Sequence record: NC_019410.1
Strand: one strand, 5' to 3'
DNA: 64,000 nt
Shown piece by piece: positions 1 through 64,000 of this stretch (positions are counted from its first letter, which is position 1; every line of letters begins with the position of its first letter). A program made the translations under genes and the position numbers. The notes beneath the pieces were generated by a model. The model had not been told where the DNA came from. It did not search any database and saw nothing but the letters and a program-made list of their open reading frames with translations.

Positions 1-2
1 GG

Positions 3-779
3 GCTCTGGGCGAAGTTTTGTGGGACTACTATGACTTGCATTATTTCAAGCGCAAGCGGTCCGAGTGGAAGTACCAAAGATTTGCTTTGGTTTATCAACA
101 ACTTGCCGACGCGGCCTCGGACACCTCCATCGCGTCCAAGTTTCAGACCTACGATCACCTGCCCCACCTGGAGCCGAAGGTGCTCAAGGCCCGGCTTGAC
201 GCGGGTCACGCCGACGAGCGCGGGCGGCCGATTCCGGACCGCAAGGAGCACTTCCGGCGGGTGGTGGTCAGCGTCGACTCGGCCAACAAGCCCGGCGCCC
301 GCAACGACTACAGCGTCGCCCAGGTCTGGGGGGAGACCCACGCCCGCAAGCACTACCTGATCTACCAGGAGCGCAAGAAGGTCGACATCACCGGCCTGAC
401 CGAGATGATCGAGCGGGTGGCCAAGCGCTACGAGGTCGACGCCATCCTGGTCGAAGACAAGGGCAACGGCACCGCCTACATCCAGGCGCGGGGCCAGACC
501 GACAGCCAGCGGCGGCTCGCCCCGGCCCCGATCGAGGCGATCCAGGTCCCGAGCACCTATTCCAAGGAGTTCCGCTTCAACGAGATCGTCCCGATGATCG
601 AGGCCGGCGAGGTCTTCCTGCCGGGCAAGGCCCCGTGGCTCGACCTGCTGATCCGCGAAATCGGTCAGTTCCCCGAAGGCGCCCATGACGACCAAGTCGA
701 CGCCATGACGCAGTACCTCCGCTGGGCCAAGTCCAAGCGCACGCGGTTCGGCGCGCGCAAGGTCGGCTCGATGGGCTGA
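3..779 (+). CDS. terL: Terminase large subunit, C-terminal nuclease domain (5' truncated by window edge)
   Basis: Frame open from position 3; motifs VVVSVDSA, AILVEDKGNG, SKEFRF, HDDQVDAMTQYL typical of TerL RNaseH-like domain. Confidence 0.9.
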   Translation, partial: ALGEVLWDYYDLHYFKRKRSEWKYQRFALVYQQLADAASDTSIASKFQTYDHLPHLEPKVLKARLDAGHADERGRPIPDRKEHFRRVVVSVDSANKPGARNDYSVAQVWGETHARKHYLIYQERKKVDITGLTEMIERVAKRYEVDAILVEDKGNGTAYIQARGQTDSQRRLAPAPIEAIQVPSTYSKEFRFNEIVPMIEAGEVFLPGKAPWLDLLIREIGQFPEGAHDDQVDAMTQYLRWAKSKRTRFGARKVGSMG

Positions 780-852
780 CGAGGCCCGTTAACCACGTTT
801 GTTAACCTCCGCCGGGGCCTTAACCCTAACACGGCGAGGGTTAACAGGTCCA

Positions 853-990
853 GGGACCCTTCGAAATTAACCTTTCGGGGACCCTGGGAAATCGTAAGGC
901 AGGGACCCTGGCCATTTTCCGGCTGGGGACCCTGGCAAATTCACCGCCGGGGACCCTCCGAAATTCATCCTCGGGGACCCTGGCAAATCA
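853..990. repeat. Six tandem GGGACCCT-core repeats, 24-25 bp period
   Basis: GGGACCCT at 853, 878, 902, 926, 950, 974, most followed by (G/C)AAAT. Confidence 0.9.
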
Positions 991-1001
991 AGGAGCCGGC
1001 G

Positions 1002-1193
1002 ATGGCCGAATTTCTCGCCCTGATCCCCAACCTCGCGCCGTTCCTGGTCTGGGGAATCCTCCTCTGGATCGCCGCCGAGGTGGTCTGGAGCGTCTGCCTC
1101 TGGGTCTATGGCCTGCGGACCCTGTTCAAGTTGCACCGCGATGATCTGGCCGAGGCGATCAGCTTCGAGCGGGCCTTGAGCCCCTTCGACTAG
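1002..1193 (+). CDS. Small membrane protein (63 aa)
   Basis: AGGAG SD upstream; hydrophobic N-terminal half. Confidence 0.7.
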   Translation: MAEFLALIPNLAPFLVWGILLWIAAEVVWSVCLWVYGLRTLFKLHRDDLAEAISFERALSPFD

Positions 1194-1212
1194 GCGCGGC
1201 CTGCCGACCTAA

Positions 1213-1236
1213 GTCACGGACTGTAGGTTTCGTGAC
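1213..1236. promoter_or_regulatory. Dyad operator GTCACG(G)-N10-TCGTGAC
   Basis: Matches dyads at 31525, 31665, 37602, 54931, 56995, 58865. Confidence 0.65.
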
Positions 1237-1276
1237 AAGGTGAGATATTCCACAACGATTTCAAAGGCTTACTGCG

Positions 1277-1525
1277 ATGTCGATCCGCACGTTCTTCCAC
1301 GATCTGGCCGTCCGTTTCGTCGTTTTGGGGTGGATTTTTGCCCGAAAACCGCTGAAATGGGCTCCAAAAGGGCATAATTTTCAGCCTAAACCGCCGGTCC
1401 AGGTCGGCGCCCTGGCGGCCGGCTCGCTCCTCGCCCTCAGTCTGGCGCTCGGCGGGCTCTGGTTCCGCTTCACGTTTCCGGACAAAAGTCAAGTGGTCTC
1501 GCGCCGGCCGCAGGCTATGTCATAG
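1277..1525 (+). CDS. Small membrane protein (82 aa)
   Basis: ORF with two hydrophobic segments. Confidence 0.55.
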   Translation: MSIRTFFHDLAVRFVVLGWIFARKPLKWAPKGHNFQPKPPVQVGALAAGSLLALSLALGGLWFRFTFPDKSQVVSRRPQAMS

Positions 1526-1586
1526 ACCGTGGGCTTCGTGACCAGATCACGCTTCCGTTACCGCTCCAGCCCTTGTGAGGCCTCGG

Positions 1587-1691
1587 ATGTTCGCCTTTCT
1601 CCGCCGGCTCAGCCTCGCCGCCGTCCATGGCGTGCTCTGGGCGATCCTCCTGGCGATGCTCGCCCTGGGCGGGCCGCGCCGCCCGCTCTAA
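1587..1691 (+). CDS. 34-aa hydrophobic peptide MFAFLRRLSLAAVHGVLWAILLAMLALGGPRRPL (not in ORF track)
   Basis: ATG 1587, TAA 1689-1691, GAGG upstream, GC-ending codons. Confidence 0.6.
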   Translation: MFAFLRRLSLAAVHGVLWAILLAMLALGGPRRPL

Positions 1692-1772
1692 AGCGTCATA
1701 TCTGACGCCTAAGGCCCCCTAAGGCCTCATCTGTGAGACATTCAACGCCCTCGTGTTCCTCTGAACGCGGGG

Positions 1773-1885
1773 GCGTTTTGACGTCGGCGCATTTTTGACT
1801 TGACGCGCGAGCGTTTTGACGCGGGCGCATTTTTGATTCGACGGGCGAGCGTTTTGACGTCCGAGCATTTTTCAACTTGACGTCG
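1773..1885. repeat. Three 38-bp tandem repeats (GCGTTTTGACG...GCATTTTT...)
   Basis: GCGTTTTGAC at 1773, 1811, 1849. Confidence 0.9.
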
Positions 1886-2101
1886 TTCCATTTACCGGGA
1901 GCGCCTTAGGGTTAACGCCGGCCGCCGAGCCCTGGGGCGATTTACCACCGCCACGTTAACCTAACGCCTGTTAACCTATCGGTTGTTAAGGTTAACGCCC
2001 CGTTAGGGTTAACGCCCCTTAACCCTGCCCGCGTTAAGGTTAACGCGCCCCGGCCCAGGCCCTACCCGTTAACCTTAACCGCCCGACCCCCGCGCCCAGG
2101 C

Positions 2102-2137
2102 CATACCCGGTAGGGCCTGACGGCCCTACCGGGTATG
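2102..2137. repeat. Perfect 16-bp inverted repeat with 4-nt loop
   Basis: CATACCCGGTAGGGCC-TGAC-GGCCCTACCGGGTATG. Confidence 0.9.
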
Positions 2138-2190
2138 ACCCCGCGCCCCGGCGGAGGCCAGGGACCGCCCCGGCGCTTTTTCGCGCCCCG

Positions 2191-2222
2191 TTTACCTTTT
2201 GTTAACGTCTGGCCTCTAGGGT
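2191..2222 (+). promoter_or_regulatory. CtrA-box early promoter
   Basis: TTTA-N7-TTAAC, TAGGGT -10-like 15 bp after start of second half-site. Confidence 0.75.
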
Positions 2223-2270
2223 CGCCCTTGTCCCCGCCGCACTCCCGCGCCGGGCAAGGAGCTTCCCGCC

Positions 2271-2456
2271 ATGGTCCCCGACTCGATCATGAACCCCCGC
2301 GACCACTTCCACCGCCTGCGCGAGGAAACCGCCCGCGCTCTGGTCGAGGCCTTCGCCGAATCCGACCCCGGCGAGGATTACCGCGCCGAGGAAAAGGCCG
2401 GCGCGTGGGTTGTCGCCTATTACGACGCGGCGGGCGAATTCGTCGCCTATCTCTAG
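2271..2456 (+). CDS. Early hypothetical protein (61 aa)
   Basis: AAGGAG SD, phage-like codon use. Confidence 0.75.
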   Translation: MVPDSIMNPRDHFHRLREETARALVEAFAESDPGEDYRAEEKAGAWVVAYYDAAGEFVAYL

Positions 2457-2480
2457 CCGCCTTCGCCCCCTGGCGCCGCG

Positions 2481-2512
2481 TTAACGGTTTGTTAACATGT
2501 CGGCGCCAGGGT
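2481..2512 (+). promoter_or_regulatory. CtrA-box early promoter
   Basis: Perfect TTAA-CGGTTTG-TTAAC then CAGGGT. Confidence 0.8.
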
Positions 2513-2555
2513 CGCCCTAGCCCGGCGCGTCGCCGCGCCTTCGGAGAAAACCGCC

Positions 2556-3359
2556 ATGCTCTACACCCCCGCCGCCCGCCGCCTTCGCGGCTATCGCGAA
2601 ACCGCCGCGAAGAACGCCGAAATTCACGCCCGCCCGCACATGGCCGGCAACGTCGCCGGCTACAACGAGTCGGTGTGGCCGACGACGGCGCTAGGCGTCG
2701 CCGCCAAGGCCGGCGCCTTCAAGCGCCCCGAAACCGCCGGCAACTGGTCGGAGGATCGCAAAGCCTATTACGCCCCCGCGTGGCCGGCCGGCTGGCGCGT
2801 GCTGGGCACGGCCGAAGAGGTCTGCCGCAAGGAAGGCTCGCGCCGGGTGGAACATTCCGGATGGTACACGACGCCCGACGACTACAGCGCCACGCTTTCG
2901 GGCTATGTGCTGCAAATCCCCGCCCGCGACGGCCGCCCGCAATACGTCGCCGGGACCGCCCATAGTGAATGGGACGGGGTGACCCTCTACCCCGCCGACC
3001 GCTACGACAACCCGCTTGACGCGGCGAGCGCCGCCGACCGTCACGCCGAACGCGACGCCGAAGAGGAACGCGAATATCAAACCGCGTGGCAAGCGGGCCA
3101 GCGCTACGCCGAACTCGGCGCCGAAGCCAAGGAGGCCCGCAAGGAAGCGCTGGCGATCCTCGCCGAACGCCGCAAGGTCAAGGGGCTGGAAACCCCCGCC
3201 TTGTGCGGCGCGATCCGGGCGCAAGTCGCGGCCCTGCTAGGCCGGATCGAAGAGGCGCGCGCCTCGCGCGCCAAGCTCAAGGAAGGCGAGGACTCGCGCC
3301 TCATGTTCTACCCCTCCGCCGCCATGGTCGCGGCCTTCAATGACGGCGCGGCGTCGTGA
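2556..3359 (+). CDS. Early hypothetical protein (267 aa)
   Basis: GGAG SD; long ORF with normal composition. Confidence 0.85.
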   Translation: MLYTPAARRLRGYRETAAKNAEIHARPHMAGNVAGYNESVWPTTALGVAAKAGAFKRPETAGNWSEDRKAYYAPAWPAGWRVLGTAEEVCRKEGSRRVEHSGWYTTPDDYSATLSGYVLQIPARDGRPQYVAGTAHSEWDGVTLYPADRYDNPLDAASAADRHAERDAEEEREYQTAWQAGQRYAELGAEAKEARKEALAILAERRKVKGLETPALCGAIRAQVAALLGRIEEARASRAKLKEGEDSRLMFYPSAAMVAAFNDGAAS

Positions 3360-3565
3360 AGGTCGCCCGCGATAGCTTCGCCGTGTTCTGGACCCTCCCG
3401 CAAGGCGGGGTCCAATTTCACGCCGACATAAAACGGGCGCTCTATCCGACCGCCCGCGACGCCGCCCGCGCTTTTAGCGCCATGTTCCCCCGTGACCGGG
3501 TCCGGAGCGTCCGCGACGCCTCCGGCCGCTTCCTGGCCTTCAAGGAGTCCGCCCCGTGCGCCTGA
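3356..3565 (+). CDS. Early hypothetical protein (69 aa)
   Basis: GTGA overlap with upstream stop. Confidence 0.7.
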   Translation: MKVARDSFAVFWTLPQGGVQFHADIKRALYPTARDAARAFSAMFPRDRVRSVRDASGRFLAFKESAPCA

Positions 3566-3837
3566 CAAGCTACAACGTCAACGGAACCGGCTTTAAGGGC
3601 GGCTCCGCCCCGCCCGTCCCCGCCCAAGGCCTGACCGGTCACGCCGACGGCTTGAACCTTTGGGTTCCCTCGCGCGAGCATATCGCCGCCATGCTCCCGC
3701 AACGCTGGCGCCACGCCTTCGCCCGCGCGTCGTTTTGGTATGACGCGCACGACAATAAAAAGCCGTGTCGCGCCGACCTCTACGACTCGCGCGGCCGGTA
3801 CCTGACTCAGGTCTGGGCGCACCCGGTTTTCAGCTAG
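3556..3837 (+). CDS. Early hypothetical protein (93 aa)
   Basis: AAGGAG SD before GTG. Confidence 0.75.
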   Translation: MRLTSYNVNGTGFKGGSAPPVPAQGLTGHADGLNLWVPSREHIAAMLPQRWRHAFARASFWYDAHDNKKPCRADLYDSRGRYLTQVWAHPVFS

Positions 3838-3844
3838 GCCAGGA

Positions 3845-3872
3845 CGCCCCGGAAAATCTTCCGGGGCGTTTA
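3845..3872 (+). terminator. Hairpin terminator overlapping next promoter
   Basis: ACGCCCCGGAA...TTCCGGGGCGT followed by T-rich tract. Confidence 0.65.
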
Positions 3873-3900
3873 CCTTTTGTTAACCTCTGGCCTCTAGGGT
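3869..3900 (+). promoter_or_regulatory. CtrA-box early promoter
   Basis: TTTA-CCTTTTG-TTAAC, TAGGGT at 3895. Confidence 0.75.
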
Positions 3901-3958
3901 GACTTTCGCCGCCGGGCAATCCCGCCCGCCGGACCCTCTTTCAAGGATTGCTCCCGTC

Positions 3959-5008
3959 ATGACCTCTCATTCCATGGTCGCGCACCGTTGGGCGCAGGAC
4001 GACGAGAACGGCCGCACCGCGCGCGGCTTCAACATGTATTTCGAGCGCTACGGGCGCGGCGCCGACCGCGTCAACGTGATTTTTTCCTACGGGACTCACT
4101 TCCCGGCCGCCGCCTTCGTGACCGACGCGCACGGCCGCCGCGTGGTTCTGGTGACGACTCGCGGCTACAGCGTTTCGACCGCGAAACACCTTTCCCACAT
4201 CCGCCGCGCCATCCCGTCCGGGACCCCCTGCTTTTCCGTGCCGCACGTGTCGCGGATGCACAAGCCGGGCGGGTCGGGCGACTTCCACGGGGACAACCTG
4301 CGCGCCTATGTCGAGAGCGCCGCCGGCCTCGCCGAAAAGGCCAAGCGCGCCCGCGTCAACGGCCCTTGGCTGCTTAGCCAAGCCCGCGAAACCCTCGCCG
4401 AAGCGCAACGCTACGCCGACGCCTTCAAGCTGAAAACCAAGGTTCCGGCCTTGGAAGACGTCGCCGGCCAATGGGCGAAGATGACGGCCGCCAAGGCGCG
4501 GGCCGAAGCCAAGGCCAAGCGTGACGCCGAAAAGGCCGCCAAGGCGCGCCGCGAAGCCGAACGGCTCGCCGACGCCGAAGCCTTCGCCGCTTGGATGCGC
4601 GGCGAGCGCCAGAGCGCCCCGTTTAGCTACCGGGTGCGCGATGACGGGACCGTCTATCTTCGCCGCTTCCGGGGCGTGGTCCGCGACCTGCGCAGCCAAG
4701 AGCGCGACGGCTCGCGCGTCGATGAACTGCAAACCTCGCAAGGCGCGGCCGTGCCGTGGGAACACGCGGTCAAGGCCTTCCGGTTCATCAAGCTTTGCCG
4801 CGAACGCGGCGAGAGCTTCCACCGCAACGGCCGGGTGATTCGCGTCGGACACTTCCAAGTTGACGCGATCAGCCCGAACGGGGACATGACGGCCGGTTGT
4901 CACCGGTTCGCGTGGGATGAAATCGAACGCCTCGCCAGGGCCGAAGGGGTTTTCGACCTCCCCGCCGACGCTGGCGCCGTCGAAACCCGGCAAGCCGAAC
5001 CGGCCTAA
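3959..5008 (+). CDS. Early hypothetical protein (~349 aa)
   Basis: ATG 3959 after AAGGA; ORF-track start at 3899 lies within the promoter. Confidence 0.85.
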   Translation: MTSHSMVAHRWAQDDENGRTARGFNMYFERYGRGADRVNVIFSYGTHFPAAAFVTDAHGRRVVLVTTRGYSVSTAKHLSHIRRAIPSGTPCFSVPHVSRMHKPGGSGDFHGDNLRAYVESAAGLAEKAKRARVNGPWLLSQARETLAEAQRYADAFKLKTKVPALEDVAGQWAKMTAAKARAEAKAKRDAEKAAKARREAERLADAEAFAAWMRGERQSAPFSYRVRDDGTVYLRRFRGVVRDLRSQERDGSRVDELQTSQGAAVPWEHAVKAFRFIKLCRERGESFHRNGRVIRVGHFQVDAISPNGDMTAGCHRFAWDEIERLARAEGVFDLPADAGAVETRQAEPA

Positions 5009-5063
5009 GCCTCCCCGCCCCTCTCGCGCCCCGGCTCCCCGCCGGGGCGTTTTCGTGTACGCG

Positions 5064-5095
5064 GTAACCTTTTGTTAACTTCTGGCCTCTAGGGT
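5064..5095 (+). promoter_or_regulatory. CtrA-box early promoter
   Basis: GTAA-CCTTTTG-TTAAC, TAGGGT at 5090. Confidence 0.75.
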
Positions 5096-5143
5096 GACTT
5101 TCGCCGCCGGGCAATCCCGCCCGCCGGCCAAGGATCGCAGACT

Positions 5144-5443
5144 ATGAATCTTTTCGTTGTCGCCATTGACCCCGCCCTCATCCCTTCGGCCGCCGGCTTC
5201 GTGGTCGCCTCCCCCTACGGGTGCGGCAAGTGGCGCGCGTGCGTCGGGAGCGAGGCGGACATGATCGCGCTTCGCGACAAGATGCGCCGCGCGCACCCGG
5301 CCCCGGAAGGCTACAGCGTCCAGCCCCTGGCGTCGTTCCTGGCCTATCTGGAGACGGTCGGGGATAGCCCTTATGACCGGTTCCGCGCCCATGACGCCGC
5401 CGCCCGCATCCTTGACACCCTGACGACGCATCTCGCCGCCTAG
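5144..5443 (+). CDS. Early hypothetical protein (99 aa)
   Basis: AAGGA SD. Confidence 0.8.
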   Translation: MNLFVVAIDPALIPSAAGFVVASPYGCGKWRACVGSEADMIALRDKMRRAHPAPEGYSVQPLASFLAYLETVGDSPYDRFRAHDAAARILDTLTTHLAA

Positions 5444-5501
5444 CCCCGCCAAGCCCCCGGCCGCGCGCCGGGGGCGCTTTCCCTCGAAAGGATCGCCGAC
5501 C

Positions 5502-5813
5502 ATGACAACCCGTCTTATCGCCGTTCGCGGCCCGACCGCCGCCGAACTCGCCGACCCGTCCAGCCGCGCGGGCGGCGCCGAAGTCGTTTTCGAGCGCCGC
5601 GACCGCGAAGGCCGCACGCGCCTTGTGTTCGCCTCGACCTGCTACGGCTCATATCAGCAATGGGGCGAAACCCGCGACGTGCTCGCCGACAACGTCGAGG
5701 CGGTCACGCTCTGGGCCGAAGGCATGGCGGCCGTTGCCGCCCTCATCGACGAGAGCGACGACGACGACGAGAGCGACGACGCCCCGGCCGAAGATGACGA
5801 CGGGGAGGCGTGA
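5502..5813 (+). CDS. Early hypothetical protein, acidic tail (103 aa)
   Basis: AAGGA SD; Asp/Glu-rich C-terminus. Confidence 0.8.
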   Translation: MTTRLIAVRGPTAAELADPSSRAGGAEVVFERRDREGRTRLVFASTCYGSYQQWGETRDVLADNVEAVTLWAEGMAAVAALIDESDDDDESDDAPAEDDDGEA

Positions 5814-5816
5814 GCC

Positions 5817-6236
5817 ATGCGCACAACCAAGGCTCAACGCTTCGCCGCCATCGCCTTTGACGCCCTGGCCAAGGCCCTAAGCGAGCCGCGCCAAGCCGTC
5901 GCCCGCGTGACCAAATGGGAGGGCGCGGGCCATAGCTTCGCCAACCTGCAACGCGATTATGAGCGGTACGGCCCCGGCGCCCGCTCATGGTTCGGCCGGG
6001 CTGAAATGCGCTTCTTTGGGACGCGCCTAGAGGCCGCGCCGCTGGATTTCCCGGCGCTGGGCTGCACCCTCTTTCTGACCTCCGAAACCCCGCCCGGCGC
6101 CGGCCGGGTCTGGACCCTTCGCGCCTATGTCTGGGCTTCGGCCGATATCACCACGCTAACCCATGGCGACGAAACCGACGCGGCGACCGCGCAAGCGGCC
6201 TTTGACCTGCTTTGGCGGGTCCTTTCCGGACAGTAA
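5817..6236 (+). CDS. Early hypothetical protein (139 aa)
   Basis: GGAGG SD, operon spacing. Confidence 0.8.
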   Translation: MRTTKAQRFAAIAFDALAKALSEPRQAVARVTKWEGAGHSFANLQRDYERYGPGARSWFGRAEMRFFGTRLEAAPLDFPALGCTLFLTSETPPGAGRVWTLRAYVWASADITTLTHGDETDAATAQAAFDLLWRVLSGQ

Positions 6237-6264
6237 CCTTTTGTTAACTTCTGCCCGCTAGGGT
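6233..6264 (+). promoter_or_regulatory. CtrA-box early promoter
   Basis: GTAA-CCTTTTG-TTAAC, TAGGGT at 6259. Confidence 0.75.
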
Positions 6265-6314
6265 CTTCTTGCGGCCGGGCAATCCCGCCCGGCCGCATCT
6301 TGGAGACAGCGCCC

Positions 6315-6587
6315 ATGACCCGCGCTCAAGCCCTCGCCGACATGAACGCCCTTCCCGGTATCATCGCCTCCTTTGAGCGCGAGACGGGCGAATATCGCGT
6401 GACCCTGCGCTTTGGCCCGCTCCCCATGGGGCGCGGCGCCCAAGAGTGGATGCGCGCGCGCCGCGAAGCCGTCGCCAGCTACAGCGACGACAAGGCCGAC
6501 GCCCTGGCCACCGCCCGCGACATGTCCGCCCGCTGGGAGGCGATGAGCGCCGAAGAGCGTTCGCGCCTCTATCACAACCCCGCCTAA
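6315..6587 (+). CDS. Early hypothetical protein (90 aa)
   Basis: GGAG SD before ATG 6315. Confidence 0.8.
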   Translation: MTRAQALADMNALPGIIASFERETGEYRVTLRFGPLPMGRGAQEWMRARREAVASYSDDKADALATARDMSARWEAMSAEERSRLYHNPA

Positions 6588-6653
6588 GACCCCGCGCGCC
6601 GCCCTGGCCTTCGCCGGGGCGGCTCCCTCAACCCCTCGCAAGGATCGCACCCC

Positions 6654-6938
6654 ATGACCGCCCGTAAGCCCCTGACCAAGGAACAAAAGGCCCGCCGCCG
6701 CGCGACCCGCCGCGCCGCCCGCCTCAACTGGTCGGATGAGCGCCGCGCTCGCGAATTCGAGCGTCAAGCCCGCTTCTTCCTGATGATCGCCACCCGCGCC
6801 CAAGGCGCCGGCCAAGGCCAGGAAGCCGCCCGCCTCGCCACGGTCGCACAACGCAAGGTGACTAACTGGCGCATGGCGCAGGCCTGCGCCCGGATTAACG
6901 CCCTGGCCGCGCATCCGTTCGCGGCCGTGGTCGCCTAA
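6654..6938 (+). CDS. Early basic hypothetical protein (94 aa)
   Basis: AAGGA SD; Arg/Ala-rich. Confidence 0.75.
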   Translation: MTARKPLTKEQKARRRATRRAARLNWSDERRAREFERQARFFLMIATRAQGAGQGQEAARLATVAQRKVTNWRMAQACARINALAAHPFAAVVA

Positions 6939-6951
6939 GGAGGCCCGCCCG

Positions 6952-7134
6952 ATGACGCACCCTCACGCCCTGGCGCTGATCGCCCTCGCCGAAAAGGTGT
7001 TACCGCTTACCCGGCTGCACCCGCTCGACCAACGCGCCGCCGCCGTCGATCTAATCGGCGACCTCTACCGCCTCGCCGACGATATCGACGCGACCCCGCA
7101 AGCCCCCGCCCTGACGCAACCGAAGGCCGCCTAA
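6952..7134 (+). CDS. Early hypothetical protein (60 aa)
   Basis: AAGGAGG SD. Confidence 0.8.
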   Translation: MTHPHALALIALAEKVLPLTRLHPLDQRAAAVDLIGDLYRLADDIDATPQAPALTQPKAA

Positions 7135-7137
7135 GCC

Positions 7138-7728
7138 ATGAACCCGAACCGCTACCGCCTCGCGCCCCGCGACCGCTTCAGCCGTGAGCTTGCCGAAACG
7201 CTCTATCAGGCGGCCGAAGCCGTCGCCCGCGTGATTCCGCTCATGCCGGAGTCCGCCCCCGATGAGCGCCGCGCGCTGGGCAAGGTCCGCGCCGACCTTC
7301 TAACCCATAGCGCCGGCGCCCTTGTTCCCAAGCCGCCGGCCGCCGTGCTCGAAACCCTCGTTTGGGTTGTCGAGATGGCGCAAGATCGCGCGACTAACGC
7401 CGATTTCAACACCGCCCAAGAAGGACTCGACGAGCACGAGTCCCTAGCCTTTGTCGCCGACTGGCTGGAAGCCGAAGGCCAGGACGTGACGCCGATTCGC
7501 AACGCGCAACCGTCCGCCGACGCCCTGGCCGAACTCGCCGCCCGCCGCGACGCCGAACAAGCGGCGCTAGACGCCTTGGAGGCCGAAGCCCTGGCCGAAG
7601 CGCCGGGCGACGTGATCACCGACGCCTTGCGCCCCTATCTGGGCGCCGCCCTGGCCGAAAACCACGCCGACGACGTGCTAGACGCCCTCACGCGCGCCGG
7701 CTTCCAAATCACCCGCAAGGAGGCCTAA
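7138..7728 (+). CDS. Early hypothetical protein (196 aa)
   Basis: Operon spacing, helical composition. Confidence 0.8.
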   Translation: MNPNRYRLAPRDRFSRELAETLYQAAEAVARVIPLMPESAPDERRALGKVRADLLTHSAGALVPKPPAAVLETLVWVVEMAQDRATNADFNTAQEGLDEHESLAFVADWLEAEGQDVTPIRNAQPSADALAELAARRDAEQAALDALEAEALAEAPGDVITDALRPYLGAALAENHADDVLDALTRAGFQITRKEA

Positions 7729-7733
7729 AGCCC

Positions 7734-8312
7734 ATGACCGACTCCGCCAAGATCACCGGCGCGCTCGCGCTACTCGCCATCGCGGCCGATAATCTCCGCC
7801 AAGGCCCGGCCATGTCCAAGGCCGCCGACAACGTCACCAACGTCTGTAACTACGCCCTGACGCGCGCGACCATGCTCAAGGCCGCCGACCAAATCGGCGA
7901 GGCGCTGGAGGCGCTGGGCGCCCTGCAAGCGGGCGGCTATGTGATCGCCCGCCGCCGCGACGTTTTCACCGATGCGGGCGAGAAGCTGGGCGACCTGTTG
8001 GCGGCGCTTTATGACGCCGTCCCGAACTACGCCGTAAGATCGCAGCGCCTCGCCGACGCCCTGAGTCCCGCGCGAAATTACGTCTATCAGCCCCGGTTCC
8101 GGGTCAAGCTGGACGCCGCGCCCGGCGCGCTTTTGACCGACTGCGACACGGGCGCAACGGTCTATTTCCAGCCGGGCGACGACGCCGACGCCTTCCGGGC
8201 CGAATTCGCCCCGTGGGTTCACGCCGCCAACGTGACGGCCGAAGGCGCGGCCCTGGCCTCGATGATGAACCCGACCGCCGAAGAGTATTTCAGCCCCGCC
8301 ACGGGGGTCTAA
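7734..8312 (+). CDS. Early hypothetical protein (192 aa)
   Basis: AAGGAGG SD. Confidence 0.8.
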   Translation: MTDSAKITGALALLAIAADNLRQGPAMSKAADNVTNVCNYALTRATMLKAADQIGEALEALGALQAGGYVIARRRDVFTDAGEKLGDLLAALYDAVPNYAVRSQRLADALSPARNYVYQPRFRVKLDAAPGALLTDCDTGATVYFQPGDDADAFRAEFAPWVHAANVTAEGAALASMMNPTAEEYFSPATGV

Positions 8313-8317
8313 CGCCC

Positions 8318-8620
8318 GTGGCCCTGACCTTCGCCCCGCAATCGACGCGCTACGCCGTGGAAGTCCCCGAACGCGACTTTCTGGCCCTGACCCGCGCCGA
8401 GGAAATTCTAGCCCCTGGCCCCTATCTGGAGCCGTCGCTTAGCGAGCGTTTGGAGGCGCAAGCCGGCGTTTGGGATGTCGAGTATAACGGCCATTTCGGC
8501 GCGGCCGTTTACTTGACGCTCGACGTTGACGCCGACTCCCCGGCCGCCCGCGACGCCCTGGCCTCGATCATCGCCGACCAACTGGCCAAGGCCAAGGCGT
8601 GGAAGCGCCAGCCCGCCTAA
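8318..8620 (+). CDS. Early hypothetical protein (100 aa)
   Basis: GTG 5 nt after upstream stop; ORF-track start at 8213 overlaps upstream gene. Confidence 0.7.
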   Translation: MALTFAPQSTRYAVEVPERDFLALTRAEEILAPGPYLEPSLSERLEAQAGVWDVEYNGHFGAAVYLTLDVDADSPAARDALASIIADQLAKAKAWKRQPA

Positions 8621-8730
8621 GTCATCATTCCTATCGTCTATGACTTGTCACCGGCCGAACTCTTGCCCGGTGACAGTCTGGGCAAGTAAAGCTCACTCTG
8701 GATTTTATGACTTAGCGCAAAGGATTGAAA

Positions 8731-8805
8731 TTGCTCGAAAAATTCCTCGAAGCTCACAAAGTTGTTTTCTGGCTGCTTTTGCTGGCCTGTTTGTGGCGCT
8801 TTTAA
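8731..8805 (+). CDS. 24-aa hydrophobic peptide MLEKFLEAHKVVFWLLLLACLWRF in low-GC patch
   Basis: AAAGGA SD 6 nt before TTG 8731; stop TAA forms first half of CtrA box. Confidence 0.45.
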   Translation: MLEKFLEAHKVVFWLLLLACLWRF

Positions 8806-8834
8806 CGGTTTGTTAACCCCTGGCCCTCTAGGGT
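8802..8834 (+). promoter_or_regulatory. CtrA-box early promoter
   Basis: Perfect TTAA-CGGTTTG-TTAAC, TAGGGT at 8829. Confidence 0.8.
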
Positions 8835-8888
8835 CGAATTCCCGGCGCGGCAATCCCGCCGCCCGGCCTTCCTTCGGAGCTTCTGATC

Positions 8889-9335
8889 ATGTTCGCTTCC
8901 GTGACCCTTCCCGCCCATGACGCCCAAGGCCTGAGCCTCGAAACCGTCCACATGGTTTTCGCCCGCGAACTGGCGCAACATTTCGACCACGTGATTTCCG
9001 CCCCCGTGGTCGAAAGCTGGCGCGACGAGGACACCGGCGCCGACCACGCGCAAGCCGCCGTTTGCTTCACCGTCTCGGCGACCCCCGCCGCGTGGGAAGC
9101 CAAGGGCGGGCGCCTCGCGCGCCGGCTGGAAAACCTCGCCGCGCGCTATGCCGCCGACTGCGACGCCCCGGCCCTGACTGTCACCCACTGCGACGGCCAA
9201 ACGGTCTATGTCGGCGCTCTGGAAGCCCTGGCGCGCCCCGCCCCGGTGCAAGGCCCGACCCGTGAGGCGGACCCGGCTTTCCTCCCCCGCCAGCGTGAGG
9301 ACAAGGCCGCCCGCTTCGATCGCCTGACCGCCTAG
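8889..9335 (+). CDS. Early hypothetical protein (148 aa)
   Basis: GGAG SD. Confidence 0.8.
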   Translation: MFASVTLPAHDAQGLSLETVHMVFARELAQHFDHVISAPVVESWRDEDTGADHAQAAVCFTVSATPAAWEAKGGRLARRLENLAARYAADCDAPALTVTHCDGQTVYVGALEALARPAPVQGPTREADPAFLPRQREDKAARFDRLTA

Positions 9336-9393
9336 CCCCTGGCCTCCCCCTAGCGCACCGCCCCTAGAAAGGCGGTGCGCTTTTCTGTGTCTG

Positions 9394-9426
9394 TTTACTT
9401 GTTGTTAAGGAATAGCCTGCTAGTGT
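9394..9426 (+). promoter_or_regulatory. Degenerate CtrA-box early promoter
   Basis: TTTA-CTTGTTG-TTAA, TAGTGT at 9421. Confidence 0.6.
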
Positions 9427-9477
9427 CCCCTTGTTGGCGGACGCATCCCGCGCCCGCCCCTTTCTGGATCGCTCCCC

Positions 9478-9870
9478 ATGGCTCGCCCCTCTGACCTGCT
9501 CAACGTCAACGCCGCCCGCGTCCTGGCTTGCCTTGAGCCTATCGCCGCCGCCGCTAAGACCGCCCCGGCCGCCGACCGCGCCGCCCTTTCCTACCTGCTC
9601 GACGCTGGCGAGTATGTCGCCGCGTGGCGCCGCAACCTCACGGAAACCGACCGCCGCAAGGCCTATGGCGCGGCCTGCGCCGCCGAAGCCCTGGCGCTCG
9701 CTAACGCCTATCAGCCCGCCACCCTGCAAGGCGGCGCCGTCCGCCGCGCTCTGGGCGCCTATGCCGCCGCCCTAAAGGTCCTGCTAGACGGGGAGCCGGT
9801 CAAGGCGGTGCGCGCCGCCGAAGGCGCGGCGCTTTCGGTCCGCGCTCGCTACGCCAACACCCGCCTTTAA
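9478..9870 (+). CDS. Early hypothetical protein (130 aa)
   Basis: Ala-rich helical ORF. Confidence 0.75.
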   Translation: MARPSDLLNVNAARVLACLEPIAAAAKTAPAADRAALSYLLDAGEYVAAWRRNLTETDRRKAYGAACAAEALALANAYQPATLQGGAVRRALGAYAAALKVLLDGEPVKAVRAAEGAALSVRARYANTRL

Positions 9871-9898
9871 CCTCTTGTTAACACCTCCCGGCTATGGT
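9867..9898 (+). promoter_or_regulatory. CtrA-box early promoter
   Basis: TTAA-CCTCTTG-TTAAC, TATGGT at 9893. Confidence 0.8.
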
Positions 9899-9924
9899 CG
9901 GGAGGTCGCAAGGAGACACCCGAC

Positions 9925-10119
9925 ATGACCCGCCCCGGCCCCGCCTCGCTCCTGACCCCGCAAGCCCGCTTCTCGTCGCCGCGCGTCCTGATCCTTCCGG
10001 GCGCGGCTCCCATGCCGATTCGCCAGCCGCGCGGCCTTTGCGCCGTCGAGTGCGTCGCCCTTGGCGTGACGCTGGGCGCGGCGCTCTACCTCGCCGCCCG
10101 CGTGTTCGGTCTGGTCTGA
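9925..10119 (+). CDS. Small protein with C-terminal TM (64 aa)
   Basis: AAGGAG SD; hydrophobic C-terminus. Confidence 0.7.
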   Translation: MTRPGPASLLTPQARFSSPRVLILPGAAPMPIRQPRGLCAVECVALGVTLGAALYLAARVFGLV

Positions 10120-10153
10120 CCAGACCCCCGCCCCGCCCCCGGTCGGACCGGTC

Positions 10154-10182
10154 GGGGGTGTGTCCCATAATGACACACCCCC
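10154..10182. repeat. Perfect 11-bp inverted repeat
   Basis: GGGGGTGTGTC-CCATAAT-GACACACCCCC. Confidence 0.85.
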
Positions 10183-10565
10183 GCCACCTAGTATCTTTTT
10201 TGATTCGGAGGGACCCAAAGGCCCCCTACGTTAACCATTTTTGGCGGCGCCCCCCGGCGCCTACGGATCATTTTGAAAAATCGCGTTGACAAAACCGGCA
10301 ATCAACGTCAAGGATCGTGACGTCGAGCAGCCCTGCCCGACACGGGCGGCCCGCCCCCCATTCGCCGCCCGACGGCCCCATCTCCGACGTCCACCGGGGG
10401 TGGGGCCTTTTCATTTTCCAGCCGGGGGACCCAAGGCCCCCTGGCTTTGTAAATCGGATCGCCAAAAGGTCCCTCCAAAAATTTTCAAAACCAGAAACGC
10501 CCGGTTGACACTTCCAGACTTGGCTTCTAAGTGTTGCGCGACGACACGCAATCGAGGAGCCCGTC

Positions 10566-11312
10566 ATGACCGACGACATCACCAACGCCACCCCCTACCA
10601 CAAGTTCACGCCCTACGACTGGCGCGGCTATATCGAGTTCCCGGCCACGGTCGATCTGGCCAAGCTGGTCCAGACCGTCTACGCCCGCTCGACCCCCAGG
10701 GGCCTGGGCTTCCTCCACTTCACCCCCGGCGATCTGGACGAGGGCCGCGTCACCACCGCCATCTATGACGCCCAGGAACGCTTCACCGAGGCCGAAGCCC
10801 AGTCGGCGCTCGACTTCAACGGCGAGCCCCGCGACAGCCGTCACCGCTTCTTCGACTTCGACTATGTCGACGGCCGGGCGGTGAAGTTCAACCTCTACCG
10901 CGACCTCAACGATCGCCGCTTCTACTGCGAACTCGACTGGTACGACCATTCCGAGTATGACGTCTTCGATCTGGTCGCCACCCTGCGCGACCTGTCCGAC
11001 GCCGACACCAAGGCCTATCTCGACGCGGTCGCCGCCGCCAAGGCCCAGAAAAAGGCCGACGAGTTCGCCGCGACCGAAGCGCGCGCCCTCCTCTTGGTCC
11101 GCGCCCTGAAAAACGTCATGGGCGGCTCGGAGACCATCCCCCGCGAGGAGTTCTATCGCCGCTACGGCGGCAAGCCGAGCGTCATGTACGCCGCCGACGC
11201 CCAGGATCGCCCCTATTTCGACTACGCGTTCAACCGCGACCACACCATTGTCACCGTCCGGCCGGACGAGGGCGGCGAGGCCCTCTACGCCCGCGACGCC
11301 GTCCCGGCCTGA
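10566..11312 (+). CDS. Hypothetical protein (248 aa)
   Basis: GAGGAG SD, TTGACA promoter ~10504. Confidence 0.85.
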   Translation: MTDDITNATPYHKFTPYDWRGYIEFPATVDLAKLVQTVYARSTPRGLGFLHFTPGDLDEGRVTTAIYDAQERFTEAEAQSALDFNGEPRDSRHRFFDFDYVDGRAVKFNLYRDLNDRRFYCELDWYDHSEYDVFDLVATLRDLSDADTKAYLDAVAAAKAQKKADEFAATEARALLLVRALKNVMGGSETIPREEFYRRYGGKPSVMYAADAQDRPYFDYAFNRDHTIVTVRPDEGGEALYARDAVPA

Positions 11313-11316
11313 TCCC

Positions 11317-11544
11317 ATGAGCGACGAACGCGGCCCCGGCCACACCAAGTTCTACGCCTCCGAGGACGGCAAGCACGTCATGCGCTGCCTGAACAACGAC
11401 CCGGCCTGGGTCAGTCCGGTCGTCCATGACGAGGCGCCGCTGCCGGCCTGGAAGATCGCCTCGATGTTGCAGGACGCCTATAATCTCGGCAAGCGCGAGC
11501 AGCAGGAGATCATCCGCCGCGCCCTTGGAGTTCCCGGACGATGA
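11317..11544 (+). CDS. Hypothetical protein (75 aa)
   Basis: ATG 4 nt after upstream stop. Confidence 0.75.
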   Translation: MSDERGPGHTKFYASEDGKHVMRCLNNDPAWVSPVVHDEAPLPAWKIASMLQDAYNLGKREQQEIIRRALGVPGR

Positions 11545-12227
11545 CCGAACTGACCCTTGGCGAGCGCTATGCGCGGGAGGCCCTGGCGGTCGCCCTGTTT
11601 GGCCAGCGCCGCACGTCCTCGTCGATCGGCGGCGCGCCGGCCTCGCTCTGGCACGAGATCGCGCCCCAGCAGCGCGGAAGCTGGCGCGAGCAGGCCGATC
11701 GCCTCGTCGCCGAGCAGGCCGGGGACGCCACGGCCGTCACCAAGGACCAGAAGCGCAAGCTGGAGCGCTGGGAAGGCGAACTGCTCGCCCTGGCCAGCGG
11801 CCTGGACCCGGACGGCTATCACGACGCCAAGGACCACCGCGCTGAGCGCGATATCGCCTCCTACTACCAGGAGATGCAGCCCTACGACTACAAGCTCTCC
11901 AACGAGGTGCTGCTGAACGCCCACTCGCACGCCGACGCCCTCGGCCTGGACCTCCCGGCGTTTCCGGCCAACTATTTCTCGTCCCAAGCGGTCGAGTCGG
12001 TCAGGACACGGCAACTGACCGACTGGGAAGCGGCCATGATGGCGATCCTACATGGCGAGGCCGAGATCACCGCCTCCAACTGGTCGAGCTACAAGTTCAT
12101 CGTGCCGTTCCAGTATCGCTTCTCTGACAAGCAGATCGTGGAGATCGCCCTGAAGGCCCAATCCTTCGACGGCGTCCCGGCAAGATCGCCGGCCGACCGT
12201 CGCCGCTACAAGGTGGAAACCCTCTGA
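11541..12227 (+). CDS. Hypothetical protein (228 aa)
   Basis: ATGA overlap. Confidence 0.8.
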   Translation: MTELTLGERYAREALAVALFGQRRTSSSIGGAPASLWHEIAPQQRGSWREQADRLVAEQAGDATAVTKDQKRKLERWEGELLALASGLDPDGYHDAKDHRAERDIASYYQEMQPYDYKLSNEVLLNAHSHADALGLDLPAFPANYFSSQAVESVRTRQLTDWEAAMMAILHGEAEITASNWSSYKFIVPFQYRFSDKQIVEIALKAQSFDGVPARSPADRRRYKVETL

Positions 12228-12523
12228 TGCGCCGCTTTTCTATCCTGACCCTCACGGCCGCCGCGATCGCCCTGGGCTGCGTCGCCAGTCTCACCGCCTG
12301 CGCCGAGCAGACCAAGGTGGACGATCAGGTCTACGCCACGCTGGAGAACGGCTGCGTCGTCCACAAGATCGTCCGCCAGGAGAAGGGCAGCATGTTCATC
12401 GAGGAGGTCTACACCACCGTCTGCCCGAACGGGGCGACCCGGACGGAGTGGGAGACGACCAAGATGGTCGGCAAGACGGTGACCGTCGAAAAGCACGCCA
12501 CCGAAACCCCGGCGACGCGCTAA
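12227..12523 (+). CDS. Putative lipoprotein (98 aa)
   Basis: Signal peptide with LTAC lipobox-like motif. Confidence 0.75.
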   Translation: MRRFSILTLTAAAIALGCVASLTACAEQTKVDDQVYATLENGCVVHKIVRQEKGSMFIEEVYTTVCPNGATRTEWETTKMVGKTVTVEKHATETPATR

Positions 12524-13059
12524 TGACCGCCGCCCTGACCCTCTCGCGCCGCTTCACCCCCACCGACCTCTCCGGGGCGATGAAGATGGTCGCCCCTTAC
12601 GGCATCCTGGCCGATCCCCGCGCCGCCAGCCTCGCCGCCTCCATGGGGTTCGCCTCGGGCGACGCCCGGCACGAAGACACCATCCTGGGCCTCAAGGTCC
12701 TGCTGTTCAAGAACGTCCCGATCTGGACCGAGGCGGTGCTGACCCTGGCGCCCGAGCCGCCGCTGGGCGAGGTCCTGCGCTTTCTGATCCTCGGCCGCGC
12801 CGCCCACACCCGGTTCATCGCCCGCCGGGCCGAGGCCTGGGGCTGGCGCGAGCAGTACGATCCGATGTTCGCCACGCCCGAGAACTACTGCGCCCTGCGC
12901 GACCAGTTCCAGGCCGACTTCCCCGAGCGCCACTTTGGTGGGACCCACGGACTGAACAAGCAGGGCCTCGCCGATCTCCTGGCCCGCGACGACGTCTTGG
13001 ACGTCCAGTTCCACGTCCCCGCCGCCCCGGCCGACGCCATTGTGGCTGAAATTGACTGA
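12523..13059 (+). CDS. Hypothetical protein (178 aa)
   Basis: TAATG overlap. Confidence 0.8.
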   Translation: MTAALTLSRRFTPTDLSGAMKMVAPYGILADPRAASLAASMGFASGDARHEDTILGLKVLLFKNVPIWTEAVLTLAPEPPLGEVLRFLILGRAAHTRFIARRAEAWGWREQYDPMFATPENYCALRDQFQADFPERHFGGTHGLNKQGLADLLARDDVLDVQFHVPAAPADAIVAEID

Positions 13060-13067
13060 AGGTAGAC

Positions 13068-13376
13068 ATGAAATCCCCCAGCACGCCTGAAGAAAAGGCG
13101 CTCGAAGCCGCGCGCAAGGCGCGGACCGACGCTGCCGTGGCGGCGTTCACCTCGATCGAGCGCTACGACGCCTACGTCAAGGCTCAGTTCGACAAGGACC
13201 TGAAGGCGGGCCTGTGGGGTGGCTACAACTATGCCACGGCGGAGCCCCGCAAACCTGTGTCGTGGGAGCAGGTGCGCGCCTACTACGTTCGTAATTTCCT
13301 CTATCATCTCGATCACCTCTGCTTGATGTTCGGGTTGGAGCCGGCCGAAATCATCGCGCGCCTGGAGGGAGCATGA
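13068..13376 (+). CDS. Hypothetical protein (102 aa)
   Basis: GAAGG SD. Confidence 0.75.
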   Translation: MKSPSTPEEKALEAARKARTDAAVAAFTSIERYDAYVKAQFDKDLKAGLWGGYNYATAEPRKPVSWEQVRAYYVRNFLYHLDHLCLMFGLEPAEIIARLEGA

Positions 13377-13744
13377 GCGTCAACTACCATATCGAGCGCG
13401 CCGTCCGGGCGCCGGAGAAAGGCTTCGTCCAGGTCCGCCACATCGGGCAGTGGGCCAACGGCCGTTTCCTCTTTCAGGGCGCGACCTTCCGGACCACGCG
13501 GGCGTGGCGCGACCATCTCCGGACCCTGACGGACGACGAGCGCATCGTCAGCGAGAACGGCGTGGTCATGAGCCCGAGCGAGTTCTGGAACATGGTCGGT
13601 CAGACCCTGGCCAACGACACCACGCTCGACTACGCTTTGAACGTCGCCCAGGGCTTTGAGCAATACAGCCTCGCGCGCGGCTTCCTGGAGGGTCGCTTCT
13701 GGATGGACGGTCCCTTCGCCTTCACCAGCAACGAGTTCCATTGA
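13373..13744 (+). CDS. Hypothetical protein (123 aa)
   Basis: ATGA overlap. Confidence 0.8.
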   Translation: MSVNYHIERAVRAPEKGFVQVRHIGQWANGRFLFQGATFRTTRAWRDHLRTLTDDERIVSENGVVMSPSEFWNMVGQTLANDTTLDYALNVAQGFEQYSLARGFLEGRFWMDGPFAFTSNEFH

Positions 13745-14169
13745 TGCCCGGATTTTTCGCCCGCCTGCTTTACCGGATCGCCGGCGTCGCCCCGATTAGC
13801 ACGCCGAAGACCGCCGCCCTGGTCGCGGCGGTCTGGTGGACGACCCGGATGAATATCGAGGCGGCCGTCGACCCCGGCACGAGCGACGCCGAAAAGCTCC
13901 AACTGGCCGACGCCTTCCAGGACGAGCTTTGCCGGCTGATCGACGGGCGCCTGCGGCGGATCGGCAAGCGTTCCGAGGGGCTGTCGATCGACTTCGACTA
14001 CACGCCCGACCCGCTGCTGGCCGAGGCCTTGCGCAAGGCCGGCGTCTCCCGCAGCGTCTGGAGCGACCTGTGGCTCAACAAGACCCGCATGGTCGTCCAG
14101 TCCCACCAGATCAGCGTCAAGCCCGGACTGGCCGGGCAGCGCTACACCATCCCCATCGGAGAGGTCTGA
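13744..14169 (+). CDS. Hypothetical protein (141 aa)
   Basis: TGATG overlap. Confidence 0.8.
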   Translation: MPGFFARLLYRIAGVAPISTPKTAALVAAVWWTTRMNIEAAVDPGTSDAEKLQLADAFQDELCRLIDGRLRRIGKRSEGLSIDFDYTPDPLLAEALRKAGVSRSVWSDLWLNKTRMVVQSHQISVKPGLAGQRYTIPIGEV

Positions 14170-14471
14170 TGCCCTACTACCGCAAGAAGCCCGTCGTGAT
14201 CGAGGCCATCACCTTCGACGAACTCGTCCAGCATGGCCTTCAGGAGAAGGACGCCGGACGGGGCTCAGCCGTCAAGGGCGTTCCCTGGACGTTCCTCTAC
14301 AAGGGCCAGCCGATCACCCACGAGAACGACGACACCTACATCATCCCGACCCTGGAGGGCTCGATGGCCTTTCGGCGTGGCGACATGCTCATCACCGGCG
14401 TCAAGGGTGAAATCTACCCTTGCGCGATGGAAATCTTCGAGGCTACCTATGAGCAAGTCGACGCCGAGTAA
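14169..14471 (+). CDS. Conserved phage protein (KKPVVIEA...IPTLEG...GEIYPC motif; 100 aa)
   Basis: TGATG overlap; motif common in phage hypothetical proteins. Confidence 0.8.
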   Translation: MPYYRKKPVVIEAITFDELVQHGLQEKDAGRGSAVKGVPWTFLYKGQPITHENDDTYIIPTLEGSMAFRRGDMLITGVKGEIYPCAMEIFEATYEQVDAE

Positions 14472-14718
14472 GGCCGAACTGATGGCGGTTGGCGAGCGCA
14501 AGCACGAAACCTGCCGCTACGGCCGCCTGACCGAGATGTGGACCACCAACCTCGTCACCAACAAGGAGACGGCGGGCGTGGCGCCGCTCTGCACCTTCGA
14601 CCCGCCCGGCGATCTCCCGCCGGCCCTCAAGCGGGTCTGGGGCGGGATCATCGATCTTGACCGCGATTGCGCCGTCTGCCTCGCCCACCGCGAGGTCCCG
14701 CTGGAGCCGCTGCCGTGA
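14449..14718 (+). CDS. Hypothetical Cys-containing protein (89 aa)
   Basis: Fills operon gap; CRY...CTF...CAVC. Confidence 0.65.
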   Translation: MSKSTPSKAELMAVGERKHETCRYGRLTEMWTTNLVTNKETAGVAPLCTFDPPGDLPPALKRVWGGIIDLDRDCAVCLAHREVPLEPLP

Positions 14719-15005
14719 AATCCTGGGACCACCGCGTCTTCTGTCCCTGCGGCCACAACGACGAGCACTATGGCGGCGATCCGGCCCTGGCCGGGTACTG
14801 GTACAAGAACGACGTCTGTCCCCGCTGCGCCACGCGCGGCGATCGCTGGCGCGTCTTCACCGTCCGCTGGGTCTCGCAGGCCAAGCTCTGGGCGCCGTGG
14901 ACCTGGGGCCGGGGCTATTGGGAGGCCGACACCGGCGAGGCGCGCCAGCCCCTGACCGAGGTCTGGCCGGTGCTTGCCGGCAAGGAGGTGGTCCATGCCG
15001 GCTGA
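14715..15005 (+). CDS. Small Zn-ribbon-like protein (96 aa)
   Basis: GTGA overlap; CPC...CPRC. Confidence 0.7.
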   Translation: MKSWDHRVFCPCGHNDEHYGGDPALAGYWYKNDVCPRCATRGDRWRVFTVRWVSQAKLWAPWTWGRGYWEADTGEARQPLTEVWPVLAGKEVVHAG

Positions 15006-15363
15006 CGCCTTGGTCAAGGTCTGGACCTACGACAAGGCCCCGCGCTACCGCGCCAAGCGGGTCATGCGCATGGAGCACCACGCCGCCCCGAGGCCCGTCT
15101 GGGTCGTCGGCCGGCGCCTGCCGCTCCCCTGGCTCAATCTCTACTGGCCGCTGCGCTACTGGTATGTCGAGTTGGGCGAGAAGCCCGTCAAGCTCGCCGC
15201 CGAGTTCAGCACCGCCGAGGCCGCCGCCAAGTTCATCACCACCCAGCCGGACTTCTTCCCCCATCGCCCGGCCGTGTGGCTGGACGCCGTCCACTACTTC
15301 ACCGAGCGGGGCGATCCGGCCATTCTCGGAACCCTCAAGCCCCGCAAGGAGCGTGTCTTTTGA
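14995..15363 (+). CDS. Hypothetical protein (122 aa)
   Basis: AAGGAGG SD before ATG 14995. Confidence 0.8.
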   Translation: MPADALVKVWTYDKAPRYRAKRVMRMEHHAAPRPVWVVGRRLPLPWLNLYWPLRYWYVELGEKPVKLAAEFSTAEAAAKFITTQPDFFPHRPAVWLDAVHYFTERGDPAILGTLKPRKERVF

Positions 15364-16025
15364 GCATCCGGATCGGCGAGCGCCACCTCGAATACACCAC
15401 CGACAAGGTCTACTGGCTCCCGCGCGGCTATTCCAAGCGGAGCGGCCGGTACGTCTATCCGCACCAAGGCTGGTCGTGGACCGAATGGCGCTCGGAGGTC
15501 ACCGACACCTACGAGACCCTGGAACGCGCCCAGCATGCGATCTCCGGCGGCTATCTCAAGGACATGATCAAGAGCCAGGAGATCGTCGACATCGTCATCC
15601 TCCAGGTCCGCACGGTCCGAGAGATCGTCGAGGATCGCACGGTCGTGGCCCATGACCTCGCCGGCAAGCCGCTCGACCGGGCCGAGCCGTCGGTGAGCGC
15701 CCAGGGCCATGTCCTGGAGCCGGGCGCCTATGTCTTCCTCAACTACGACGGCGACGCGGACCCGACCACCTATGCGGTCTACGGCAAGGTCCTGGCCATC
15801 CACGACGACCGCATCAGCCTGTGGGTGATCAACGGGGCCTGGACCATGGTCCTGACCGCCGCCGACGGGACCTTGCGGGTCGCCCCCGACAGCCATGGCC
15901 CCGCCGGGCGCGAGGTCTTCATCCTCTATGCTGGCGAGCCGCCCAATCCCTTGACCGGATCGGACTTCTACACCGACCAGTTCAACGCCTATCTCAAGTT
16001 GCGCGGCCTGGAAGCTGCCGCCTGA
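15360..16025 (+). CDS. Hypothetical protein (221 aa)
   Basis: AAGGAG SD before TTG. Confidence 0.75.
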   Translation: MSIRIGERHLEYTTDKVYWLPRGYSKRSGRYVYPHQGWSWTEWRSEVTDTYETLERAQHAISGGYLKDMIKSQEIVDIVILQVRTVREIVEDRTVVAHDLAGKPLDRAEPSVSAQGHVLEPGAYVFLNYDGDADPTTYAVYGKVLAIHDDRISLWVINGAWTMVLTAADGTLRVAPDSHGPAGREVFILYAGEPPNPLTGSDFYTDQFNAYLKLRGLEAAA

Positions 16026-16033
16026 AGGATGCC

Positions 16034-16648
16034 ATGACCGACTCACCGCTGCACCCGACCGACCGCGCCATCCTCGACCTCCTCCAGGAGGAGGCGGCCG
16101 AGACCCTGCTGGAATTCGCCCCGGTGATCAGCCGGCTGGTCAAGATCGCCTCCAAGGTCAAGCGCTTTGGCAACGGGACCAACCCGTTCGAGCCGGGCGC
16201 CAAGCCCAATCTCGAACTCCTGGAGGACGAGATCGGAGACCTGGAGGCCCTGGTCGACCTCCTGGCCGAGCGGGGCCTGATCTCGCGCGAGCGGATCGCC
16301 GCGCGCAAGGTCTGGAAGCGCGGCATGCTCAAGACCCACAAGACCCTGCCGCCGGACGCCTTCTCGGTCGAGAACCTCCCGCCGCTCGGCGCCGTGCCGG
16401 GCCTTGACCTGGACCCGTCCAATCCCATTGTCGCTTTGGCGGCTGACATCCGCACCGGCGGCTATACCGCCCTCTTCGGCGGCCACGCCCCGTCGGCCGA
16501 GCCGCCCGCGCCGGGCAAGCCGCTCTACATCCGCTACATCGACAGCCAGTCGATCCACTCCAACCGCTTCCTGTCCTGGGAAGAACTGAGCAGCGCCGAC
16601 CGCCAGCGGTGGAACGACGCGGCCAAGGCCGGCAAGATCGCCCCGTAA
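16034..16648 (+). CDS. MazG-like nucleotide pyrophosphohydrolase-fold protein
   Basis: LQEEAAE...KVKRFG...LLEDEIGDL motif. Confidence 0.65.
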   Translation: MTDSPLHPTDRAILDLLQEEAAETLLEFAPVISRLVKIASKVKRFGNGTNPFEPGAKPNLELLEDEIGDLEALVDLLAERGLISRERIAARKVWKRGMLKTHKTLPPDAFSVENLPPLGAVPGLDLDPSNPIVALAADIRTGGYTALFGGHAPSAEPPAPGKPLYIRYIDSQSIHSNRFLSWEELSSADRQRWNDAAKAGKIAP

Positions 16649-16658
16649 CGAGGACCCC

Positions 16659-17219
16659 ATGACCCAGCTTCTCCCCGACACCCTCTATGTGACCTCCCAC
16701 GAGGGTCCCGAATACAGCGCCACGACCCAGGAGGGCCTGCCCGACGCCGTGCGCTACACCCGCTTCGACCACGACCAGCACATCAAGGCCGCCAAGATGC
16801 TCCTGGCCGGCGCGACGATCCACGAGGCCCACGGGCAGTACGGCATCGCCGCTGGTCTGAAGGCGGCCGTGACCGAGGCGGGCGTCAACATCGTCGGCGA
16901 GGCCACCGACATCCTCAAGGCCCAGGAACTGACGATCGCCCAGTTGCGCCGCCAGCGCAACGACCTCCTGGTCGCCAACAACCACTATCTGGCCGACGCC
17001 CGCGCCGCGCGGGCTGGCGAGCCGTCCCCGCCGGTGACGCCGGAGGTCGCCGACGCCATCCGGGCGATCGGGATCGACGCTCTTCAGCGCAAGGCCAAGG
17101 ACTACCTGGAGGACTACGAGTACCGGGGCGAGTTCGGGACCTTCCAGCCCGGTCCGCAGGAACGGATCGTGCTCGACGATCTCCTGCAAGGCTTCCTGGC
17201 CCTGATCACCGAGGCCTGA
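16659..17219 (+). CDS. Hypothetical protein (186 aa)
   Basis: GAGGA SD. Confidence 0.8.
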   Translation: MTQLLPDTLYVTSHEGPEYSATTQEGLPDAVRYTRFDHDQHIKAAKMLLAGATIHEAHGQYGIAAGLKAAVTEAGVNIVGEATDILKAQELTIAQLRRQRNDLLVANNHYLADARAARAGEPSPPVTPEVADAIRAIGIDALQRKAKDYLEDYEYRGEFGTFQPGPQERIVLDDLLQGFLALITEA

Positions 17220-17220
17220 G

Positions 17221-17448
17221 ATGGACGAAGCGGCCATCCGAGAGGAGTTCGAGCGCCGGATGTTGACGCTGATGCGCAACGCCCCGCCCGGCTATGTCCA
17301 AGCCGCGCTGGAGCGCCGCCCGGATGGACGCTATGTCCAGATGACCATCCAGCGCAACTACCGTCACTTCCGGATCGGCTTCGAGATGGGCTACATCGCC
17401 CGCGCCAAGGACGACGCCCTGAAGGGCATGAAGAAGGCGAAACGATGA
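17221..17448 (+). CDS. Hypothetical protein (75 aa)
   Basis: Operon spacing. Confidence 0.75.
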   Translation: MDEAAIREEFERRMLTLMRNAPPGYVQAALERRPDGRYVQMTIQRNYRHFRIGFEMGYIARAKDDALKGMKKAKR

Positions 17449-17660
17449 CTCCCTACGCCTACTACCTTCCGGCCCTGCGGCGGATGCGGCACGCGCTGCA
17501 CGATATCCGCGATCGCGGCATCCGGTCCTGGGCCGCGATCCAGTACAAATTCCTGGAGAACCGCCTGCGGGATCAATGCCCGACGGAGGCCGACATCGCC
17601 AATCTCGAACTGCACATGACCGATGAGGATCGTGCGCGTGGACAACCGGCGGCGGCATGA
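17445..17660 (+). CDS. Hypothetical protein (71 aa)
   Basis: ATGA overlap. Confidence 0.75.
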   Translation: MTPYAYYLPALRRMRHALHDIRDRGIRSWAAIQYKFLENRLRDQCPTEADIANLELHMTDEDRARGQPAAA

Positions 17661-17875
17661 TCCCTTACGACCTGCGCCAGCAGCATGACGAATGGGGCAA
17701 CGCCGAGCACCTCCTGTCGCCGCTCGACGCGGGCAAGCTGCGCGACAACGACTGGCGCCGCGTCTCGGGCGATTGCGTTTGCGAGACCTGTGGCAAGCTC
17801 TACTACGACCACCCGCCCGTCCTGGGCGCGCTCTGGCTCAACCGCCTCTGCTCGGGCGAACTGGTGAAGCTCTGA
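17657..17875 (+). CDS. Small Zn-finger-like protein (72 aa)
   Basis: ATGA overlap; CETCGK...HP...LC. Confidence 0.75.
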   Translation: MIPYDLRQQHDEWGNAEHLLSPLDAGKLRDNDWRRVSGDCVCETCGKLYYDHPPVLGALWLNRLCSGELVKL

Positions 17876-18042
17876 TGAAGGACGAAAAAGACATCAAGGA
17901 CGCCTTCGCCCTGATCGGGGTGATCGCGCTGATCATCATCCTGTCGACGGTCTTTCTCGGGGTCGCGCGCCGCTATGGCTGGACCGAGCCGAAGCTGGAC
18001 CTGAATCTGGACCCGCCCGAAACTGTGAGGCCCATTCGATGA
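17875..18042 (+). CDS. Small membrane protein (55 aa)
   Basis: TGATG overlap; one TM segment. Confidence 0.7.
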   Translation: MKDEKDIKDAFALIGVIALIIILSTVFLGVARRYGWTEPKLDLNLDPPETVRPIR

Positions 18043-18245
18043 TCAATCCCGACGGCGTTCTGATCAAGACCTGGGAGGTCCACTGCCGGGCCTGCCAGGA
18101 ACCCTATCTGGGCATCCGGGGCGACATGTCCCAGGCCCAGGCGGAGCTTCGCAAGATGGGCTGGCGCACGCGCGGCGGGCGCTGGGTCTGCGCCGTCTGC
18201 GAGCCGGGCGTGCCAATCGGCCACCGGTGGACAGATGAGCCCTGA
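18039..18245 (+). CDS. Small Zn-finger-like protein (68 aa)
   Basis: CRAC and CAVC pairs; GWRTRGGRWVC. Confidence 0.75.
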   Translation: MINPDGVLIKTWEVHCRACQEPYLGIRGDMSQAQAELRKMGWRTRGGRWVCAVCEPGVPIGHRWTDEP

Positions 18246-18336
18246 ATGTCTTACCTGTCGTCCATATAGGGCCATTGCGCCTTACCTGTAAGGCGCCCGG
18301 AAATGGGCTAGTCGCGGTCACGCGCCCTCTGGAGGG

Positions 18337-18540
18337 CTACTTTTCCATGAATTTCCGCACCTGGAGGTAGCGCCCGAGCAGGTCGTGCAGCACCTCGGCT
18401 TCCCGGAGCGTGATGATCTGCTCGCCGAGCGAGGTCGGCCCCTCCAGGGCGACCAGTACCTGATCGTCGACCGCGTCCTCGATCGTCACCACGATGGGAT
18501 TGCCAAGTTCGTTGACGAAGGCCTTCTGAAGCTGTCGCAC
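18337..18540 (-). CDS. Hypothetical protein (67 aa)
   Basis: AAGGAG SD on minus strand, follows BTLCP gene. Confidence 0.7.
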   Translation of the reverse strand: MRQLQKAFVNELGNPIVVTIEDAVDDQVLVALEGPTSLGEQIITLREAEVLHDLLGRYLQVRKFMEK

Positions 18541-18544
18541 GGTG

Positions 18545-19300
18545 CTACTCCTTGAGGTAGCCGGCGGCGATCGCCTCGGCCCTGGTGTTGGCTTTGCTCA
18601 GGACCGAATAGCCCCGCGCCTGGATGAAACGGACGTCCTCGTAAAGCTGGACCTCCAGCTTGCCGTCGAGCGCGATGCGCCCCAGCCGGACGGGCGAGGC
18701 CACGAAGGGCGCCGGCTCGCCATCCTTCCAGACGTTGACCTCGACCTCACCGCGATCGGCCGTCGCCACTACCAGCGAGGCGTGGCCGCCGATCCAGTTG
18801 GGGTTCCAGATTTCTAGCCACATCGTGTCGCCGCCCGCGCCGGCGTCGGCCAAGCGGCGCGCCAGCGTCAGGGCGTAGTCCTCACAGTCGCCGCAGAAGG
18901 CGTTTTCGGCCCAGAAATCGCCCGTCTGGTACATCGTGCGGTCAGAAGTGTACTGAAAAGTGCTTCTGAGCGCCTTGTCTTGCTCAAAAACCTCCGAAAA
19001 TGCCAATTTTCGACCCTTTCTGACCTCGCAGAGGGGATTTTTGGCCCATTTTTCGCAGAAAACCCGCAGATCGGGGATCGCCACCGCCACTTCGCCGCCA
19101 TAATCGGGCGTTTCGCCGCCCGAGCCGCTGGATTTGGGGTCGGCGGGGCATTGGTGGTCGACGGCGGCCGGCGCGGTGACGAACGGGAGGTCCTGGCCCG
19201 GCGCGGCGAGGGAAAGAGCGTTCCAGGCGAACCAGCCCAGGCCGCCAAACAGGATCGTTGCGATCGCGACGACGACAAGCCAGAAACGCATGATCGACAC
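18545..19300 (-). CDS. Membrane-anchored transglutaminase-like cysteine protease (BTLCP/LapG-like)
   Basis: N-terminal TM; GDCEDYA and GHASLVV catalytic motifs. Confidence 0.75.
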   Translation of the reverse strand: MSIMRFWLVVVAIATILFGGLGWFAWNALSLAAPGQDLPFVTAPAAVDHQCPADPKSSGSGGETPDYGGEVAVAIPDLRVFCEKWAKNPLCEVRKGRKLAFSEVFEQDKALRSTFQYTSDRTMYQTGDFWAENAFCGDCEDYALTLARRLADAGAGGDTMWLEIWNPNWIGGHASLVVATADRGEVEVNVWKDGEPAPFVASPVRLGRIALDGKLEVQLYEDVRFIQARGYSVLSKANTRAEAIAAGYLKE

Positions 19301-19363
19301 CCCTTAAGTGTCATTAACCATGACACAAGATGTCGTGAATCGCAACATTCGCGCATAAGAAGA

Positions 19364-19396
19364 GCCCCGCCTGTCGTGATTCCAGGCGGGGCTCGT
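19364..19396 (-). terminator. Intrinsic terminator of divergent minigene transcript
   Basis: GAGCCCCGCCTG...CAGGCGGGGCTC then TTCTT on minus strand. Confidence 0.7.
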
Positions 19397-19460
19397 GCTG
19401 CTTAGGAGAAACAGAAGAGAAGAGGTCGATCCCTGGGTGGCGGATCAACCTCTCGACAGT

Positions 19461-19472
19461 TTACTTGAGCAT
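19461..19472 (-). other. Minigene Met-Leu-Lys-stop with strong SD
   Basis: Minus strand AAGGAAGGAG-6nt-ATG CTC AAG TAA. Confidence 0.55.
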
Positions 19473-19534
19473 ACCGGTCTCCTTCCTTGGTCTGGTCTGT
19501 CTGGCGGCCTTGAACGGCCCCTTGTGAAGATTTG

Positions 19535-19563
19535 AAGCTAAACCGGCAACGAAACGGCGTCAA
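19535..19563 (-). promoter_or_regulatory. Sigma70-type promoter, minus strand
   Basis: TTGACG-N17-TAGCTT. Confidence 0.65.
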
Positions 19564-19577
19564 GACCTAAATGTGCT

Positions 19578-19610
19578 GATTCACGACTTCGAATGTCGTG
19601 AATCTTGACA
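19578..19610 (+). promoter_or_regulatory. Portal promoter with GATTCACGAC-N7-GTCGTGAATC dyad abutting TTGACA
   Basis: TCGTGAATCTTGACA 19596-19610. Confidence 0.7.
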
Positions 19611-19718
19611 ACCGGGCGTTAACCATGCCATTTTCCCGCCTACCTGCCCCACCGGTAGGGCCTCCAACGTCAACTTGGGGAGGATGCGTGCGTCCTCCCC
19701 TCCTTCTCCGGGCGCCGC

Positions 19719-21617
19719 ATGGCCGGTCAGACGCCGAACTCCCTGAACATCTCGCGGGTCGCCCGCGCGACCTCGCAGGCCATCTATCTGGTCACCCATC
19801 CCGAGTACCAGCACTGGCGCTCGGAGTGGACCAAGCTGCGTGACGTCCTGGCGGGTCAGCGCGAGATCAAGCGCAAGGGCGAGGCCTATCTGCCGGCCAT
19901 GAAGGGTGCCGACAAGGACGACTACAAAATCTACCTGGAGCGGGCGACCTTCTTCAACATGCTCGCCCAGACGCGCGATGGCATGACCGGCATGGTCTTC
20001 CGCCGCGACCCGTCGATCAAGAACCTGCCGCCCAAGTTCAAGGACGCCGTGCGGCGCTTCGCCAAGGACGGCTCCTCGCACGCCACCTTCGCCAAGGCGG
20101 TCCTGTCGGACCAGTCGGGCATTGGCCGCTACGGCGTCTTGGTCGACGTCACCGATTCCCCGGTCCGCAACGCCCAGCCGTCGAGCTTCGCGGTTGGCTA
20201 CGCGGCCGAGAACATCCTCGACTGGGACGAGGTGGTCGACACCGCCGGCTTCTATGTCCCCAGCCGCGTCCTGTTGCGCGAATTCGTCCGCGACCTGCGC
20301 TGGAAGAGCGATATCGAGCCCCTGACCACCGCCAAGGCCCGCAAGGCGCGCGCCGAGGCCCTGGCCTCCGGCTCCTCGTCCAGCCCCCTGGTGCGCCAGA
20401 CCGCCCGCACCCTGGGCGGCTACAGCTACATCACCGTCTATCGGGAACTGAAGCTCGAAGAGATCGAGTGGCCGTCCGGCGAGGTCAAGCCCGCCTACGT
20501 CCAGTACCTCTACGAAGAAGACCCCGAGTCGACGCCGATCGCCCGCCTCGTCCCCAATGTCCGGGGCGAGCCGCTCGACTTCATCCCCTTCAAGTTCTTC
20601 GGCGCCTCGGGCAACACCGCCGACGTCGAAAAGCCGCCGCTGCTCGACATCTGCGACCTCAACCTGTCGCACTACCGCACCTACGCCGAACTCGAATACG
20701 GCCGTCTGTTCACCGCCCTGCCGGTCTATTACGCGCCGGGCACCGACAGCGAGGGCACCGGCGAATACCACATCGGCCCGAACATGGTCTGGGAAGTCCC
20801 GCAAGGCTCCGAGCCGGGCATCCTGGAATATACTGGTCAGGGCCTGAAGGCCCTCGAAACCGCCCTCAACGACAAGGAGCGGCAGATCGCCGCGATCGGC
20901 GGTCGGATGATGCCCGGCGCCTCCAAGTCGGTGTCGGAGAGCAACAACCAGACGACCCTTCGCGAGGCCAACGAGCAATCGCTGCTCCTCAACATCATCC
21001 AGGCCTGCGAGGCGGGGATGACCGACGTCGTCCGCTGGTGGCTGATGTGGCGCGACGTGCCGCTCGCCGAGACCGAGAACCTGCGCTACGAGATCAACAC
21101 CGACTTCCTGTCGACGCCGATCGGCGCGCGCGAGATGCGGGCGATCCAGCTTATGGCCAACGACGGCCTGCTGCCCGATCCGGTCTTCTACGAGTACATG
21201 CGCAAGGCCGAGGTCATCTCCTCGGACATGACCTTCGAGGAGTTCCAGGAACTGCGCGCCGATCCGGATTCGTTCATCAACAACCCGGACGCCCAGGCCC
21301 GTCAGCGCGGCTTCACCAACCGCAGCCAGGAACTCGAACAGACCCGCATGGCGCGCGAGGCCGACTTCACCCAGCAGAAGATCGACATCCAGGAGCGCGC
21401 CGTGGCGGTCCAGGAAGGGCACGCCGAAGTCGCCCACGCCGTGGGTTCGACCTCGGTTTCCGCCTCGCGCAAGCTGGGCGATCCCGAGCAGGCCCAGCCG
21501 GCGAAGGCCGAGCAAGCCCAGATCGCCAACCAGCGCCGCCAGATCAGCAACGCCGCCGCCACCCCGCCGGCGGCGCCGGGCGCTCCGCCCGCCCCGAACC
21601 CGAGGACCGCCCGATGA
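19719..21617 (+). CDS. Portal protein (DUF4055-like)
   Basis: 632 aa; HPEY...W...YL.RA.FFN and KPPLLDICDLNLSHYR motifs; position upstream of head genes. Confidence 0.85.
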   Translation: MAGQTPNSLNISRVARATSQAIYLVTHPEYQHWRSEWTKLRDVLAGQREIKRKGEAYLPAMKGADKDDYKIYLERATFFNMLAQTRDGMTGMVFRRDPSIKNLPPKFKDAVRRFAKDGSSHATFAKAVLSDQSGIGRYGVLVDVTDSPVRNAQPSSFAVGYAAENILDWDEVVDTAGFYVPSRVLLREFVRDLRWKSDIEPLTTAKARKARAEALASGSSSSPLVRQTARTLGGYSYITVYRELKLEEIEWPSGEVKPAYVQYLYEEDPESTPIARLVPNVRGEPLDFIPFKFFGASGNTADVEKPPLLDICDLNLSHYRTYAELEYGRLFTALPVYYAPGTDSEGTGEYHIGPNMVWEVPQGSEPGILEYTGQGLKALETALNDKERQIAAIGGRMMPGASKSVSESNNQTTLREANEQSLLLNIIQACEAGMTDVVRWWLMWRDVPLAETENLRYEINTDFLSTPIGAREMRAIQLMANDGLLPDPVFYEYMRKAEVISSDMTFEEFQELRADPDSFINNPDAQARQRGFTNRSQELEQTRMAREADFTQQKIDIQERAVAVQEGHAEVAHAVGSTSVSASRKLGDPEQAQPAKAEQAQIANQRRQISNAAATPPAAPGAPPAPNPRTAR

Positions 21618-21940
21618 GCTACCTCCTGTCGCCCTACAAGGCCCCCGCGCCTGAAGCGGTCGCCGCCCACGCCAAGACCCTCCTGGCCCAGCAGGGCTAC
21701 AGCGCCCGCGACGCCCTGATCGGGCGCTGCCAGGAAGCGAGCGTCGATCTGGCCCGCACCGCCGGTCTCAACGCGGCCGAAGCCGCCGAGGTCGGTGAGG
21801 AAATCGCCGGCCTGAACCGGCTGATCGGCGAACTGCAAGACGTCAAAGCCAAGCTGGAGGCCGAGGGCCGCAGCGCCTACGAAGCCGCCGCCCTCAACGC
21901 CGCGACGGCCGTCTATCTGTCGCGCGGCCTGACGCCGTAA
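21614..21940 (+). CDS. Hypothetical protein (108 aa)
   Basis: ATGA overlap with portal stop. Confidence 0.75.
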   Translation: MSYLLSPYKAPAPEAVAAHAKTLLAQQGYSARDALIGRCQEASVDLARTAGLNAAEAAEVGEEIAGLNRLIGELQDVKAKLEAEGRSAYEAAALNAATAVYLSRGLTP

Positions 21941-21959
21941 CCCTAGCTTGTAGAGTAAC

Positions 21960-22139
21960 ATGCCCTCGCGCTACGATTCCCTTGAAGACCTGATGCACGA
22001 CCTCGATCACGAGGGCATCGTGGACGACGGCTTTGGCGAACTGGACGAGGAGGACCTGTCCCTTCTCGTCCCGCCGGGCAAGAAGACCGCGCCCGCGCCG
22101 GCCGCCAAAAAGCGGGGCCGTCCCAAGAAGGCGACCTGA
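21960..22139 (+). CDS. 59-aa acidic protein with C-terminal AT-hook (KKRGRPKK); not in ORF track
   Basis: ATG 21960, TGA 22137-22139. Confidence 0.65.
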   Translation: MPSRYDSLEDLMHDLDHEGIVDDGFGELDEEDLSLLVPPGKKTAPAPAAKKRGRPKKAT

Positions 22140-22378
22140 TGCGCCACGCCTCCGCCCGCTGGAATGTCCTGACCGTCCGCCTGGACGACGTCGCCCATTG
22201 GGTCGACGAGGTCGACGTGGTCATCACCGATCTGGAGACGGGCGAGCACCCGCGCGGCGAGGACGGCGAGTTCCTCCCCATCCTGGCGGCGACCCCCGAA
22301 GCCATCACCCTCTACAACGGCCATGCCATCGCCGGCCGCTACGAGATCACCTCCAGCCTTGAGGCGCCCCGTGTCTGA
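22139..22378 (+). CDS. Hypothetical protein (79 aa)
   Basis: TGATG overlap. Confidence 0.75.
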   Translation: MRHASARWNVLTVRLDDVAHWVDEVDVVITDLETGEHPRGEDGEFLPILAATPEAITLYNGHAIAGRYEITSSLEAPRV

Positions 22379-22544
22379 GACGACCCTGATCGGCGACCCG
22401 AACGCCGAGCGGACCATCGAGGTCCTGGCCATGCACCCCGACGAGGCCGCGAGCTTCGTCCCCACGCCCGAGCAGGCCGCCAAGATCGCGGCGGGCGACA
22501 TGATCATCGGGATCATCCGCTACGGCCCGCCGCCGACGTCGTGA
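22371..22544 (+). CDS. Hypothetical protein (57 aa)
   Basis: GAGG SD before GTG. Confidence 0.65.
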   Translation: MSETTLIGDPNAERTIEVLAMHPDEAASFVPTPEQAAKIAAGDMIIGIIRYGPPPTS

Positions 22545-22553
22545 ATCTTGACA
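22539..22553 (+). promoter_or_regulatory. TCGTGAATCTTGACA promoter motif
   Basis: Exact copy of recurrent motif. Confidence 0.7.
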
Positions 22554-22604
22554 CACCATGTCAGGTGTGATGACGTAGCCCTCGTTAACCACGAGGGCTT
22601 TTCC

Positions 22605-22862
22605 ATGACCACCGCCGTCGACATCCAAGCCGCCGGGCACAACCTGATCGTCTACCTGACGGACATCTATGTCGTCGACGGCGAAGCCCAGGAGCGCGAC
22701 TCCATCGAGTTCGTCCGCAAGGGCGCCAAGCGGACCTTCCATGTTCACCAGACCCGCGACCTCTATGTGACCGAGGTCCGCGACGCCGAGACCGATCTCA
22801 ACGCCCTGATCGACGCCGGCGACGAGGCGGCGGCCCGCCAGTACATCGCCGAGGCGACTTAA
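22605..22862 (+). CDS. Hypothetical protein (85 aa)
   Basis: GAGG SD before ATG 22605. Confidence 0.75.
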   Translation: MTTAVDIQAAGHNLIVYLTDIYVVDGEAQERDSIEFVRKGAKRTFHVHQTRDLYVTEVRDAETDLNALIDAGDEAAARQYIAEAT

Positions 22863-23053
22863 GTTCATAGCGGCGCCGATTGCCCAGCGGGCGCATGCCG
22901 GACACGCGCTGGGAAACCAAATCGGCCGCGATGCGCGCGAAGGCTTTTGATGTAGGGCCGGGACGCGTCAACAGGTGGCGCCGGCCTCTGGGTTCCAGGG
23001 GTTCCTTTCAGCCTGAATCGCGGCAAGTCCGGGCTCCTTTCCCAGAGGGCTCC

Positions 23054-23632
23054 ATGAGCGACGATTTCGACAAGCGTTTCGACGAGATGAAGGCGGCCCT
23101 GGACGGCGTCGCGCCGGGCCAGCTTCGGCTCCCCTTCCCCGGATCGGCCTCGGCTTCGGCCGAGGAATTGATCCGTCGCTTCTCGGCCCTCAATCCCACC
23201 CCGGCCTTCGTGCTCGGGGCGGCCGTCAAGCTCTCGGACGCCCCGCCCGAGCCGCTGCTGCGCGACGGCCACGCCGACGAGGTCTTCGTCGACCTGCCGT
23301 TCGACCACAAGACGGTGGCCGACTGCAAGGCCAAGTTCGTCGACAGCCAAAAGGTTCTCCAGGGCTTTTCGGGCGGGGCGGTCGAGGAAGCGGCGCCCAA
23401 GATCACAATCCAGGTCTATCTCAAGAACGGGCAGGTGCGCGAGTACGACGTCGACACCCAGGCCGCCGCCCGCGAGCACGCCTACGAGATCATCCAGACC
23501 GGCTACCGCGCCGTCGACGAGACCGACCCCACCGTCCTGACCCACTGGCCGCCGCACGAGATCAAGAAGGTCAAGATCAAGGCCCCCGCGCCGTGGACGA
23601 CCCGCTTTTTCGACCGCGTGCGGGGCACCTGA
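23054..23632 (+). CDS. Hypothetical protein (192 aa)
   Basis: GAGG SD before ATG 23054. Confidence 0.8.
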   Translation: MSDDFDKRFDEMKAALDGVAPGQLRLPFPGSASASAEELIRRFSALNPTPAFVLGAAVKLSDAPPEPLLRDGHADEVFVDLPFDHKTVADCKAKFVDSQKVLQGFSGGAVEEAAPKITIQVYLKNGQVREYDVDTQAAAREHAYEIIQTGYRAVDETDPTVLTHWPPHEIKKVKIKAPAPWTTRFFDRVRGT

Positions 23633-23868
23633 TGTCCACCGCGCTCGACGCCGTCCTCGCCCGGATCGAGTCCGGCGAGCCCTTTACCTATGCCGGCCTG
23701 AGCGCGGTCAACGACGCGGCCGGTGGGAACGAGGCGCGCGACCGGCTGGCCGACCGCACCATCCAGAAGTACCGCCGCAAGGGCTGGATCACCTTCACCC
23801 GCGAGGGCCGCTACGTGGTCTGGCGTCCGACGCCGGCCGGCGCCGCCCAGTTCAACCTCCAAGCTTAG
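23632..23868 (+). CDS. Small winged-helix-like protein (78 aa)
   Basis: TGATG overlap; DRTIQKYRRKGWITFTREG resembles wHTH recognition helix and wing. Confidence 0.6.
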   Translation: MSTALDAVLARIESGEPFTYAGLSAVNDAAGGNEARDRLADRTIQKYRRKGWITFTREGRYVVWRPTPAGAAQFNLQA

Positions 23869-23878
23869 GAGCCCGTCC

Positions 23879-24262
23879 ATGTGCGTTGTTTCCGCCGTGA
23901 TGGACTACGGCCGCCGTCAATGGCCCGACCTGCTGGGTCCGGGCGGTCCGACCATCGTGCCGGGCGTGGATCAGCCCTGGTTCGAGATCGTCTCGCCCGG
24001 CCTGCCGCCGGCCCCGGTCCATCCCCGCCCCAAGGTCCCGACCCGCGCCGAGATCGAGGCTTTCCGCCGGCTGGTCCAGGCCGCCAATGAATTTGACCAG
24101 CAGACCGGCCAGCCGCACTGCGAGGACCCCGAGAAGATCAAGCTGCTCGACGCGATCAACAAGCTGGCCGATCGCCTCGACGCCATCGAAAAGCGTCTCG
24201 CCGCCCAGGACAGCGCCGACGCCGAGGACGCGGCGGCGATCACCGCCTCGGTCAAGACGTGA
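23879..24262 (+). CDS. Hypothetical protein (127 aa)
   Basis: AGGAG SD; MCVVSAVMDYG start. Confidence 0.8.
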   Translation: MCVVSAVMDYGRRQWPDLLGPGGPTIVPGVDQPWFEIVSPGLPPAPVHPRPKVPTRAEIEAFRRLVQAANEFDQQTGQPHCEDPEKIKLLDAINKLADRLDAIEKRLAAQDSADAEDAAAITASVKT

Positions 24263-24504
24263 GCGTCTTCGATCTCCCGGCCGACGGCTTTGATCGCCGC
24301 AAGCCGCTCTATCGGGTCTTCAACATCGACGGCGAGAAGCAGTGGTGGACGGTGATCGCCGCCCTCAACGCGCCGGGCCGCCGCTGCACCAAGCAGGAGG
24401 CCATGGGCTGCGAGGACTATGTCGCCGCCCATGCCTGGGCCGAGCACTTCTGGAACTGTTACGCCGCCACTGGCAAGGCGACCATCTACGAGAGCACGCG
24501 ATGA
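24259..24504 (+). CDS. Hypothetical protein (81 aa)
   Basis: GTGA overlap. Confidence 0.75.
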   Translation: MSVFDLPADGFDRRKPLYRVFNIDGEKQWWTVIAALNAPGRRCTKQEAMGCEDYVAAHAWAEHFWNCYAATGKATIYESTR

Positions 24505-24785
24505 AACTCACCGTCAGCGGTCAGGACATGAGCGGGACCGAGACCGTCTATCTGATGCTGGTCCCCCGCGTGGGCGTGCGCCTGGAGAGCGACAAGCCCG
24601 TCACCCTGACCTTCGATCCGCTGCCCGGCGCGGCCGGCGCCGTCAGGGTCGATCCCAAGACCCCCCTGACCCTGGCCGAGAACCCCAAGCCGAGCGAACT
24701 GCGGCTGCTGCCGGCCGGCGCCGAGCAGGTCTTCTACCTCAACGCCAATGGCCGCTGGATGGTGACCTTCCGGGAGGAGCCGTGA
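24501..24785 (+). CDS. Hypothetical protein (94 aa)
   Basis: ATGA overlap. Confidence 0.75.
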   Translation: MKLTVSGQDMSGTETVYLMLVPRVGVRLESDKPVTLTFDPLPGAAGAVRVDPKTPLTLAENPKPSELRLLPAGAEQVFYLNANGRWMVTFREEP

Positions 24786-25021
24786 AACCGGCCCAGCCCA
24801 TGCCCAACGGCATGCCGTTCGGGCGCGACGGCTTTCCGCGCGTCGAGAAGATCGACGCGGTGCGCAACATCGTCACCTTCCATACCGGTGAGACGTCCCC
24901 GATCACAAGTTACCTCGCCGGCGGCGAGGAGGTCGGCAACCCGCTGCGCGCCCAGGTCATCGTCTGCGGCCCCTATCGCGGCAAGTGGCTGGTCATTCCG
25001 GTCGAGGAGGGTGACATTTGA
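24782..25021 (+). CDS. Hypothetical protein (79 aa)
   Basis: GGAGGAG SD, GTGA overlap. Confidence 0.75.
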   Translation: MKPAQPMPNGMPFGRDGFPRVEKIDAVRNIVTFHTGETSPITSYLAGGEEVGNPLRAQVIVCGPYRGKWLVIPVEEGDI

Positions 25022-25257
25022 GCCGCCCCCGCAGCGTCACCGAAGTCCTCTGCGACGACTTCCGCGCCCTCCTGACCACGGGCTTCTACGTCACCGACGA
25101 GCATGGCGAGGTCCATGGGCCGGGCACCCCGCTGGGCGATGCGGCCCTGGCGGCGACCAAGGCGTGGCGCGGCGATCTCTGGAAGGCCTTCCGCCCGATC
25201 GACGACAGCATGTGCCCGGTCCGCGTCCACGAGCGCGAAGCCGCCAAGCGTCCGTGA
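25018..25257 (+). CDS. Hypothetical protein (79 aa)
   Basis: GAGGAGG SD, TTGA overlap. Confidence 0.75.
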   Translation: MSRPRSVTEVLCDDFRALLTTGFYVTDEHGEVHGPGTPLGDAALAATKAWRGDLWKAFRPIDDSMCPVRVHEREAAKRP

Positions 25258-25625
25258 CCCACCGTCCCTCGGCCTATCTCCGGACCCCGCCGATGCGCTA
25301 TCCCGGCCCTTCCGGCTTCGATGAACGGCTGCACCGGGCCGACGGCCGGCCGACGCGGCTTTTGGTCGCGCCGCATCTGGCCTGGGCGCTCCACCAGCTA
25401 CGGCGCTATGGTTCGCCGATCGACTGGCTCCTGCCGGTGACGCGCGAGGGCCTCGCCTCGCCGGGCGATCGTCCGTTCGGCCAGAAGACGGTGCGTCTCA
25501 AGCTCGGCCGCCGGAGGCTGACCCGCCTGGGTGACTATCTCGAATACATGCAGTTCGCGAGCGATGCGGACCTTGCAACCTACAGGCAATGGCTGAAGGA
25601 GACGCCGATTTTTCCGGTGTCGTGA
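25254..25625 (+). CDS. Hypothetical protein (123 aa)
   Basis: GTGA overlap. Confidence 0.7.
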   Translation: MTHRPSAYLRTPPMRYPGPSGFDERLHRADGRPTRLLVAPHLAWALHQLRRYGSPIDWLLPVTREGLASPGDRPFGQKTVRLKLGRRRLTRLGDYLEYMQFASDADLATYRQWLKETPIFPVS

Positions 25626-25634
25626 TTCTTGACA
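25620..25634 (+). promoter_or_regulatory. TCGTGATTCTTGACA promoter motif
   Basis: One-base variant retaining GANTC. Confidence 0.7.
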
Positions 25635-25670
25635 CCCTATGTCGTCTGTGGTGACATCCGCTCGTTAACC

Positions 25671-26033
25671 ATGACGGGCTCCCCGATGATCCGCCTGACC
25701 AAGTCCCAGCACTACACCAACACGGCCGAGAACGACCGTAGCTGGTACCTGGACCCGACCCTGAAGTTCGAGGTCCATGCCCTTCCGATCGTGGCCGAGG
25801 GGCAAAAGTGCGGCTATCCGTCGGCGGGCGCCCTGGTCTGTATGAATGGCGAGGCCCACTATGTCGACGAGGACGTCGACACCATCCTGACCCTGATCAA
25901 GATCGCCCGCGCCCCGCACCTCTACCCCCTGCAAGACTCGAACGGTCGCCTGATCAATCGTGACGCCTTGATCTATCTGGGATTCTCGAACGGCGCGTTC
26001 GACTACGGCCTGATGAGCGGGGTGGACGCGTGA
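25671..26033 (+). CDS. Hypothetical protein (120 aa)
   Basis: ATG just downstream of promoter. Confidence 0.7.
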   Translation: MTGSPMIRLTKSQHYTNTAENDRSWYLDPTLKFEVHALPIVAEGQKCGYPSAGALVCMNGEAHYVDEDVDTILTLIKIARAPHLYPLQDSNGRLINRDALIYLGFSNGAFDYGLMSGVDA

Positions 26034-26710
26034 TCGGCAACCTCATCGCGCTTCGTCAGAACGAAGCCCTGGCCCTGGCGCGCGGCGTGCTGTCGAGCCC
26101 CGATCCGGTCGGTCACATCACCCGCAAGCTGGCCCAGGCCCTGGTCGACGAAGCCGCGCTCTACGAGGACCGGCGCCTCGCCTTCATGCACCCGTCGATC
26201 CTCTGCGCCAACGGCGAGTATTACGATTTCACCGATCCGGACGCCTTTTCCTGGGACATCGAGGTGATCGCCGCCGGCCTGCGCGCCCCGCGCTTCACCG
26301 CCCAGACCCGGAGTCTCGGGACCTATTCGATCCTCCAGCACTCGGTCCTGGCCAGCTACATCGTCCCCAAGGGCTTCGAACTGGAGGCCCTGCTGCACGA
26401 CGCCCAGGAGAGCGTGCTCGGCGACAAGGCCACGCCGTTCAAAATCCTCCTGCCCGACTACAAGCACTACGAGGACGCGGCCGAGCGCGCCGTGCGGCGC
26501 AAGTACGGCCTGCCCGAGACGATGTCGCGCGAGGTCAAGCACGCCGACGTCGTCATGCTCGCCACCGAGAAGCGCGACATCATGCCCAACCCCGAGGACG
26601 AGTGGGAAATGCTCAGGGATATCAAGCCCTTGGACTTCCCGATCGAGGTCTGGGACGTCGAGCACGCCCGCAAGGTCTTCCTCGAACGCTTCGCCGATCT
26701 GACGGCCTGA
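26030..26710 (+). CDS. HD-domain phosphohydrolase (YfbR/5'-deoxynucleotidase-like)
   Basis: YSILQHSVL...ALLHDAQESVLGD...KHADVVMLATEKRD. Confidence 0.8.
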   Translation: MIGNLIALRQNEALALARGVLSSPDPVGHITRKLAQALVDEAALYEDRRLAFMHPSILCANGEYYDFTDPDAFSWDIEVIAAGLRAPRFTAQTRSLGTYSILQHSVLASYIVPKGFELEALLHDAQESVLGDKATPFKILLPDYKHYEDAAERAVRRKYGLPETMSREVKHADVVMLATEKRDIMPNPEDEWEMLRDIKPLDFPIEVWDVEHARKVFLERFADLTA

Positions 26711-26749
26711 CGTCCGCTCCTGACGTAGAACGATACGAGAACATCCGCT

Positions 26750-27274
26750 ATGCGCAATGTCACCCTCACCCTGGATGGTCCGATCGCTGTCGGCAAGTCG
26801 CGCCTGCTGCGCACCATCGCCTTCGCCCTGGAGAAGACCTATCCGGGCAAGTTCGCCTTCACGGGCGACGTGGTCGACTGCGCGCCCCTGGCGGTCAACA
26901 CCATCGAGCCGATGACCATCACCGTGGTCGAGAAGACCGACGGCCGCGCCTATCCCGCGACCCAGGCCGCGCTCCTGAGCGCCGAGACGGCGCGCGTACT
27001 GACCGCCGGCCTGACCAGCGACGAACTCGTGGCCGAAATCTCCAAGGCCGTCGGCGCCGCCGCTCGCGCCGGCCTGAGCCGCGCGGTGATCGGCAAGGAC
27101 ATCGTGCGCGGGGTCTCCGACTGGAACGGCGACGCCAACGACACCGTGATCGGCCGGGCCGCCAAGCAGGCGCGCGCCGCCGGCTACGCGGTCAAGAAGG
27201 GCATGGATGGCGACCTCGTCATCGAGTGGAAGACCAAGGTCGCCCCGCCCTTCGCCGGCTATCTGGATCGCTGA
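26750..27274 (+). CDS. Hypothetical protein (174 aa)
   Basis: N-terminal GPIAVGKS resembles a degenerate P-loop. Confidence 0.75.
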   Translation: MRNVTLTLDGPIAVGKSRLLRTIAFALEKTYPGKFAFTGDVVDCAPLAVNTIEPMTITVVEKTDGRAYPATQAALLSAETARVLTAGLTSDELVAEISKAVGAAARAGLSRAVIGKDIVRGVSDWNGDANDTVIGRAAKQARAAGYAVKKGMDGDLVIEWKTKVAPPFAGYLDR

Positions 27275-27278
27275 GCCG

Positions 27279-27482
27279 ATGTCGACCCGCATCCAGCCGC
27301 ATGACCTTCGCCTCCAGTCGGCGATCGCCGACTTTCACGAGCGCAACCTGATGTGCCCGGAGCCGGACTGCGACTGGGGCGTGATCGAGACCGGGGAAGA
27401 GGACCCCGACACCTGCATCCCCATCACCAAGACCTGTCCGGTGTGCGCCGGCCGGGGCTTCCTGCCGAAGAAGGCCGCCTGA
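27279..27482 (+). CDS. Small Zn-ribbon protein (67 aa)
   Basis: CPEPDC...CPVCAGRG. Confidence 0.7.
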   Translation: MSTRIQPHDLRLQSAIADFHERNLMCPEPDCDWGVIETGEEDPDTCIPITKTCPVCAGRGFLPKKAA

Positions 27483-28540
27483 TGACCGACATCTACGCCC
27501 CCGATCTCTGCATCTACCACGGCAACTGCGCCGACGGGTTCACCGCCGCCTGGGCGGTCTACCGCCGCTTCGAGGGCGCGGTGCAGTTCCTGCCCGGCGT
27601 CTACGGCCGCCAGATCAGCGACGACGTCGTGCTGGGTCGCCACGTCCTGCTGGTCGACTTCTCCTTCAAGAAGGAGGAGTTGAAGCGCATCGCCCAGATC
27701 GCCGCCTCGGTGACCATCATCGACCACCACAAGTCGGCGGCCGAGGACCTCAAGGACTTCATCGTCTCCGAGGCGCTGATGGACCTGACCCCGGCCGAAT
27801 ACGCCGAACTCTGCCATTTCGCCGGGCGCCTGCCGATCCGCGCCCTGTTCGACATGGACCGCTCGGGCGCGGGCATGACCTGGGACTTCTTCCACCGCGC
27901 CACCCCGCGCATGAAGATCATCGACTATGTCGAGGACCGCGACCTGTGGCGCTTCAACCAGGAAGGCTCGCGCGAGGTCTCGGCCTACATCTTCGCCCAC
28001 GACTACCGCTTCGACAACTGGGACGCCCTGGCCGGCGAGATCGAGATCGACCTCCCGACGGTGATCGCCGCCGGGGCGGCGATCGAGAAGAAGCACCACA
28101 AGGACATCGGCGAGCTTCTGCGCCAGACCCAGCGCGAGATGATCATCGGCGGCTACCGCGTGCCGGTCGCCAACATGCCCTACACCCTGGCCAGCGACGC
28201 GGCCAACAAGATGGCCTCCACCCCGCGCGCCGACGGCACCCTGCCGGCCTTCGCCGCCTGCTACTTCGACAACAACGCCGGCAAGCGGGCCTTCTCGCTG
28301 CGGGCGATCGACGGCGGCGCCGACGTCTCGCAGATCGCCAGCCAGTACGGCGGCGGCGGCCACGCCAAGGCCGCCGGCTTCTCGGCCGACCAGGGCTGGG
28401 AGGGCGAGGGCGACGAGGCCTATGACGCGTGGCTCAAGACCAGGGTCGCCGCCAGCATCGCCGAGCTTGAGGCCGGCAAGGGCATCCCCGGCGAACTGGT
28501 CGAGGTCGAGTTCGCCAAGCGTCGGGCGGGGACGGCGTGA
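27482..28540 (+). CDS. DHH/DHHA1 family phosphoesterase
   Basis: YHGNCADG, LLVDF, IIDHH, GGGGHAKAAGF. Confidence 0.85.
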   Translation: MTDIYAPDLCIYHGNCADGFTAAWAVYRRFEGAVQFLPGVYGRQISDDVVLGRHVLLVDFSFKKEELKRIAQIAASVTIIDHHKSAAEDLKDFIVSEALMDLTPAEYAELCHFAGRLPIRALFDMDRSGAGMTWDFFHRATPRMKIIDYVEDRDLWRFNQEGSREVSAYIFAHDYRFDNWDALAGEIEIDLPTVIAAGAAIEKKHHKDIGELLRQTQREMIIGGYRVPVANMPYTLASDAANKMASTPRADGTLPAFAACYFDNNAGKRAFSLRAIDGGADVSQIASQYGGGGHAKAAGFSADQGWEGEGDEAYDAWLKTRVAASIAELEAGKGIPGELVEVEFAKRRAGTA

Positions 28541-28713
28541 CCGAGACCCGCACCCGGATCGCCAAGGCCGTCCACACCCTCGTCAAGGTGCTGACGGCCC
28601 CCGACGTCCCCGACGAACTGACCAAGAAGCTCGTCCTCGAAAACATCAAGCGCGCCCGCTGGGAACTCCAGGAGATCGAGCGCATCTGCCAACAGGAGAT
28701 CGCCGGTGGCTGA
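28537..28713 (+). CDS. Hypothetical protein (58 aa); not in ORF track
   Basis: GTGA overlap, GC-ending codons. Confidence 0.65.
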   Translation: MTETRTRIAKAVHTLVKVLTAPDVPDELTKKLVLENIKRARWELQEIERICQQEIAGG

Positions 28714-29170
28714 TCTTGACGCCCTTCCGGCTCCGCCCGAGCCGCCGGCCTACGATTTCCGGGACGATCACAACCTCGTCCCCCGCGCCCGGATGATCGC
28801 CGACGGCCTCCTGGCCGGCCGCCACATCCTCCACGGCGACGAGCACACCCTGGCGCGCGCCGTGATCGTGCTGCTGGAGGAGCGGGAGAAGAAGGCCAAT
28901 TCGCCCTGCACCTTGATCGTCGTCGAGGGCGTGGTCGAGCGCGATCGACTGCAAAAGCTGCTCGATCCGACCACCAAGGCCTTCCACGTCATCACCCCGA
29001 TGCAGCGCGGCGACGCCACGCGGGGCCGGCGCTATGCGGCGATCTTCGTCCGCTATCCCTCGGCCGCGTGGTTCGACGCCAAGAACGTCGAGACTCACCA
29101 GTTCCAGGCCTGGGAACGCGAGCACCTCTTTCCCCGCCTCCTCAAGGGCGGTCACTTCCAGCACATCTAG
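28706..29170 (+). CDS. Hypothetical protein (154 aa)
   Basis: AGGAG SD. Confidence 0.75.
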   Translation: MADLDALPAPPEPPAYDFRDDHNLVPRARMIADGLLAGRHILHGDEHTLARAVIVLLEEREKKANSPCTLIVVEGVVERDRLQKLLDPTTKAFHVITPMQRGDATRGRRYAAIFVRYPSAAWFDAKNVETHQFQAWEREHLFPRLLKGGHFQHI

Positions 29171-29176
29171 GACCCC

Positions 29177-29341
29177 ATGCAACAGCCCGAAACCATCACC
29201 GTCGACGTCCAGCCGGCCGAAGTCCCCGCGCCCAAGCCGCGCCCGCGCGCCAAGGTCCACGAGCCCCAGCGGTTCAACACGTTCAAGGCCGCCCTGTTCG
29301 GCACCACGTCCCTGATCCAGATCACCCGCTACGCCGGATGA
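29177..29341 (+). CDS. Hypothetical protein (54 aa); not in ORF track
   Basis: AGGA SD, ATGA overlap with next gene. Confidence 0.6.
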   Translation: MQQPETITVDVQPAEVPAPKPRPRAKVHEPQRFNTFKAALFGTTSLIQITRYAG

Positions 29342-29607
29342 ACCCCTCCCGCCGCCGCGCGATGCTGGCCCAGATCGAGACCTGCAAGCAGTCGAGCTTG
29401 GTCGTCGAGGAGGCGACCAAGCACTGGCGGCGCGATTACGAGGCCTATCACCACGTGATGGTCTCCGGGCAGGTGGGGCGCTATTCCGAGGAGGCCCTGA
29501 AGGCGCTTACCCTTCAGGCCTCCGCCACCTACGAGGCGCTCTTGGACGCGCTCCGCGTACACGCCAACAACCTCGAACGCCTGCGTTCGCTGCGAGGCCA
29601 TTTCTGA
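29338..29607 (+). CDS. Hypothetical coiled-coil protein (89 aa)
   Basis: ATGA overlap. Confidence 0.7.
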   Translation: MNPSRRRAMLAQIETCKQSSLVVEEATKHWRRDYEAYHHVMVSGQVGRYSEEALKALTLQASATYEALLDALRVHANNLERLRSLRGHF

Positions 29608-30047
29608 TGCGCTACTACCTCGACACCGAGTTCAACGGCTTTGGCGGGGAACTGATCTCCCTGGCCCTGGTCCGCGAGGACGGCAACTGGCTCTATCTGA
29701 TCTACGAGCCGACCCAGCCGATCGATCCTTGGGTCGCCGAGAACGTCATGCCGATCCTGCACCTGCCGGGCCTGCTGCCGATCCACGTCAACCAGGAGGC
29801 CGGGGCCGAGTTCATCGCCCACTTCCTGGCCGGCGACGACGCGGTCGAGATCATCACCGACTGGCCCGACGACATCCGCTATTTCTGCCAGTCGATCATC
29901 TCCGGACCGGGCATGATGTCGCGCCTCGTCCCGAGCCTGAAGTTCTCGATGATCCGCGCCGACGCTTACCCGACCACCCTGCCGGGCGCGGTGCAGCACA
30001 ACGCCGTCTGGGATGCGCGCGCCCTGCGCCACCTCATGCTCTCGTGA
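29607..30047 (+). CDS. DEDDh 3'-5' exoribonuclease-like protein
   Basis: YLDTEF...ISLALV...HNAVWDARAL. Confidence 0.8.
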   Translation: MRYYLDTEFNGFGGELISLALVREDGNWLYLIYEPTQPIDPWVAENVMPILHLPGLLPIHVNQEAGAEFIAHFLAGDDAVEIITDWPDDIRYFCQSIISGPGMMSRLVPSLKFSMIRADAYPTTLPGAVQHNAVWDARALRHLMLS

Positions 30048-30574
30048 GGCCCACGGCTCGGCGCCGGCGCAAGAAGCCGGCGCGCAACTTCCGGATGATG
30101 GCGGCGACCTCGACCACGAGCGTCGCCACCCACCGCACCTATCCCGGCAAGCTGATCTCGCCCGCCCCCGGCCACTGCCGCTGGTGCCAGGGCGCCATCC
30201 TCAAGCCGGACGGCTCGATCAATCGCCGCAAGACCTTCTGCTCGCAGGTCTGCGTCTCCCACTACCTGCTGCGCGCCGATCCCGCCGAGATGCGCCGCCA
30301 CGTCTTCTTCCGCGACCAGGGCGTCTGCGCCATGTGCAAGAAGCGTTGGCTCTACCTCGACGACGCGTGGCAGGCCGACCACATCGAGCCCCTCTTCCTG
30401 GCCTTCGGGGACCTCGCCTACTGGGAGCCGGAGAACGTCCAGGTCCTCTGCACCGACCCCTGCCACAAGCAGAAATCGGCCGACGACATGCGCAAATACG
30501 GCTTCGTCCTGAAGCTGACGCGCGAGCAGAAAAAGCCCCAGGAGCGGCGCCGGTTAGCCGAAAGGTTGGGTTAA
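30044..30574 (+). CDS. HNH endonuclease with Zn fingers
   Basis: CRWC, FCSQVC, RDQGVCAMC, ADHIEP...NVQVLC...CHKQKS. Confidence 0.85.
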   Translation: MRPTARRRRKKPARNFRMMAATSTTSVATHRTYPGKLISPAPGHCRWCQGAILKPDGSINRRKTFCSQVCVSHYLLRADPAEMRRHVFFRDQGVCAMCKKRWLYLDDAWQADHIEPLFLAFGDLAYWEPENVQVLCTDPCHKQKSADDMRKYGFVLKLTREQKKPQERRRLAERLG

Positions 30575-30589
30575 GTCAAGCGCGTAGTG

Positions 30590-30627
30590 TCGTGAATCTT
30601 GACATTCGGCGTATTTTTTGCTAGGTT
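30590..30627 (+). promoter_or_regulatory. Scaffold promoter TCGTGAATC-TTGACA-N17-TAGGTT
   Basis: Motif with canonical spacing. Confidence 0.75.
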
Positions 30628-30732
30628 CCCCAGCATCCCGATAGAGGTTGGCATATCCCGACGCCGCCAGCCGTCTCGCAACGCGACGGGTCGTCGCCCA
30701 TACCACGGGGTCCGTGGGAAGAGAGAAACTGT

Positions 30733-31524
30733 ATGCCTGTTCTGTCCTACGATACGCTCGACATGGTCCCCGAGGGCCTGCGCGAGTTCGCAAAGCAAGT
30801 CGACGGCAGCGAGAAGTTCCAAGTGAACGTCGTCAGCGCCGCGAAGATCGACGAGTTTCGCGACAACAACATCAAGATTTCGAAGGAGCGCGACGCGCTC
30901 CTGGAGAAGGTGGCCCGGCTGGAGCCGATCGTCGGCGAAGACCCGGACGCCTTCAGCGCCAAGCTGACGGAACTGCAAGCGATCGCCCAGCGCGTCGCCG
31001 ACGGTGACCTGAAGGAAGGCCGCGCCCTCGAAGAAGCGCTCCAGAAGCGCACCGAGGAGATGCGGAAGCAGTACGACGACCGTCTTCAGCAGACGGGCAA
31101 GGAACGGGCTGCGTGGCAGGCCAAGCACGATGAACTGGAGCGCCGGTTCAAGCAGTCGCTGGTCAGCAACGCGATCACCGCCGCCGCGATGGCGCAGGGC
31201 TCGGGCATCGACCCGACCGCGATCACCGAGGTGGTTCGCTCGGGCCTGGACGTGTTCAAGGCCGACGATCAGGGCCGTCTGACCCCCTATGTGGGCGACG
31301 CTCCGCTCTACGGCGCCGACGGTGTCACGCCGATGACGCCGAAGGAATGGCTGCAAAAGCTGAAGGAGGAGAAGCCGTTCTTCTTCCTCAACAGCAGCGG
31401 CGGCGGGGCCGGCGGCGACAAGACCAAGACGGTTCACGGCGTCACGCCGGAGCGTCTGAAGGGCATGTCGGCGGCCGAGCGTCTGGCCATCGCCAATGGC
31501 GAGAAGTCGGCGCGGCTGCGCTAA
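30733..31524 (+). CDS. Capsid scaffolding protein
   Basis: Coiled-coil 263 aa immediately upstream of MCP; TPKEWLQKLKEEKPFFF. Confidence 0.75.
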   Translation: MPVLSYDTLDMVPEGLREFAKQVDGSEKFQVNVVSAAKIDEFRDNNIKISKERDALLEKVARLEPIVGEDPDAFSAKLTELQAIAQRVADGDLKEGRALEEALQKRTEEMRKQYDDRLQQTGKERAAWQAKHDELERRFKQSLVSNAITAAAMAQGSGIDPTAITEVVRSGLDVFKADDQGRLTPYVGDAPLYGADGVTPMTPKEWLQKLKEEKPFFFLNSSGGGAGGDKTKTVHGVTPERLKGMSAAERLAIANGEKSARLR

Positions 31525-31690
31525 GTCACGAAACCCTGGTTTCGTGATCTGATCTAGGCCCTTCGGGGCGGAGTTGCCGGGCTCTCTTGCAAAAGCCCGG
31601 ACCGATTTCGCCCGCACGGGCCAGAGCTTGAGCGCCGATCCTGGCGATCGCTCGAACAAGTCAAGTCATGAAACCCTGGTTTCGTGACAA
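31523..31690. promoter_or_regulatory. Two dyad operators (31525-31548, 31665-31688) in MCP leader
   Basis: AAGTCA(C/T)GAAACCCTGGTTTCGTGA direct repeat 140 bp apart, each self-complementary. Confidence 0.75.
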
Positions 31691-31787
31691 GAGAATTCCC
31701 TCGGTGACGGCCGGTCGACCGAGGGGCAGACCGAGACGGGGTCCGTCTCTCAACCAGACCGGTGCGAACACCAAGAGGAGCAAGCCA

Positions 31788-32723
31788 ATGGCTGCTGTGA
31801 CCCTGCTGCAAGCGTCCGAAATGGCGCTCGGCAACGACGAAGTCAAGCGCGCCGCGATCATCGAACTTTTCGCGACGCCCGACATCCTGCGCGTGATCCC
31901 GTTCCTGGACATCCAGGGCGGCGCGTACACCTACCTGCAAGAAGGCCAGCTCTCGGGCGTCGCCTTCCGGGGTATCAACGAGTCCTACGACACGTCGACC
32001 GGCGTGATCAACCCGCAAGTCGAGCGCCTGCGCATCGTCGGCGGTGACCTGGACGTCGACAAGTCCCTGCTGAAGACCCACGGCGCCAACGTGCGTTCGC
32101 AGCAGGAGCGCATGAAGGTCAAGGCCCTGAGCCTGTACCTCGCCGGCAAGATCATCAACGGCGACTCGGAAGCCGACCCCCGCGAGTTCGACGGTCTGCG
32201 CAAGCGCATCACCGGTTCGCAACTGTTCCCGGCTGGCTCGACCTCCGGCGGCGACGCCCTGTCGCTGGCCGTCCTGGACGAAGCCATCGACGCGGTCGAC
32301 GGCGCCACGCACCTGATCATGTCGAAGCGCATGCGCAACCTGCTCGCGCAGTCGGCCAACAACCCCAACGTCACCGGCTACGTGACCTGGGACAAGGACG
32401 AGTTCGGCATGCGCGTGATGCGCTACGCTGACCTGCCGATCCTGGTCACCGACTACGACGACAAGAACCAGCAGGTCATCGACTTCAACGAAGCCTGCCC
32501 TGGCGGCGGCTCGGCGGTCGGCACCTCGATCTACGTCGTCAACATCGGCGACGAAGGCGTGGTCGGCCTCCAGAACGGCGTCATGGAGATCGAAGACCTC
32601 GGCGAGATCGACGCCAAGCCGGTTCTGCGCACCCGCGTCGAATGGCTGGTCTCGCTGGCCGTCCTGAGCGGTCGCTCCGCCGCTCGCGTCTGGGGCATCA
32701 AGAAGGCCGCCGTCACCCGCTAA
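31788..32723 (+). CDS. Major capsid protein (311 aa)
   Basis: GAGGAG SD; HK97-like composition; INGDS...EFDGL motif; gene order. Confidence 0.85.
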   Translation: MAAVTLLQASEMALGNDEVKRAAIIELFATPDILRVIPFLDIQGGAYTYLQEGQLSGVAFRGINESYDTSTGVINPQVERLRIVGGDLDVDKSLLKTHGANVRSQQERMKVKALSLYLAGKIINGDSEADPREFDGLRKRITGSQLFPAGSTSGGDALSLAVLDEAIDAVDGATHLIMSKRMRNLLAQSANNPNVTGYVTWDKDEFGMRVMRYADLPILVTDYDDKNQQVIDFNEACPGGGSAVGTSIYVVNIGDEGVVGLQNGVMEIEDLGEIDAKPVLRTRVEWLVSLAVLSGRSAARVWGIKKAAVTR

Positions 32724-32799
32724 GGGTGATGGCTCAGGGGGCTCCGGCCCCCTGACCTTCCTGGTCCTCTCCACCCCCATCTAAGCAGGAAATCCCCAG

Positions 32800-33246
32800 A
32801 TGGAATCCAAGATTCGTCACCAGTACGACGCGCTCCTGGCGCTTCAGCCGGTCGGCACCGCTGCGGTGACCGCCGACGGCTCGTCCGTCAACGCGGTGGA
32901 CATCTACCGCATCGCCAACGGTCGCGGCGACGTCGCCGGCCGCTACGGCATCGGTTCGTTCGACATCGTGTTCTACTTCAAGTCGGCCGTCACCGGCGGC
33001 GCGACCCCGGAGACCTACACGATCAACGTCGTGACCACCGACGCCGACGGCGCCAACCCCGTGGTGCAGGAGACCTTCACGGTCGAAAGCACCATGATCG
33101 GCGATCCCTACGTCCTGGCCTTCCACCCGGCCACGCTGAAGCTGAAGGACGCCGACGCCGCCAAGGTGAAGCTGACCATCGACGTGGCCGGCACCGCGCC
33201 GTCGCTCGACTTCTACGCCTTCGTGGCCCCGCACTCGCACCAGTAA
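32800..33246 (+). CDS. Minor capsid/decoration protein
   Basis: Beta-rich 148 aa directly after MCP. Confidence 0.65.
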   Translation: MESKIRHQYDALLALQPVGTAAVTADGSSVNAVDIYRIANGRGDVAGRYGIGSFDIVFYFKSAVTGGATPETYTINVVTTDADGANPVVQETFTVESTMIGDPYVLAFHPATLKLKDADAAKVKLTIDVAGTAPSLDFYAFVAPHSHQ

Positions 33247-33281
33247 TGGGCGAGCCGGGTTCCCGGCGTTTGGTCAAAGTC

Positions 33282-33314
33282 AACCCCCGGACCTCGGTCC
33301 GGGGGTTTTCTTTT
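33282..33314 (+). terminator. Intrinsic terminator
   Basis: CCCCGGACC-TC-GGTCCGGGG followed by TTTTCTTTT. Confidence 0.8.
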
Positions 33315-33335
33315 GGGTGCTGCGGCCCAGAAATG

Positions 33336-33350
33336 TCGTGAATCTTGACA
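33336..33350 (+). promoter_or_regulatory. TCGTGAATCTTGACA promoter motif
   Basis: Exact copy. Confidence 0.65.
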
Positions 33351-33438
33351 CAAGGGCCGTTTCATGCCAGAAGTCAAGTCTCTTTTGAGCGCGGCGTTGA
33401 AGGGCCGTGCCGGTCTCCCCCGAAACGGAAAATCCCCC

Positions 33439-33822
33439 ATGAGCAACAAGAACCTCGTGCCCGTCTACTCGCCGGAAGGCAAGAAGGAACTGCACACCCG
33501 CCTGAACGCCTACGACCTCGTCAATGGCGCGGGCTGGACCTGGAAGCCGGGTGTCGAGACCACGCCGGCCGCGATCCCGCCCTACCGCGCTCCGCCCGTC
33601 GGCGCTGAGCCGGCCCAAGCCGTGCTGGACCGCGCCGGTCACCGCAACGACCGCACCCTGACCGAGGTGGTTGGCGCCGATGACGCCGACGCTGATCTGG
33701 ACGCCGCCGAGGACGAAGTCGTCGAGGACGCCGCCGACGAGGCTCCGGTCGCCGAAGAAGCCCCCGCCGCTCCTGCCGCCCCGGCGGCGCGCGGTCGCGG
33801 CCGCAAGCCCACGGCGGCCTAA
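33439..33822 (+). CDS. Hypothetical virion-module protein (127 aa), acidic linker and GRGRK tail
   Basis: ATG 33439; similar architecture to 47576-47842. Confidence 0.75.
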   Translation: MSNKNLVPVYSPEGKKELHTRLNAYDLVNGAGWTWKPGVETTPAAIPPYRAPPVGAEPAQAVLDRAGHRNDRTLTEVVGADDADADLDAAEDEVVEDAADEAPVAEEAPAAPAAPAARGRGRKPTAA

Positions 33823-33825
33823 GCC

Positions 33826-34107
33826 ATGGTGGAACTCGGCTACTTCAGCAAGACCTGGGTGGTGGACGTCACTGCTGCCTCCGACGTCTTCGCCAATCCC
33901 GGCAACGGGCAGACCTTCATGCTGCGCGCCGACCGCAAGATTCACATCGCGCGGTCGGTGGACAACAACGCCGAGGCCACCACGGGCGACTGCCTCCTCC
34001 TGGCCGACGAGCCCGCCAGCTTCGCTATGGAAGTCGGCGGCTCGATTGCCTTCATCCTGGCCGACGGCGAGACCGACGGCAAAATCTTCATCACCCAGGT
34101 GAACTAA
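33826..34107 (+). CDS. Putative structural protein (93 aa)
   Basis: Operon spacing. Confidence 0.75.
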   Translation: MVELGYFSKTWVVDVTAASDVFANPGNGQTFMLRADRKIHIARSVDNNAEATTGDCLLLADEPASFAMEVGGSIAFILADGETDGKIFITQVN

Positions 34108-34110
34108 GCC

Positions 34111-34503
34111 GTGGCGAACCAGTCCTACAAGCTGCACGACGTGATCATCGCCTACGTCAAGGCCAGCAACCCGGAACTCGGGCTGCTGACCGCCGCTCCG
34201 AACCCGGACGGCACCGGCGTGGTCGAGCCCAACAGCGTCTACGGCTACGGACGTCAGCCCATCACGTTCGGCACGACCGTGCGCATGACCGGCGTCGACG
34301 CCGGCAAGTCCTCGATCTCCAACACCGTGCCGATCGTCTTCGGCCCGACCGTCACCGACGGCTGGCCGACGGTCACCCACTGGGGCGTGTTCGACGAGAA
34401 CGGCGACCTGCTCGACTATGGCCCGCTGCCGGCGACCCGCACCCTGCCGGTCGGCGACTCGATCTCGTTCGGCGTGGGGGCGGTGCAACTCCGCTACGCC
34501 TAA
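34111..34503 (+). CDS. Putative fibre/minor structural protein (130 aa)
   Basis: SNTVPIVF...WPTVTHWGVFD...G motif of small siphophage fibre-associated proteins. Confidence 0.7.
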   Translation: MANQSYKLHDVIIAYVKASNPELGLLTAAPNPDGTGVVEPNSVYGYGRQPITFGTTVRMTGVDAGKSSISNTVPIVFGPTVTDGWPTVTHWGVFDENGDLLDYGPLPATRTLPVGDSISFGVGAVQLRYA

Positions 34504-34506
34504 GCC

Positions 34507-36450
34507 ATGGCCCGCGTCTGGACCGCACGCGCTGGCGCCCTGGTCCGCTCCGAAGCGGTCCTGGTCTCCAATCTCCAGCAGGCGACCGAGTTCGTCGGCG
34601 AGATCGCGTTCGACGCCACCCTCAAGCCCTATTCGGGGCAGTCCTCCACCATCGTCGCCGAGTTCGGCCTCGATGGCGACTCGGTCTGGTGGCCGGGCTA
34701 TCCGGTCGCGTTCGATCCGCCGTTCCTGATCATCGGCGAGTTCGGGCTGAGCCTGTCGAAGGGCGCCTCGTCGATCTTCCCGTTCGAGTTCGACCGGGGC
34801 ATCGACGACAAGACCTCCCTGGTCCAGGCCCTGAACGACGCCGGCTACACGGGCGGCGGGGGCGGCACGCCCTTCGATGACAGCTTCGACATCGTCCTGA
34901 GCGACGGCGACGAGGATGTCTCGCAAGGCGCACTGGACCTCACCGGCCTGTCGGTCGGCGAGTCGATCGTCAATCTCGACGTCCTGCTCGGCAAGCTGAT
35001 CCCGCCGATGCCGCCGGCCTTCCCGAACGGCACCCTGTCGATCAGCAACACCGCCGGCAACGACCCGCGACTGGCGAGCGGCTTCACCGACAACATCGGC
35101 TCGGGCCTGACGGCGGGGACCTCGGTCACCCGCATCACCGCCACCGGCGTCTCGACCTTCGCCTTCAACGACGTCGGTCCGGGCAATGACGGCGTCCTCC
35201 AGGCCCTGCTCAATGGCGCGGTCGCCGCCACCCGTACCCTGACCGGCGCCGACGAGGGCAACTATTCGGGTCTGGTGATCGCCGACCAGAAGGACTACCC
35301 GACCGACCGGCCGGGCTTCTGGAAGTCGATGGACGTCAGCCTCAACCTCCTAGCGGTCCCGGTCGGGGTCGACAAGATCAGGCTGAACCATACGGCGGCG
35401 GGCCAGACCAACGAGGTAGTGTTCATCCGCGACACCTTGACGGCGGTCCCTACGGTGAGCGCTGGCAGCGTCGTCCAGGAAAACGCCGGCACCTTGGCCT
35501 ATTCGTCGGGTGTGCCGCACTACGGCACCGGCGCGACCCTGACGGTGGGCCTGTCGTTCAACAACCTCGCGGGGGAGACCTATTACGGCGGCACGGACCC
35601 GGTGACGATCTCCGGCTCCAACTCGATCATGTCGAACAAGACGCTGAGCTACGGCGCGATCGGGTTCACTACGCCGTTTGCGCGCAACACCACCGCCGCC
35701 CAGGCGATCACCCCCCAGTCGGTCGCCATCGACGGCACCAACGTCCACACCTCGGGCGTGATCCAGGGCACGGCCCGCAACGTCAACGGTGCTTCGTCCA
35801 CGGTGACTCTGTCCTCGACGGTGATCCTGGTCAAGCGCGGGACGGCGACGGGCAAGCTCGACGAGCTTTCGATCCCGGTTTCGGGCATGGGCTCCACGCC
35901 CAACGGCCTCAACGCCATCCGCGTTGGCCTGGGGGCGGGCGACACCCCGGCCGGCACGCCCCAGTCCTGGGACCAGACCGCCGCCCTGGCGACCCACGAA
36001 GCCGCCTGCGTGGCCGGGATCATCGGGCACAACACGACCAACTACGCCACCGGCTACCTCCCGCAGGGACCGAACCTCTCGGTGGGCCGGACCGGGGCGC
36101 AGTACATCACCCTGTCGTTCAAGCGCGCGGCGCGCTCGACGTTCCGGATCGCGCTTTCCGGCTCCTACGCCGGCTGCTGGATCAAGCTGCCCGGCGTGTC
36201 GACCGCCCAGCCCAACGCCCCCAACGGCTGGTGGAACGCGTTCCAGGCCTATGACGGCGCCGGCATCCCCGGCGAAGCGGGCGACCCGAACGCCGGCTGC
36301 GCCCTCGGGGCGGTCATGAACGGCGCCTCGGGCACCTTCCAGATCACCTTCGGTACGGAGTCCTCGACCAACGCGACCAACAACGAAATCCTGGTCCGCC
36401 TGAAGTTCAACTCCGGGCAGACGCTCACCGCGCTGTCGTTCACGAACTAA
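34507..36450 (+). CDS. Putative structural protein (647 aa)
   Basis: Thr/Gly/Ser beta-rich composition. Confidence 0.75.
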   Translation: MARVWTARAGALVRSEAVLVSNLQQATEFVGEIAFDATLKPYSGQSSTIVAEFGLDGDSVWWPGYPVAFDPPFLIIGEFGLSLSKGASSIFPFEFDRGIDDKTSLVQALNDAGYTGGGGGTPFDDSFDIVLSDGDEDVSQGALDLTGLSVGESIVNLDVLLGKLIPPMPPAFPNGTLSISNTAGNDPRLASGFTDNIGSGLTAGTSVTRITATGVSTFAFNDVGPGNDGVLQALLNGAVAATRTLTGADEGNYSGLVIADQKDYPTDRPGFWKSMDVSLNLLAVPVGVDKIRLNHTAAGQTNEVVFIRDTLTAVPTVSAGSVVQENAGTLAYSSGVPHYGTGATLTVGLSFNNLAGETYYGGTDPVTISGSNSIMSNKTLSYGAIGFTTPFARNTTAAQAITPQSVAIDGTNVHTSGVIQGTARNVNGASSTVTLSSTVILVKRGTATGKLDELSIPVSGMGSTPNGLNAIRVGLGAGDTPAGTPQSWDQTAALATHEAACVAGIIGHNTTNYATGYLPQGPNLSVGRTGAQYITLSFKRAARSTFRIALSGSYAGCWIKLPGVSTAQPNAPNGWWNAFQAYDGAGIPGEAGDPNAGCALGAVMNGASGTFQITFGTESSTNATNNEILVRLKFNSGQTLTALSFTN

Positions 36451-36459
36451 GGGACGGCC

Positions 36460-37158
36460 ATGGCGATCAACAGCACTGAACTCGTCGACCGGCTGATCAA
36501 GCTGGTCGCCTTCGGGGTCACCAAGACCGGCAAGGCCTCCGACAAGTCCGGCTCGAACGAATCGATCCCTTCCCCGACCGTGGTGTTCCCCGAGAACATC
36601 TGGAACGAGAAGGGCCTGCTTCCGGCCCTGCCGCCGGCGGCCGACACGCCTCAGGTCAAGGTCTATTCGGGCGCCACGCGCATCCGGGCGACCGCCGACC
36701 CGACCGCCCAGCCCAACGAGACGTGGCTGGCGACCTCGACCTACGGGACGCCGTCGACGCGGCTGACCAATTTCATCGCTCCCTCGGTGGGCGGCTCGGG
36801 CTACGCGGCCCGCGTCTTCATCGGGGACCCCAACACCGGCCCGGCGGCCCGTATCTTCCCCGACACCACGGGCGAGGAATGGACCTTCGACTATATCGCC
36901 GGCGTCCTCAACTTCCCGACCGCCGTGCCGGGCTCCAAGACCGCCACGATCGGCACGGGGTCCGTCAGCATCGCGGCCAACGGCATCTATCTCGAACTCT
37001 ACCGCTACATCGGGGCCACCGGCGGCGGCGGAGGCGGGGTCGACCCCGGCAGTCTCGGCACCATGGCCTACCAGGACGCCGACGCAGTCGACATCACCGG
37101 AGGCGACATCAGCAACGTCGTCTTCACCAACGTCACCATCGACGGTGGAACCTTCTAA
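36460..37158 (+). CDS. Putative structural protein (232 aa)
   Basis: LGTMAYQDADAVDITGG fibre-like C-terminal repeat. Confidence 0.75.
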   Translation: MAINSTELVDRLIKLVAFGVTKTGKASDKSGSNESIPSPTVVFPENIWNEKGLLPALPPAADTPQVKVYSGATRIRATADPTAQPNETWLATSTYGTPSTRLTNFIAPSVGGSGYAARVFIGDPNTGPAARIFPDTTGEEWTFDYIAGVLNFPTAVPGSKTATIGTGSVSIAANGIYLELYRYIGATGGGGGGVDPGSLGTMAYQDADAVDITGGDISNVVFTNVTIDGGTF

Positions 37159-37177
37159 CCCCCAGGAGCCCTGAACC

Positions 37178-37594
37178 ATGGCCTCTCTCGTCTACAACTC
37201 CATGCTGCACGATCTGGTCAATGGCGACATCGCCTTTGACACCGACACCTTCAAGGTGATGCTGGTGACCTCGGCCTACACGCCGAACAAGGACACCCAC
37301 ACCCGCAAGAACCAAGTCACCAACGAAGTGACCGGCGCGGGCTACACCGCTGGCGGGCAGACCTCGGCCGTGACCATCACGCCCGACACCGCCAACGACC
37401 GCGAGGACCTGTCCTTCGCCACGGTCACCTGGACCAGCGCCACCATCACCGCCCGCGCGGCCGTGATCTACAAGGACACCGGCACGGCCACGACCTCGCC
37501 GCTGATCGCCTATGTCGACTTCGGCACGGACGTGTCGTCGACCAACGCGAACTTCGCCGTGTCGTTCTCGTCGCCGCTGCGCTTCCAGAACTAA
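37178..37594 (+). CDS. Putative fibre/minor structural protein (138 aa)
   Basis: FKVMLVT...NEVTGAGYTAGG...ITARAAVIYKD motif. Confidence 0.75.
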   Translation: MASLVYNSMLHDLVNGDIAFDTDTFKVMLVTSAYTPNKDTHTRKNQVTNEVTGAGYTAGGQTSAVTITPDTANDREDLSFATVTWTSATITARAAVIYKDTGTATTSPLIAYVDFGTDVSSTNANFAVSFSSPLRFQN

Positions 37595-37601
37595 GCCCTA
37601 A

Positions 37602-37625
37602 GTCACGATCCCAGAGGATCGTGAC
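37602..37625. promoter_or_regulatory. Dyad operator GTCACGA-N10-TCGTGAC
   Basis: Extended perfect dyad CTAAGTCACGATCC...GGATCGTGACTTAG upstream of giant fibre gene. Confidence 0.75.
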
Positions 37626-37667
37626 TTAGTCCGCCTCCTCGTCTCCGCCGCCTCAAGGGTCTTCGCG

Positions 37668-40600
37668 TTGGTCGATATCGTCGCCGGCACGCCTGTGTCC
37701 GTCTCCTATTCGGGGGCGTCGACGACCTATGTCGCGGCGGAAACGGGCCTGATGACCGTCCACCTGTGGGGCGGTGCGGGCGCGGGCGGCTATTACGCCA
37801 ACGGCGCAGGCAACCCCAACAAGTACGGTGGCGCCGGCGGCTACGCCACGCTCAACTTCCTGGTCCAGGAAGGCGACGTCCTGACGATCGAGGTCGGCCA
37901 GGGAGGGCAGGTCCCCACCGGCTCGGGCACCACGGTAACGGCGGGCGGCTCCGGCGGCTGGCCCGATGGGGGCTATGGGGGTAAGTCGACTAGCGCCTGG
38001 GTTGGCCTGGGCGGTGGCGGTGGCTCGACCCGTCTCTACCGCAATGGCGAACTGATTGGCGTCGCCGGCGGCGGCGGCGGCGCGACCGGCTTCTACCACG
38101 GCGGCAACGGCGGCGGCATGGTCGGTTTGGCCTCGGCCGACGCCTCCTCGGGCGCGGGCGGCACCCAGAGCGCGGGCGGCACCGCCGGCTCGGGCACCCT
38201 GGCGATCCAGACCGGTCTAGGATTCCAAGGCGGGCGCGGTGGCGCGACCGCCTCGACCGCCCACGCCTATGCCGGCGGTGGCGGCGGCGGCGGGCTCTAT
38301 GGCGGCGCCTCCAACGGCGGCGGCTCCGGCGCGCACGGATCGGGCGGCGGCGGCTCGGGCTATATCAACCAGAACCTCCTCTACTCTGGCCGTCTCCAGG
38401 CGGGCCGCATCGACGCGCTCGGCGTGCCGTTCGATGTCGCCGGCATCCGCCCGGCCGGCGTCGCCGAGGGTGGCACGGGTCCGACGGTCGCGAGCACCGG
38501 CTGGGGCTCGATCACGCCGGGCGGCGACGGTTTCGCCTATCTGTCCCTCACCTCCGTGGCCTCGGCGACGGCCTTCCCGACCTCGGGTACGACCACGCTG
38601 GCCTATAGCGGCTCCCGGCAGGTCTATACGGTCACCCAGCTTTCCACCGTCGACATCGAGATGTGGGGCGGCGGCGGCGGCGGCGGCTTCTACACCTCTG
38701 GCGGGGCCTCGCCGCGCTATGGCGGCGCGGGCGGCTACACCAAGTTCACCAAGGTCCTGTTCCCCGGCGATATCGTCGAAATCGAGGTCGGTCAAGGCGG
38801 TCAGGCCCCGACCGGGGTCGGCGGCAATATCGGCGGCTTTGGCGGCTGGCCCAACGGCGGCGACGGCGGACGCTCGTCGGTTAACTCCGCCACCAACATG
38901 GGCGGCGGCGGCGGCTCGACCAACATCTATGTCAACGGACGTCTGCTCGGCGTCGCCTCGGGCGGCGGTGGCTCGACCGGTTTCTACAACGGCGGCAATG
39001 GCGGGGGCAAGTGGGGTCTTGCCGACGCCGCCGCCGCATCCGGCACGGCGGGCACCTGGGCGCGGGACAACAGCACTGGCACGGGCCTGGGGCGCGGCTT
39101 CTTCCTGCGCGGCGGCCATGGCTCGCCCAACGAATCGCGTGACGTCGCCCATCCCAACGCGGGCGCGGGCGGCGGCGGCGGCTACTGGGGCGGCGGCGGC
39201 GCGCGCGGCGGCTCGGGCACCCACGGCGCGGGTGGCGGCGGCTGCGGCTTCATCAACGGCGACCTGACCTGGAACCGCGACTATCAATGGGGCACGCAAG
39301 GCACCGGCCAGCCCTATACGGGCGGGGCCTACACTAGCGGCGTGGCCGTCGGCGGCACCAGCGGCAATACCGCCGGCTCGACGACCAATGGCGGCGACGG
39401 CCAGATCGTCTTCACCGTCACGGCCGCCAGCACCACGACCCTGCCGTCCGACAAGAACGCGCTGACCTATAGCGGCGCGGTCCAACACTATGTCGTCCCC
39501 ACCGCCGGCGTCATTGACCTGAAGATGTGGGGCTCGGGCGGCGGCTCGGCCGTGCGTTCCACCGGCACGCCGGGACGTGGCGGCGGCGGCGGCTGCACGC
39601 AGGTTCCCTTCATCCCGATCAAGCCGGGCGATATCGTCACGTTCGCCGTGGGGCAAGGCGGCCGAGGCGCGGTCGACGCCAACTCCATCTCGCCCGGCGG
39701 CTGGCCCAACGGGGGCTATTCGGGTCCGTCGGCCTCGGCCGGCGGCGGCGGCGCCAGCCTGTGCTACCTCAATGGCGAGCTAGTCGCGGTCGCCGGCTCC
39801 GGCGCGGGCGCGGGCATCTCCAACGGGGGTTTCGCCGGCGGCGCGGCCTCGTGCGATCCGGGCTACGTCAACTTCACCTCCCACGGGGGCACCCAGACCA
39901 CGGCGGGCTGGTGCCCCACGCGTGTCCTCGAAGGCACCACCTACGGCACCTACATGCTGGGCGGCGATGGCCAGATCGACGGCGTCGCCCCCAACAACGT
40001 CAACGTCAATACCGGCGGCGGCGGCGGCGGTGGCTACTATGGCGGCGGTGGCAACGCCACCAACTCCAGTCGCTATTGGGGCGGCGGCGGCGGCTCGGGC
40101 TACATCAACCCGAAGTTCGCTGGCACCATCATTGGCGCGACCAGCGTCAACGCCGCCAACAACACCGATCCCGACTATGTCGCAGGCGTCGGCGTCGCGG
40201 GCGTCGGCTCGACGACCTACGCCAATCCCGTCACCAACGGCGGCGATGGCCGGATCGTCTTTACCTATGACACGCCGCCCAATCTGGTAGAAAGCCTGAC
40301 CACGGCGGTGCCCGTCGACGGGGCGGTCAAGACCTACATCGTCGGCGCCGACGGTGATCTCGTCCTCGACCTGTGGGGCGGCGGCGGCGGCGCGGCGACC
40401 ATTCTGGGCGGCGGTGGCAGCGAGCGCGGCGGCGGCGGCGGCTATGTCGGCGGCACCTATCCGGTCACCGCCGGGCAGGTCATCCGGTTCTATAATGGGC
40501 GCGGCGGCGGCGGCGGGGTCTATACGAGTGGCACGGCCACGGCGCTGGTGGGGACCGGCGGTCCAAGCGGCTGGCCCGATGGCGGTGCAGGCGGCTATTA

Positions 40601-43600
40601 TGCCGGCGCGGGATCGAATGGCATCCTGGCGGGCGCTGGCGGCGGCTCCTCGCGTGTCTATGTCGACGACCAACTGATCCTCGTGGCCGGTGGCGGCGGC
40701 GGCGGCGGCGCGGGCACCACCACGACCACGCCGGGCGGCGGCGGCGGCTCGACGGGCGGCGACTCCGATGCGCCTGCGGGCCGCAACTTCGGGGCCACTC
40801 AGGCACGTGGCGGCTATAACTCCAACCGTCCGACCGATACGGTTTCGTCGGGTGGTCTCTTCCGAGGCGGCGCGGGCTATCTCTCGGGTGGTTCAAGCAG
40901 CATCAGCGCTCAATCGGCGGGCGGCGGCGGCGGCGGCGGCCTATTTGGCGGCGGCGGCTCGGGTAGCTCGGTCACCTATATTGGGGGCTCGGGCGGTTCC
41001 GGGTTCATCTTCGACGGGCTGGTGGTCTCGAAGAAGGACCCCTATCGCGCCGATGTCATCGCCCAGATGTCCTTCGAGTCCGGCGCGGTCGTCGCCGACG
41101 GGCGAGTGTGTGAAATCCAGCCGATCGACACTCCGCCGACGGCGGTCACCACCTCGCCCAAATATGGAGCCTATTGCGGTAACTATCCTGGCAGCGGTCA
41201 TAGCACCATGCCCGTGCCGGCCTTTGGCCTGCAAAACTTCACGATCGAGGCGTGGTTCAATCCGTCCTCGCTCGGCAACGGGGTTCTCTTTGCCTATGGC
41301 AACAGCGGTGTCGGCGGTTTTTCGCTGCACTACGCTTCCACCACGCTTTACCTGCGCCACAATGGCGACGCCGCCACCGATGTAACTTGGGCTGACACGG
41401 GCCGCACCGCCAATGTCTGGGCGCACTATGCCGTCGTCCGCGACATGGCCGGCACGCGCGTCTACAAGGACGGCCGGCTGGTTATGTCCTATGCCAACTC
41501 GATTGGCACGACCTTCACCGCCACCCAACTGACCCTGGCTAACTATACCGGAGCCTCGGGGGCCAGCACGCGCTTTTCGGGCCGGATCGACGAGTTCCGC
41601 GCCACCCTGGGCGCGTGCCGGTATGTCAAGCCGTTCGTTCCCTCGTCGTTCGCGGCGCCCCTGTCGACCCCGCTCCCGACCCTAACGACCATCACCCAGG
41701 CCCCGCAGGGCTCGTCGGGCAACGCCGCCAATAATACCGATACGAACTATATCGCTGGACGCGGCGTCGGCGCTCAGACGCGCCAAACCGCCGGCACCGC
41801 CCCGTCGGGCGGCGATGGTCAGATCAGTTATTTCATCGCCACCTCGACCATCTCGGCGTCCGGGCCGATCGGCACGGTCACGGTCTCGGGCCTGACCGAC
41901 GCCGCCGCCGGCGCCTTCTATCCCCTGCCCGGCGTGGGCTCGGTCGTCGTCGAGCCCTACACGGGCGCACGCGTCAACTACGAGGTCACCGAGGCCGTCG
42001 GCGCGCGAATCAAGGTCGAGATGTGGGGCGGCGGGGGCGGCGGCAGTTCGGCCAACACCGCCCTGACCACCAATGGCGGCGGCGGCGGCGGCTATACGGT
42101 CATCGAACTTGATCTCGTCCAGGGCGATCGGATCACCGTCCAGACGCCGTCGGGTGGCGCGGGCGGCGTCAACGCCGGTAGTGGCTCGGCGATCAACCTC
42201 GGCGGCTATCCCGACGGCGGCGATGGTTATCGTCCGGCCTTCACGGCGCTCAACTGCGGCGGCGGCGGCTCGGCGCGCCTGTGGGCGCAAGGCAATCTAG
42301 CGGCGGTCGCTGGCGGCGGCGGCGGCGCGGCCTATGGCGGCGGCGGCTATGACTTCCCTGGCGGCGCGGGCGGCGGCAACCTCGGCGGTCCGGGCGCCTA
42401 TGATGGCGTCAACGCTCCCTTCCCCAATGGCGGCGGTACCCAGATCGCCGGCGGCGCGGGCACGGCGAACGGTTTCAATGGAGCCTCGCTGCAAGGCGGG
42501 CACGGCGGCGTCACTCCCAGCGTCGCCAACAACGGCTGCGGCGGCGGCGGCGGTTATTACGGTGGCGGCGGCGGCGGCGCCTATAAGGCGGGCGGCGGCG
42601 GCTCGGGCTACGTCAACACCGGTCTGCCGGGCTACCGCACGGGCTCGACTACGGGCGGCTCTGGCAACCTGCCGGCCGGCATGTCTTCGCCTAACTACGT
42701 CTCGGGCATCGGCGTCGGCTCGAACGGCAAGGGTGGGGCGTTCACCAACGGCGGCAATGGCCGGATCGTCATTTCGGTCATCACCCCGACGCCGGGCAAT
42801 GCGTCGGGGTCGATCGGCACCGTCAACGTCTCGGGTCTGGACGAGTTCGGCCTGTTGATCGGCGTTCCGACGGGTGATCTCGACACCATCGATGTCGTGG
42901 TTCCGGTCGGGCAATCGGGCCAGCCCGGTTTCGCCGAAGGCCCGCTGACCACCATCGGCGTGGGTCCGGCTGAGACGATCCCCCAGGCCCAGGCCGTCGT
43001 CATCGTTCCGATCAACGATCAGACCTCGATCCTGATCGAGCCGCCGATCAACGCGCCGCTGGAGGTCCCTGGCGAAGGGATCGGCGAACTTGACACGATC
43101 CTCGTCTCGCCGTTCGATTCGACCCAGACGGCCGGCGTCGCCTTCGATGCGGCGGACGTGCCGACCATCACCCTGGTCGCCCCCGAGGCCGAAGCGGTCG
43201 AGATTCCGCCGGTCCTGACGTCGGGCGACATCGGCACGGTCATCGTCACCGCGCCCGAGGCGACCACCCAGGTCATCCCGCCGGTCGAGACCAGCGGCGA
43301 CATCGGCACCATCACCGTCGTGACGGTGACGGGCGAGGCGTCGTGGAACAACAACGTCTCGGCCTCGGGCGACATCGGCACGATCATCGTTACCGTGCCC
43401 GACGTCGTGGCCGTGGGCGACGATCTGGCCGAAGGGCTGATCGGCACGATCACGGTGATCGCGCCCGAGGGCGTGGCGCTCCAGGACGCCAATGTCGCGG
43501 CCGACATCGGCACCATCTCGGTCTATCCGATCGAAGGCGGTCAACCCGGCGACGCGGTCGGCGACATCCCCTATATCCAGGTGGTCACGCCGGGCGCGAC

Positions 43601-46061
43601 GGTCAACGCCTCGTCGGGCGACGACATCTCGCTCTACGCCGACATCGGCACGATCTACGTCCTCCAGGTCTACGGCCAGGGCTTCTGGATTTCCGAGGAC
43701 AACTACGTCCACGCCCTGCCCGATCCGCTGATCGTCACCACCACCGCGCCGGAAGGCTCGGCGCGCGGCGACGTCCATATCGTCCAGCCGCTGCCGACCA
43801 TCGTCGTCACCGCGCCGGTCCCGGTCGCGGCGGGTAACGCCCTGGCCGACGCCTATACGGGCGACTTCATCATCCTGGTCGCCGCGCCGGTTCCGCAAAC
43901 GGAACTGAACGCGAACGTCAACGTCTCGATGCCGCCGCCGATCGTCATCAACGGCAATGACGCGGAAGCCTCGCTTGACCTGAGCGTGCCGTTCAGCGAC
44001 ACGGCGGTGTTCGTTACCGGCCCTGAGGCTCTGGGCCTGGGCTTCCACGGCGGCGAGATGGGACCGCCGATCGTGGTCACCCCGCCGCAGGGCGGCCCGG
44101 AGATTTCGGTCGAAATCTTCGTCGATCCCGGCACGATCCTGGTGGAGGCCCCGCGCTTCCACTATATCCCCCCGATCACGGTGTTCCCGCCCGAAGGCGT
44201 GGCCCTCGACGCCAAGTCGGCCGAGGCTTCCGGTGATTTGGGGACCATCACCATCGGGGTCCCGACCGGCGGCTACCAAGCCAACGTCGCCATCAACCTG
44301 CCGCTGCCGACGATCTTCGTCAACGTCCCGCAGGTCGTGGTCTTCGCCTCGGTCGCCGTGTCGGGCGACATCGGGACGATCACCCTCACCCCGCCGGCCG
44401 CCACCCTGACTGCCGGCGCGGACGCGGCCTTCACCCTGCCCGGCCCGATCGTTGTCACCGCGCCCGAGGCGACGGCGACGGCGGGCACGGCGGCGGCGAC
44501 CTCTGGCGCCCTGACCACGATCACCCTCACCCCGCCCGAGGGCTCGGTCTCGACCGGCGCGGCGGCGGCGACCTCGGGCGCGATCGGCACGATCCTCGTC
44601 TCGCCGTTCGACGGCAGCGTCTTCATCTCCTATCCGGGCAATGCGTCGGGCGCGATCGGCACGATCGTCGTCACGCCGCCGGCCGCGACCGTCTCCAACG
44701 GCCGCAATCTGTCGATCGCCCTGCCCGGCCCGATCATCGTCACCCCGCCTGCGGCCCAGCCTCAGGCTGGCGCGGCGCTCTCCGGCGACATCGGTACGAT
44801 CGTCGTCACCAACCCGGATGGTCAGGGCACCGGCGACACCGTGCTGGCCTCGGGCGCGATCGGCACGATCGTCGTCACCACCCCGGACGGCGCGGCAACC
44901 GGGCGGGGCCTGGGCACGGGCGCGATCGGCACGATCGTCGTCACCCCGCCGGCCGCGACCCTGACCACCGGCGCCAACAAGGCCGCCGCCCTTCCCGGCC
45001 CGATCATCGTCACCCCGCCGGTTGGCGTGGGCCGCGTCCCCGCCGCCGGCACGGGCGATCTGGCGACGATCACCATCACCAGCACGCCCGAAGCCACCCT
45101 TTCGGTGGGCCAGGACATCGCTGGTCAGATCGGCACGATCAGCATCATCCCGCCCGAGGCGCTGCCGCAGGGCTCGGTGTTCGTCGACCCGACCGACGAA
45201 ATGGTCGTGCAGGTCCTGCCCCCGCAGGCCATCCTCTTCCGCGAGGCCACGGTCATCGTCGGCTTCCCGACGGTGTATCTGGTCGCGCCCGAGGCGATCA
45301 CCTATTCGCTGGCCGAATTCGCCTCGATCACCCTGCTGCCGCCGGACGCCTATGTCGACGTCCCGCTCCCGCTGGGCAAGAACCGCATCCGCTACCGCCG
45401 CAACAACACCGCTGGCCTTACTCCGACCAGCCTGCGTCCCAACGAGATCGCCCTGAACGAGACCGACGGCCTGCTGTTCACGCGCGACGGCGCCGGCGCG
45501 GTCAAGGCTACCCCGCTGGGCTTCCTGACCGGCGCGGGCGTGCCGCCGCCGATCACCGACAACGGCAAGGTCCTGTCGGGCGGCCTGTCCTGGGAGACGC
45601 CGAACACCCGCTACCTCCTGCCGGTCCGCAACGCGCCGCCGGCTGGCGCGCGCATCGCCCTGGGCGAGGGCGTGGTGGGCGTTACGACCTTCACCCCGAC
45701 GGTCGACGTCACCTACACGCGTCCGTTCTTCGTGGCCAAGACCATCGACATCCAGGCGCTGTCGGTGGATGTGGTGGGCGCCGCCGCCGCCACGGCCGAA
45801 CTGGGCCTGATCGGCTGGTCCCTGTCGGGCGTGCCCGGCGCGACCCTGGCGCTCGGTACGGTCAGCACCGCGACCACCGGCGTCAAGACGGCGACCGGCA
45901 CGGCCGTGACCTTGACGCCGGGCTGGTACGCCTCCACCTTCAAGGTCACCGGCGCGGCGGGGGCGTCGTTCCGGGCTCCGACCGCACCGACGGCGATCGC
46001 GCCGGACCTCACCGTGACGCCGGGCGCCCCGGCGCCGGTCATGGCAGACCTGGAGGCCTAA
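37668..46061 (+). CDS. Giant glycine-rich, LamG/lectin-domain fibre (head-filament candidate), 2797 aa
   Basis: Five Gly-rich modules each starting xMW/xLWGGGG, LamG motif (FTIEAWF...WAHYAVVRD...GRIDEFR), SGDIGTIxVxxP repeats. Confidence 0.85.
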   Translation: MVDIVAGTPVSVSYSGASTTYVAAETGLMTVHLWGGAGAGGYYANGAGNPNKYGGAGGYATLNFLVQEGDVLTIEVGQGGQVPTGSGTTVTAGGSGGWPDGGYGGKSTSAWVGLGGGGGSTRLYRNGELIGVAGGGGGATGFYHGGNGGGMVGLASADASSGAGGTQSAGGTAGSGTLAIQTGLGFQGGRGGATASTAHAYAGGGGGGGLYGGASNGGGSGAHGSGGGGSGYINQNLLYSGRLQAGRIDALGVPFDVAGIRPAGVAEGGTGPTVASTGWGSITPGGDGFAYLSLTSVASATAFPTSGTTTLAYSGSRQVYTVTQLSTVDIEMWGGGGGGGFYTSGGASPRYGGAGGYTKFTKVLFPGDIVEIEVGQGGQAPTGVGGNIGGFGGWPNGGDGGRSSVNSATNMGGGGGSTNIYVNGRLLGVASGGGGSTGFYNGGNGGGKWGLADAAAASGTAGTWARDNSTGTGLGRGFFLRGGHGSPNESRDVAHPNAGAGGGGGYWGGGGARGGSGTHGAGGGGCGFINGDLTWNRDYQWGTQGTGQPYTGGAYTSGVAVGGTSGNTAGSTTNGGDGQIVFTVTAASTTTLPSDKNALTYSGAVQHYVVPTAGVIDLKMWGSGGGSAVRSTGTPGRGGGGGCTQVPFIPIKPGDIVTFAVGQGGRGAVDANSISPGGWPNGGYSGPSASAGGGGASLCYLNGELVAVAGSGAGAGISNGGFAGGAASCDPGYVNFTSHGGTQTTAGWCPTRVLEGTTYGTYMLGGDGQIDGVAPNNVNVNTGGGGGGGYYGGGGNATNSSRYWGGGGGSGYINPKFAGTIIGATSVNAANNTDPDYVAGVGVAGVGSTTYANPVTNGGDGRIVFTYDTPPNLVESLTTAVPVDGAVKTYIVGADGDLVLDLWGGGGGAATILGGGGSERGGGGGYVGGTYPVTAGQVIRFYNGRGGGGGVYTSGTATALVGTGGPSGWPDGGAGGYYAGAGSNGILAGAGGGSSRVYVDDQLILVAGGGGGGGAGTTTTTPGGGGGSTGGDSDAPAGRNFGATQARGGYNSNRPTDTVSSGGLFRGGAGYLSGGSSSISAQSAGGGGGGGLFGGGGSGSSVTYIGGSGGSGFIFDGLVVSKKDPYRADVIAQMSFESGAVVADGRVCEIQPIDTPPTAVTTSPKYGAYCGNYPGSGHSTMPVPAFGLQNFTIEAWFNPSSLGNGVLFAYGNSGVGGFSLHYASTTLYLRHNGDAATDVTWADTGRTANVWAHYAVVRDMAGTRVYKDGRLVMSYANSIGTTFTATQLTLANYTGASGASTRFSGRIDEFRATLGACRYVKPFVPSSFAAPLSTPLPTLTTITQAPQGSSGNAANNTDTNYIAGRGVGAQTRQTAGTAPSGGDGQISYFIATSTISASGPIGTVTVSGLTDAAAGAFYPLPGVGSVVVEPYTGARVNYEVTEAVGARIKVEMWGGGGGGSSANTALTTNGGGGGGYTVIELDLVQGDRITVQTPSGGAGGVNAGSGSAINLGGYPDGGDGYRPAFTALNCGGGGSARLWAQGNLAAVAGGGGGAAYGGGGYDFPGGAGGGNLGGPGAYDGVNAPFPNGGGTQIAGGAGTANGFNGASLQGGHGGVTPSVANNGCGGGGGYYGGGGGGAYKAGGGGSGYVNTGLPGYRTGSTTGGSGNLPAGMSSPNYVSGIGVGSNGKGGAFTNGGNGRIVISVITPTPGNASGSIGTVNVSGLDEFGLLIGVPTGDLDTIDVVVPVGQSGQPGFAEGPLTTIGVGPAETIPQAQAVVIVPINDQTSILIEPPINAPLEVPGEGIGELDTILVSPFDSTQTAGVAFDAADVPTITLVAPEAEAVEIPPVLTSGDIGTVIVTAPEATTQVIPPVETSGDIGTITVVTVTGEASWNNNVSASGDIGTIIVTVPDVVAVGDDLAEGLIGTITVIAPEGVALQDANVAADIGTISVYPIEGGQPGDAVGDIPYIQVVTPGATVNASSGDDISLYADIGTIYVLQVYGQGFWISEDNYVHALPDPLIVTTTAPEGSARGDVHIVQPLPTIVVTAPVPVAAGNALADAYTGDFIILVAAPVPQTELNANVNVSMPPPIVINGNDAEASLDLSVPFSDTAVFVTGPEALGLGFHGGEMGPPIVVTPPQGGPEISVEIFVDPGTILVEAPRFHYIPPITVFPPEGVALDAKSAEASGDLGTITIGVPTGGYQANVAINLPLPTIFVNVPQVVVFASVAVSGDIGTITLTPPAATLTAGADAAFTLPGPIVVTAPEATATAGTAAATSGALTTITLTPPEGSVSTGAAAATSGAIGTILVSPFDGSVFISYPGNASGAIGTIVVTPPAATVSNGRNLSIALPGPIIVTPPAAQPQAGAALSGDIGTIVVTNPDGQGTGDTVLASGAIGTIVVTTPDGAATGRGLGTGAIGTIVVTPPAATLTTGANKAAALPGPIIVTPPVGVGRVPAAGTGDLATITITSTPEATLSVGQDIAGQIGTISIIPPEALPQGSVFVDPTDEMVVQVLPPQAILFREATVIVGFPTVYLVAPEAITYSLAEFASITLLPPDAYVDVPLPLGKNRIRYRRNNTAGLTPTSLRPNEIALNETDGLLFTRDGAGAVKATPLGFLTGAGVPPPITDNGKVLSGGLSWETPNTRYLLPVRNAPPAGARIALGEGVVGVTTFTPTVDVTYTRPFFVAKTIDIQALSVDVVGAAAATAELGLIGWSLSGVPGATLALGTVSTATTGVKTATGTAVTLTPGWYASTFKVTGAAGASFRAPTAPTAIAPDLTVTPGAPAPVMADLEA

Positions 46062-46065
46062 GACC

Positions 46066-46734
46066 ATGCCGACCAACATCAACATGGCGCCGGACACCAC
46101 CCTGCTGGCCGATATCCTCCTCAATGGCGGAGCCGGCGCGCCGGCGGACCTGGAGGATGGCGAACTCTATATCGACGAGGCGGGCCGCAAGCTCTATGTC
46201 GAGACCGTGGTCGGCGTCCAGGCCATTCCGCTCGACGTCGGCTATGTCCCGCGCCGCCCCAGCGGCACGCCGCTCGACTACGTGGTCAACAAGACCGAGA
46301 CCGGGGCCGAGTGGGGGCCGCTGGAAGGCGGGGCCGGCGGCTCGCCGTTCGACGCGGCCGAGTTCCGCATCCCCGGCTTGGCTCCCACGGGCCTGGACAC
46401 GGTCGTCATGCCCGGTGCCTCCGGAGGCCTGGGACTGTTCGAGATGCCGATCCAGGACGTGCTCCTGAGCATCCGCGTACACGCCTCTGCGGGCGCGGGG
46501 TCCGTGACCGTGGCGCTCTACCCGTTCAACGGCTCGCTCGGCTCGCTGATCTTCACCCAGACCCTGACTTTCGCCGCCCCCGAGTCCCAGGTCGTGCCCG
46601 TGTCCCAGCCCCTGACGCCGGGCATCTACGCCTGGGTCTGGACCGGGACCGATGGCTTGACCCTAGATGCGGTCAAGGGCTCGCTCCCGTGGGCGACGCG
46701 CGAGCAAACCCATCCCGTGGCGATGAAGTTCTAA
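46066..46734 (+). CDS. Fibre-associated protein, paralogue of giant-fibre C-terminus
   Basis: PADLEDGELYIDE...LTPGIYAW. Confidence 0.75.
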   Translation: MPTNINMAPDTTLLADILLNGGAGAPADLEDGELYIDEAGRKLYVETVVGVQAIPLDVGYVPRRPSGTPLDYVVNKTETGAEWGPLEGGAGGSPFDAAEFRIPGLAPTGLDTVVMPGASGGLGLFEMPIQDVLLSIRVHASAGAGSVTVALYPFNGSLGSLIFTQTLTFAAPESQVVPVSQPLTPGIYAWVWTGTDGLTLDAVKGSLPWATREQTHPVAMKF

Positions 46735-46736
46735 CG

Positions 46737-47513
46737 ATGGCGATCCAGAACCCCCATTCCACCACGCCCGGCACCATGCCGCACCTGACGCCCGGCGAGA
46801 TCGGCGTCAACAAGGCCGACGACATCCTCTGGTTCCGCTCGCAGGGGCGCCGCGTGCCGATCATCCTGAGCGATCTTGACCGCGCCCCGCCGGCGGACGG
46901 CTATGTCGGCGCTCCCCTGACTCTGGTCGACGGCGCGCCGGCCTGGAATGTCAAGCTCTTGCCGTCCTCGATCGTCTCCGGCGCGGTCAAGGTCGATCTC
47001 CCGCCCGCCGCCGGCCTGCACGCCGTGCCGAGCGTCCTGCTCCAGGGCCTGGGGGCCGATCGCGTCCTGGCGACCAATGATCTGGACCTCACCCCCTTCT
47101 ATGTCCGCTCCGACTCCATCACCCTGACCCATCTGGCCTTCAGCGTGCGCTCGGCCGGCGCGCCGGCCATGCGCGTGGGGATCGTCGACAGCTTCGGCGT
47201 CGTCCAGGCCGACATCCTGGTCGCCGCGCCGGTCGTGGGCGCCAATGTCGTGGCCCTCTCGCCGGTCCTGACCCTCCAGCGCGGCGTCTACCGCACCATC
47301 CTGGCGACGACCGGGGCGGTGACGGTGGGGATCGCCACCGGCGCGCGCATGGAACAGGGCTGGGACATCATCGCCGACGCGCCGTCGTTTATCCGGGGCT
47401 ACAGCGGTAGCAAGAACACTGGCGGCGGCATCGGGAGCCTGCCAGCGCTCACCCCGCGCCGCGACCCCGCGCCGGGCCAGGATCACGCCGTCCTCCTGCG
47501 CTGGACGGCGTGA
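46737..47513 (+). CDS. Fibre-associated protein, paralogue of giant-fibre C-terminus
   Basis: PHLTPGEIGVNKADDIL...TPFYV...LQRGVY. Confidence 0.75.
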   Translation: MAIQNPHSTTPGTMPHLTPGEIGVNKADDILWFRSQGRRVPIILSDLDRAPPADGYVGAPLTLVDGAPAWNVKLLPSSIVSGAVKVDLPPAAGLHAVPSVLLQGLGADRVLATNDLDLTPFYVRSDSITLTHLAFSVRSAGAPAMRVGIVDSFGVVQADILVAAPVVGANVVALSPVLTLQRGVYRTILATTGAVTVGIATGARMEQGWDIIADAPSFIRGYSGSKNTGGGIGSLPALTPRRDPAPGQDHAVLLRWTA

Positions 47514-47545
47514 ATCTTGACACTCGGTCGAAATGCGGTTAACCT
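47508..47545 (+). promoter_or_regulatory. Promoter GCGTGAATC-TTGACA-N17-TAACCT
   Basis: Variant of recurrent motif with canonical spacing. Confidence 0.65.
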
Positions 47546-47575
47546 GCGCGCTCATCTGGAGTTTCGAGCGCCATC

Positions 47576-47842
47576 ATGGCCGAGCTTGTCCGCATCTATC
47601 ACCCCGAGACGAACGAGCCGTTCGACGTGATCCCGTCGACCGCCGAACGTCTGCGCCTGGGTCAAGGTCTGGACGGTCTGGTGTGGCTCTCGCAGCCCTT
47701 CTCCCGCGCCGCTGCCGAAGAGCCGGCGCCGGAAGCCCCCAAGGGGCGAGGTCGTAAGCGCGTCGCCGCGCCCGTCTCGGACGAAGCCGAAGACGATGGC
47801 TGGCGTGACGCGCCGACCGAGGACGCTTCCGAAGCCGCGTAA
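47576..47842 (+). CDS. Hypothetical protein (88 aa)
   Basis: V.IYHPE...GRGRK architecture like 33439 gene. Confidence 0.75.
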   Translation: MAELVRIYHPETNEPFDVIPSTAERLRLGQGLDGLVWLSQPFSRAAAEEPAPEAPKGRGRKRVAAPVSDEAEDDGWRDAPTEDASEAA

Positions 47843-47886
47843 GGCGCTTCCCCGTCCACTCTGCTGAAATTCGGTCTCAGTCCCAT

Positions 47887-47962
47887 GTCGGTCTAGCTCA
47901 TGGGGTAGAGCGGCGGTCTCCAAAACCGCGCGTGGCAGGTTCGAGTCCTGCGACCGGCGCCA
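47887..47962 (+). tRNA. tRNA-Trp (CCA)
   Basis: Cloverleaf, TTCGA T-loop, encoded CCA. Confidence 0.9.
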
Positions 47963-47967
47963 TTTCC

Positions 47968-48042
47968 GCGTCCATCGTATATGGGTTATTGCTTCGCGTT
48001 GCCAACGCGACGAACCGGGTTCGAGTCCCGGTGGACGCTCCA
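47968..48042 (+). tRNA. tRNA-Gly (GCC)
   Basis: Anticodon arm CGCG-TTGCCAA-CGCG, U73 CCA. Confidence 0.9.
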
Positions 48043-48048
48043 ATCCAG

Positions 48049-48122
48049 GCGGATATAGCTCAAAGGGAGAGCTACTGCCTTCCAAGCAGAAGATGCGGGT
48101 TCGAGCCCCGCTATCCGCTCCA
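48049..48122 (+). tRNA. tRNA-Gly (TCC)
   Basis: Cloverleaf, encoded CCA. Confidence 0.9.
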
Positions 48123-48143
48123 AAATTTTCTTCCACGACAAGC

Positions 48144-48172
48144 TTGACAGCCGCCGAGATTTGTGAGAGCCT
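48144..48172 (+). promoter_or_regulatory. Promoter TTGACA-N17-GAGCCT for Glu/Asp tRNA unit
   Basis: Same TTGACA-N11-TTGTGAGAGCCT layout as 48941. Confidence 0.65.
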
Positions 48173-48181
48173 TCAACCATT

Positions 48182-48244
48182 ATGACGCACCTCCTGACCC
48201 GTTACGAACGCGAGGCCACCGGCCTCGATACCACCACCGCCTAA
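48182..48244 (+). CDS. Near-leaderless 20-aa leader peptide MTHLLTRYEREATGLDTTTA
   Basis: ATG at predicted transcription start; overlaps hairpin plus U-tract before tRNA-Glu. Confidence 0.5.
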   Translation: MTHLLTRYEREATGLDTTTA

Positions 48245-48278
48245 AAGCGGTTCTGGTAACCGAGGCCTTTTGTCATGT

Positions 48279-48356
48279 GGCCCGGTCGTCTAGCGGTTTG
48301 CAGGATTCGTGACTTTCAATCACGAGAGCGGAGTTCGAGTCTCCGTCGGGCCTCCA
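48279..48356 (+). tRNA. tRNA-Glu (TTC)
   Basis: Cloverleaf, encoded CCA. Confidence 0.9.
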
Positions 48357-48379
48357 CCCCCAAAGCCTCCTCTGAGCTT

Positions 48380-48454
48380 GGTGCGTTCGTATATCGGTCA
48401 ATACTCCGGATTGTCGATCCGGCAAGAGGGGTTCGATTCCCCTACGCACCGCCA
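48380..48454 (+). tRNA. tRNA-Asp (GTC)
   Basis: Cloverleaf, G73 CCA. Confidence 0.9.
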
Positions 48455-48465
48455 GGGCTTTCCCA

Positions 48466-48624
48466 ATGCCGCTTCAGTCGGGTTCGAGCGACGCCGTCGT
48501 CTCGCACAACATCGCCAAGCTGATCGACGAGGGCTACTCCAGGGAGCAGGCCGTTGCGATCGCTCTCTCCCAGGCGCGCAAGCCGCGCCGTCCGAAGGTC
48601 TCGCGCGGCTCGCGCCGGCGCTGA
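48466..48624 (+). CDS. 52-aa conserved small phage protein ([21 protein letters not shown])
   Basis: Recognisable small-protein motif; not in ORF track. Confidence 0.7.
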
Positions 48625-48695
48625 CCTCGCCTCGCTAAAGCACCCCCAGGTTCCCGGCCTCGTCGTGAGGTCGCCTGCGGTCGCGCGAGGCTTCT

Positions 48696-48920
48696 ATGAC
48701 CTTTCTTGATCTTCGTTCGCAGTCGAGCACCGCGCTCCTGCGCCATGTGTCTTCCCGATCCCCGATGGCGGAAGCGGCTCGCACCGAGTTGCTGACCCGA
48801 GGCCTCGTCCCGCTCCTCACGCGACACAACGGCTGGCGCCTCGCCCCGAGCGAGCCCTTTCCGCAGCATCTCATCCCGCGCCCCGATCCGCTCGCGAGGT
48901 TCACGTGGCGGGCGGGATGA
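48696..48920 (+). CDS. Hypothetical protein (74 aa)
   Basis: GAGG SD. Confidence 0.5.
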   Translation: MTFLDLRSQSSTALLRHVSSRSPMAEAARTELLTRGLVPLLTRHNGWRLAPSEPFPQHLIPRPDPLARFTWRAG

Positions 48921-48940
48921 AGATTTTTCTCATGACGTGC

Positions 48941-48969
48941 TTGACATCCGTCTAAAGTTGTGAGAGCCT
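48941..48969 (+). promoter_or_regulatory. Promoter TTGACA-N17-GAGCCT for Pro-Ser tRNA unit
   Basis: Duplicate layout of 48144 promoter. Confidence 0.65.
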
Positions 48970-49064
48970 GTCCAACGTCACGGATCACGACACTCCTCGG
49001 AGTGCAAAAGCGCGATCCTTCGTTATTCCCAGGGCCGTCAGCGGGCGGCCGTTCGAGAGCCATC

Positions 49065-49202
49065 ATGTTCGCCTTGTCGCATAACAGCCTGAGCACGAAA
49101 GCCGCCTCCCCGGCGACGCTTTCGCTTGCGCTGCCGGCGACGGCCACGAAGCCCTCGACCAAGCCGACCACCTCGGCCTCGCACTCGACGGATCACCTCT
49201 AG
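49065..49202 (+). CDS. 45-aa leader peptide of Pro/Thr/Lys/Leu/Ala/Ser tRNA operon
   Basis: Residues 8-39 exclusively P/T/K/L/A/S; followed by alternative helices and terminator. Confidence 0.65.
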   Translation: MFALSHNSLSTKAASPATLSLALPATATKPSTKPTTSASHSTDHL

Positions 49203-49267
49203 GGTATCTCGTCTCGGGTGCAGGCCTTGGAGCCGCACCCGCTACCAACATCCTGTTGACCTAGCGC

Positions 49268-49305
49268 AAGGCGGCTCCCAGCAAGGAGACCGCCTTTTCT
49301 TTTTC
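49268..49305 (+). terminator. Attenuator terminator before tRNA-Pro
   Basis: AAGGCGGCTCC...GGAGACCGCCTT plus TTTTCTTTTT. Confidence 0.8.
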
Positions 49306-49316
49306 GCGTTGATCAT

Positions 49317-49392
49317 CGGGGTGTAGCTCAGTCGGTAGAGCGCTCGGTTCGGGACCGAGAGGCCGTGGGTTCGAGTCCCGCCACCCAGACCA
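49317..49392 (+). tRNA. tRNA-Pro (CGG)
   Basis: Cloverleaf, encoded CCA. Confidence 0.9.
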
Positions 49393-49399
49393 ACGCCAT

Positions 49400-49474
49400 C
49401 GGGATGTAGCTCAGCGGTAGAGCGCGCGGCTGGGGGCCGCGAGGCCGCAGGTTCGAGACCTGCCACCCCGACCA
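49400..49474 (+). tRNA. tRNA-Pro (GGG)
   Basis: Cloverleaf, encoded CCA. Confidence 0.9.
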
Positions 49475-49479
49475 ACAAT

Positions 49480-49552
49480 GCTGCTGCGCCTGGATCGGCG
49501 CCGGCCCCTTGGTATGGGGAAGTAGAAGGTTCAATTCCTTCCAGCAGCACCA
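49480..49552 (+). tRNA. tRNA-Thr (GGT)
   Basis: CCCC-TTGGTAT-GGGG arm, G1C2 acceptor; reduced D-arm. Confidence 0.75.
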
Positions 49553-49557
49553 ACAAC

Positions 49558-49627
49558 GCCGATGCCTCTAGGAGGACACGTCTTTCGTAATGACGTCAGG
49601 TGGGTGCGATCCCCACTTTCGGCTCCA
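49558..49627 (+). tRNA. Degenerate tRNA-Thr (CGT), possibly pseudogene
   Basis: CGTC.TTCGTAA.GACG arm, T-loop TGCGATC, weak D-arm, ends CCACCA. Confidence 0.5.
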
Positions 49628-49662
49628 CCAAGATGATCGAGGAGAGATCAGACGAAACAAAT

Positions 49663-49749
49663 GGATGTGTCACCTCAGTGGCGAGAGGACCGGGCTCTTA
49701 ATCCGGCAGCGAAAGCTCATCGTGGGTTCGAGTCCCACCACATCCTCCA
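49663..49749 (+). tRNA. tRNA-Lys (CTT) with long variable arm
   Basis: CCGGG-CTCTTAA-TCCGG; 15-nt V region; U73. Confidence 0.85.
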
Positions 49750-49754
49750 ATAAT

Positions 49755-49844
49755 GCACGAGTGACCCGAGCGGCGAAGGGCGTCGACTTTTAATCGACTG
49801 GGCGTCCAGCCTCACCGAGGGTTCGAGTCCCTCCTCGTGCTCCA
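49755..49844 (+). tRNA. tRNA-Lys (TTT) with long variable arm
   Basis: GTCGA-CTTTTAA-TCGAC; 18-nt V region; U73. Confidence 0.85.
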
Positions 49845-49850
49845 AGATGT

Positions 49851-49936
49851 GCGAAAGTGGCGGAACAAGGTAGACGCACCGGTCTCAGGTACCGGCGGCT
49901 TCGGTCATGAGGGTTCGAGTCCCTCCTTTCGTACCA
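49851..49936 (+). tRNA. tRNA-Leu (CAG)
   Basis: Class II cloverleaf. Confidence 0.9.
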
Positions 49937-49943
49937 ACGACAT

Positions 49944-50028
49944 GCCGGTCTGGCGGAAATGGCAGACGCAGTGGCTTCAAGTCCCACCGCCTTCGGGCGT
50001 CCCGGTTCGATGCCGGGGACCGGCACCA
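49944..50028 (+). tRNA. tRNA-Leu (CAA)
   Basis: Class II cloverleaf. Confidence 0.9.
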
Positions 50029-50034
50029 AAATGA

Positions 50035-50122
50035 TGCGAAGTGGCGGAATTTGGTAGACGCACCGGCATGAGAGGCCGGCGCCCTTCGGGGCGTGAGGGT
50101 TCGAGTCCCTTCTTCGCGACCA
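50035..50122 (+). tRNA. tRNA-Leu (GAG)
   Basis: Class II cloverleaf; A32. Confidence 0.9.
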
Positions 50123-50212
50123 AAGACGAGATTATGCCGGACGGCGCAGGCGCGCGGGGGAGGTTGTGTCCCTCCTTGGCTCCGATCGTTACGGAGGTTC
50201 GGTTCCAGTTAC

Positions 50213-50283
50213 GGGGTATGCGCAGGGCGCAGGCATCCTTTGCAAGGAAGTCGGGGTGGGTTCGAGTCCCACATACTCCACCA
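50213..50283 (+). tRNA. tRNA-Ala (TGC)
   Basis: G3:U70 pair, A73 CCA; short D-arm. Confidence 0.8.
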
Positions 50284-50287
50284 ACAC

Positions 50288-50375
50288 GGTAGGTTGGCTG
50301 AGAGGCCGAAGGCGCCCGTTTCGAAAACGGGAGAACCGCAAGGTTCCGTGGGTTCGAATCCCACACCTACCTCCA
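50288..50375 (+). tRNA. tRNA-Ser (CGA)
   Basis: Class II cloverleaf. Confidence 0.9.
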
Positions 50376-50379
50376 ACAT

Positions 50380-50467
50380 GGATGTATGGCTGAGAGGCCG
50401 AAGGCGCCCGCTTGGAAAGCGGGTGAACCGCAAGGTTCCGTAGGTTCGAATCCTACTGCATCCGCCA
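50380..50467 (+). tRNA. tRNA-Ser (GGA)
   Basis: Class II cloverleaf. Confidence 0.9.
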
Positions 50468-50471
50468 ACAT

Positions 50472-50558
50472 GGTAGGTGGTTCCGGCCTGGGGCCGGACC
50501 CGGTTGCTAACCGGCCGGAGCCGCAAGGCTTGGGGTTCGATTCCTCCTCCTACCGCCA
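50472..50558 (+). tRNA. tRNA-Ser (GCT)
   Basis: Class II cloverleaf. Confidence 0.85.
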
Positions 50559-50598
50559 ACATCTCCCAGGCCTATAGCCTGGGAGGGTTTGGACATAA

Positions 50599-51087
50599 TC
50601 AGGCGTGGTTCGGAAACTCGGCGATCTCAATCCCAGGCGAGGCGCTGACGACCAACCAGTAAGCTCCGGTCCAGCGCAAGACAACCGCAGGCGGATAGGC
50701 CGGGGCCAAGGGGGTGAGCACGGATGCCGGATCGGCTACGATAGAATCGGGCAACGGAACGATCAAGGCTGGACCGGTTTTCGCCGTCGCAGGATCACCA
50801 TAACCGGAAGCGAAGACGGGGGTCTGAACGCCAGCGTCAGCCAATATGCCGAGGATAATAGGCATAGCTAAGGGCGCACTCTGCGGAGCATGTGTCCCAC
50901 GAGAGAATGTGATGAAAAGTTCGTCTCCTACTTCCTTCGCGGCAGTAAGGAATCCATATCTTGCGGCATAGTCGGCTGCTCCGAATTCAGGAGAGACTTG
51001 GCTTACGAGATGGACGCGCTGCTCTCCGTTCGGGTTGACGATTTGAATCGAAGCCTCAATACCTCGGTTCATCGTGATTGCGGTCAT
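50599..51087 (-). CDS. Lower-GC hypothetical protein inserted antisense within tRNA array (162 aa)
   Basis: GGAG SD before ATG on minus strand; A/T-ending codons; hairpin at 50563-50585. Confidence 0.65.
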   Translation of the reverse strand: MTAITMNRGIEASIQIVNPNGEQRVHLVSQVSPEFGAADYAARYGFLTAAKEVGDELFITFSRGTHAPQSAPLAMPIILGILADAGVQTPVFASGYGDPATAKTGPALIVPLPDSIVADPASVLTPLAPAYPPAVVLRWTGAYWLVVSASPGIEIAEFPNHA

Positions 51088-51189
51088 AAGTATCTCCAGC
51101 GGCTGGATGCCGCAGTGCGATGCCTAAAGTCGAGTTTTCGACGTGTCCAGCCCCTTTGAAGTTGACACCCGCGACGCGGCCTGTCATAC

Positions 51190-51410
51190 GTCACGACAGA
51201 GCGAACACCCCCCGGCCGGGTTTGTTGTCATACCGGGTCGTCACGCCCCGTCGGGGCTCTAGTAGCTCTTCGTGTGGAGTTTTCCGCCTCCCTCCCAGAC
51301 AAGGAGGCGGACCCAACCAACATCGCGATCTCCCGTGATCGTCGGCGACGGGCGCCGTCAGAGACCTTTGCCTGCGCGGCTCCGCTGCGGCCCTGGTCTC
51401 GTCCCGACCA
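51190..51410 (+). ncRNA. Candidate structured ncRNA ending in ACCA
   Basis: TTGACA promoter ~51163; no credible ORF; nested helices GTCGG/CCGAC, GACGG/CCGTC, GAGACC/GGTCTC; T-run after. Confidence 0.4.
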
Positions 51411-51429
51411 AATTTTTTCGTCGTGGTGC

Positions 51430-51458
51430 TTGACACTGCGAAACTGTTCTGCTAGGGT
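51430..51458 (+). promoter_or_regulatory. Promoter TTGACA-N17-TAGGGT for Tyr-Arg tRNA unit
   Basis: Canonical spacing. Confidence 0.75.
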
Positions 51459-51465
51459 TCACGTC

Positions 51466-51564
51466 ATGAGCAAGACCTATCGTCAATTTGTGCGCCAGAT
51501 TCAGGTCGTCCGGAATATCCGGGCGGGCCGCTCGCGCATGGCTGACGAAGGGTTCAGGGACTAG
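51466..51564 (+). CDS. Leaderless 32-aa leader peptide MSKTYRQFVRQIQVVRNIRAGRSRMADEGFRD
   Basis: Residues 5-19 exclusively Y/R/Q/F/V/I/N; ATG at predicted +1. Confidence 0.7.
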   Translation: MSKTYRQFVRQIQVVRNIRAGRSRMADEGFRD

Positions 51565-51594
51565 GTCCCACACCACGTTCAACCAGCTTTCGAG

Positions 51595-51633
51595 AGGCCC
51601 GCCTGGAAACCCCAGGCGGGCCTTTTTTCTTTT
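51595..51633 (+). terminator. Attenuator terminator before tRNA-Tyr
   Basis: AGGCCCGCCTGG/CCAGGCGGGCCT 12-bp stem plus TTTTTTCTTTT. Confidence 0.85.
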
Positions 51634-51666
51634 CCACTTTCGATCACGGAGATCGCCAACAGACAC

Positions 51667-51751
51667 GGATGCTTAAAGCTGGAGGGCTCCAGCCGGGGAC
51701 TGTAAATCCCCTCTCTTCGGAGGAGTGGTTCGATCCCACAAGCATCCACCA
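51667..51751 (+). tRNA. tRNA-Tyr (GTA)
   Basis: Class II cloverleaf. Confidence 0.85.
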
Positions 51752-51756
51752 ACCAC

Positions 51757-51832
51757 GGACTCGTAGCTCAGCAGGTAGAGCGCCGGCTTGAAACCCCGGA
51801 GGTCGGAGGTTCGACTCCTCCCGTTTCCACCA
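51757..51832 (+). tRNA. tRNA-Phe (GAA)
   Basis: Cloverleaf, encoded CCA. Confidence 0.85.
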
Positions 51833-51837
51833 ACAAC

Positions 51838-51913
51838 GCCCGATGAGCCAGATGGGAAGGCGCCGCCGTGACATGGCGGGATTGAGAAGGTTCGATTCCT
51901 TCATCAGGCACCA
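51838..51913 (+). tRNA. tRNA-Val (GAC)
   Basis: CCGCC-GTGACAT-GGCGG; G32. Confidence 0.85.
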
Positions 51914-51915
51914 AT

Positions 51916-51991
51916 GCAAGTGTAGCTCAGTTGGTAGAGCAGCGGACCGATAATCCGCCCGTCCCTGGTTCGAGTCCAGGCATTTGCACCA
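51916..51991 (+). tRNA. tRNA-Ile (GAT)
   Basis: Loop CCGATAA (C33). Confidence 0.85.
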
Positions 51992-51998
51992 GTTCTGA

Positions 51999-52073
51999 TG
52001 TGGCATAGCTCAGGGGTAGAGCGCGCGCTTGATAAGCGTGAGGTCGGGGGTTCGAAGCCCTCTGCCACTACCA
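51999..52073 (+). tRNA. tRNA-Ile (GAT)
   Basis: Cloverleaf, encoded CCA. Confidence 0.9.
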
Positions 52074-52106
52074 GTTTCCAGGCCGGCGGAGATGCGCCGA
52101 ACCTGA

Positions 52107-52182
52107 TGGCGTTTAGCATAGTGGGAGTGCAGGGGTGTCACATACCTCGATCGAACTGGTTCGATTCCAGTAACGCCAACCA
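52107..52182 (+). tRNA. tRNA-Val (CAC)
   Basis: Loop GTCACAT. Confidence 0.8.
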
Positions 52183-52187
52183 AATGT

Positions 52188-52261
52188 TGAGGGTTCGTCT
52201 AACGGTAGGACGGCTGGGTCTGGTCCAGCTAATCTAGGTTCGAGTCCTAGCCCCTCATCCA
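52188..52261 (+). tRNA. tRNA-Gln (CTG)
   Basis: GCTGG-GTCTGGT-CCAGC. Confidence 0.85.
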
Positions 52262-52268
52262 AGTTTGT

Positions 52269-52342
52269 TCTCGGGTGGTCTAATGGTAAGACATCTGGTT
52301 TTGGTCCAGAGGATTGGGGTTCGATTCCTTGGCCGAGAACCA
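52269..52342 (+). tRNA. tRNA-Gln (TTG)
   Basis: TCTGG-TTTTGGT-CCAGA. Confidence 0.85.
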
Positions 52343-52357
52343 ACTACTTGAGTTTAT

Positions 52358-52432
52358 TCCAGTCAATGCACAAGGTGTGCAGCGGCACTGTTAATGCCTG
52401 TGAGCCCGGTTCGATTCCGGGGTCTGGAGCCA
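52358..52432 (+). tRNA. tRNA-Asn (GTT)
   Basis: GGCA-CTGTTAA-TGCC, G73 CCA. Confidence 0.85.
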
Positions 52433-52458
52433 ACACGCCGGCCGAGGCCGGCACATGC

Positions 52459-52541
52459 GCCCTGGTAACCGAGGGGGATTACGAATCCCTTAGTCGTAGC
52501 AGGAGTTGAAAAGGGTGGTTCGAATCCACTCCAGGGTGCCA
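52459..52541 (+). tRNA. tRNA-Arg (ACG)-like, D-armless with 23-nt variable region
   Basis: 7-bp acceptor, 8-nt connector, GGGGA-TTACGAA-TCCCT, canonical T-arm, CCA. Confidence 0.65.
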
Positions 52542-52548
52542 AATTCAC

Positions 52549-52631
52549 AGCGCGCAGGCCGAGCAGGATCATCGTCAGGCGTCGCCCTCCGAAGGCGAAG
52601 AGGCCCGGTTCGAGTCCGGGGCGCGCTGCCA
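52549..52631 (+). tRNA. tRNA-Arg (CCG) with enlarged D region
   Basis: TCGCC-CTCCGAA-GGCGA; 26-nt D region. Confidence 0.8.
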
Positions 52632-52634
52632 TCC

Positions 52635-52712
52635 GCGCGGGTAGCTCAATGGACCCAGAGCAGCCGTCTTCTACACGGTGGGTTGGGGGTTCGAATCCCT
52701 CCCCGTGCGCCA
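52635..52712 (+). tRNA. tRNA-Arg (TCT)
   Basis: Cloverleaf, encoded CCA. Confidence 0.9.
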
Positions 52713-52749
52713 AACTTGACAGGCGATGTCGAATCGCCGAGGATCAAAC

Positions 52750-53047
52750 CGTAGGCCTCTTCCCGTGGGCCTGACATATACGTCCGCCAGCACTGCCATT
52801 CCGCGTCAGCGGGCGCGGCGCGAGGAAGGGTTAACCCCTCGTTGTCACGCAGTCGGGTGGTGTGGACGTCCCAACGTGATCTTCGAACGCGGCATGCCGT
52901 GGAGGGGTGATCGGATGGCGAACCAAGGGACACCTTCTTATCCTGGCCTGGGTCGCATGAGGCTCCGCTGGGAGAAACGGCCTGACCCGACCGGAGGTGC
53001 GTTCAGGATGCCGGCTCCCCATGCCAGAGCCTCGTGGACTAGGGTCT
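52750..53047 (+). ncRNA. Candidate ~300-nt structured ncRNA
   Basis: TTGACA-N17-GAGGAT promoter at 52716; long-range complementarities; no credible ORF. Confidence 0.45.
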
Positions 53048-53070
53048 GAAATTTTTCTGGCGCTGATGTG

Positions 53071-53203
53071 TTGACACTCCTCGGAGGCTCGGCTAAAACC
53101 AGCAGCGTCAGAGCGGCGTTGGACCACGAGGTCCGCCGCGAGCTTCTGCGTTGTCGTCAGGAACGGCCCGCCAGCAATCCCGCTGGCGGGTCGTTTCGTT
53201 TTG
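53071..53203 (+). ncRNA. Promoter plus ~95-nt small RNA ending in CAATCCCG-loop hairpin
   Basis: TTGACA-N17-TAAAAC; hairpin GGACC/GGTCC; 11-bp stem 53164-53193 with T-rich tail. Confidence 0.55.
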
Positions 53204-53239
53204 GGCGCAATGCGACGTTCAGTCCAACCATGGGTAGTG

Positions 53240-53277
53240 TCATGAATCTTGACTTTCGGCGCTTATTCCGGTAGCTT
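53240..53277 (+). promoter_or_regulatory. Promoter TCATGAATC-TTGACT-N17-TAGCTT
   Basis: Variant of recurrent motif. Confidence 0.7.
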
Positions 53278-53322
53278 TCCCGACATCAGCAAACGCTCAC
53301 AAGTCGGGGACCGAGAGCCGTC

Positions 53323-53739
53323 ATGTCGCAAGACCACAACGGCTCGTCCTCGGGCCAAGAACGCATCTACCAGAAACTGGATGAGCTTGGCTCCATGCAC
53401 GCGCGCACCCGTGAAGATATTGCCCGCATCCAGGAGATGATGCGAGCGGTCGGTTCGTCGCAGGAGCGGATCGAAAAGCGCCAGGACCATTTCGAGCGCG
53501 AAATCTGGCGTGAGATGGAAGATCGCGCCGCGCGCACGAGCGCCCAACTCGACGAGATCAAGAGCCACACCAACCTGCGCATCGAGGAGATCGAGGCCAA
53601 GGTCGACACGATCCGCGAGGAACGGATCGCCGAGAAGGCCCAGTGGCGCGGCCCCGAGAAGGCCATCGCCGCCCTGGTCGCCGTCGCCGGGGCCATCGCC
53701 GCCTTCGCCACGATCCTCACTTTCCTGAAGGGACACTAG
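53323..53739 (+). CDS. Coiled-coil protein with C-terminal TM (138 aa)
   Basis: Heptad-like composition, hydrophobic tail. Confidence 0.75.
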   Translation: MSQDHNGSSSGQERIYQKLDELGSMHARTREDIARIQEMMRAVGSSQERIEKRQDHFEREIWREMEDRAARTSAQLDEIKSHTNLRIEEIEAKVDTIREERIAEKAQWRGPEKAIAALVAVAGAIAAFATILTFLKGH

Positions 53740-53846
53740 GACTTATAGTCAAGCTTGGGTGCCTGCGGCCAGAAGTCGCGCTTCTTGACACCCGATCTGG
53801 GCCGGCATAACCATAGGGCCATCGTTCCTGGGTGGAGTTTTCCCTA

Positions 53847-54053
53847 ATGGCTGTCGCGCTTACTGTCGTCTCGGTTGAGACCGAATCTACCATCCAAGGT
53901 GTTGACCCCGACGCGGCGCATGTCCGCCTGATCGAGGTCCTGCATACCGCCGCAGAAGCGGGTCTTGGGGAAATGACGTTGGAAGTCAAAGCGGAGATCG
54001 CGGCGCTGCTCCAGCAGGCGTCCGTGGAACTCTCCCACTGCCGGCCGGTGTAG
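53847..54053 (+). CDS. Hypothetical protein (68 aa)
   Basis: GGAG SD before ATG 53847. Confidence 0.55.
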   Translation: MAVALTVVSVETESTIQGVDPDAAHVRLIEVLHTAAEAGLGEMTLEVKAEIAALLQQASVELSHCRPV

Positions 54054-54087
54054 GGGTCCCGTAAATCGCCATCCCAGAGGGAGCGAC

Positions 54088-54954
54088 GTGTCCGAGTCTG
54101 CTGAGTTCAACCCGCTCGACCAAAATCAGTTCCCTCCTCGCCTCACCAAGGCTGCTGCGCGACAGGCGCGGCGCCAGGAGCGCAGCCAGAAAAAGGACCC
54201 CACGGCCAACAAGCCGAACTACAAGGCGCTCGAAGCCAAGACCGAACGCCAACGGCGCTATATCCAGGCCCTCAAGGCGGGTGAAAGCGTCATCGCCATT
54301 GGCGGGGCCGGCACGGGGAAGACCTACATCCCGTCCCGGCTCTTCGCCAAGAAGCTGATCGAGGCGAAGATCGAACGCCTGATCATCGCCCGCGTCACCG
54401 CCTCGCGTCCCAAGCACGCCCTGGGCTTCCTGCCCGGCAAGCTGGAAGCCAAGCTCGCCCCGTGGCTCGTCCCGGTCATCGAGGGCGTCAAGGCCGAGAT
54501 GAACGCCCAGACCTACACTCAGTTGCAGGAAGCCGGCAAGATCGAGTTCGCCTCGTTCGAGCACATGCGCGGCCGGACCTTCGCCGAGTGCTGCGTCCTC
54601 CTCGACGAGGCGCAGAACGCCGACTACAAGGACCTGAAGATGGTCCTGACCCGCTGGGGCGAGAACGCCCAATACGCGGTCACCGGCGACATCGACCAGA
54701 TCGACGTCGACGACTCGGGCCTGGAGACGGTCGTCGACATCGTCGAGACCCACGATATCCCGATCCACGTGATCGAGTTCACCGACGAGGACGTGGTCCG
54801 CTCGCCCATGGCCAAGGCCTGGGTCAAGGCGTTCTCCGCCCATGAGGGCAAGGACGAGCGGGCGCGGCGCTTCCACCGCCCCACTGTCAGGAATCTTGAC
54901 GTCCTGCCGGCTTTTATCGATAATGGCCGAGTCACGAAACCCGTGGCGTCGTGA
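54088..54954 (+). CDS. phoH: PhoH-family ATPase
   Basis: GGAGTGKT Walker A, LGFLPG, MRGRTF, LLDEAQN, GDIDQID, VVRS. Confidence 0.92.
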   Translation: MSESAEFNPLDQNQFPPRLTKAAARQARRQERSQKKDPTANKPNYKALEAKTERQRRYIQALKAGESVIAIGGAGTGKTYIPSRLFAKKLIEAKIERLIIARVTASRPKHALGFLPGKLEAKLAPWLVPVIEGVKAEMNAQTYTQLQEAGKIEFASFEHMRGRTFAECCVLLDEAQNADYKDLKMVLTRWGENAQYAVTGDIDQIDVDDSGLETVVDIVETHDIPIHVIEFTDEDVVRSPMAKAWVKAFSAHEGKDERARRFHRPTVRNLDVLPAFIDNGRVTKPVAS

Positions 54955-54955
54955 C
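54887..54955 (+). promoter_or_regulatory. Promoter (TCAGGAATC-TTGACG-N17-GATAAT) and dyad (54931-54955) inside phoH 3' end
   Basis: Both motif classes adjacent, upstream of head-tail genes. Confidence 0.65.
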
Positions 54956-54971
54956 AAAGACGTAGCGCACC

Positions 54972-55493
54972 ATGGCCTTCACCTTCGTTGTTGAGACTGG
55001 CGCCGGCGACCCGGCCGCGAACTCGTACTGCGACGTGCAGTTCGCGGACGACTACATCTACGCCAATGTCTACGCCAACACCGCCTGGGACGCGCTGGAT
55101 CAGGACGGCAAGGAACGTTTTCTGGTCCGGGCGTCCAAGTACCTCGACCGCACGATCGCCTGGGCCGGGGAGAAGGTCGACGAGGATTCCGGCCTGCGCT
55201 GGCCGCGCGCCGGGGTCTATGACATCGACGGCTTCCTGATCCCCAGCGACGCGATCCCCCAGCAACTCATGGAGGCCACCGCCGAGATGGCGGCGGCCCT
55301 CATGAACAACGACTGGACCTCGCCGCAGACCACGCGCGGCATGAAGGAAATCCAGGTCGACGTCATCGAACTGAAGTTCGACAGCGAAATCCAGCGCGGC
55401 TCCATGCCCGACATCGTCATGTCGATCCTCGAAGGTCTGGGGGTCGTCAAGACCGGCACCCGCCCGGCCTTCAAGAAGATCATTCGCCACTAA
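54972..55493 (+). CDS. Head-tail adaptor protein
   Basis: ANSYCDVQFADDY...ASKYLD...LRWPR motif; gene order. Confidence 0.75.
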   Translation: MAFTFVVETGAGDPAANSYCDVQFADDYIYANVYANTAWDALDQDGKERFLVRASKYLDRTIAWAGEKVDEDSGLRWPRAGVYDIDGFLIPSDAIPQQLMEATAEMAAALMNNDWTSPQTTRGMKEIQVDVIELKFDSEIQRGSMPDIVMSILEGLGVVKTGTRPAFKKIIRH

Positions 55494-55885
55494 TGGCCCT
55501 CGAAGCCTTCATCCGTTCCCAGGTCGTCATCGCCTTCAACCAGCTTGACGACATCGCCAAGCGCTGGACCTACGTCCAACGCTCGGGCGATCCGGTGCGT
55601 GATGTCGAGAGCGGCGTGACCACCTATCCTTCCACCGAGATCGTCATTCCCAAAGCGGTCAAGGTGCGGTTCAAGAAGGACGAGAAGGACGCCCACGGCC
55701 AGACCCTGGTGGGCGAGAAGGTCCTGTTCCCCCGCGTCTTCCTGCCGGGCGACTTCGAGACCGCGACCTCCGACTACCTCGTCGACCAGAACGGCATCAT
55801 CTGGGAGATCATGAGTGACCTGGGCGACCCGGCCTCGGCGCTGGCGATGTTCCAGGTCCGCAGCACGCGGAAGAAGACCCCGTGA
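55493..55885 (+). CDS. Head closure protein
   Basis: Gene order, beta-rich 130 aa. Confidence 0.6.
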   Translation: MALEAFIRSQVVIAFNQLDDIAKRWTYVQRSGDPVRDVESGVTTYPSTEIVIPKAVKVRFKKDEKDAHGQTLVGEKVLFPRVFLPGDFETATSDYLVDQNGIIWEIMSDLGDPASALAMFQVRSTRKKTP

Positions 55886-56355
55886 AGTCGGGCGGAGCCA
55901 AGCTCAGCTTCTACACCGACGGGAACCTGGAGGCGGCGTTCAAGCGCTTCTTCGCCACCGCCGAGAAGCGCTATGACGAGCGGGCCGATCGCCTGCTGAT
56001 CAAGCTGAACGAACTGATCCTGGCCCGCACCCCGGTGTGGGAGGGCGACACCATCCATAACTGGCGCTGGTCGACGCGTGCCCCGGACATGCGCCACGAG
56101 GCCCCGCTAGACAACGGCGATCCGGGCCGCACGAGCGAGATGGACCTGGGCCAGGAGCCGCGCCGCCGCGTCAACGAGACGCGCCCCCGCCAGTCGCTGG
56201 CCGGCGCCCTGCGCGCCAAGGAGCCGATCGACATCTATCTGACCAACACCGCCGAGAGCGCGGTCGATCTCGAATACGGCCTGCTCCCGACCAGGGCGCA
56301 GAGCCGAAACAAGATGGGGATGGTCCGAATCTCGATTAAAGAGGTGTTCGGATGA
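55882..56355 (+). CDS. Tail completion/neck protein (HK97 gp10-like)
   Basis: RTPVWEG...NW...IYLTN...AVDLEYG motif. Confidence 0.7.
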   Translation: MKSGGAKLSFYTDGNLEAAFKRFFATAEKRYDERADRLLIKLNELILARTPVWEGDTIHNWRWSTRAPDMRHEAPLDNGDPGRTSEMDLGQEPRRRVNETRPRQSLAGALRAKEPIDIYLTNTAESAVDLEYGLLPTRAQSRNKMGMVRISIKEVFG

Positions 56356-56426
56356 TCCCCGCCTTCATCATCCTGCCGCGCGTCTATCTCGCCGCGTGGC
56401 TGTCGTTCTGGCTGGGAGAGGACTGA
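56352..56426 (+). CDS. 24-aa hydrophobic peptide MIPAFIILPRVYLAAWLSFWLGED
   Basis: GAGGT SD; ATGA and TGATG overlaps with both neighbours. Confidence 0.6.
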   Translation: MIPAFIILPRVYLAAWLSFWLGED

Positions 56427-56881
56427 TGCTCGAACACGACATGCTCCGGCAAGTCCTGGAGCAGCAGGCCGTCGCCGCCGCCCCGACGATCGGGCTGAAG
56501 CTGAACTTCGACAACTCCGAATTCGTCCAGCCCAAGGACGGCGCGCACTGGGCCGAGTTCTGGGTCCAGACGGGCAACACCGTGCCCTGCGAGGTCGCTG
56601 GCCCGCGCGGCTACGAAAAGACCTCGGGCCTGATCCAGTTCACGCTCAAGGCCCCCGAGGAAGAAGGCAACGGCGCGATCCTCAAGAAGGCCGGCGCGCT
56701 CAAGAAGGTCTTCAACCGCCGCCAATGGGTCGTGGCGCCGGACGGCTATGTCACCCTCGACCCGATCTCGGTCCAGTCGCACGGCAAGCCGATCGACGGC
56801 TTCTATAATGTCGTGGTCTGGGCGACCCTCTGGTTCTACCACCGCGATCCCGACGCCGACGATCGCTGGATTCGCGGTTGA
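56426..56881 (+). CDS. Tail terminator protein
   Basis: FDNSEFVQP...GLIQF...P..EG motif; precedes tail tube. Confidence 0.7.
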   Translation: MLEHDMLRQVLEQQAVAAAPTIGLKLNFDNSEFVQPKDGAHWAEFWVQTGNTVPCEVAGPRGYEKTSGLIQFTLKAPEEEGNGAILKKAGALKKVFNRRQWVVAPDGYVTLDPISVQSHGKPIDGFYNVVVWATLWFYHRDPDADDRWIRG

Positions 56882-56890
56882 CCGCGTCTT

Positions 56891-57018
56891 TCACGCCGGC
56901 TAAGGTCGTGAATCTTGACATTTCCCAAAGTCTAGGGTAGGGTCACCACACTTGCGATGCAGGGCCGGGTCGGCACGCTCGCTGACCCCCTTTTGTCACA
57001 AAACCGTGGATTGGTGAC
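56891..57018 (+). promoter_or_regulatory. Tail promoter TCGTGAATC-TTGACA-N17-TAGGGT plus dyad at 56995-57018
   Basis: Both motif classes present. Confidence 0.75.
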
Positions 57019-57024
57019 CTGCCC

Positions 57025-58857
57025 ATGGCTGCATCGTTCTTCGCCGACTCCAACCGCGCGCGGATGCGCTACATCAAGGAGAACAACGTTGTCTGGGGCG
57101 TGACCCCCGCCAGCGGCGTCTCCCGTGAACTGCGGTACACCGGCTCCACCGTCAACGCCCAGAAGGACACGACCCTCTCGGAAGAAATCCGTGCTGACCG
57201 CATGGTGTCCGAGATCGTCGAGGTCGCCGCGCGCACGACGGGCGAAATCAACATCGAATTCTCGGCCGGCTCGCACGACGACCTGCTGGAAGCCTTCATG
57301 TACGGCGCCTGGACGCGCCCGATGACCTTCGACTCGGTCCAAGGCGTCTCGCTCGAATGGGCCGACACCGACACCCTGTACGTCAAGGGCAAGAACGTCA
57401 CGCCCTACTTCTTCGCCGGCCGCCGCGTCCGTACCCAGGGCTTCATCAACGTCGCCAACAACGGCTACTGGCAGATCGACACGATCACCTTCAACGCCGG
57501 CGCCAACCGCACCGAGATCAACATGTCGACGTCGACCGCTGTCGCTGAGCGCGGCACGGCCTACTCGGCGCTCTACGACGCCAACGACGTCATCGTGCTG
57601 AACAACACCGCCATCCGCGCCGGCACCGGCGGCGAGGCGGCGTTCGACTCCAACGGCACCAACGCCTTCGCTGCGGCGATCGCGGCGGGCCAACTGTCGG
57701 TCGGCCAGAAGATTTTCGTCGAAGGCCTGGGCTTCGAGACCGGCACGGTCGTCCTGGCTGGTCTGCCGACCGCCGGCGCCCGCGTCCAGATCAGCGACGG
57801 CGTCAAGACGGTTCCCTTCCAGTTCGGCGGTTCGGCGGCTCAGCCGACCGTGGTCGTCGCCCTGGGCGCCGACGAGACGGAGACCGCTCAGAACCTCGCC
57901 GACGCGATCAACAAGCTGCGCGTGCGCAAGCAACTGGAAGTCGGGGCCTCGGCCGCGACCGGCACCGTGACCCTGCGCAACCTGCTGGTCACCGGCGGCT
58001 CGATCATCGAGACCGTGGCCGACGCCAACGTCACCGTGACCAACTTCTCGGGCGGCGACGCCTCGCTGCGCGGCGTGTTCACGATCGAAGCGCTGACCGA
58101 CGACAAGATCACCGTCAACCCGGCGCCCGCGACCCTGGCCAACACGACGGCCAAGGTCAACATCAAGGGCTCGATGCTCCGTAACCCGTTCGACCCGGAC
58201 GTGATCACGGCGCAGTCGTTCACCTTCGAGACCGGCTTCGAGGACGTCGACCAATACTACCTCGCCGACGGCATGCGGATCGGCACGGTCGCGCTGAACA
58301 TCGCGGCCAACTCGATCCTGACGGGCTCGTTCGGTCTGCAAGGCCGCGCCTCGACCCGTCAGAACACCTCCAAGCTCGGCGAAGCGCCCTACACCGCGCT
58401 CCAGACGACCGCGACGCCCGTGGCCAACGCCACCGTCAACGTCGGCAAGATCGCCATGAACGGCGAAGAACTGTCGACCGCCGTGCAGTCGATCGCCATC
58501 AACGGCACGAACAACCTGCGTGACCAGATGGCCGTGGGCTACAAGTTCCCCGCCGGCATCGGCGCGGGCCGCATGGAAATCTCCGGCTCGCTGGTCGCCT
58601 ACTTCGCCGACGGCAACCTGTGGGACAAGTTCATCAACCACGAGACCGTCTCGGTGAGCTTCCCGCTGACCGACGTGCTGGGCAACCACTACGAGTTCAC
58701 GATCCCGGCGGCGAACTTCTCGACCGACACCGTGAACCCGGCCGGCGGCAACCAGGACATCATGGAGAACCTGGAATACACCGCCAAGCGCGACCCGGTC
58801 ACCGACTGCCAGTTCCAGATCGACCGCTACTCCTCGATCTTCGCGAACACGAACTAA
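57025..58857 (+). CDS. Major tail tube protein with inserted domain(s)
   Basis: LRYTGSTVN...SEEIRADR...GEINIEFS and ISGSLVAYF motifs; 610 aa. Confidence 0.85.
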   Translation: MAASFFADSNRARMRYIKENNVVWGVTPASGVSRELRYTGSTVNAQKDTTLSEEIRADRMVSEIVEVAARTTGEINIEFSAGSHDDLLEAFMYGAWTRPMTFDSVQGVSLEWADTDTLYVKGKNVTPYFFAGRRVRTQGFINVANNGYWQIDTITFNAGANRTEINMSTSTAVAERGTAYSALYDANDVIVLNNTAIRAGTGGEAAFDSNGTNAFAAAIAAGQLSVGQKIFVEGLGFETGTVVLAGLPTAGARVQISDGVKTVPFQFGGSAAQPTVVVALGADETETAQNLADAINKLRVRKQLEVGASAATGTVTLRNLLVTGGSIIETVADANVTVTNFSGGDASLRGVFTIEALTDDKITVNPAPATLANTTAKVNIKGSMLRNPFDPDVITAQSFTFETGFEDVDQYYLADGMRIGTVALNIAANSILTGSFGLQGRASTRQNTSKLGEAPYTALQTTATPVANATVNVGKIAMNGEELSTAVQSIAINGTNNLRDQMAVGYKFPAGIGAGRMEISGSLVAYFADGNLWDKFINHETVSVSFPLTDVLGNHYEFTIPAANFSTDTVNPAGGNQDIMENLEYTAKRDPVTDCQFQIDRYSSIFANTN

Positions 58858-58864
58858 GGGCTTA

Positions 58865-58888
58865 GTCACGATTCCCCCGAATCGTGAC
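58865..58888. promoter_or_regulatory. Dyad operator GTCACGA-N10-TCGTGAC
   Basis: GTCACGATTC-CCCC-GAATCGTGAC. Confidence 0.75.
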
Positions 58889-59008
58889 AGCCCCCACCCG
58901 CTTCCCCCGATAGACCAAAGTCCCCAGGACAGAAGTCTCAGCGCTGAGCAGGGCCGCCCGGAAATCGGGGCCGGGCGGCCCACCCTCCCCGATACGGAAT
59001 CCCCGAAC

Positions 59009-59437
59009 ATGACCGACAAGATCAAGATCGACATGCTGGACCTCTTCTCGACCGATCGCGAGTCGGAAGAAGCGGGCGTCTGGATTTACCTGGACGAGGC
59101 CGAGCAGACCGGTTTCAAGATTCGCGCCCTGGGCGCCAAGGCGGTCCTCGACCTGCGCGAGGAACTGACCAAGAAGTACCAGTCTCTGATCCGCGCGGGC
59201 GGCAAGCTCCCGGACGAGAAGGTCGAGGAAATCAACCTGAAGGTCATCGCCGGCGGCGTGCTGGCGGACTGGAAGGGCATCATCGTCGGCGGCGAGGAAA
59301 TCCCCTACAGCGCCGAGGCGGCCTACACGGTCCTGAGCAACCCGAAGCTGGGCAAGATGTCCGCCTTCATCGCTCAGCACTCGATGGACGCCCAGAACTA
59401 TCGCGACGACGCCCGTGAGGACGCCGCAAAAAACTAA
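59009..59437 (+). CDS. Tail assembly chaperone (G)
   Basis: Between tail tube and tape measure; E..GVW motif; ends in slippery site. Confidence 0.85.
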   Translation: MTDKIKIDMLDLFSTDRESEEAGVWIYLDEAEQTGFKIRALGAKAVLDLREELTKKYQSLIRAGGKLPDEKVEEINLKVIAGGVLADWKGIIVGGEEIPYSAEAAYTVLSNPKLGKMSAFIAQHSMDAQNYRDDAREDAAKN

Positions 59438-59904
59438 CGGCGGCTCTGGAGTTCACGCTCAGCCAGAAGCACGGGGGTAGCGGGCGCGTCAAGTCGGCGG
59501 CCCGCGCCCCCAATGCCGAATCGCCTGACGACTGGCTGGCGCGGATCAAGGCTCAGAACTCCGGCCCTCCGCCGAGCGCGGACGACGAGTTCGACCTGAA
59601 CGCAGAGCCGAAGGGGATTGAGCCCTATCCGGACCTCCTGTGGGTCTGGGACGGTTTCTGGCGCCTCTCGAACAAACGCCCCAACGGCATGTCTGGCCCG
59701 ATGCGGATTCCGACCTCGGAGATCGAGGCTTTCACCCGCATCCGGCGCTGGGACTACGCCAAGAGCAACGAATTCCTGTTCTACGTCGACATGATGGACG
59801 AGGTCTACATGGCCCACGTCGCCAAGGTCCTCGAAGAGCAGGAGCGCCAGCGAGAAACCGCCGCCAACAAGCCCCCGATCCACAATAAGCGGGGCCGCCG
59901 ATAG
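59009..59904 (+). CDS. Tail assembly chaperone GT fusion via -1 frameshift at A AAA AAC (59428-59434)
   Basis: -1 frame read open by eye from 59428 to TAG 59902-59904; WDGFWRLSNKR...IPTSEI motif. Confidence 0.85.
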
Positions 59905-59909
59905 GATCA

Positions 59910-62900
59910 ATGGACAGCGAAGCCCTCAAGCTTAAGATCGATTCCTCGCAAGCGCGTACCGACCTGGACGCGCTTGCGAAGTCCCTCGACCGCGCGTCCA
60001 AGGCCGCCGGCGCCATGCAGTCGAACCTCGCCAAGGGGGTCGACAAATCTAACGAGGCCCTGTCGCGCGGGGCCAAGAACATCGAGAAGTTCGCCCGCGT
60101 CACGGCGGAACTCTCGAAGGTCAAGCTGTCGGGCGATCCCGCCAAGCAGTTGACCGAATTCGCCAACGCCGTCTCGGCCGTGGCGCGCGCGCGCGAGATC
60201 AGCGCCGCCAAGCTCAATGGCCTGTCGAAGTTCGTCCAGGTCGGCGCGGCTATCTCCAAGCTGCGGTTCACCGGCGAGTCCTTCTCGGGTCTGCACGCCC
60301 TGACCCAGGCGATGGACGAGGCCGGGCGCGCCCGCGCCGTCAGCGCCGCCAAGCTCAAGTCGTTCGTCGACTACATGGAAGTCGCCGCGCGCGCCTCGCG
60401 CCTGCGCTTCTCGTCCCAGACCTCCGAAGCCCTGAAGTCCCTGGCCAGCGCCATGGATGCGGTCGCGCGTTCGCGCGTGGTCAGCCCCCAGAAGCTGGCG
60501 GCCTTCAAGGAACTCTTCGCCACCCTGGCCACCGCCAAGGGCGTGCCGAACGCCGGCGCGATCGCCCGCGACCTCGACACCATCGCCGGGGCCGCCTCGC
60601 GCGCCGCCAAGGCCATGGCGGAACTCAAGGGCGCGCGCTCGGGCATGGGCTCGATGCGCGCCTCGGGCGGGGCCGGCGGCGGCGGCGGGATCGCCTCGGG
60701 CGCCTCCTCGAACGTCAAGCGCTTCAACGAGGAAGTCGCCAAGGTCAAGGGACACACCGACAACGCCTCCAAGGGCGTCGATGGGCTCGGCAAGGGCCTG
60801 GGCCTTCTGACCGGCCGCTTCAACCTCTCCTATCAGGCGGGCACGCTGTTCTCGGCGCTGTTCTCGTCCTTCACCTTCGGCCAACTGGTCAAGGGCATCT
60901 ACGACACCACGGTCTCGTTCCAGAAGCTGAACAAGGCCATGCTGTTCGTCACCGGCACCTATGCCGGCGCGCACAAGGCGACGCAGGACTTCATCGACAT
61001 CTCGGTGCAACTGGGCGCGTCCGTCGAGGACAACGCCGACGCCTACTCGCGCTTCGCCATCTCGTCGGCCGCCGCCGGACTGAAGCTGGCTGACGTCAAC
61101 AAAATCTACAAGTCCACCCAACTTGCCCTGACCGCCGTCGGCGCCAACAGCGAGCAGGTCGGCTACGCCTTCTACGGCCTGTCGCAGGCCATGGCGAAGG
61201 GCAAGATTTCGTCCGAAGAGTTCAACCGCCAGATCGGCGAGCAAATCCCCGGCAACGCCCAGGCGGGGGCGCGCGCCCTGTCCAAGCTGACCGGGCAGCA
61301 GAAGTCGGTCGCCGACCTCTTCGACGAGATGCGCAAGGGCACGCTCCAGTCGGCGCCGTTCCTCAAGGCCTGGGCCGACGAGATCAACCGCATGTTCGCC
61401 CCGCTGCTGCCGGAGGCCGAAAAGCGCCCTGACTTCCAACTGAACAAGCTCAAGACCGCCTTCTCCCTGTGGAAGAAGGAAGTCGGCCAGTCGCAGTTCA
61501 TCGGCGCTCTGACCACCCAGTTCAAGAAGCTCTCGGACATGCTGATCGTGGTCGAGGGCGACCACTATGTCCTGACGGAGCGCGGACGCAAGCTCGCCGA
61601 CTCGTTTGGCAAGGGACTGGCCCAGGCCGTCAACATTCTCGGCAACGCCCTGGCGTGGCTGGCGGACAACCTCGACAAGGTCGTCGCCGTGATCAAGGTG
61701 ATCGGAGCCCTGGCGATCGGCAACGAGTTCGCCAAGTGGGGCCGGCAGGTCGCGGCCTTCGCCGACAACATGCTGGGCGTCAAGCGGGCGATCGAGGAAG
61801 TCTCGGTCGCCGAGACCACCGCCTCGGGTAAGCGCGCGGTGACCTCCAAGGCCGGGGCGGTCAACGCCGTCTCGACCGTGGCGTCCGATCGCATGGCGAT
61901 GGCGACCAACCGCACCCGTAACGCGGTGATGGGCGGCACCTTCGTCGCCAATGCGGTGGCTCCTGCCGTGCGTCAGTCGCCGCAGTTCTCGCAACTCTCC
62001 TACCTGACCGGCAACCCGACCTCGCCCACGCGGGGCGCGCCGACGTTCGGCCGCCGCCAGCCCTATACCGGCACCATGACCTTCGACGCGCGCCCGGCGG
62101 GCCGGGCCGGTGGCATGGGCGGCCTGTTCGCCGCCATGGGTTCGGGCGCGGCGACCGCCGCCACCGGAGCCTTCACGGGCCTGCGCAAGGCGCTCAACGT
62201 CCTGCCCGGCGTCGCCCTCGGCGCGGCGGTCGCCCTGGCGATCTTCGGCAACAGCATCACCAAGCTGAACGACAAGGCCGTCTCGTACAACAACATCGCC
62301 GCCGGAGCCCTGGGCACGGCGGGCGACGAGATCGGCAACGGCATGACCGGGCTGATCAACGGCATCCGGGGTCTTTTCGGCGCCCAGCAGAAGGCCCAGG
62401 GCACCGGCGATTGGCTGGTGGACCTCTCTGCCACGCTGATCGTCTTCGGCAAGGCCATCTTCACCCTGGCGACCACGCTCGGTAAAATCCTCGGCACGCT
62501 GATGGCCAATGTCATCATCCCGTGGATCGAACTGGGCCAAAAGGTCGCTTCGGGCGACCTGAAGGGCGCGGCGGGCAAGGCCGGCGAGGTCCTGATGGGG
62601 CAGATCGGCAAGGGCAATCGCGAGCGCTGGGCCGAACTGGGTAAGGAACTGGGCAAGGACTGGGGCAAGGCCCTGGACTACGCGGGCACGCGCCAGTCGA
62701 TCGTCAACGGCGCCCTGAAGTCGGCGGCCGGCGACAGCGCCGCCCAGCAGGGGGCCAACGCCGCCGAGAAGATGACCGAGGCGGCTCTGGCGCAGATGAA
62801 GGCCGCCGACCAGCAGGCCCTCGCCGCCGCCGACTTGAAGGACGCCACGGCGAACTTCAAGAAGGACCTGGAGCCGCTCAACTTCAACGACCTCTTCAAG

Positions 62901-64000
62901 CGCGCCGCCGCCCTGGCCGACGGCAGCTTCGCGCGCACCGCCGCCGCGTCCAAGCCGGGTGGCATGATGGCGCCGCCGGCCGTGGCGACGCAACAGACCG
63001 CCGCCGCCGTCAAGGCGACCATCGCCTCGATGGGCGATCGCGTGTACGCGACGGCCGGGCAGCATCTCGGTCAGACCGAGGCCAAGGACGCCGCGTCCCT
63101 GCAAGCCTACTTCAAGGCCAACGGCGTCACCATCGATCCCAAGAAGCTCTCCTGGTGCGCGGCCTTCGTCAACGCCGTCCTGGCCCAGAACGGGCTCTCG
63201 GGCTCGGGCTCGCTGGCGGCCTCGTCCTTCAAGGACTATGGCGACGAGGTCTCGCGCACCGACGCCCGCAAGGGCGACATCGTCGTCCTCAAGCCCCAGG
63301 CGGCGGGCGCGACCGGTCACGTCGGCTTCCTCGACGGCTTCGACCGCCACGGCAATGTGCGGGTGCTGGGCGGCAACCAGGGCGCGGCCGGCGGCGGCGG
63401 CGTCAACGTCTCGACCTTCGCCTCCAATCAGGTCGTCTCCTTCCGCCGCACGGGCAGCGGCGGGGCCTCCAACTTCCTGGGCGGCGGCATCACCGAGGCC
63501 CAGGGCGAAGAAGGCGGCTCGCGCTACGAGCGCCGGATGAACGCCTTCAAGGCGCTCGGGACGATCACCGGCCAAGCCTCGCCGGCCGCCGACGCCCTGG
63601 CCGACTACCAAGGCAACCTCGAAAAGCTGCGCGACATCATCGTCTCGGAAGAGAAGCTGCTGAAGGACGTCGGGGCCGACGGCCAGTCGTTCTTCAACAA
63701 GACGAACCTGGAAGCCCTGGTCGCCGCTCAGAAGAAGTGGAACCGCTCGATCGTCGAGGCGCTCAACCCGATCGCCAAGGAAGCCCGGACCCTGTCTGAG
63801 GCCAACGACGTCCTGCAATTGCGCGCCAAGGGCCTGTCGCAGGAAGCCGACTGGCAAGAGCGTCTGACCGAACTGCGCAACTCCGGCATCAATGTCGACC
63901 TGATGCAGGATGAGGCCAAGTGGACCCAGTACCTGAACGAGTTGAAGAAGCAGGGCCTGGAGATCGACGTCAAGGCCCTGCAACTGAAGCCGGACGAACT
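59910..64000 (+). CDS. Tape measure protein (3' truncated by window edge) with internal NlpC/P60-like domain
   Basis: ATG 59910 after AGGA; Ala-rich helical repeats, EEFNRQIGEQIPG motif; WCAAFVN...GHVGF...LGGNQ at ~63150-63400. Confidence 0.88.
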   Translation, partial: MDSEALKLKIDSSQARTDLDALAKSLDRASKAAGAMQSNLAKGVDKSNEALSRGAKNIEKFARVTAELSKVKLSGDPAKQLTEFANAVSAVARAREISAAKLNGLSKFVQVGAAISKLRFTGESFSGLHALTQAMDEAGRARAVSAAKLKSFVDYMEVAARASRLRFSSQTSEALKSLASAMDAVARSRVVSPQKLAAFKELFATLATAKGVPNAGAIARDLDTIAGAASRAAKAMAELKGARSGMGSMRASGGAGGGGGIASGASSNVKRFNEEVAKVKGHTDNASKGVDGLGKGLGLLTGRFNLSYQAGTLFSALFSSFTFGQLVKGIYDTTVSFQKLNKAMLFVTGTYAGAHKATQDFIDISVQLGASVEDNADAYSRFAISSAAAGLKLADVNKIYKSTQLALTAVGANSEQVGYAFYGLSQAMAKGKISSEEFNRQIGEQIPGNAQAGARALSKLTGQQKSVADLFDEMRKGTLQSAPFLKAWADEINRMFAPLLPEAEKRPDFQLNKLKTAFSLWKKEVGQSQFIGALTTQFKKLSDMLIVVEGDHYVLTERGRKLADSFGKGLAQAVNILGNALAWLADNLDKVVAVIKVIGALAIGNEFAKWGRQVAAFADNMLGVKRAIEEVSVAETTASGKRAVTSKAGAVNAVSTVASDRMAMATNRTRNAVMGGTFVANAVAPAVRQSPQFSQLSYLTGNPTSPTRGAPTFGRRQPYTGTMTFDARPAGRAGGMGGLFAAMGSGAATAATGAFTGLRKALNVLPGVALGAAVALAIFGNSITKLNDKAVSYNNIAAGALGTAGDEIGNGMTGLINGIRGLFGAQQKAQGTGDWLVDLSATLIVFGKAIFTLATTLGKILGTLMANVIIPWIELGQKVASGDLKGAAGKAGEVLMGQIGKGNRERWAELGKELGKDWGKALDYAGTRQSIVNGALKSAAGDSAAQQGANAAEKMTEAALAQMKAADQQALAAADLKDATANFKKDLEPLNFNDLFKRAAALADGSFARTAAASKPGGMMAPPAVATQQTAAAVKATIASMGDRVYATAGQHLGQTEAKDAASLQAYFKANGVTIDPKKLSWCAAFVNAVLAQNGLSGSGSLAASSFKDYGDEVSRTDARKGDIVVLKPQAAGATGHVGFLDGFDRHGNVRVLGGNQGAAGGGGVNVSTFASNQVVSFRRTGSGGASNFLGGGITEAQGEEGGSRYERRMNAFKALGTITGQASPAADALADYQGNLEKLRDIIVSEEKLLKDVGADGQSFFNKTNLEALVAAQKKWNRSIVEALNPIAKEARTLSEANDVLQLRAKGLSQEADWQERLTELRNSGINVDLMQDEAKWTQYLNELKKQGLEIDVKALQLKPDE

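Follow-up and report, generated by a model that had tools for sequence, protein, structure and literature searches.

The Caulobacter phage Karma (Caulobacter virus Karma) carries, ahead of an operon of 12 tRNA genes, a short leader that combines a promoter, a small open reading frame rich in codons for the downstream tRNAs, mutually exclusive RNA helices and an intrinsic terminator. We consider it likely, at a probability of roughly 0.78, that this leader gates the operon as a ribosome-mediated (leader-peptide) transcription attenuator, and the phage would then probably make the 12 tRNAs only when their supply to the ribosomes falls short. The window analyzed here is a stretch of 64,000 nt from sequence record NC_019410.1. 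A first-pass annotation of the same DNA had proposed an attenuator at this locus, and the proposal is strengthened by the conservation of the ORF and of the helices, by leader substitutions that remain within the amino acid set of the operon, by covariation in the antiterminator and by an independent leader at the neighboring Pro-to-Ser tRNA operon.

Organization of the leader and the tRNA operon

Positions 51430-51637 begin with a sigma-70-like promoter, continue with a 32-codon ORF and end in an intrinsic terminator of high strength, beyond which stand 12 tRNA genes that serve Tyr, Phe, Val, Ile, Gln, Asn and Arg. The features of the unit are as follows:

51394..51420, plus strand: terminator-like hairpin with T-run just 5' of the promoter (terminator scan and sequence)
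51430..51458, plus strand: sigma-70-type promoter, -35 TTGACA at 51430-51435, 17-nt spacer, -10 TAGGGT at 51453-51458 (pattern match)
51466..51564, plus strand: leader ORF of 32 codons plus stop, MSKTYRQFVRQIQVVRNIRAGRSRMADEGFRD, candidate leaderless, without annotation in Karma
51478..51522, plus strand: regulatory codon run, codons 5-19, YRQFVRQIQVVRNIR, restricted to the seven amino acids that the downstream tRNAs serve
51667..51751, plus strand: tRNA-Tyr (GUA), without annotation (cloverleaf fold and alignment with the Tyr tRNAs of relatives)
51757..52342, plus strand: tRNAs Phe-GAA, Val-GAC, Ile-GAU, Ile-GAU, Val-CAC, Gln-CUG and Gln-UUG (ARAGORN, Rfam)
52358..52432, plus strand: tRNA-Asn (GUU) (fold; anticodon loop CUGUUAA)
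52459-52541, plus strand: tRNA-Arg (ACG), non-canonical shape, without annotation (relaxed ARAGORN, folds, loops by eye)
52549-52631, plus strand: tRNA-Arg (CCG), non-canonical shape, without annotation (relaxed ARAGORN, folds, loops by eye)
52635..52712, plus strand: tRNA-Arg (UCU), with which the operon ends (ARAGORN, Rfam)

The first-pass annotation had described this locus as a promoter, a leaderless 32-aa ORF, a strong terminator and 12 tRNAs for seven amino acids without a promoter of their own, and each of these elements was located at its coordinates, with the leaderless state being probable. The promoter pattern has 4 matches in the window against 0.29 expected. Among 24 homologous sequences, which span four named Dolichocephalovirinae genera, unassigned phages of Brevundimonas and eight contigs from metagenomes, a TTGAC hexamer stands 35-37 nt 5' of the leader ATG in all 24 despite diverged spacers. 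The Karma ATG begins 36 nt after the -35 hexamer, and its A coincides with the predicted +1; the leader mRNA is therefore probably leaderless. For phiCbK, in which the leader ATG lies at 51,341 and the terminator at about 51,465-51,502, infection has been followed in a public RNA-seq time course (GSE241057, PMC10688885). The hairpin at 51394..51420 probably insulates the unit against upstream transcription. The gap between the terminator and tRNA-Tyr is only ~30 nt, a promoter scan of it was empty, and the next TTGACA promoter lies at 52716, after the last tRNA gene of the operon.

Nine of the 12 tRNAs are recovered by ARAGORN at default settings, and the remaining Tyr-GUA, Arg-ACG and Arg-CCG genes were recovered by a relaxed ARAGORN threshold or by hand folding. 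In the tRNA-Tyr the variable arm is long, and the D arm is unusual, its stem being 6 bp. The ARAGORN call of Ile(aat) for 52358..52432 is wrong, as the anticodon loop is that of Asn-GUU, and the homologous genes in Colossus, PW and Kikimora are called Asn.

Alternative helices and the proposed switch

The leader RNA can be divided into four pairing regions and a small additional hairpin:

51474..51514, plus strand: region 1, the 5' strand of a long 1:2 hairpin (protector or anti-antiterminator), overlapping the regulatory codons (MFE, conserved folds, covariation)
51518..51554, plus strand: region 2, with the core UCCGGGCGGGCC at 51518-51529, which pairs with region 1 or with the terminator 5' arm
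51557..51569, plus strand: small hairpin GGGAC-UAG-GUCCC with the stop codon in its loop (predicted fold)
51592..51606, plus strand: region 3, the terminator 5' arm, which pairs with region 2 to make the antiterminator (terminator scan, folds, covariation)
51612..51637, plus strand: region 4, the terminator 3' arm and U-tract (terminator scan, GenBank record, fold, covariation)

The terminator, a 15-pair stem (51592-51626) with a T-run behind it, was detected by the terminator scan, is also annotated in the GenBank record and is present in all homologues. The antiterminator duplex that had been noted earlier, 12 bp with one G-U between 51518-51529 and 51596-51607, was recovered at -29.2 kcal/mol in Karma, against -25.9 for the terminator hairpin. 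Folding of the terminator versus the antiterminator, which had been suggested as a check, returned 1:2, 2:3 and 3:4 as alternative helices with energies in a comparable range (-21 to -30 kcal/mol for 2:3 and -21.5 to -29 for the terminator among homologues, with a weakened 2:3 duplex of -21.7 kcal/mol in PW). The minimum of the full-length leader combines 1:2 with 3:4 (z = -5.9), and when the codon run is masked the 2:3 helix appears in 18 of the 18 sequences folded.

All three helices are supported by covariation. The 2:3 pairing is retained at 89%, compared with 29-56% in slid controls, with compensatory change at five pairs, and both 1:2 and 3:4 covary. SC and BL9 have matching changes in three regions, namely G>A in region 2, C>U in region 3 and G>A in region 4, and regions 2, 3 and 4 are likewise co-changed in diverged metagenomic copies. 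Regions 2 and 3 alone have co-changed in Bajun, a substitution that is compensated in the 2:3 helix but not in 3:4. The stop-codon hairpin is predicted in nearly all homologues with differing stem sequences, and columns defined on Karma pair at only 58%. An Rfam search of this region of the window and of five relatives returned only tRNAs above threshold, and no T-box was found in E-value mode; the weak matches to ctRNA_pGA1 and Hrs10 are sub-threshold, merely overlap the terminator and were set aside.

These helices suggest a mechanism of the classical type. Transcription would begin at or beside the A of the ATG (51466) and yield a leaderless mRNA, on which a ribosome would translate the 32-codon leader as RNA polymerase approaches the terminator. 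With plentiful Tyr, Arg, Gln, Phe, Val, Ile and Asn aminoacyl-tRNAs, the ribosome is expected to pass codons 5-19 and either to cover region 2, with its A site at codons 17-26, or to let 1:2 re-form behind it; the 3:4 terminator would then form and a leader RNA of ~165 nt would be released. Slow decoding of any codon of the run would instead stall the ribosome on region 1 and free 51518-51529 to pair with 51596-51607, which would block the terminator and allow polymerase to enter the tRNA genes. The new tRNAs could then relieve the stall, a demand-driven negative feedback on tRNA supply.

A stall scan is consistent with these steps: region 2 is free with the A site at codon 16 or earlier and masked at codons 17-26. 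The leader stop codon lies 33 nt past region 2, so that a ribosome which has finished the leader leaves region 2 uncovered; without a stall, termination would then have to rely on timing or on 1:2 forming again. When the full-length leader was folded at equilibrium with its run masked, Karma, Colossus and PW kept the terminator and showed no antitermination. From this we infer that the switch would have to be kinetic, as in trpL, and because attenuation is kinetic, full-length equilibrium folding was dropped as a criterion. As to the natural trigger, anticodon nucleases or starvation can be offered as speculation. Extra tRNA is no cure for amino acid starvation, which is a point against the attenuator reading.

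Leader composition, conservation and competing explanations

The run of residues 5-19 is composed exclusively of Y, R, Q, F, V, I and N and contains all seven. Given a background frequency of 0.306 for this set, the probability of a run of at least 15 in 31 residues is 2.3e-7, the calculation that the first-pass annotation had proposed for its 15-residue run, and codons 5-19 form the longest in-set run across the six frames of the 64-kb window. The description of the T/A-ending leader codons as rare in this genome also holds, since they represent 5.5-24.5% of their codon families in the genes of the window (TTT 8.8%, ATT 5.5%, AAT 13.4%, CGT 8.9%, CAA 24.5%). The further claim, that the leader matches the downstream tRNAs, stands at the level of amino acids. 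The correspondence of leader codons to individual anticodons is loose, as Bertelyviruses retain CAG and CGG leader codons though they lack the Gln-CTG and Arg-CCG tRNAs. The late AGG codon was dropped as evidence: Karma and RBC57 are the sole carriers of this non-conserved codon, and its presence fails to follow tRNA-Arg-UCU, as Ccr10 has tRNA-Arg-TCT yet CGG at the position of the Karma AGG.

Conservation of the leader ORF among relatives, which the earlier reading required, is evident in the 24 sequences from phages and metagenomic contigs, all of which keep the ORF, the start spacing, the terminator and the antiterminator. The amino acid set of the Tyr-Arg operon is identical in every relative. 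Across 17 distinct leader peptides, 246 of 251 run residues fall within the set; residues outside it are one Ser each in BL9 and P0006, and the last run position is Leu in Colossus, Trp in PW and Pro in P0010. Run positions swap freely inside the set (F/N, V/R, Q/R, I/N), and these substitutions are chemically radical yet in set, with 23 of 28 derived states belonging to it (p = 1.5e-10 against a codon-neighbor null of 0.24). Codons for Asn and Lys, and those for Gln and His, differ at the third base only, and the runs of the Tyr-Arg leaders contain 32 Asn versus 0 Lys and 43 Gln versus 0 His. These patterns argue strongly that selection holds the composition of the run inside the operon's own amino acid set.

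An independent leader, at 49065-49305, precedes the neighboring Pro-to-Ser tRNA operon and draws on the amino acid set of that operon, with 32-42 of 38-44 residues in that set in five lineages (p = 4e-7 to 3e-13). Its composition is the reverse of that of the Tyr-Arg leaders (N 2, K 17, Q 0, H 16; Fisher p = 1e-11 for N/K and 9e-15 for Q/H between the two), and a Trp codon was gained in it exactly in the Bertelyviruses, where tRNA-Trp joined that operon. This leader matches phrog_12742. The Glu-Asp leader is conserved, with a composition that has no statistical enrichment.

Leader homologues were also sought more widely, including by profile search of a representative library. A scan of IMG/VR with the conserved region 2-region 3 pattern returned only the seven known isolates, and the same pattern gave 34 matches and 0 leader homologues in metagenome contigs. 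A tblastn search of the phage collection with a divergent leader found no lineage beyond Dolichocephalovirinae, and a quick look at Roseobacter phage DSS3P8, a distant CbK-like phage whose tRNA clusters are arranged differently, found no comparable leader. Generality past the Dolichocephalovirinae is unsupported.

Three other explanations for the locus were weighed. The element may be a real attenuator that senses translation or coupling in general, through ribosome availability or elongation rate, with the codon set being secondary. Support for the RNA switch and for the ORF is good irrespective of codon identity, and the loose match to anticodons is in keeping with such a sensor, but a generic sensor needs neither in-set selection nor operon-specific sets. 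The strong selection for the own set, which extends to telling N from K and Q from H by the third base, and the different, equally matched set of the neighboring leader therefore make this explanation unlikely. The product of the ORF could also be a small basic peptide that has a function, from a gene to which the terminator belongs; the tRNAs would then be expressed by constitutive leak-through, and the composition would be coincidental. This agrees with the conserved ORF and its annotation as a CDS in RBC57, S2L and Kabachok, and leader peptides with trans functions are known, as for peTrpL of Sinorhizobium (PMC7298713). We give it very little credence, as the polar/hydrophobic pattern varies (F/N, V/R, N/F, I/N) while composition is kept, PHROG profiles gave no match to the 32-aa peptide, and both the 2:3 covariation and the matched leader of the other operon would be left unexplained. 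If the region were a structured non-coding RNA, either an sRNA or a processing leader that the terminator ends, its open frame would be incidental. This explanation would suit the high degree of structure, the covarying helices and the ability of terminated attenuator RNAs such as rnTrpL to work in trans (PMC6614838), but it is highly improbable given that the ATG-to--35 distance is fixed in 24 sequences, that frame 1 is the sole frame open in 15 of 15 isolate leaders checked with every indel in frame, that an amino acid set constraint can come only through decoding, and that no Rfam family lies above threshold.

Possible regulation of tRNA supply and known attenuators

The presence of tRNA genes in phages has long been a puzzle, and the reasons proposed for it are codon-usage matching, compensation for the decay of host tRNAs and evasion of anticodon nucleases. 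An own-codon sensor ahead of tRNA operons would mean that tRNA supply is under regulation by the phage. It seems fairly likely that Dolichocephalovirinae run their whole tRNA complement on demand, with at least two and probably three operons each having its own leaderless, codon-matched leader. On this reading, the phage would gauge the decoding capacity of its host per codon family and top up the shortfall, which would provide a built-in answer to tRNA depletion by host shut-off, late-gene codon demand or tRNA-targeting defenses. Read-through of each leader would then report which decoding capacities limit during infection, and small unannotated ORFs 5' of tRNA clusters merit systematic screening. 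To our knowledge, attenuation control of tRNA genes has no earlier description, and the Karma operon would be the first case. Leader-peptide attenuation would be extended by it to RNA genes, to seven-fold multivalent sensing and to leaderless mRNAs.

The closest known systems are the attenuators of amino acid operons. The trpL, hisL, pheL, thrL, leuL and ilvL leaders likewise have a promoter-proximal short ORF rich in regulatory codons (see also PMC1183508), and they share with the Karma leader the four segments, the 1:2, 2:3 and 3:4 helices, the intrinsic terminator ahead of the genes and antitermination that depends on a stall, which in Karma is predicted. Sensing of several amino acids has precedent in ilvL of ilvGMEDA (Ile, Leu, Val) and in thrL (Thr, Ile). 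The Karma leader differs from these in being a phage element that would regulate tRNAs rather than biosynthetic enzymes, in polling seven amino acid families and not one to three, in its apparently leaderless mRNA and in a stop codon well past region 2. The pheM leader of E. coli pheST is also a leader-peptide attenuator of a component of the translation apparatus that responds to charged tRNA, but there a synthetase gene is regulated, one amino acid is sensed and the system is cellular and not viral. T-box riboswitches similarly choose between terminator and antiterminator by tRNA status in translation-related genes, whereas they bind uncharged tRNA through a specifier codon without a ribosome and the Karma element is a predicted translated ORF. 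The polycysteine short ORFs of mycobacteria (bioRxiv 10.1101/834739) act as cysteine-responsive attenuators; they are likewise leaderless and rich in regulatory codons and control the downstream genes of an operon, but they respond to a single amino acid, have protein-coding targets and use a mechanism that is not based on an intrinsic terminator with a covarying antiterminator.

The leader locus and its tRNA operon

The element upstream of the Tyr..Arg tRNA operon in Karma, which belongs to the phiCbK-like siphoviruses (subfamily Dolichocephalovirinae), is best explained as a ribosome-mediated attenuator of that operon. The Karma record NC_019410 matches the region at 100% identity with the same coordinates, and annotates a terminator (51596-51622) and nine downstream tRNAs, leaving the small ORF without annotation. 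The promoter, ORF and terminator described in the first-pass annotation are all present in the sequence, and its count of 12 tRNAs covering seven amino acids proved correct.

51430: promoter, TTGACA, 17-nt spacer, TAGGGT
51466-51564: leader ORF, 32 codons, ATG 36 nt from the start of the -35 hexamer
51592-51626: terminator, 15-bp G+C-rich hairpin followed by a T-run
51667-51751: tRNA Tyr-GUA (relaxed threshold or direct folding needed)
51757-52712: nine tRNAs found by default ARAGORN
52459-52541: tRNA Arg-ACG (relaxed threshold or direct folding needed)
52549-52631: tRNA Arg-CCG (relaxed threshold or direct folding needed)

ARAGORN calls one gene Ile(aat), but its anticodon loop, CUGUUAA, makes it Asn-GUU, and several of the 12 genes are odd in the D or the variable arm. 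Many of the phage tRNAs here have an unusual D arm or a long variable arm, for example the Lys tRNAs of 87-90 nt. Karma tRNAs at 49556-49630, 50132-50223, 50472-50558, 51667-51751 and 52358-52631 are unannotated or misnamed, with probable identities Thr-CGU, His-GUG, Ser-GCU, Tyr-GUA, Asn-GUU, Arg-ACG and Arg-CCG. The published absence of Tyr and Thr tRNAs from these phages looks like a detection artefact; the same genome paper mentions neither leaders nor attenuation, and reports that its Rfam search gave tRNAs alone (PMC3556154). The last tRNA reads as Arg-UCU in Karma (52635-52712) and Gly-UCC in phiCbK (locus L003, 5755-5832), a change of one anticodon base; the anticodon stem differs at two more bases in its 3' strand.

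Two further promoter-like TTGACA-N17 sites (52716-52743 and 53071-53098) lie straight behind the final tRNA gene, so that the operon seems to form a transcription unit of its own. Between terminator and tRNA-Tyr, most relatives carry a Shine-Dalgarno sequence and a mini-ORF of 4-5 codons (MNNGG*, MTGGD* or MTGN*; loci L002 5170-5200, L004 4690-4720, L007 3170-3200 and Kabachok L061 2670-2700), the ATG of which is lost in Karma (51640-51663), phiCbK and Bajun.

Conservation, predicted translation and composition of the leader

Across phages and metagenomic contigs the ORF is conserved in 24 sequences, and the phages listed here have it together with the promoter, the terminator and the same tRNA set.

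Shapirovirus: Karma, phiCbK, RBC57, Ccr10; also BL57 (record without genus)
Poindextervirus: Rogue, BL10
Bertelyvirus: RB23, BL47, SC, BL9
Colossusvirus: Colossus, PW
Brevundimonas phages: Kikimora, Gurke, Bajun, Kabachok

Searching 1.84 billion representative proteins with a profile gave eight more leader homologues, all metagenomic, with contig architecture unchanged. TTGAC and ATG stand 35-37 nt apart in 24/24 sequences despite diverged spacers, and leaderless mRNA requires such a fixed distance. Because, in addition, frame 1 is the sole frame open throughout all 15 isolate leaders checked and indels are whole codons without exception, these patterns point to a leader ORF that is translated and leaderless. 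The annotated 44-aa CDS of Kabachok (L061 2441-2575) has a start ATG overlapping the -35 hexamer; conservation of the 36-nt spacing suggests that its leader begins at the internal ATG at 2480 and has 31 aa.

Residues 5-19 of the Karma leader (YRQFVRQIQVVRNIR) consist exclusively of Y, F, V, I, Q, N and R, with each of the seven represented, as first described. In long ORFs of the window the set accounts for 30.6% of residues; a peptide of 31 residues would then hold an in-set run of 15 or more with P = 2.3e-7, and the six frames of the 64-kb window contain no longer in-set run. The reported use of rare codons also holds, as the genome uses TTT, ATT, AAT, CGT and CAA in a minority of cases. The "late AGG" codon was discarded as evidence, being neither conserved nor tracking tRNA-Arg-UCU.

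Among 17 distinct peptides, 246/251 run residues are in-set, and positions exchange chemically unlike set members (F/N, V/R, Q/R, N/F/V/I, I/F/N/Y). Derived states fall inside the set in 23 of 28 cases (p = 1.5e-10), against an expectation of only 22-24% for single-base non-synonymous changes. Selection targets composition rather than sequence. The runs contain 32 Asn versus 0 Lys and 43 Gln versus 0 His, so nucleotide composition is no explanation for the bias; codons within each pair differ in the third base alone, and since only decoding separates them the bias is evidence of reading by a ribosome.

Two further units with a short ORF lie ahead of other tRNA genes in the window.

48143-48267: Glu-Asp unit with TTGACA promoter, upstream of tRNA-Glu and tRNA-Asp
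48183-48245: Glu-Asp leader ORF, 20 codons (MTHLLTRYEREATGLDTTTA)
48941-49305: Pro..Ser leader-plus-terminator unit, TTGACA promoter upstream
49065-49202: Pro..Ser leader ORF, 45 codons (Karma gp083, phrog_12742)
49270-49305: Pro..Ser leader terminator
49317-50558: Pro-Pro-Thr-(Thr)-Lys-Lys-Leu-Leu-Leu-His-Ala-Ser-Ser-Ser operon

The Pro..Ser leader is an independent replicate of the Tyr..Arg leader arrangement. Its Karma peptide MFALSHNSLSTKAASPATLSLALPATATKPSTKPTTSASHSTDHL has 41/44 residues in {P,T,K,L,H,A,S} (p = 6e-12), diverged leaders in Rogue, Colossus/PW, the Bertelyviruses and Kikimora have 32-42 of 38-44, and each leader's composition fits its own operon only. In the Bertelyviruses tRNA-Trp is relocated to the end of the Pro..Ser operon, and a Trp codon occurs only in their Pro..Ser leaders. 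The minimum free energy (MFE) and centroid folds of this leader disagree, one having a terminator and the other a GGAGCCGC:GCGGCUCC antiterminator.

The Glu-Asp leader is conserved at 20-21 codons, keeping Glu-x-Glu and Asp in nearly all lineages (the Bertelyviruses retain a single Glu); its composition shows no significant enrichment. Its terminator overlaps the ORF, with the 5' arm inside and the stop codon in the loop, so that it may work by direct occlusion rather than by a switch between alternative helices.

A predicted RNA switch in the leader transcript

The Tyr..Arg leader transcript has an unusual degree of structure (-81.7 kcal/mol, z = -5.9), with the following MFE fold.

nt 9-49 (region 1, holding the run) with nt 53-89 (region 2): long hairpin 1:2, the protector
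51557-51569: small hairpin with the leader stop codon in its loop
regions 3 and 4: terminator

Nearly all lineages are predicted to have a stop-codon hairpin, with stem sequences that differ. When nt 1-36 to 1-48 were masked to mimic a stalled ribosome and the transcript 3' end was set in the terminator loop, the antiterminator pairing 2:3 was predicted in 10/10 isolates and 8/8 metagenomic copies folded. Terminator and antiterminator are comparable in energy (2:3 duplex -21 to -30 kcal/mol, weakest in PW at -21.7; terminator hairpin -21.5 to -29).

Covariation in a 16-sequence alignment supports the helices: 2:3 is 89% paired versus 29-56% in slid controls, with compensatory changes at five pairs, and the corresponding figures for 1:2 and 3:4 are 87% versus 36-48%. 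SC and BL9 share joint changes in region 2 (G>A), region 3 (C>U) and region 4 (G>A). The changes in Bajun are confined to regions 2 and 3 and give a Watson-Crick pair in 2:3 and G-U in 3:4, which specifically supports the antiterminator. Diverged metagenomic copies maintain complementarity (for example terminator arm GGCCCCGGUCG with region 2 CGGUCGGGGCU; GGCCCUCGGA with UCCGAGCGGGCC).

Placing the ribosome footprint at every A-site codon left region 2 available to region 3 up to codon 16 and masked it at codons 17-26, so that run codons 5-19 coincide with the productive stall zone. Five run residues are out of set: Ser in BL9 and P0006 and, at the last position, Leu in Colossus, Trp in PW and Pro in P0010; a ribosome stalled at this last position would cover region 2 regardless. 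Leader bases A32, A34, U35, U36 and C37 (near 51499-51502) are invariant in 16/16 isolate sequences and include the rare Ile codon AUU (5.5% of Ile codons); nt 34-38 form an internal loop of the predicted 1:2 structure, with A32 in its closing A-U pair. These bases are possibly a pause or stall site.

At equilibrium the full-length leader RNA favours 1:2 plus 3:4. Masking the run gives equilibrium antitermination in Rogue, RB23, SC and Kikimora; the terminator is kept in Karma, Colossus and PW, and on this modelling the decision must be kinetic.

Proposed attenuation of tRNA operons and known systems

Slow decoding of the operon's seven codon families would allow the attenuator to admit polymerase to the tRNA genes, and the outcome would be demand-driven feedback on tRNA supply. 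Without stalling, termination would follow either because the ribosome still covers region 2 during synthesis of regions 3 and 4 or because 1:2 re-forms behind it. Candidate natural triggers are tRNA loss during infection, late-gene demand and tRNA-targeting nucleases; amino-acid starvation would also stall the leader ribosome, with additional tRNA no cure. Less probably, the leader could be a generic translation sensor, encode a functional small peptide or act as a non-coding RNA, but each of these leaves at least one of three strong observations unexplained: selection that is specific to the set and sensitive to the third base, covariation in 2:3, and a second leader that matches its own operon.

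T-box searches led us to reject a T-box identity for the Karma leader. Our literature search turned up attenuators of operons for biosynthesis, synthetases, resistance and ribosomal proteins, along with leaderless polycysteine ORFs in mycobacteria, but no report of attenuation of tRNA genes or of these phage leaders. Judged by its sequence, the Karma element has every feature of a leader-peptide attenuator and would resemble classical attenuators in making a kinetic decision, but unlike trpL its stop codon lies 33 nt past region 2. The mechanism itself is classical; what appears new here is the targeting of tRNA operons, the sensing of seven codon families, the leaderless start and the occurrence in a phage.

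Follow-up and report, generated by a model that had tools for sequence, protein, structure and literature searches.

A candidate small RNA of Caulobacter phage CcrKarma with complementarity to the leaders of a repeated promoter class

Locus and architecture of the predicted RNA gene

The stretch of DNA analyzed here (64,000 nt; hereafter, the window) corresponds to bases 1 to 64000 of Caulobacter phage CcrKarma (JX100811.1; 100% identity, coordinates unchanged), a phiCbK-like virulent siphophage with a 221.8-kb record, a unit genome of 211.9 kb, and a terminal repeat of 10.25 kb. The unit of interest (53071–53204) sits between a cluster of 25 tRNA genes, the last of which is tRNA-Arg (52635–52712), and gp085 (53323–53739), with a distance of 450 nt from the last tRNA to the unit; gp085 is followed on its 3′ side by gp086 and then by a PhoH-like gene. 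The sole GenBank annotation within the unit is a predicted rho-independent terminator at 53160–53197. In the phiCbK genome paper, Rfam gave only tRNAs as functional RNAs, and promoters and hairpins were not discussed (PMC3556154). Our search of the literature found no description of an RNA at 53105–53204 or of the leader motif GACGACAAC considered below. The features of the region are listed here in order of position.

53048–53057, (+) strand: A/T-rich tract GAAATTTTTC, about −57 to −48 from the predicted start, conserved in 10 of 10 aligned phiCbK-like genomes
53071–53076, (+) strand: −35 hexamer TTGACA, invariant in 10 genomes
53092–53099, (+) strand: −10 region GCTAAAAC, replaced by GCTACAAC in BL57, BL10, and Rogue
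53105–53204, (+) strand: predicted small RNA of ~100 nt, with a putative start placed from the −10 position and a putative end placed from the terminator tail
53105–53151, (+) strand: 5′ stem-loop with the apical hairpin GGACC-ACGA-GGTCC at 53121–53134
53150–53158, (+) strand: putative seed GTTGTCGTC, a linker between the two hairpins that is predicted to be single-stranded, with high unpaired probability
53160–53197, (+) strand: intrinsic terminator hairpin of 16 bp, from RNAfold and also annotated in GenBank
53198–53204, (+) strand: U-rich 3′ tail GTTTTGG, read from the sequence
53234–53253, (+) strand: separate promoter-like repeat GTAGTGTCATGAATCTTGAC, between the terminator and gp085 and outside the small RNA

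The promoter proposed in a first-pass annotation of this DNA (TTGACA at 53071–53076 and a Caulobacter-like −10, GCTAAAAC, at 53092–53099) was recovered, with the reported spacer of 17 nt when the −10 hexamer is taken as TAAAAC. We take this −10 region to match the Caulobacter sigma-73 consensus. Both promoter elements and the A/T tract are conserved, whereas BL57, BL10, and Rogue differ in the spacer that separates the hexamers. The tract GAAATTTTTC resembles an UP element and, judging by position alone, may act as one; in phage Bajun, a T-run occupies the equivalent position. Moreover, the −35 belongs to a wider promoter context, TGGC..(A)TGTGTTGACA, which occurs at no fewer than 13 further places in the CcrKarma genome. 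The repeat GTAGTGTCATGAATCTTGAC has at least 12 copies in the same genome, located upstream of portal, capsid, lysis, and other genes.

The predicted ~100-nt RNA has a minimum free energy of −57.5 kcal/mol. In its 5′ stem-loop, GGACC (53121–53125) is paired with GGTCC (53130–53134), which bears out the hairpin proposed earlier. The second hairpin had been described as 11 bp long (53164–53193); the hairpin itself stands, and RNAfold extends its length to 16 bp (53160–53197), with the flanked segment folding at −33.4 kcal/mol. Its loop, AATCCC with a C-G closing pair, produces exactly the reported 8-mer CAATCCCG at 53175–53182, and the A-U at the second pair from the loop and the T-rich tail are present as well. 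This tail, TTTCGTTTT, lies 3′ of the terminator and is partly paired into an extended stem. Thus, 53160–53197 combines a GC-rich hairpin and a U-rich tract in the manner of an intrinsic terminator; a simple, strict terminator scan missed it because the T run is interrupted. A promoter and an intrinsic terminator placed around a short noncoding unit are the architecture of a base-pairing small RNA (sRNA) gene.

Conservation of the RNA and distribution of its terminator loop

When the intergenic regions of ten phiCbK-like phages (genera Shapirovirus and Poindextervirus) were aligned, the tRNA-proximal half showed strong divergence and large indels, and the sequence was nearly invariant from 53043 on. 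The linker proved the most conserved part of the RNA, with the seed GTTGTCGTC invariant in all ten aligned genomes. The apical stem displayed compensatory changes, from GGACC/GGTCC to GGGCC/GGCCC (BL57) and to GGGGCC/GGCCCC (BL10 and Rogue), the outer 5′ stem preserved its pairing through G-C to G-U changes, and the terminator stem accumulated one-sided changes (G-U, G-C, and A-U) with pairing maintained. MAFFT misregistered the first hairpin in BL10 and Rogue, so that the tool's count of 1 compensatory pair in the Karma group is too low.

No ATG or GTG was found inside 53105–53204, and the length differences of the relatives break frame (a net +2 in BL10; a 1-nt deletion and a 4-nt insertion ~30 nt apart in Rogue). 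A 68-aa open reading frame at 53068–53274 was rejected as coding, given that it starts 5′ of the −35 and that the indels of the relatives preserve no frame. A search of Rfam 15 at the gathering threshold and at E ≤ 10 returned no family for the small RNA; over the 64-kb window, Rfam 15 gave tRNAs only, and the best matches within 52700–53330 fell on the opposite strand (E = 0.17 and 1.6), far under threshold. By blastn, the unit was present in all 26 phiCbK-like Caulobacter phage records of the collection. Taken together, the conservation, the promoter architecture, the covarying hairpins, and the lack of a conserved reading frame agree with the stand-alone small RNA of the first-pass annotation, and the reading of 53105–53204 as a conserved, previously unannotated small RNA gene that goes beyond a mere terminator is well supported; the gene is presumably expressed.

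We then examined the terminator loop. CAATCCCG occurs 9 times in the window compared to 3.5 expected copies, a number that 0 of 100 shuffles reached, and 5 of the 9 copies form hairpin loops: the one in the small RNA and those at 3917, 5112, 6280, and 8851. The latter four belong to leader hairpins in the terminal repeat, each ~25 nt after a promoter-like motif, TTGTTAAC...CTAGGGT.

3909–3932, (+) strand: terminal-repeat leader hairpin with loop CAATCCCG, 5′ of gp008
5103–5128, (+) strand: terminal-repeat leader hairpin with loop CAATCCCG, 5′ of gp009
6270–6297, (+) strand: terminal-repeat leader hairpin with loop CAATCCCG, 5′ of gp012
8842–8866, (+) strand: terminal-repeat leader hairpin with loop CAATCCCG, 5′ of gp018

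The sharing of one loop by the small RNA and by early leaders 44 kb away was correctly noted in the first-pass annotation. A related loop is found in none of the other nine annotated terminators of the window; because these terminators are unrelated in loop sequence and the copies are in excess, the loop identity is real and does not reflect a general property of terminators. Across the homologues of the RNA (described below), the terminator loop reads as follows.

Karma: C-AATCCC-G
Rogue: C-ATCCC-G
BL10: C-TTCCC-G
Bajun: TCCCGT
Colossus: TCCCGGT
Bambus: CCCCCGT
Metagenomic contig L149: CTCCGGT
Metagenomic contig L155: CCCCGGT

Since a C-rich core (TCCC, CCCG, or CTCC) is found in all homologues despite the turnover of the stem, the loop is probably under selection. 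Conservation of the loop in relatives therefore holds for its core, and the exact CAATCCCG is altered in Rogue, BL10, and Colossus. The leader loops are themselves mixed, both in Karma (AATCCC four times, ATCCC, ACTCCC, and TCGC) and in Colossus (ATCGG six times, ATCCC three times, CGG three times, ACCCC, ACACC, and ACTTCC). In Rogue and BL10, the RNA loop has changed (to ATCCC and TTCCC, respectively), and most leader hairpins still display CAATCCCG; the Colossus RNA loop, TCCCGGT, is found in none of the Colossus leader loops. The RNA loop does not track the leader loops in relatives, contrary to what a decoy of those leaders would be expected to do. Two possible pairings of the loop were also considered. 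Pairing with the Shine-Dalgarno (SD) sequence of gp008 (AGCAATCC with GGATTGCT, 8 nt) was dropped, as ~8 such 8-mers are expected by chance over all gene starts, and the complement CGGGATTG in the phage tRNA-Val (51877–51884) is within chance expectation.

A repeated leader motif and its antisense copy

A repeated promoter class came to light because the rest of the CcrKarma record was read for more copies of the loop. Its members have the form TGGC..(A)TGTGTTGACA-N16/17-CTAGAA, and the mRNAs predicted to start from them carry GACGACAAC, of which the seed GTTGTCGTC at 53150–53158 is the exact reverse complement. With both strands counted, GACGACAAC has 19 copies in the 211.9-kb unit genome, compared to 2.0 ± 1.2 expected. 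Specifically, 18 of the 19 copies have the same orientation as the gene downstream, and the 19th, the only antisense copy, is the one in the small RNA. The position of the motif relative to the promoter is nearly fixed: 17 of the 18 sense copies follow a TTGAC −35 at a distance of 35–37 nt (TTGCCA takes its place for the remaining copy), which puts GACGACAAC at, or no more than ~3 nt from, the inferred transcription start. Likewise, 17 of the 18 copies have an SD-like GGAG or AGGA within 0–4 nt and a start codon 10–16 nt after the motif; the exceptional copy, at 191566, is followed by a hairpin in place of the SD and start codon. All 18 exact targets (record positions 114908–195431) lie beyond the 64-kb window, in which a single candidate target was found.

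10505–10568, (+) strand: gp021 leader, with a TTGACA promoter and GACGACAC at 10540–10547, then GGAG and ATG

Predicted hybrids between 53136–53160 and the 18 leaders span both the motif and the SD, with a mean energy of −26.8 kcal/mol, and the gp021 leader gave a predicted duplex of −25.9 kcal/mol with the same segment. In comparison, shuffled leaders mostly gave −13 to −17 kcal/mol (mean z of the real leaders, −3.8), and terminal-repeat and late-type leaders about −13 kcal/mol. An unconstrained genome-wide duplex scan, in which motif leaders made up 5 of the top 45 windows with the RNA's own antisense locus excluded, was dropped as a target predictor, being too noisy in GC-rich DNA (66% GC). 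The RNA therefore has what characterizes the seed of a base-pairing sRNA, namely, an accessible, conserved segment with 18 exact targets adjoining the SD. For the Karma group, the predicted fold leaves only ~8–9 nt single-stranded and places the anti-SD half within the 5′ stem of the RNA itself. The gene class to which this complementarity points consists of operons on TTGACA-type promoters, mostly outside the window, and would not be that of the terminal-repeat leaders.

The RNA and the motif were subsequently compared across relatives. In Rogue, which shares about 63% DNA identity with phiCbK (PMC3556154), a 50-kb sample contained 14 exact copies of the motif, all in promoter-leader context, and the RNA seed is identical to that of CcrKarma. 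Homologous units are present at the syntenic site in Colossus, CcrPW, Bajun, Bambus, Kabachok, and two metagenomic viral contigs, with Brevundimonas phages accounting for six homologues (Bajun, Bambus, Kabachok, and three more found by blastn). The syntenic order is tRNA cluster, unit, a conserved AATCTTGAC promoter-like repeat, the gp085 homologue, and PhoH. All of the distant homologues have a TTGACA promoter, and their terminator stems are entirely different in sequence, with compensatory double changes in 7 of 21 pairs and 0 broken pairs. In every one of their linkers, a TCGTCA core is preceded, a few bases to its 5′ side, by an anti-SD sequence (CCTCC or CTCC).

The linker and the leaders have also changed in parallel. 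The Colossus RNA linker, CCTCCTGATCGTCAAG, carries TGATCGTCA, and 5 of 10 Colossus leaders of the TTGACA class in a 50-kb sample have (T)GACGATC(A) before the SD; in these 50 kb, the coding (plus) strand has 12 copies of GACGATCA and the minus strand a single one, and GACGACAAC has one copy per strand. Similarly, Bambus leaders such as TTGACGACGAAGGAGGAC mirror the Bambus linker GTCCTCCGTCGTCAAG. When mean duplex energies were compared for all combinations of RNA and leader set, the cognate RNA gave the lowest value for the Karma, Rogue, Colossus, and Bajun leaders, and thus in 3 of 4 lineages. The fourth, Bambus, is ambiguous, with −20.3 for its leaders and their own RNA versus −21.3 with the Colossus RNA, and several Bajun leaders carry the Karma 9-mer and fit the Karma seed better than Bajun's own. 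CcrSC (Bertelyvirus) has no RNA unit at the syntenic site, only a terminator after the tRNAs, and the leaders of its TTGACA-CTAGAA promoters lack the motif in a 50-kb sample. A 15-mer linker scan of IMG/VR returned mostly chance matches, the real ones being Rogue and BL10 only, and a PhoH-based locus search added one metagenomic relative, which is without the RNA. Within this sampling, the RNA and the leader motif appear to be present together, to change together, and to be absent together. The change of seed and target is clear between Karma/Rogue and Colossus, a pattern equally compatible with a DNA site.

Alternative explanations, proposed mechanism, and known systems

The first-pass annotation had proposed that the RNA titrates a factor binding the early leaders. 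On this reading, CAATCCCG would mimic the terminal-repeat leader hairpins, and an abundant RNA would sequester a protein or RNA that recognizes the loop. A strong-looking promoter, an 8-nt loop identical to those of four leader hairpins with different stems (for which a chance match is unlikely), its restriction to the small RNA among the annotated terminators of the window, and the persistence of a C-rich core in every homologue despite replaced stems, which suggests selection on the loop, all speak for it. However, each RNA offers a single motif, the leader loops of one genome differ among themselves (Karma and Colossus), and loop and leaders do not covary: Rogue and BL10 have altered RNA loops but retain CAATCCCG in most leader copies, and the Colossus loop is absent from the Colossus leaders. 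Furthermore, no candidate binding partner was identified, and the linker, rather than the loop, is the most conserved part of the RNA. We consider titration quite improbable. It is also unlikely, though less so, that the unit holds no regulatory RNA and consists of the terminator of the tRNA cluster and a fortuitous or minor TTGACA promoter. Under this reading, GACGACAAC at +1 of early promoters would be an operator, bound as double-stranded DNA by a phage or host regulator, and GTTGTCGTC would be a copy of this operator in inverted orientation. The leader motif does lie at an operator-like fixed distance from its promoters, GenBank records only a terminator, the unit is 450 nt past the last tRNA, and the co-change in Colossus suits a DNA site as well as RNA pairing. 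What an operator leaves unexplained is the complement to the SD that flanks the inverted copy and that in Colossus and Bambus extends past the SD too (GGAGGCCC, GGAGGAC), the placement of the copy in an unpaired linker between two covarying hairpins, and the conservation of the −35, the −10, and the A/T tract amid a drifting spacer.

The conserved order of tRNA cluster, unit, gp085 homologue, and PhoH, from Karma to the Brevundimonas phages, would suit a cis-acting leader or attenuator of a gp085-gp086-PhoH operon, with the terminator ending transcription from 53071 except when read-through is induced. Nevertheless, no alternative antiterminator fold is evident for the 16-bp GC-rich terminator, a distinct and highly conserved promoter-like repeat intervenes between the terminator and gp085, and the complementarity to 18 distant leaders would go unexplained; such a role is very unlikely. 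Since phage sRNAs acting on host genes have been documented (bioRxiv 10.1101/2024.10.31.621285), the RNA could also act mainly on host Caulobacter mRNAs, like lambda PreS in E. coli, with the match to phage leaders being secondary or the leaders acting as sponges. This has a low probability in our judgment, as the seed is complementary to a motif that has 18 copies in mRNAs of the phage itself, all at the same defined position, and the RNA and the motif change and vanish together across phage lineages with the same host species.

We therefore favor, as the probable though not assured reading, that 53105–53204 encodes a trans-acting base-pairing sRNA that blocks ribosome binding on ~20 early phage operons. 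The host RNA polymerase would transcribe the sRNA from its own strong promoter, probably from the start of infection like the early operons, and the sRNA should outlast the early mRNAs because it is small and strongly structured. In the mRNAs from TTGACA-N17-CTAGAA cassette operons, the exposed linker would pair with the very first nucleotides (GACGACAAC) and with the SD next to them, an interaction that would be impossible if these mRNAs started downstream of the motif. Such pairing in vivo would prevent 30S binding and leave the early mRNAs exposed to decay, with faster decay being probable. As the stable RNA accumulates, the whole class may be shut off, which would aid the early-to-middle switch. 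The suggestion of the first-pass annotation that the RNA helps shut off early genes fits the antisense complementarity to the leaders, provided that pairing represses rather than protects the mRNAs. RNA-seq of phiCbK infection, with values reported per gene, identified gp216 (tgrL) as an early gene (PMC10688885), and tgrL, judging from gene order, appears to lie in an operon of the TTGACA-CTAGAA promoter class. As a wider and more tentative proposal, for which we see somewhat less than an even chance, a single RNA may mirror the 5′ leader common to every early operon that the host polymerase transcribes in a 220-kb virulent phage, and may silence these operons jointly, with the RNA and its ~20 leaders co-evolving across genera and the C-rich loop serving as a second functional site, possibly for a factor that also reads the terminal-repeat hairpins.

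The proposed RNA shares features with several known systems. P1/P7 c4 RNA and P4 CI RNA, both small RNAs of phages, act in trans on short, repeated sequences in phage transcripts, with which they pair to block a ribosome-binding site or to cause termination; they arise by processing from immunity operons of temperate elements, and their targets number one to a few, whereas the CcrKarma sRNA belongs to a virulent phage and has its own promoter and terminator and ~20 predicted cassette targets. Enterobacterial and Caulobacter sRNAs of the Hfq type and lambda PreS likewise have their own promoter, a 5′ hairpin, a short single-stranded seed, an intrinsic terminator with a U tail, and targets in translation initiation regions, but the predicted targets of the CcrKarma sRNA are the phage's own temporal gene class. 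Staphylococcal RsaE and RNAIII use C-rich loops of the UCCC type as seeds that pair with the SD, and the CcrKarma RNA similarly displays a C-rich, UCCC-type motif in a hairpin loop; in contrast to theirs, this loop fits GGAGG poorly, and the linker is the better complement. The analogy with CsrB drawn in the first-pass annotation extends only to a noncoding RNA that shows a hairpin-loop motif also present in mRNA leaders: CsrB and RsmZ have many GGA loops acting on CsrA/RsmA, whereas the CcrKarma RNA displays a single C-rich loop, lacks repeated GGA loops, and matches no Csr/Rsm family of Rfam at E ≤ 10. The small stable RNAs of T4 (species 1 and 2) lie in the T4 tRNA gene cluster, and the CcrKarma RNA gene is found at the end of a phage tRNA cluster; we know of no sequence similarity between them. 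The terminal-repeat leaders, as repeated promoter-plus-hairpin cassettes, resemble the promoter-stem-loop (PeSL) cassettes of T4-type phages, which are discussed as recombination modules and not as factor-binding leaders.

Temporal control in large virulent phages is usually ascribed to proteins, including sigma and anti-sigma factors, RegA/RegB, and modifiers of the polymerase. The endoribonuclease RegB of T4 cuts GGAG in the SD of early mRNAs (PMC9409239). RegB and RegA are phage-encoded early functions that inactivate many early mRNAs at the SD and ease the transition to later stages (PMC9409239), as proposed here for the CcrKarma RNA. The difference is that RegB and RegA are proteins, whereas the proposed CcrKarma effector is an RNA whose specificity would come from pairing with an SD-adjacent leader motif; by analogy, it would be an RNA counterpart of RegB. 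Both sRNAs that act by base pairing and antisense RNAs of phages have precedents; what would be new is a form that mirrors the leader shared by a whole temporal class of operons in its own phage and co-changes with it across genera. If this reading is true, it would explain the uniformity of these leaders and would add an RNA layer to phage temporal control, in which a whole promoter class is silenced via a shared leader. phiCbK and Caulobacter are well studied, with infection RNA-seq on record, and would provide a tractable model, and the genus-specific pairs of leader and seed would form a comparative data set for the co-evolution of an sRNA with a multigene target set.

An atypical leader-motif site and a second seed-like stretch

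The arrangement of the early leaders, in which a TTGACA-type promoter and the GACGACAAC motif are combined, was also found at one site of the Karma record beyond the first 64,000 bases, where a hairpin (GTCCGAAAT...ATTTCGGAC) takes the place of the Shine-Dalgarno (SD) sequence and start codon:

191530-191610 (~29530-29610 of piece L139): TTGACA-type promoter, GACGACAAC and hairpin

This site could represent either a structured leader or a further non-coding unit. Separately, the small-RNA homologue of the Brevundimonas phage Bambus carries near its 5′ end (3335-3350 of its locus, L144) a second seed-like stretch, CGTCGTCAG, which is not conserved in Kabachok and is therefore probably non-functional.

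A possible tRNA-like element upstream of the small RNA and predicted tRNAs in the tRNA cluster

Conserved blocks, such as GATCTTCGAACGCGGC.TGCCGTGGAGGGGTG and GGCCTGACCCGACC, are found within positions 52860-53045, separating tRNA-Arg from the small-RNA promoter. The corresponding position in Colossus carries an annotated pseudo-tRNA; in Bambus and in a metagenomic relative (L148, 1814-1896) it is taken by a tRNA-like sequence with a CCA end, on which ARAGORN made no call. The conserved stretch and its equivalents may represent a tRNA-like element of a degenerate or unusual kind.

Within the cluster itself, ARAGORN predicted three tRNAs that the GenBank annotation lacks, all of them below the Rfam tRNA threshold:

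49480-49552: tRNA-Thr(GGT)
50213-50283: tRNA-Ala(TGC)
52358-52432: tRNA-Ile(AAT)

The genome paper reported no Thr tRNAs in any of the phiCbK-like phages it covered (PMC3556154). A tRNA-Ile (AAT) is annotated in the matching stretch of the BL10 tRNA cluster.

Cassettes and repeat arrays of the terminal repeat

Promoter-like cassettes of the form TTGTTAA[C/G]-N..-CTAG[G/T]GT make up a family in the terminal repeat (window 2199-9900), with examples at the following positions:

2199, 2489, 3877, 5072, 6241, 8810, 9402 and 9875: TTGTTAA[C/G]-type cassettes

A GC-rich 5′ hairpin lies within ~10 nt downstream of each cassette and precedes an SD sequence and start codon; the hairpin stems covary, and a few C-rich types account for the loops. 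The cassettes, which resemble the promoter-stem-loop cassettes known from T4-type phages, are retained in phiCbK, BL57, Rogue, BL10 and Colossus. Also within the terminal repeat, close to the left genome end, copies of GTTAAC/TTAACC (e.g., GTTAAGGTTAACGC) and of GGGGACCCTGG are repeated in dense arrays (788-960 and 1900-2100), which phiCbK, Rogue, BL10 and BL57 retain. The sequences of these repeats point to CtrA-box-like half-sites or to signals for packaging or replication.

A third promoter-like repeat

The Karma genome also contains a third repeat of promoter-like sequence, GTAGTGTC[G/A]TGAATCTTGAC, which occurs at least 12 times, including at the following sites:

53234-53253: copy immediately preceding gp085
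~19594, 30584, 33334 and 54885: further copies

Genes with a copy upstream include portal, capsid and lysis genes, among others, and the AATCTTGAC core is kept out to the Brevundimonas phages. The repeat is probably a middle/late promoter class together with an upstream activator site.
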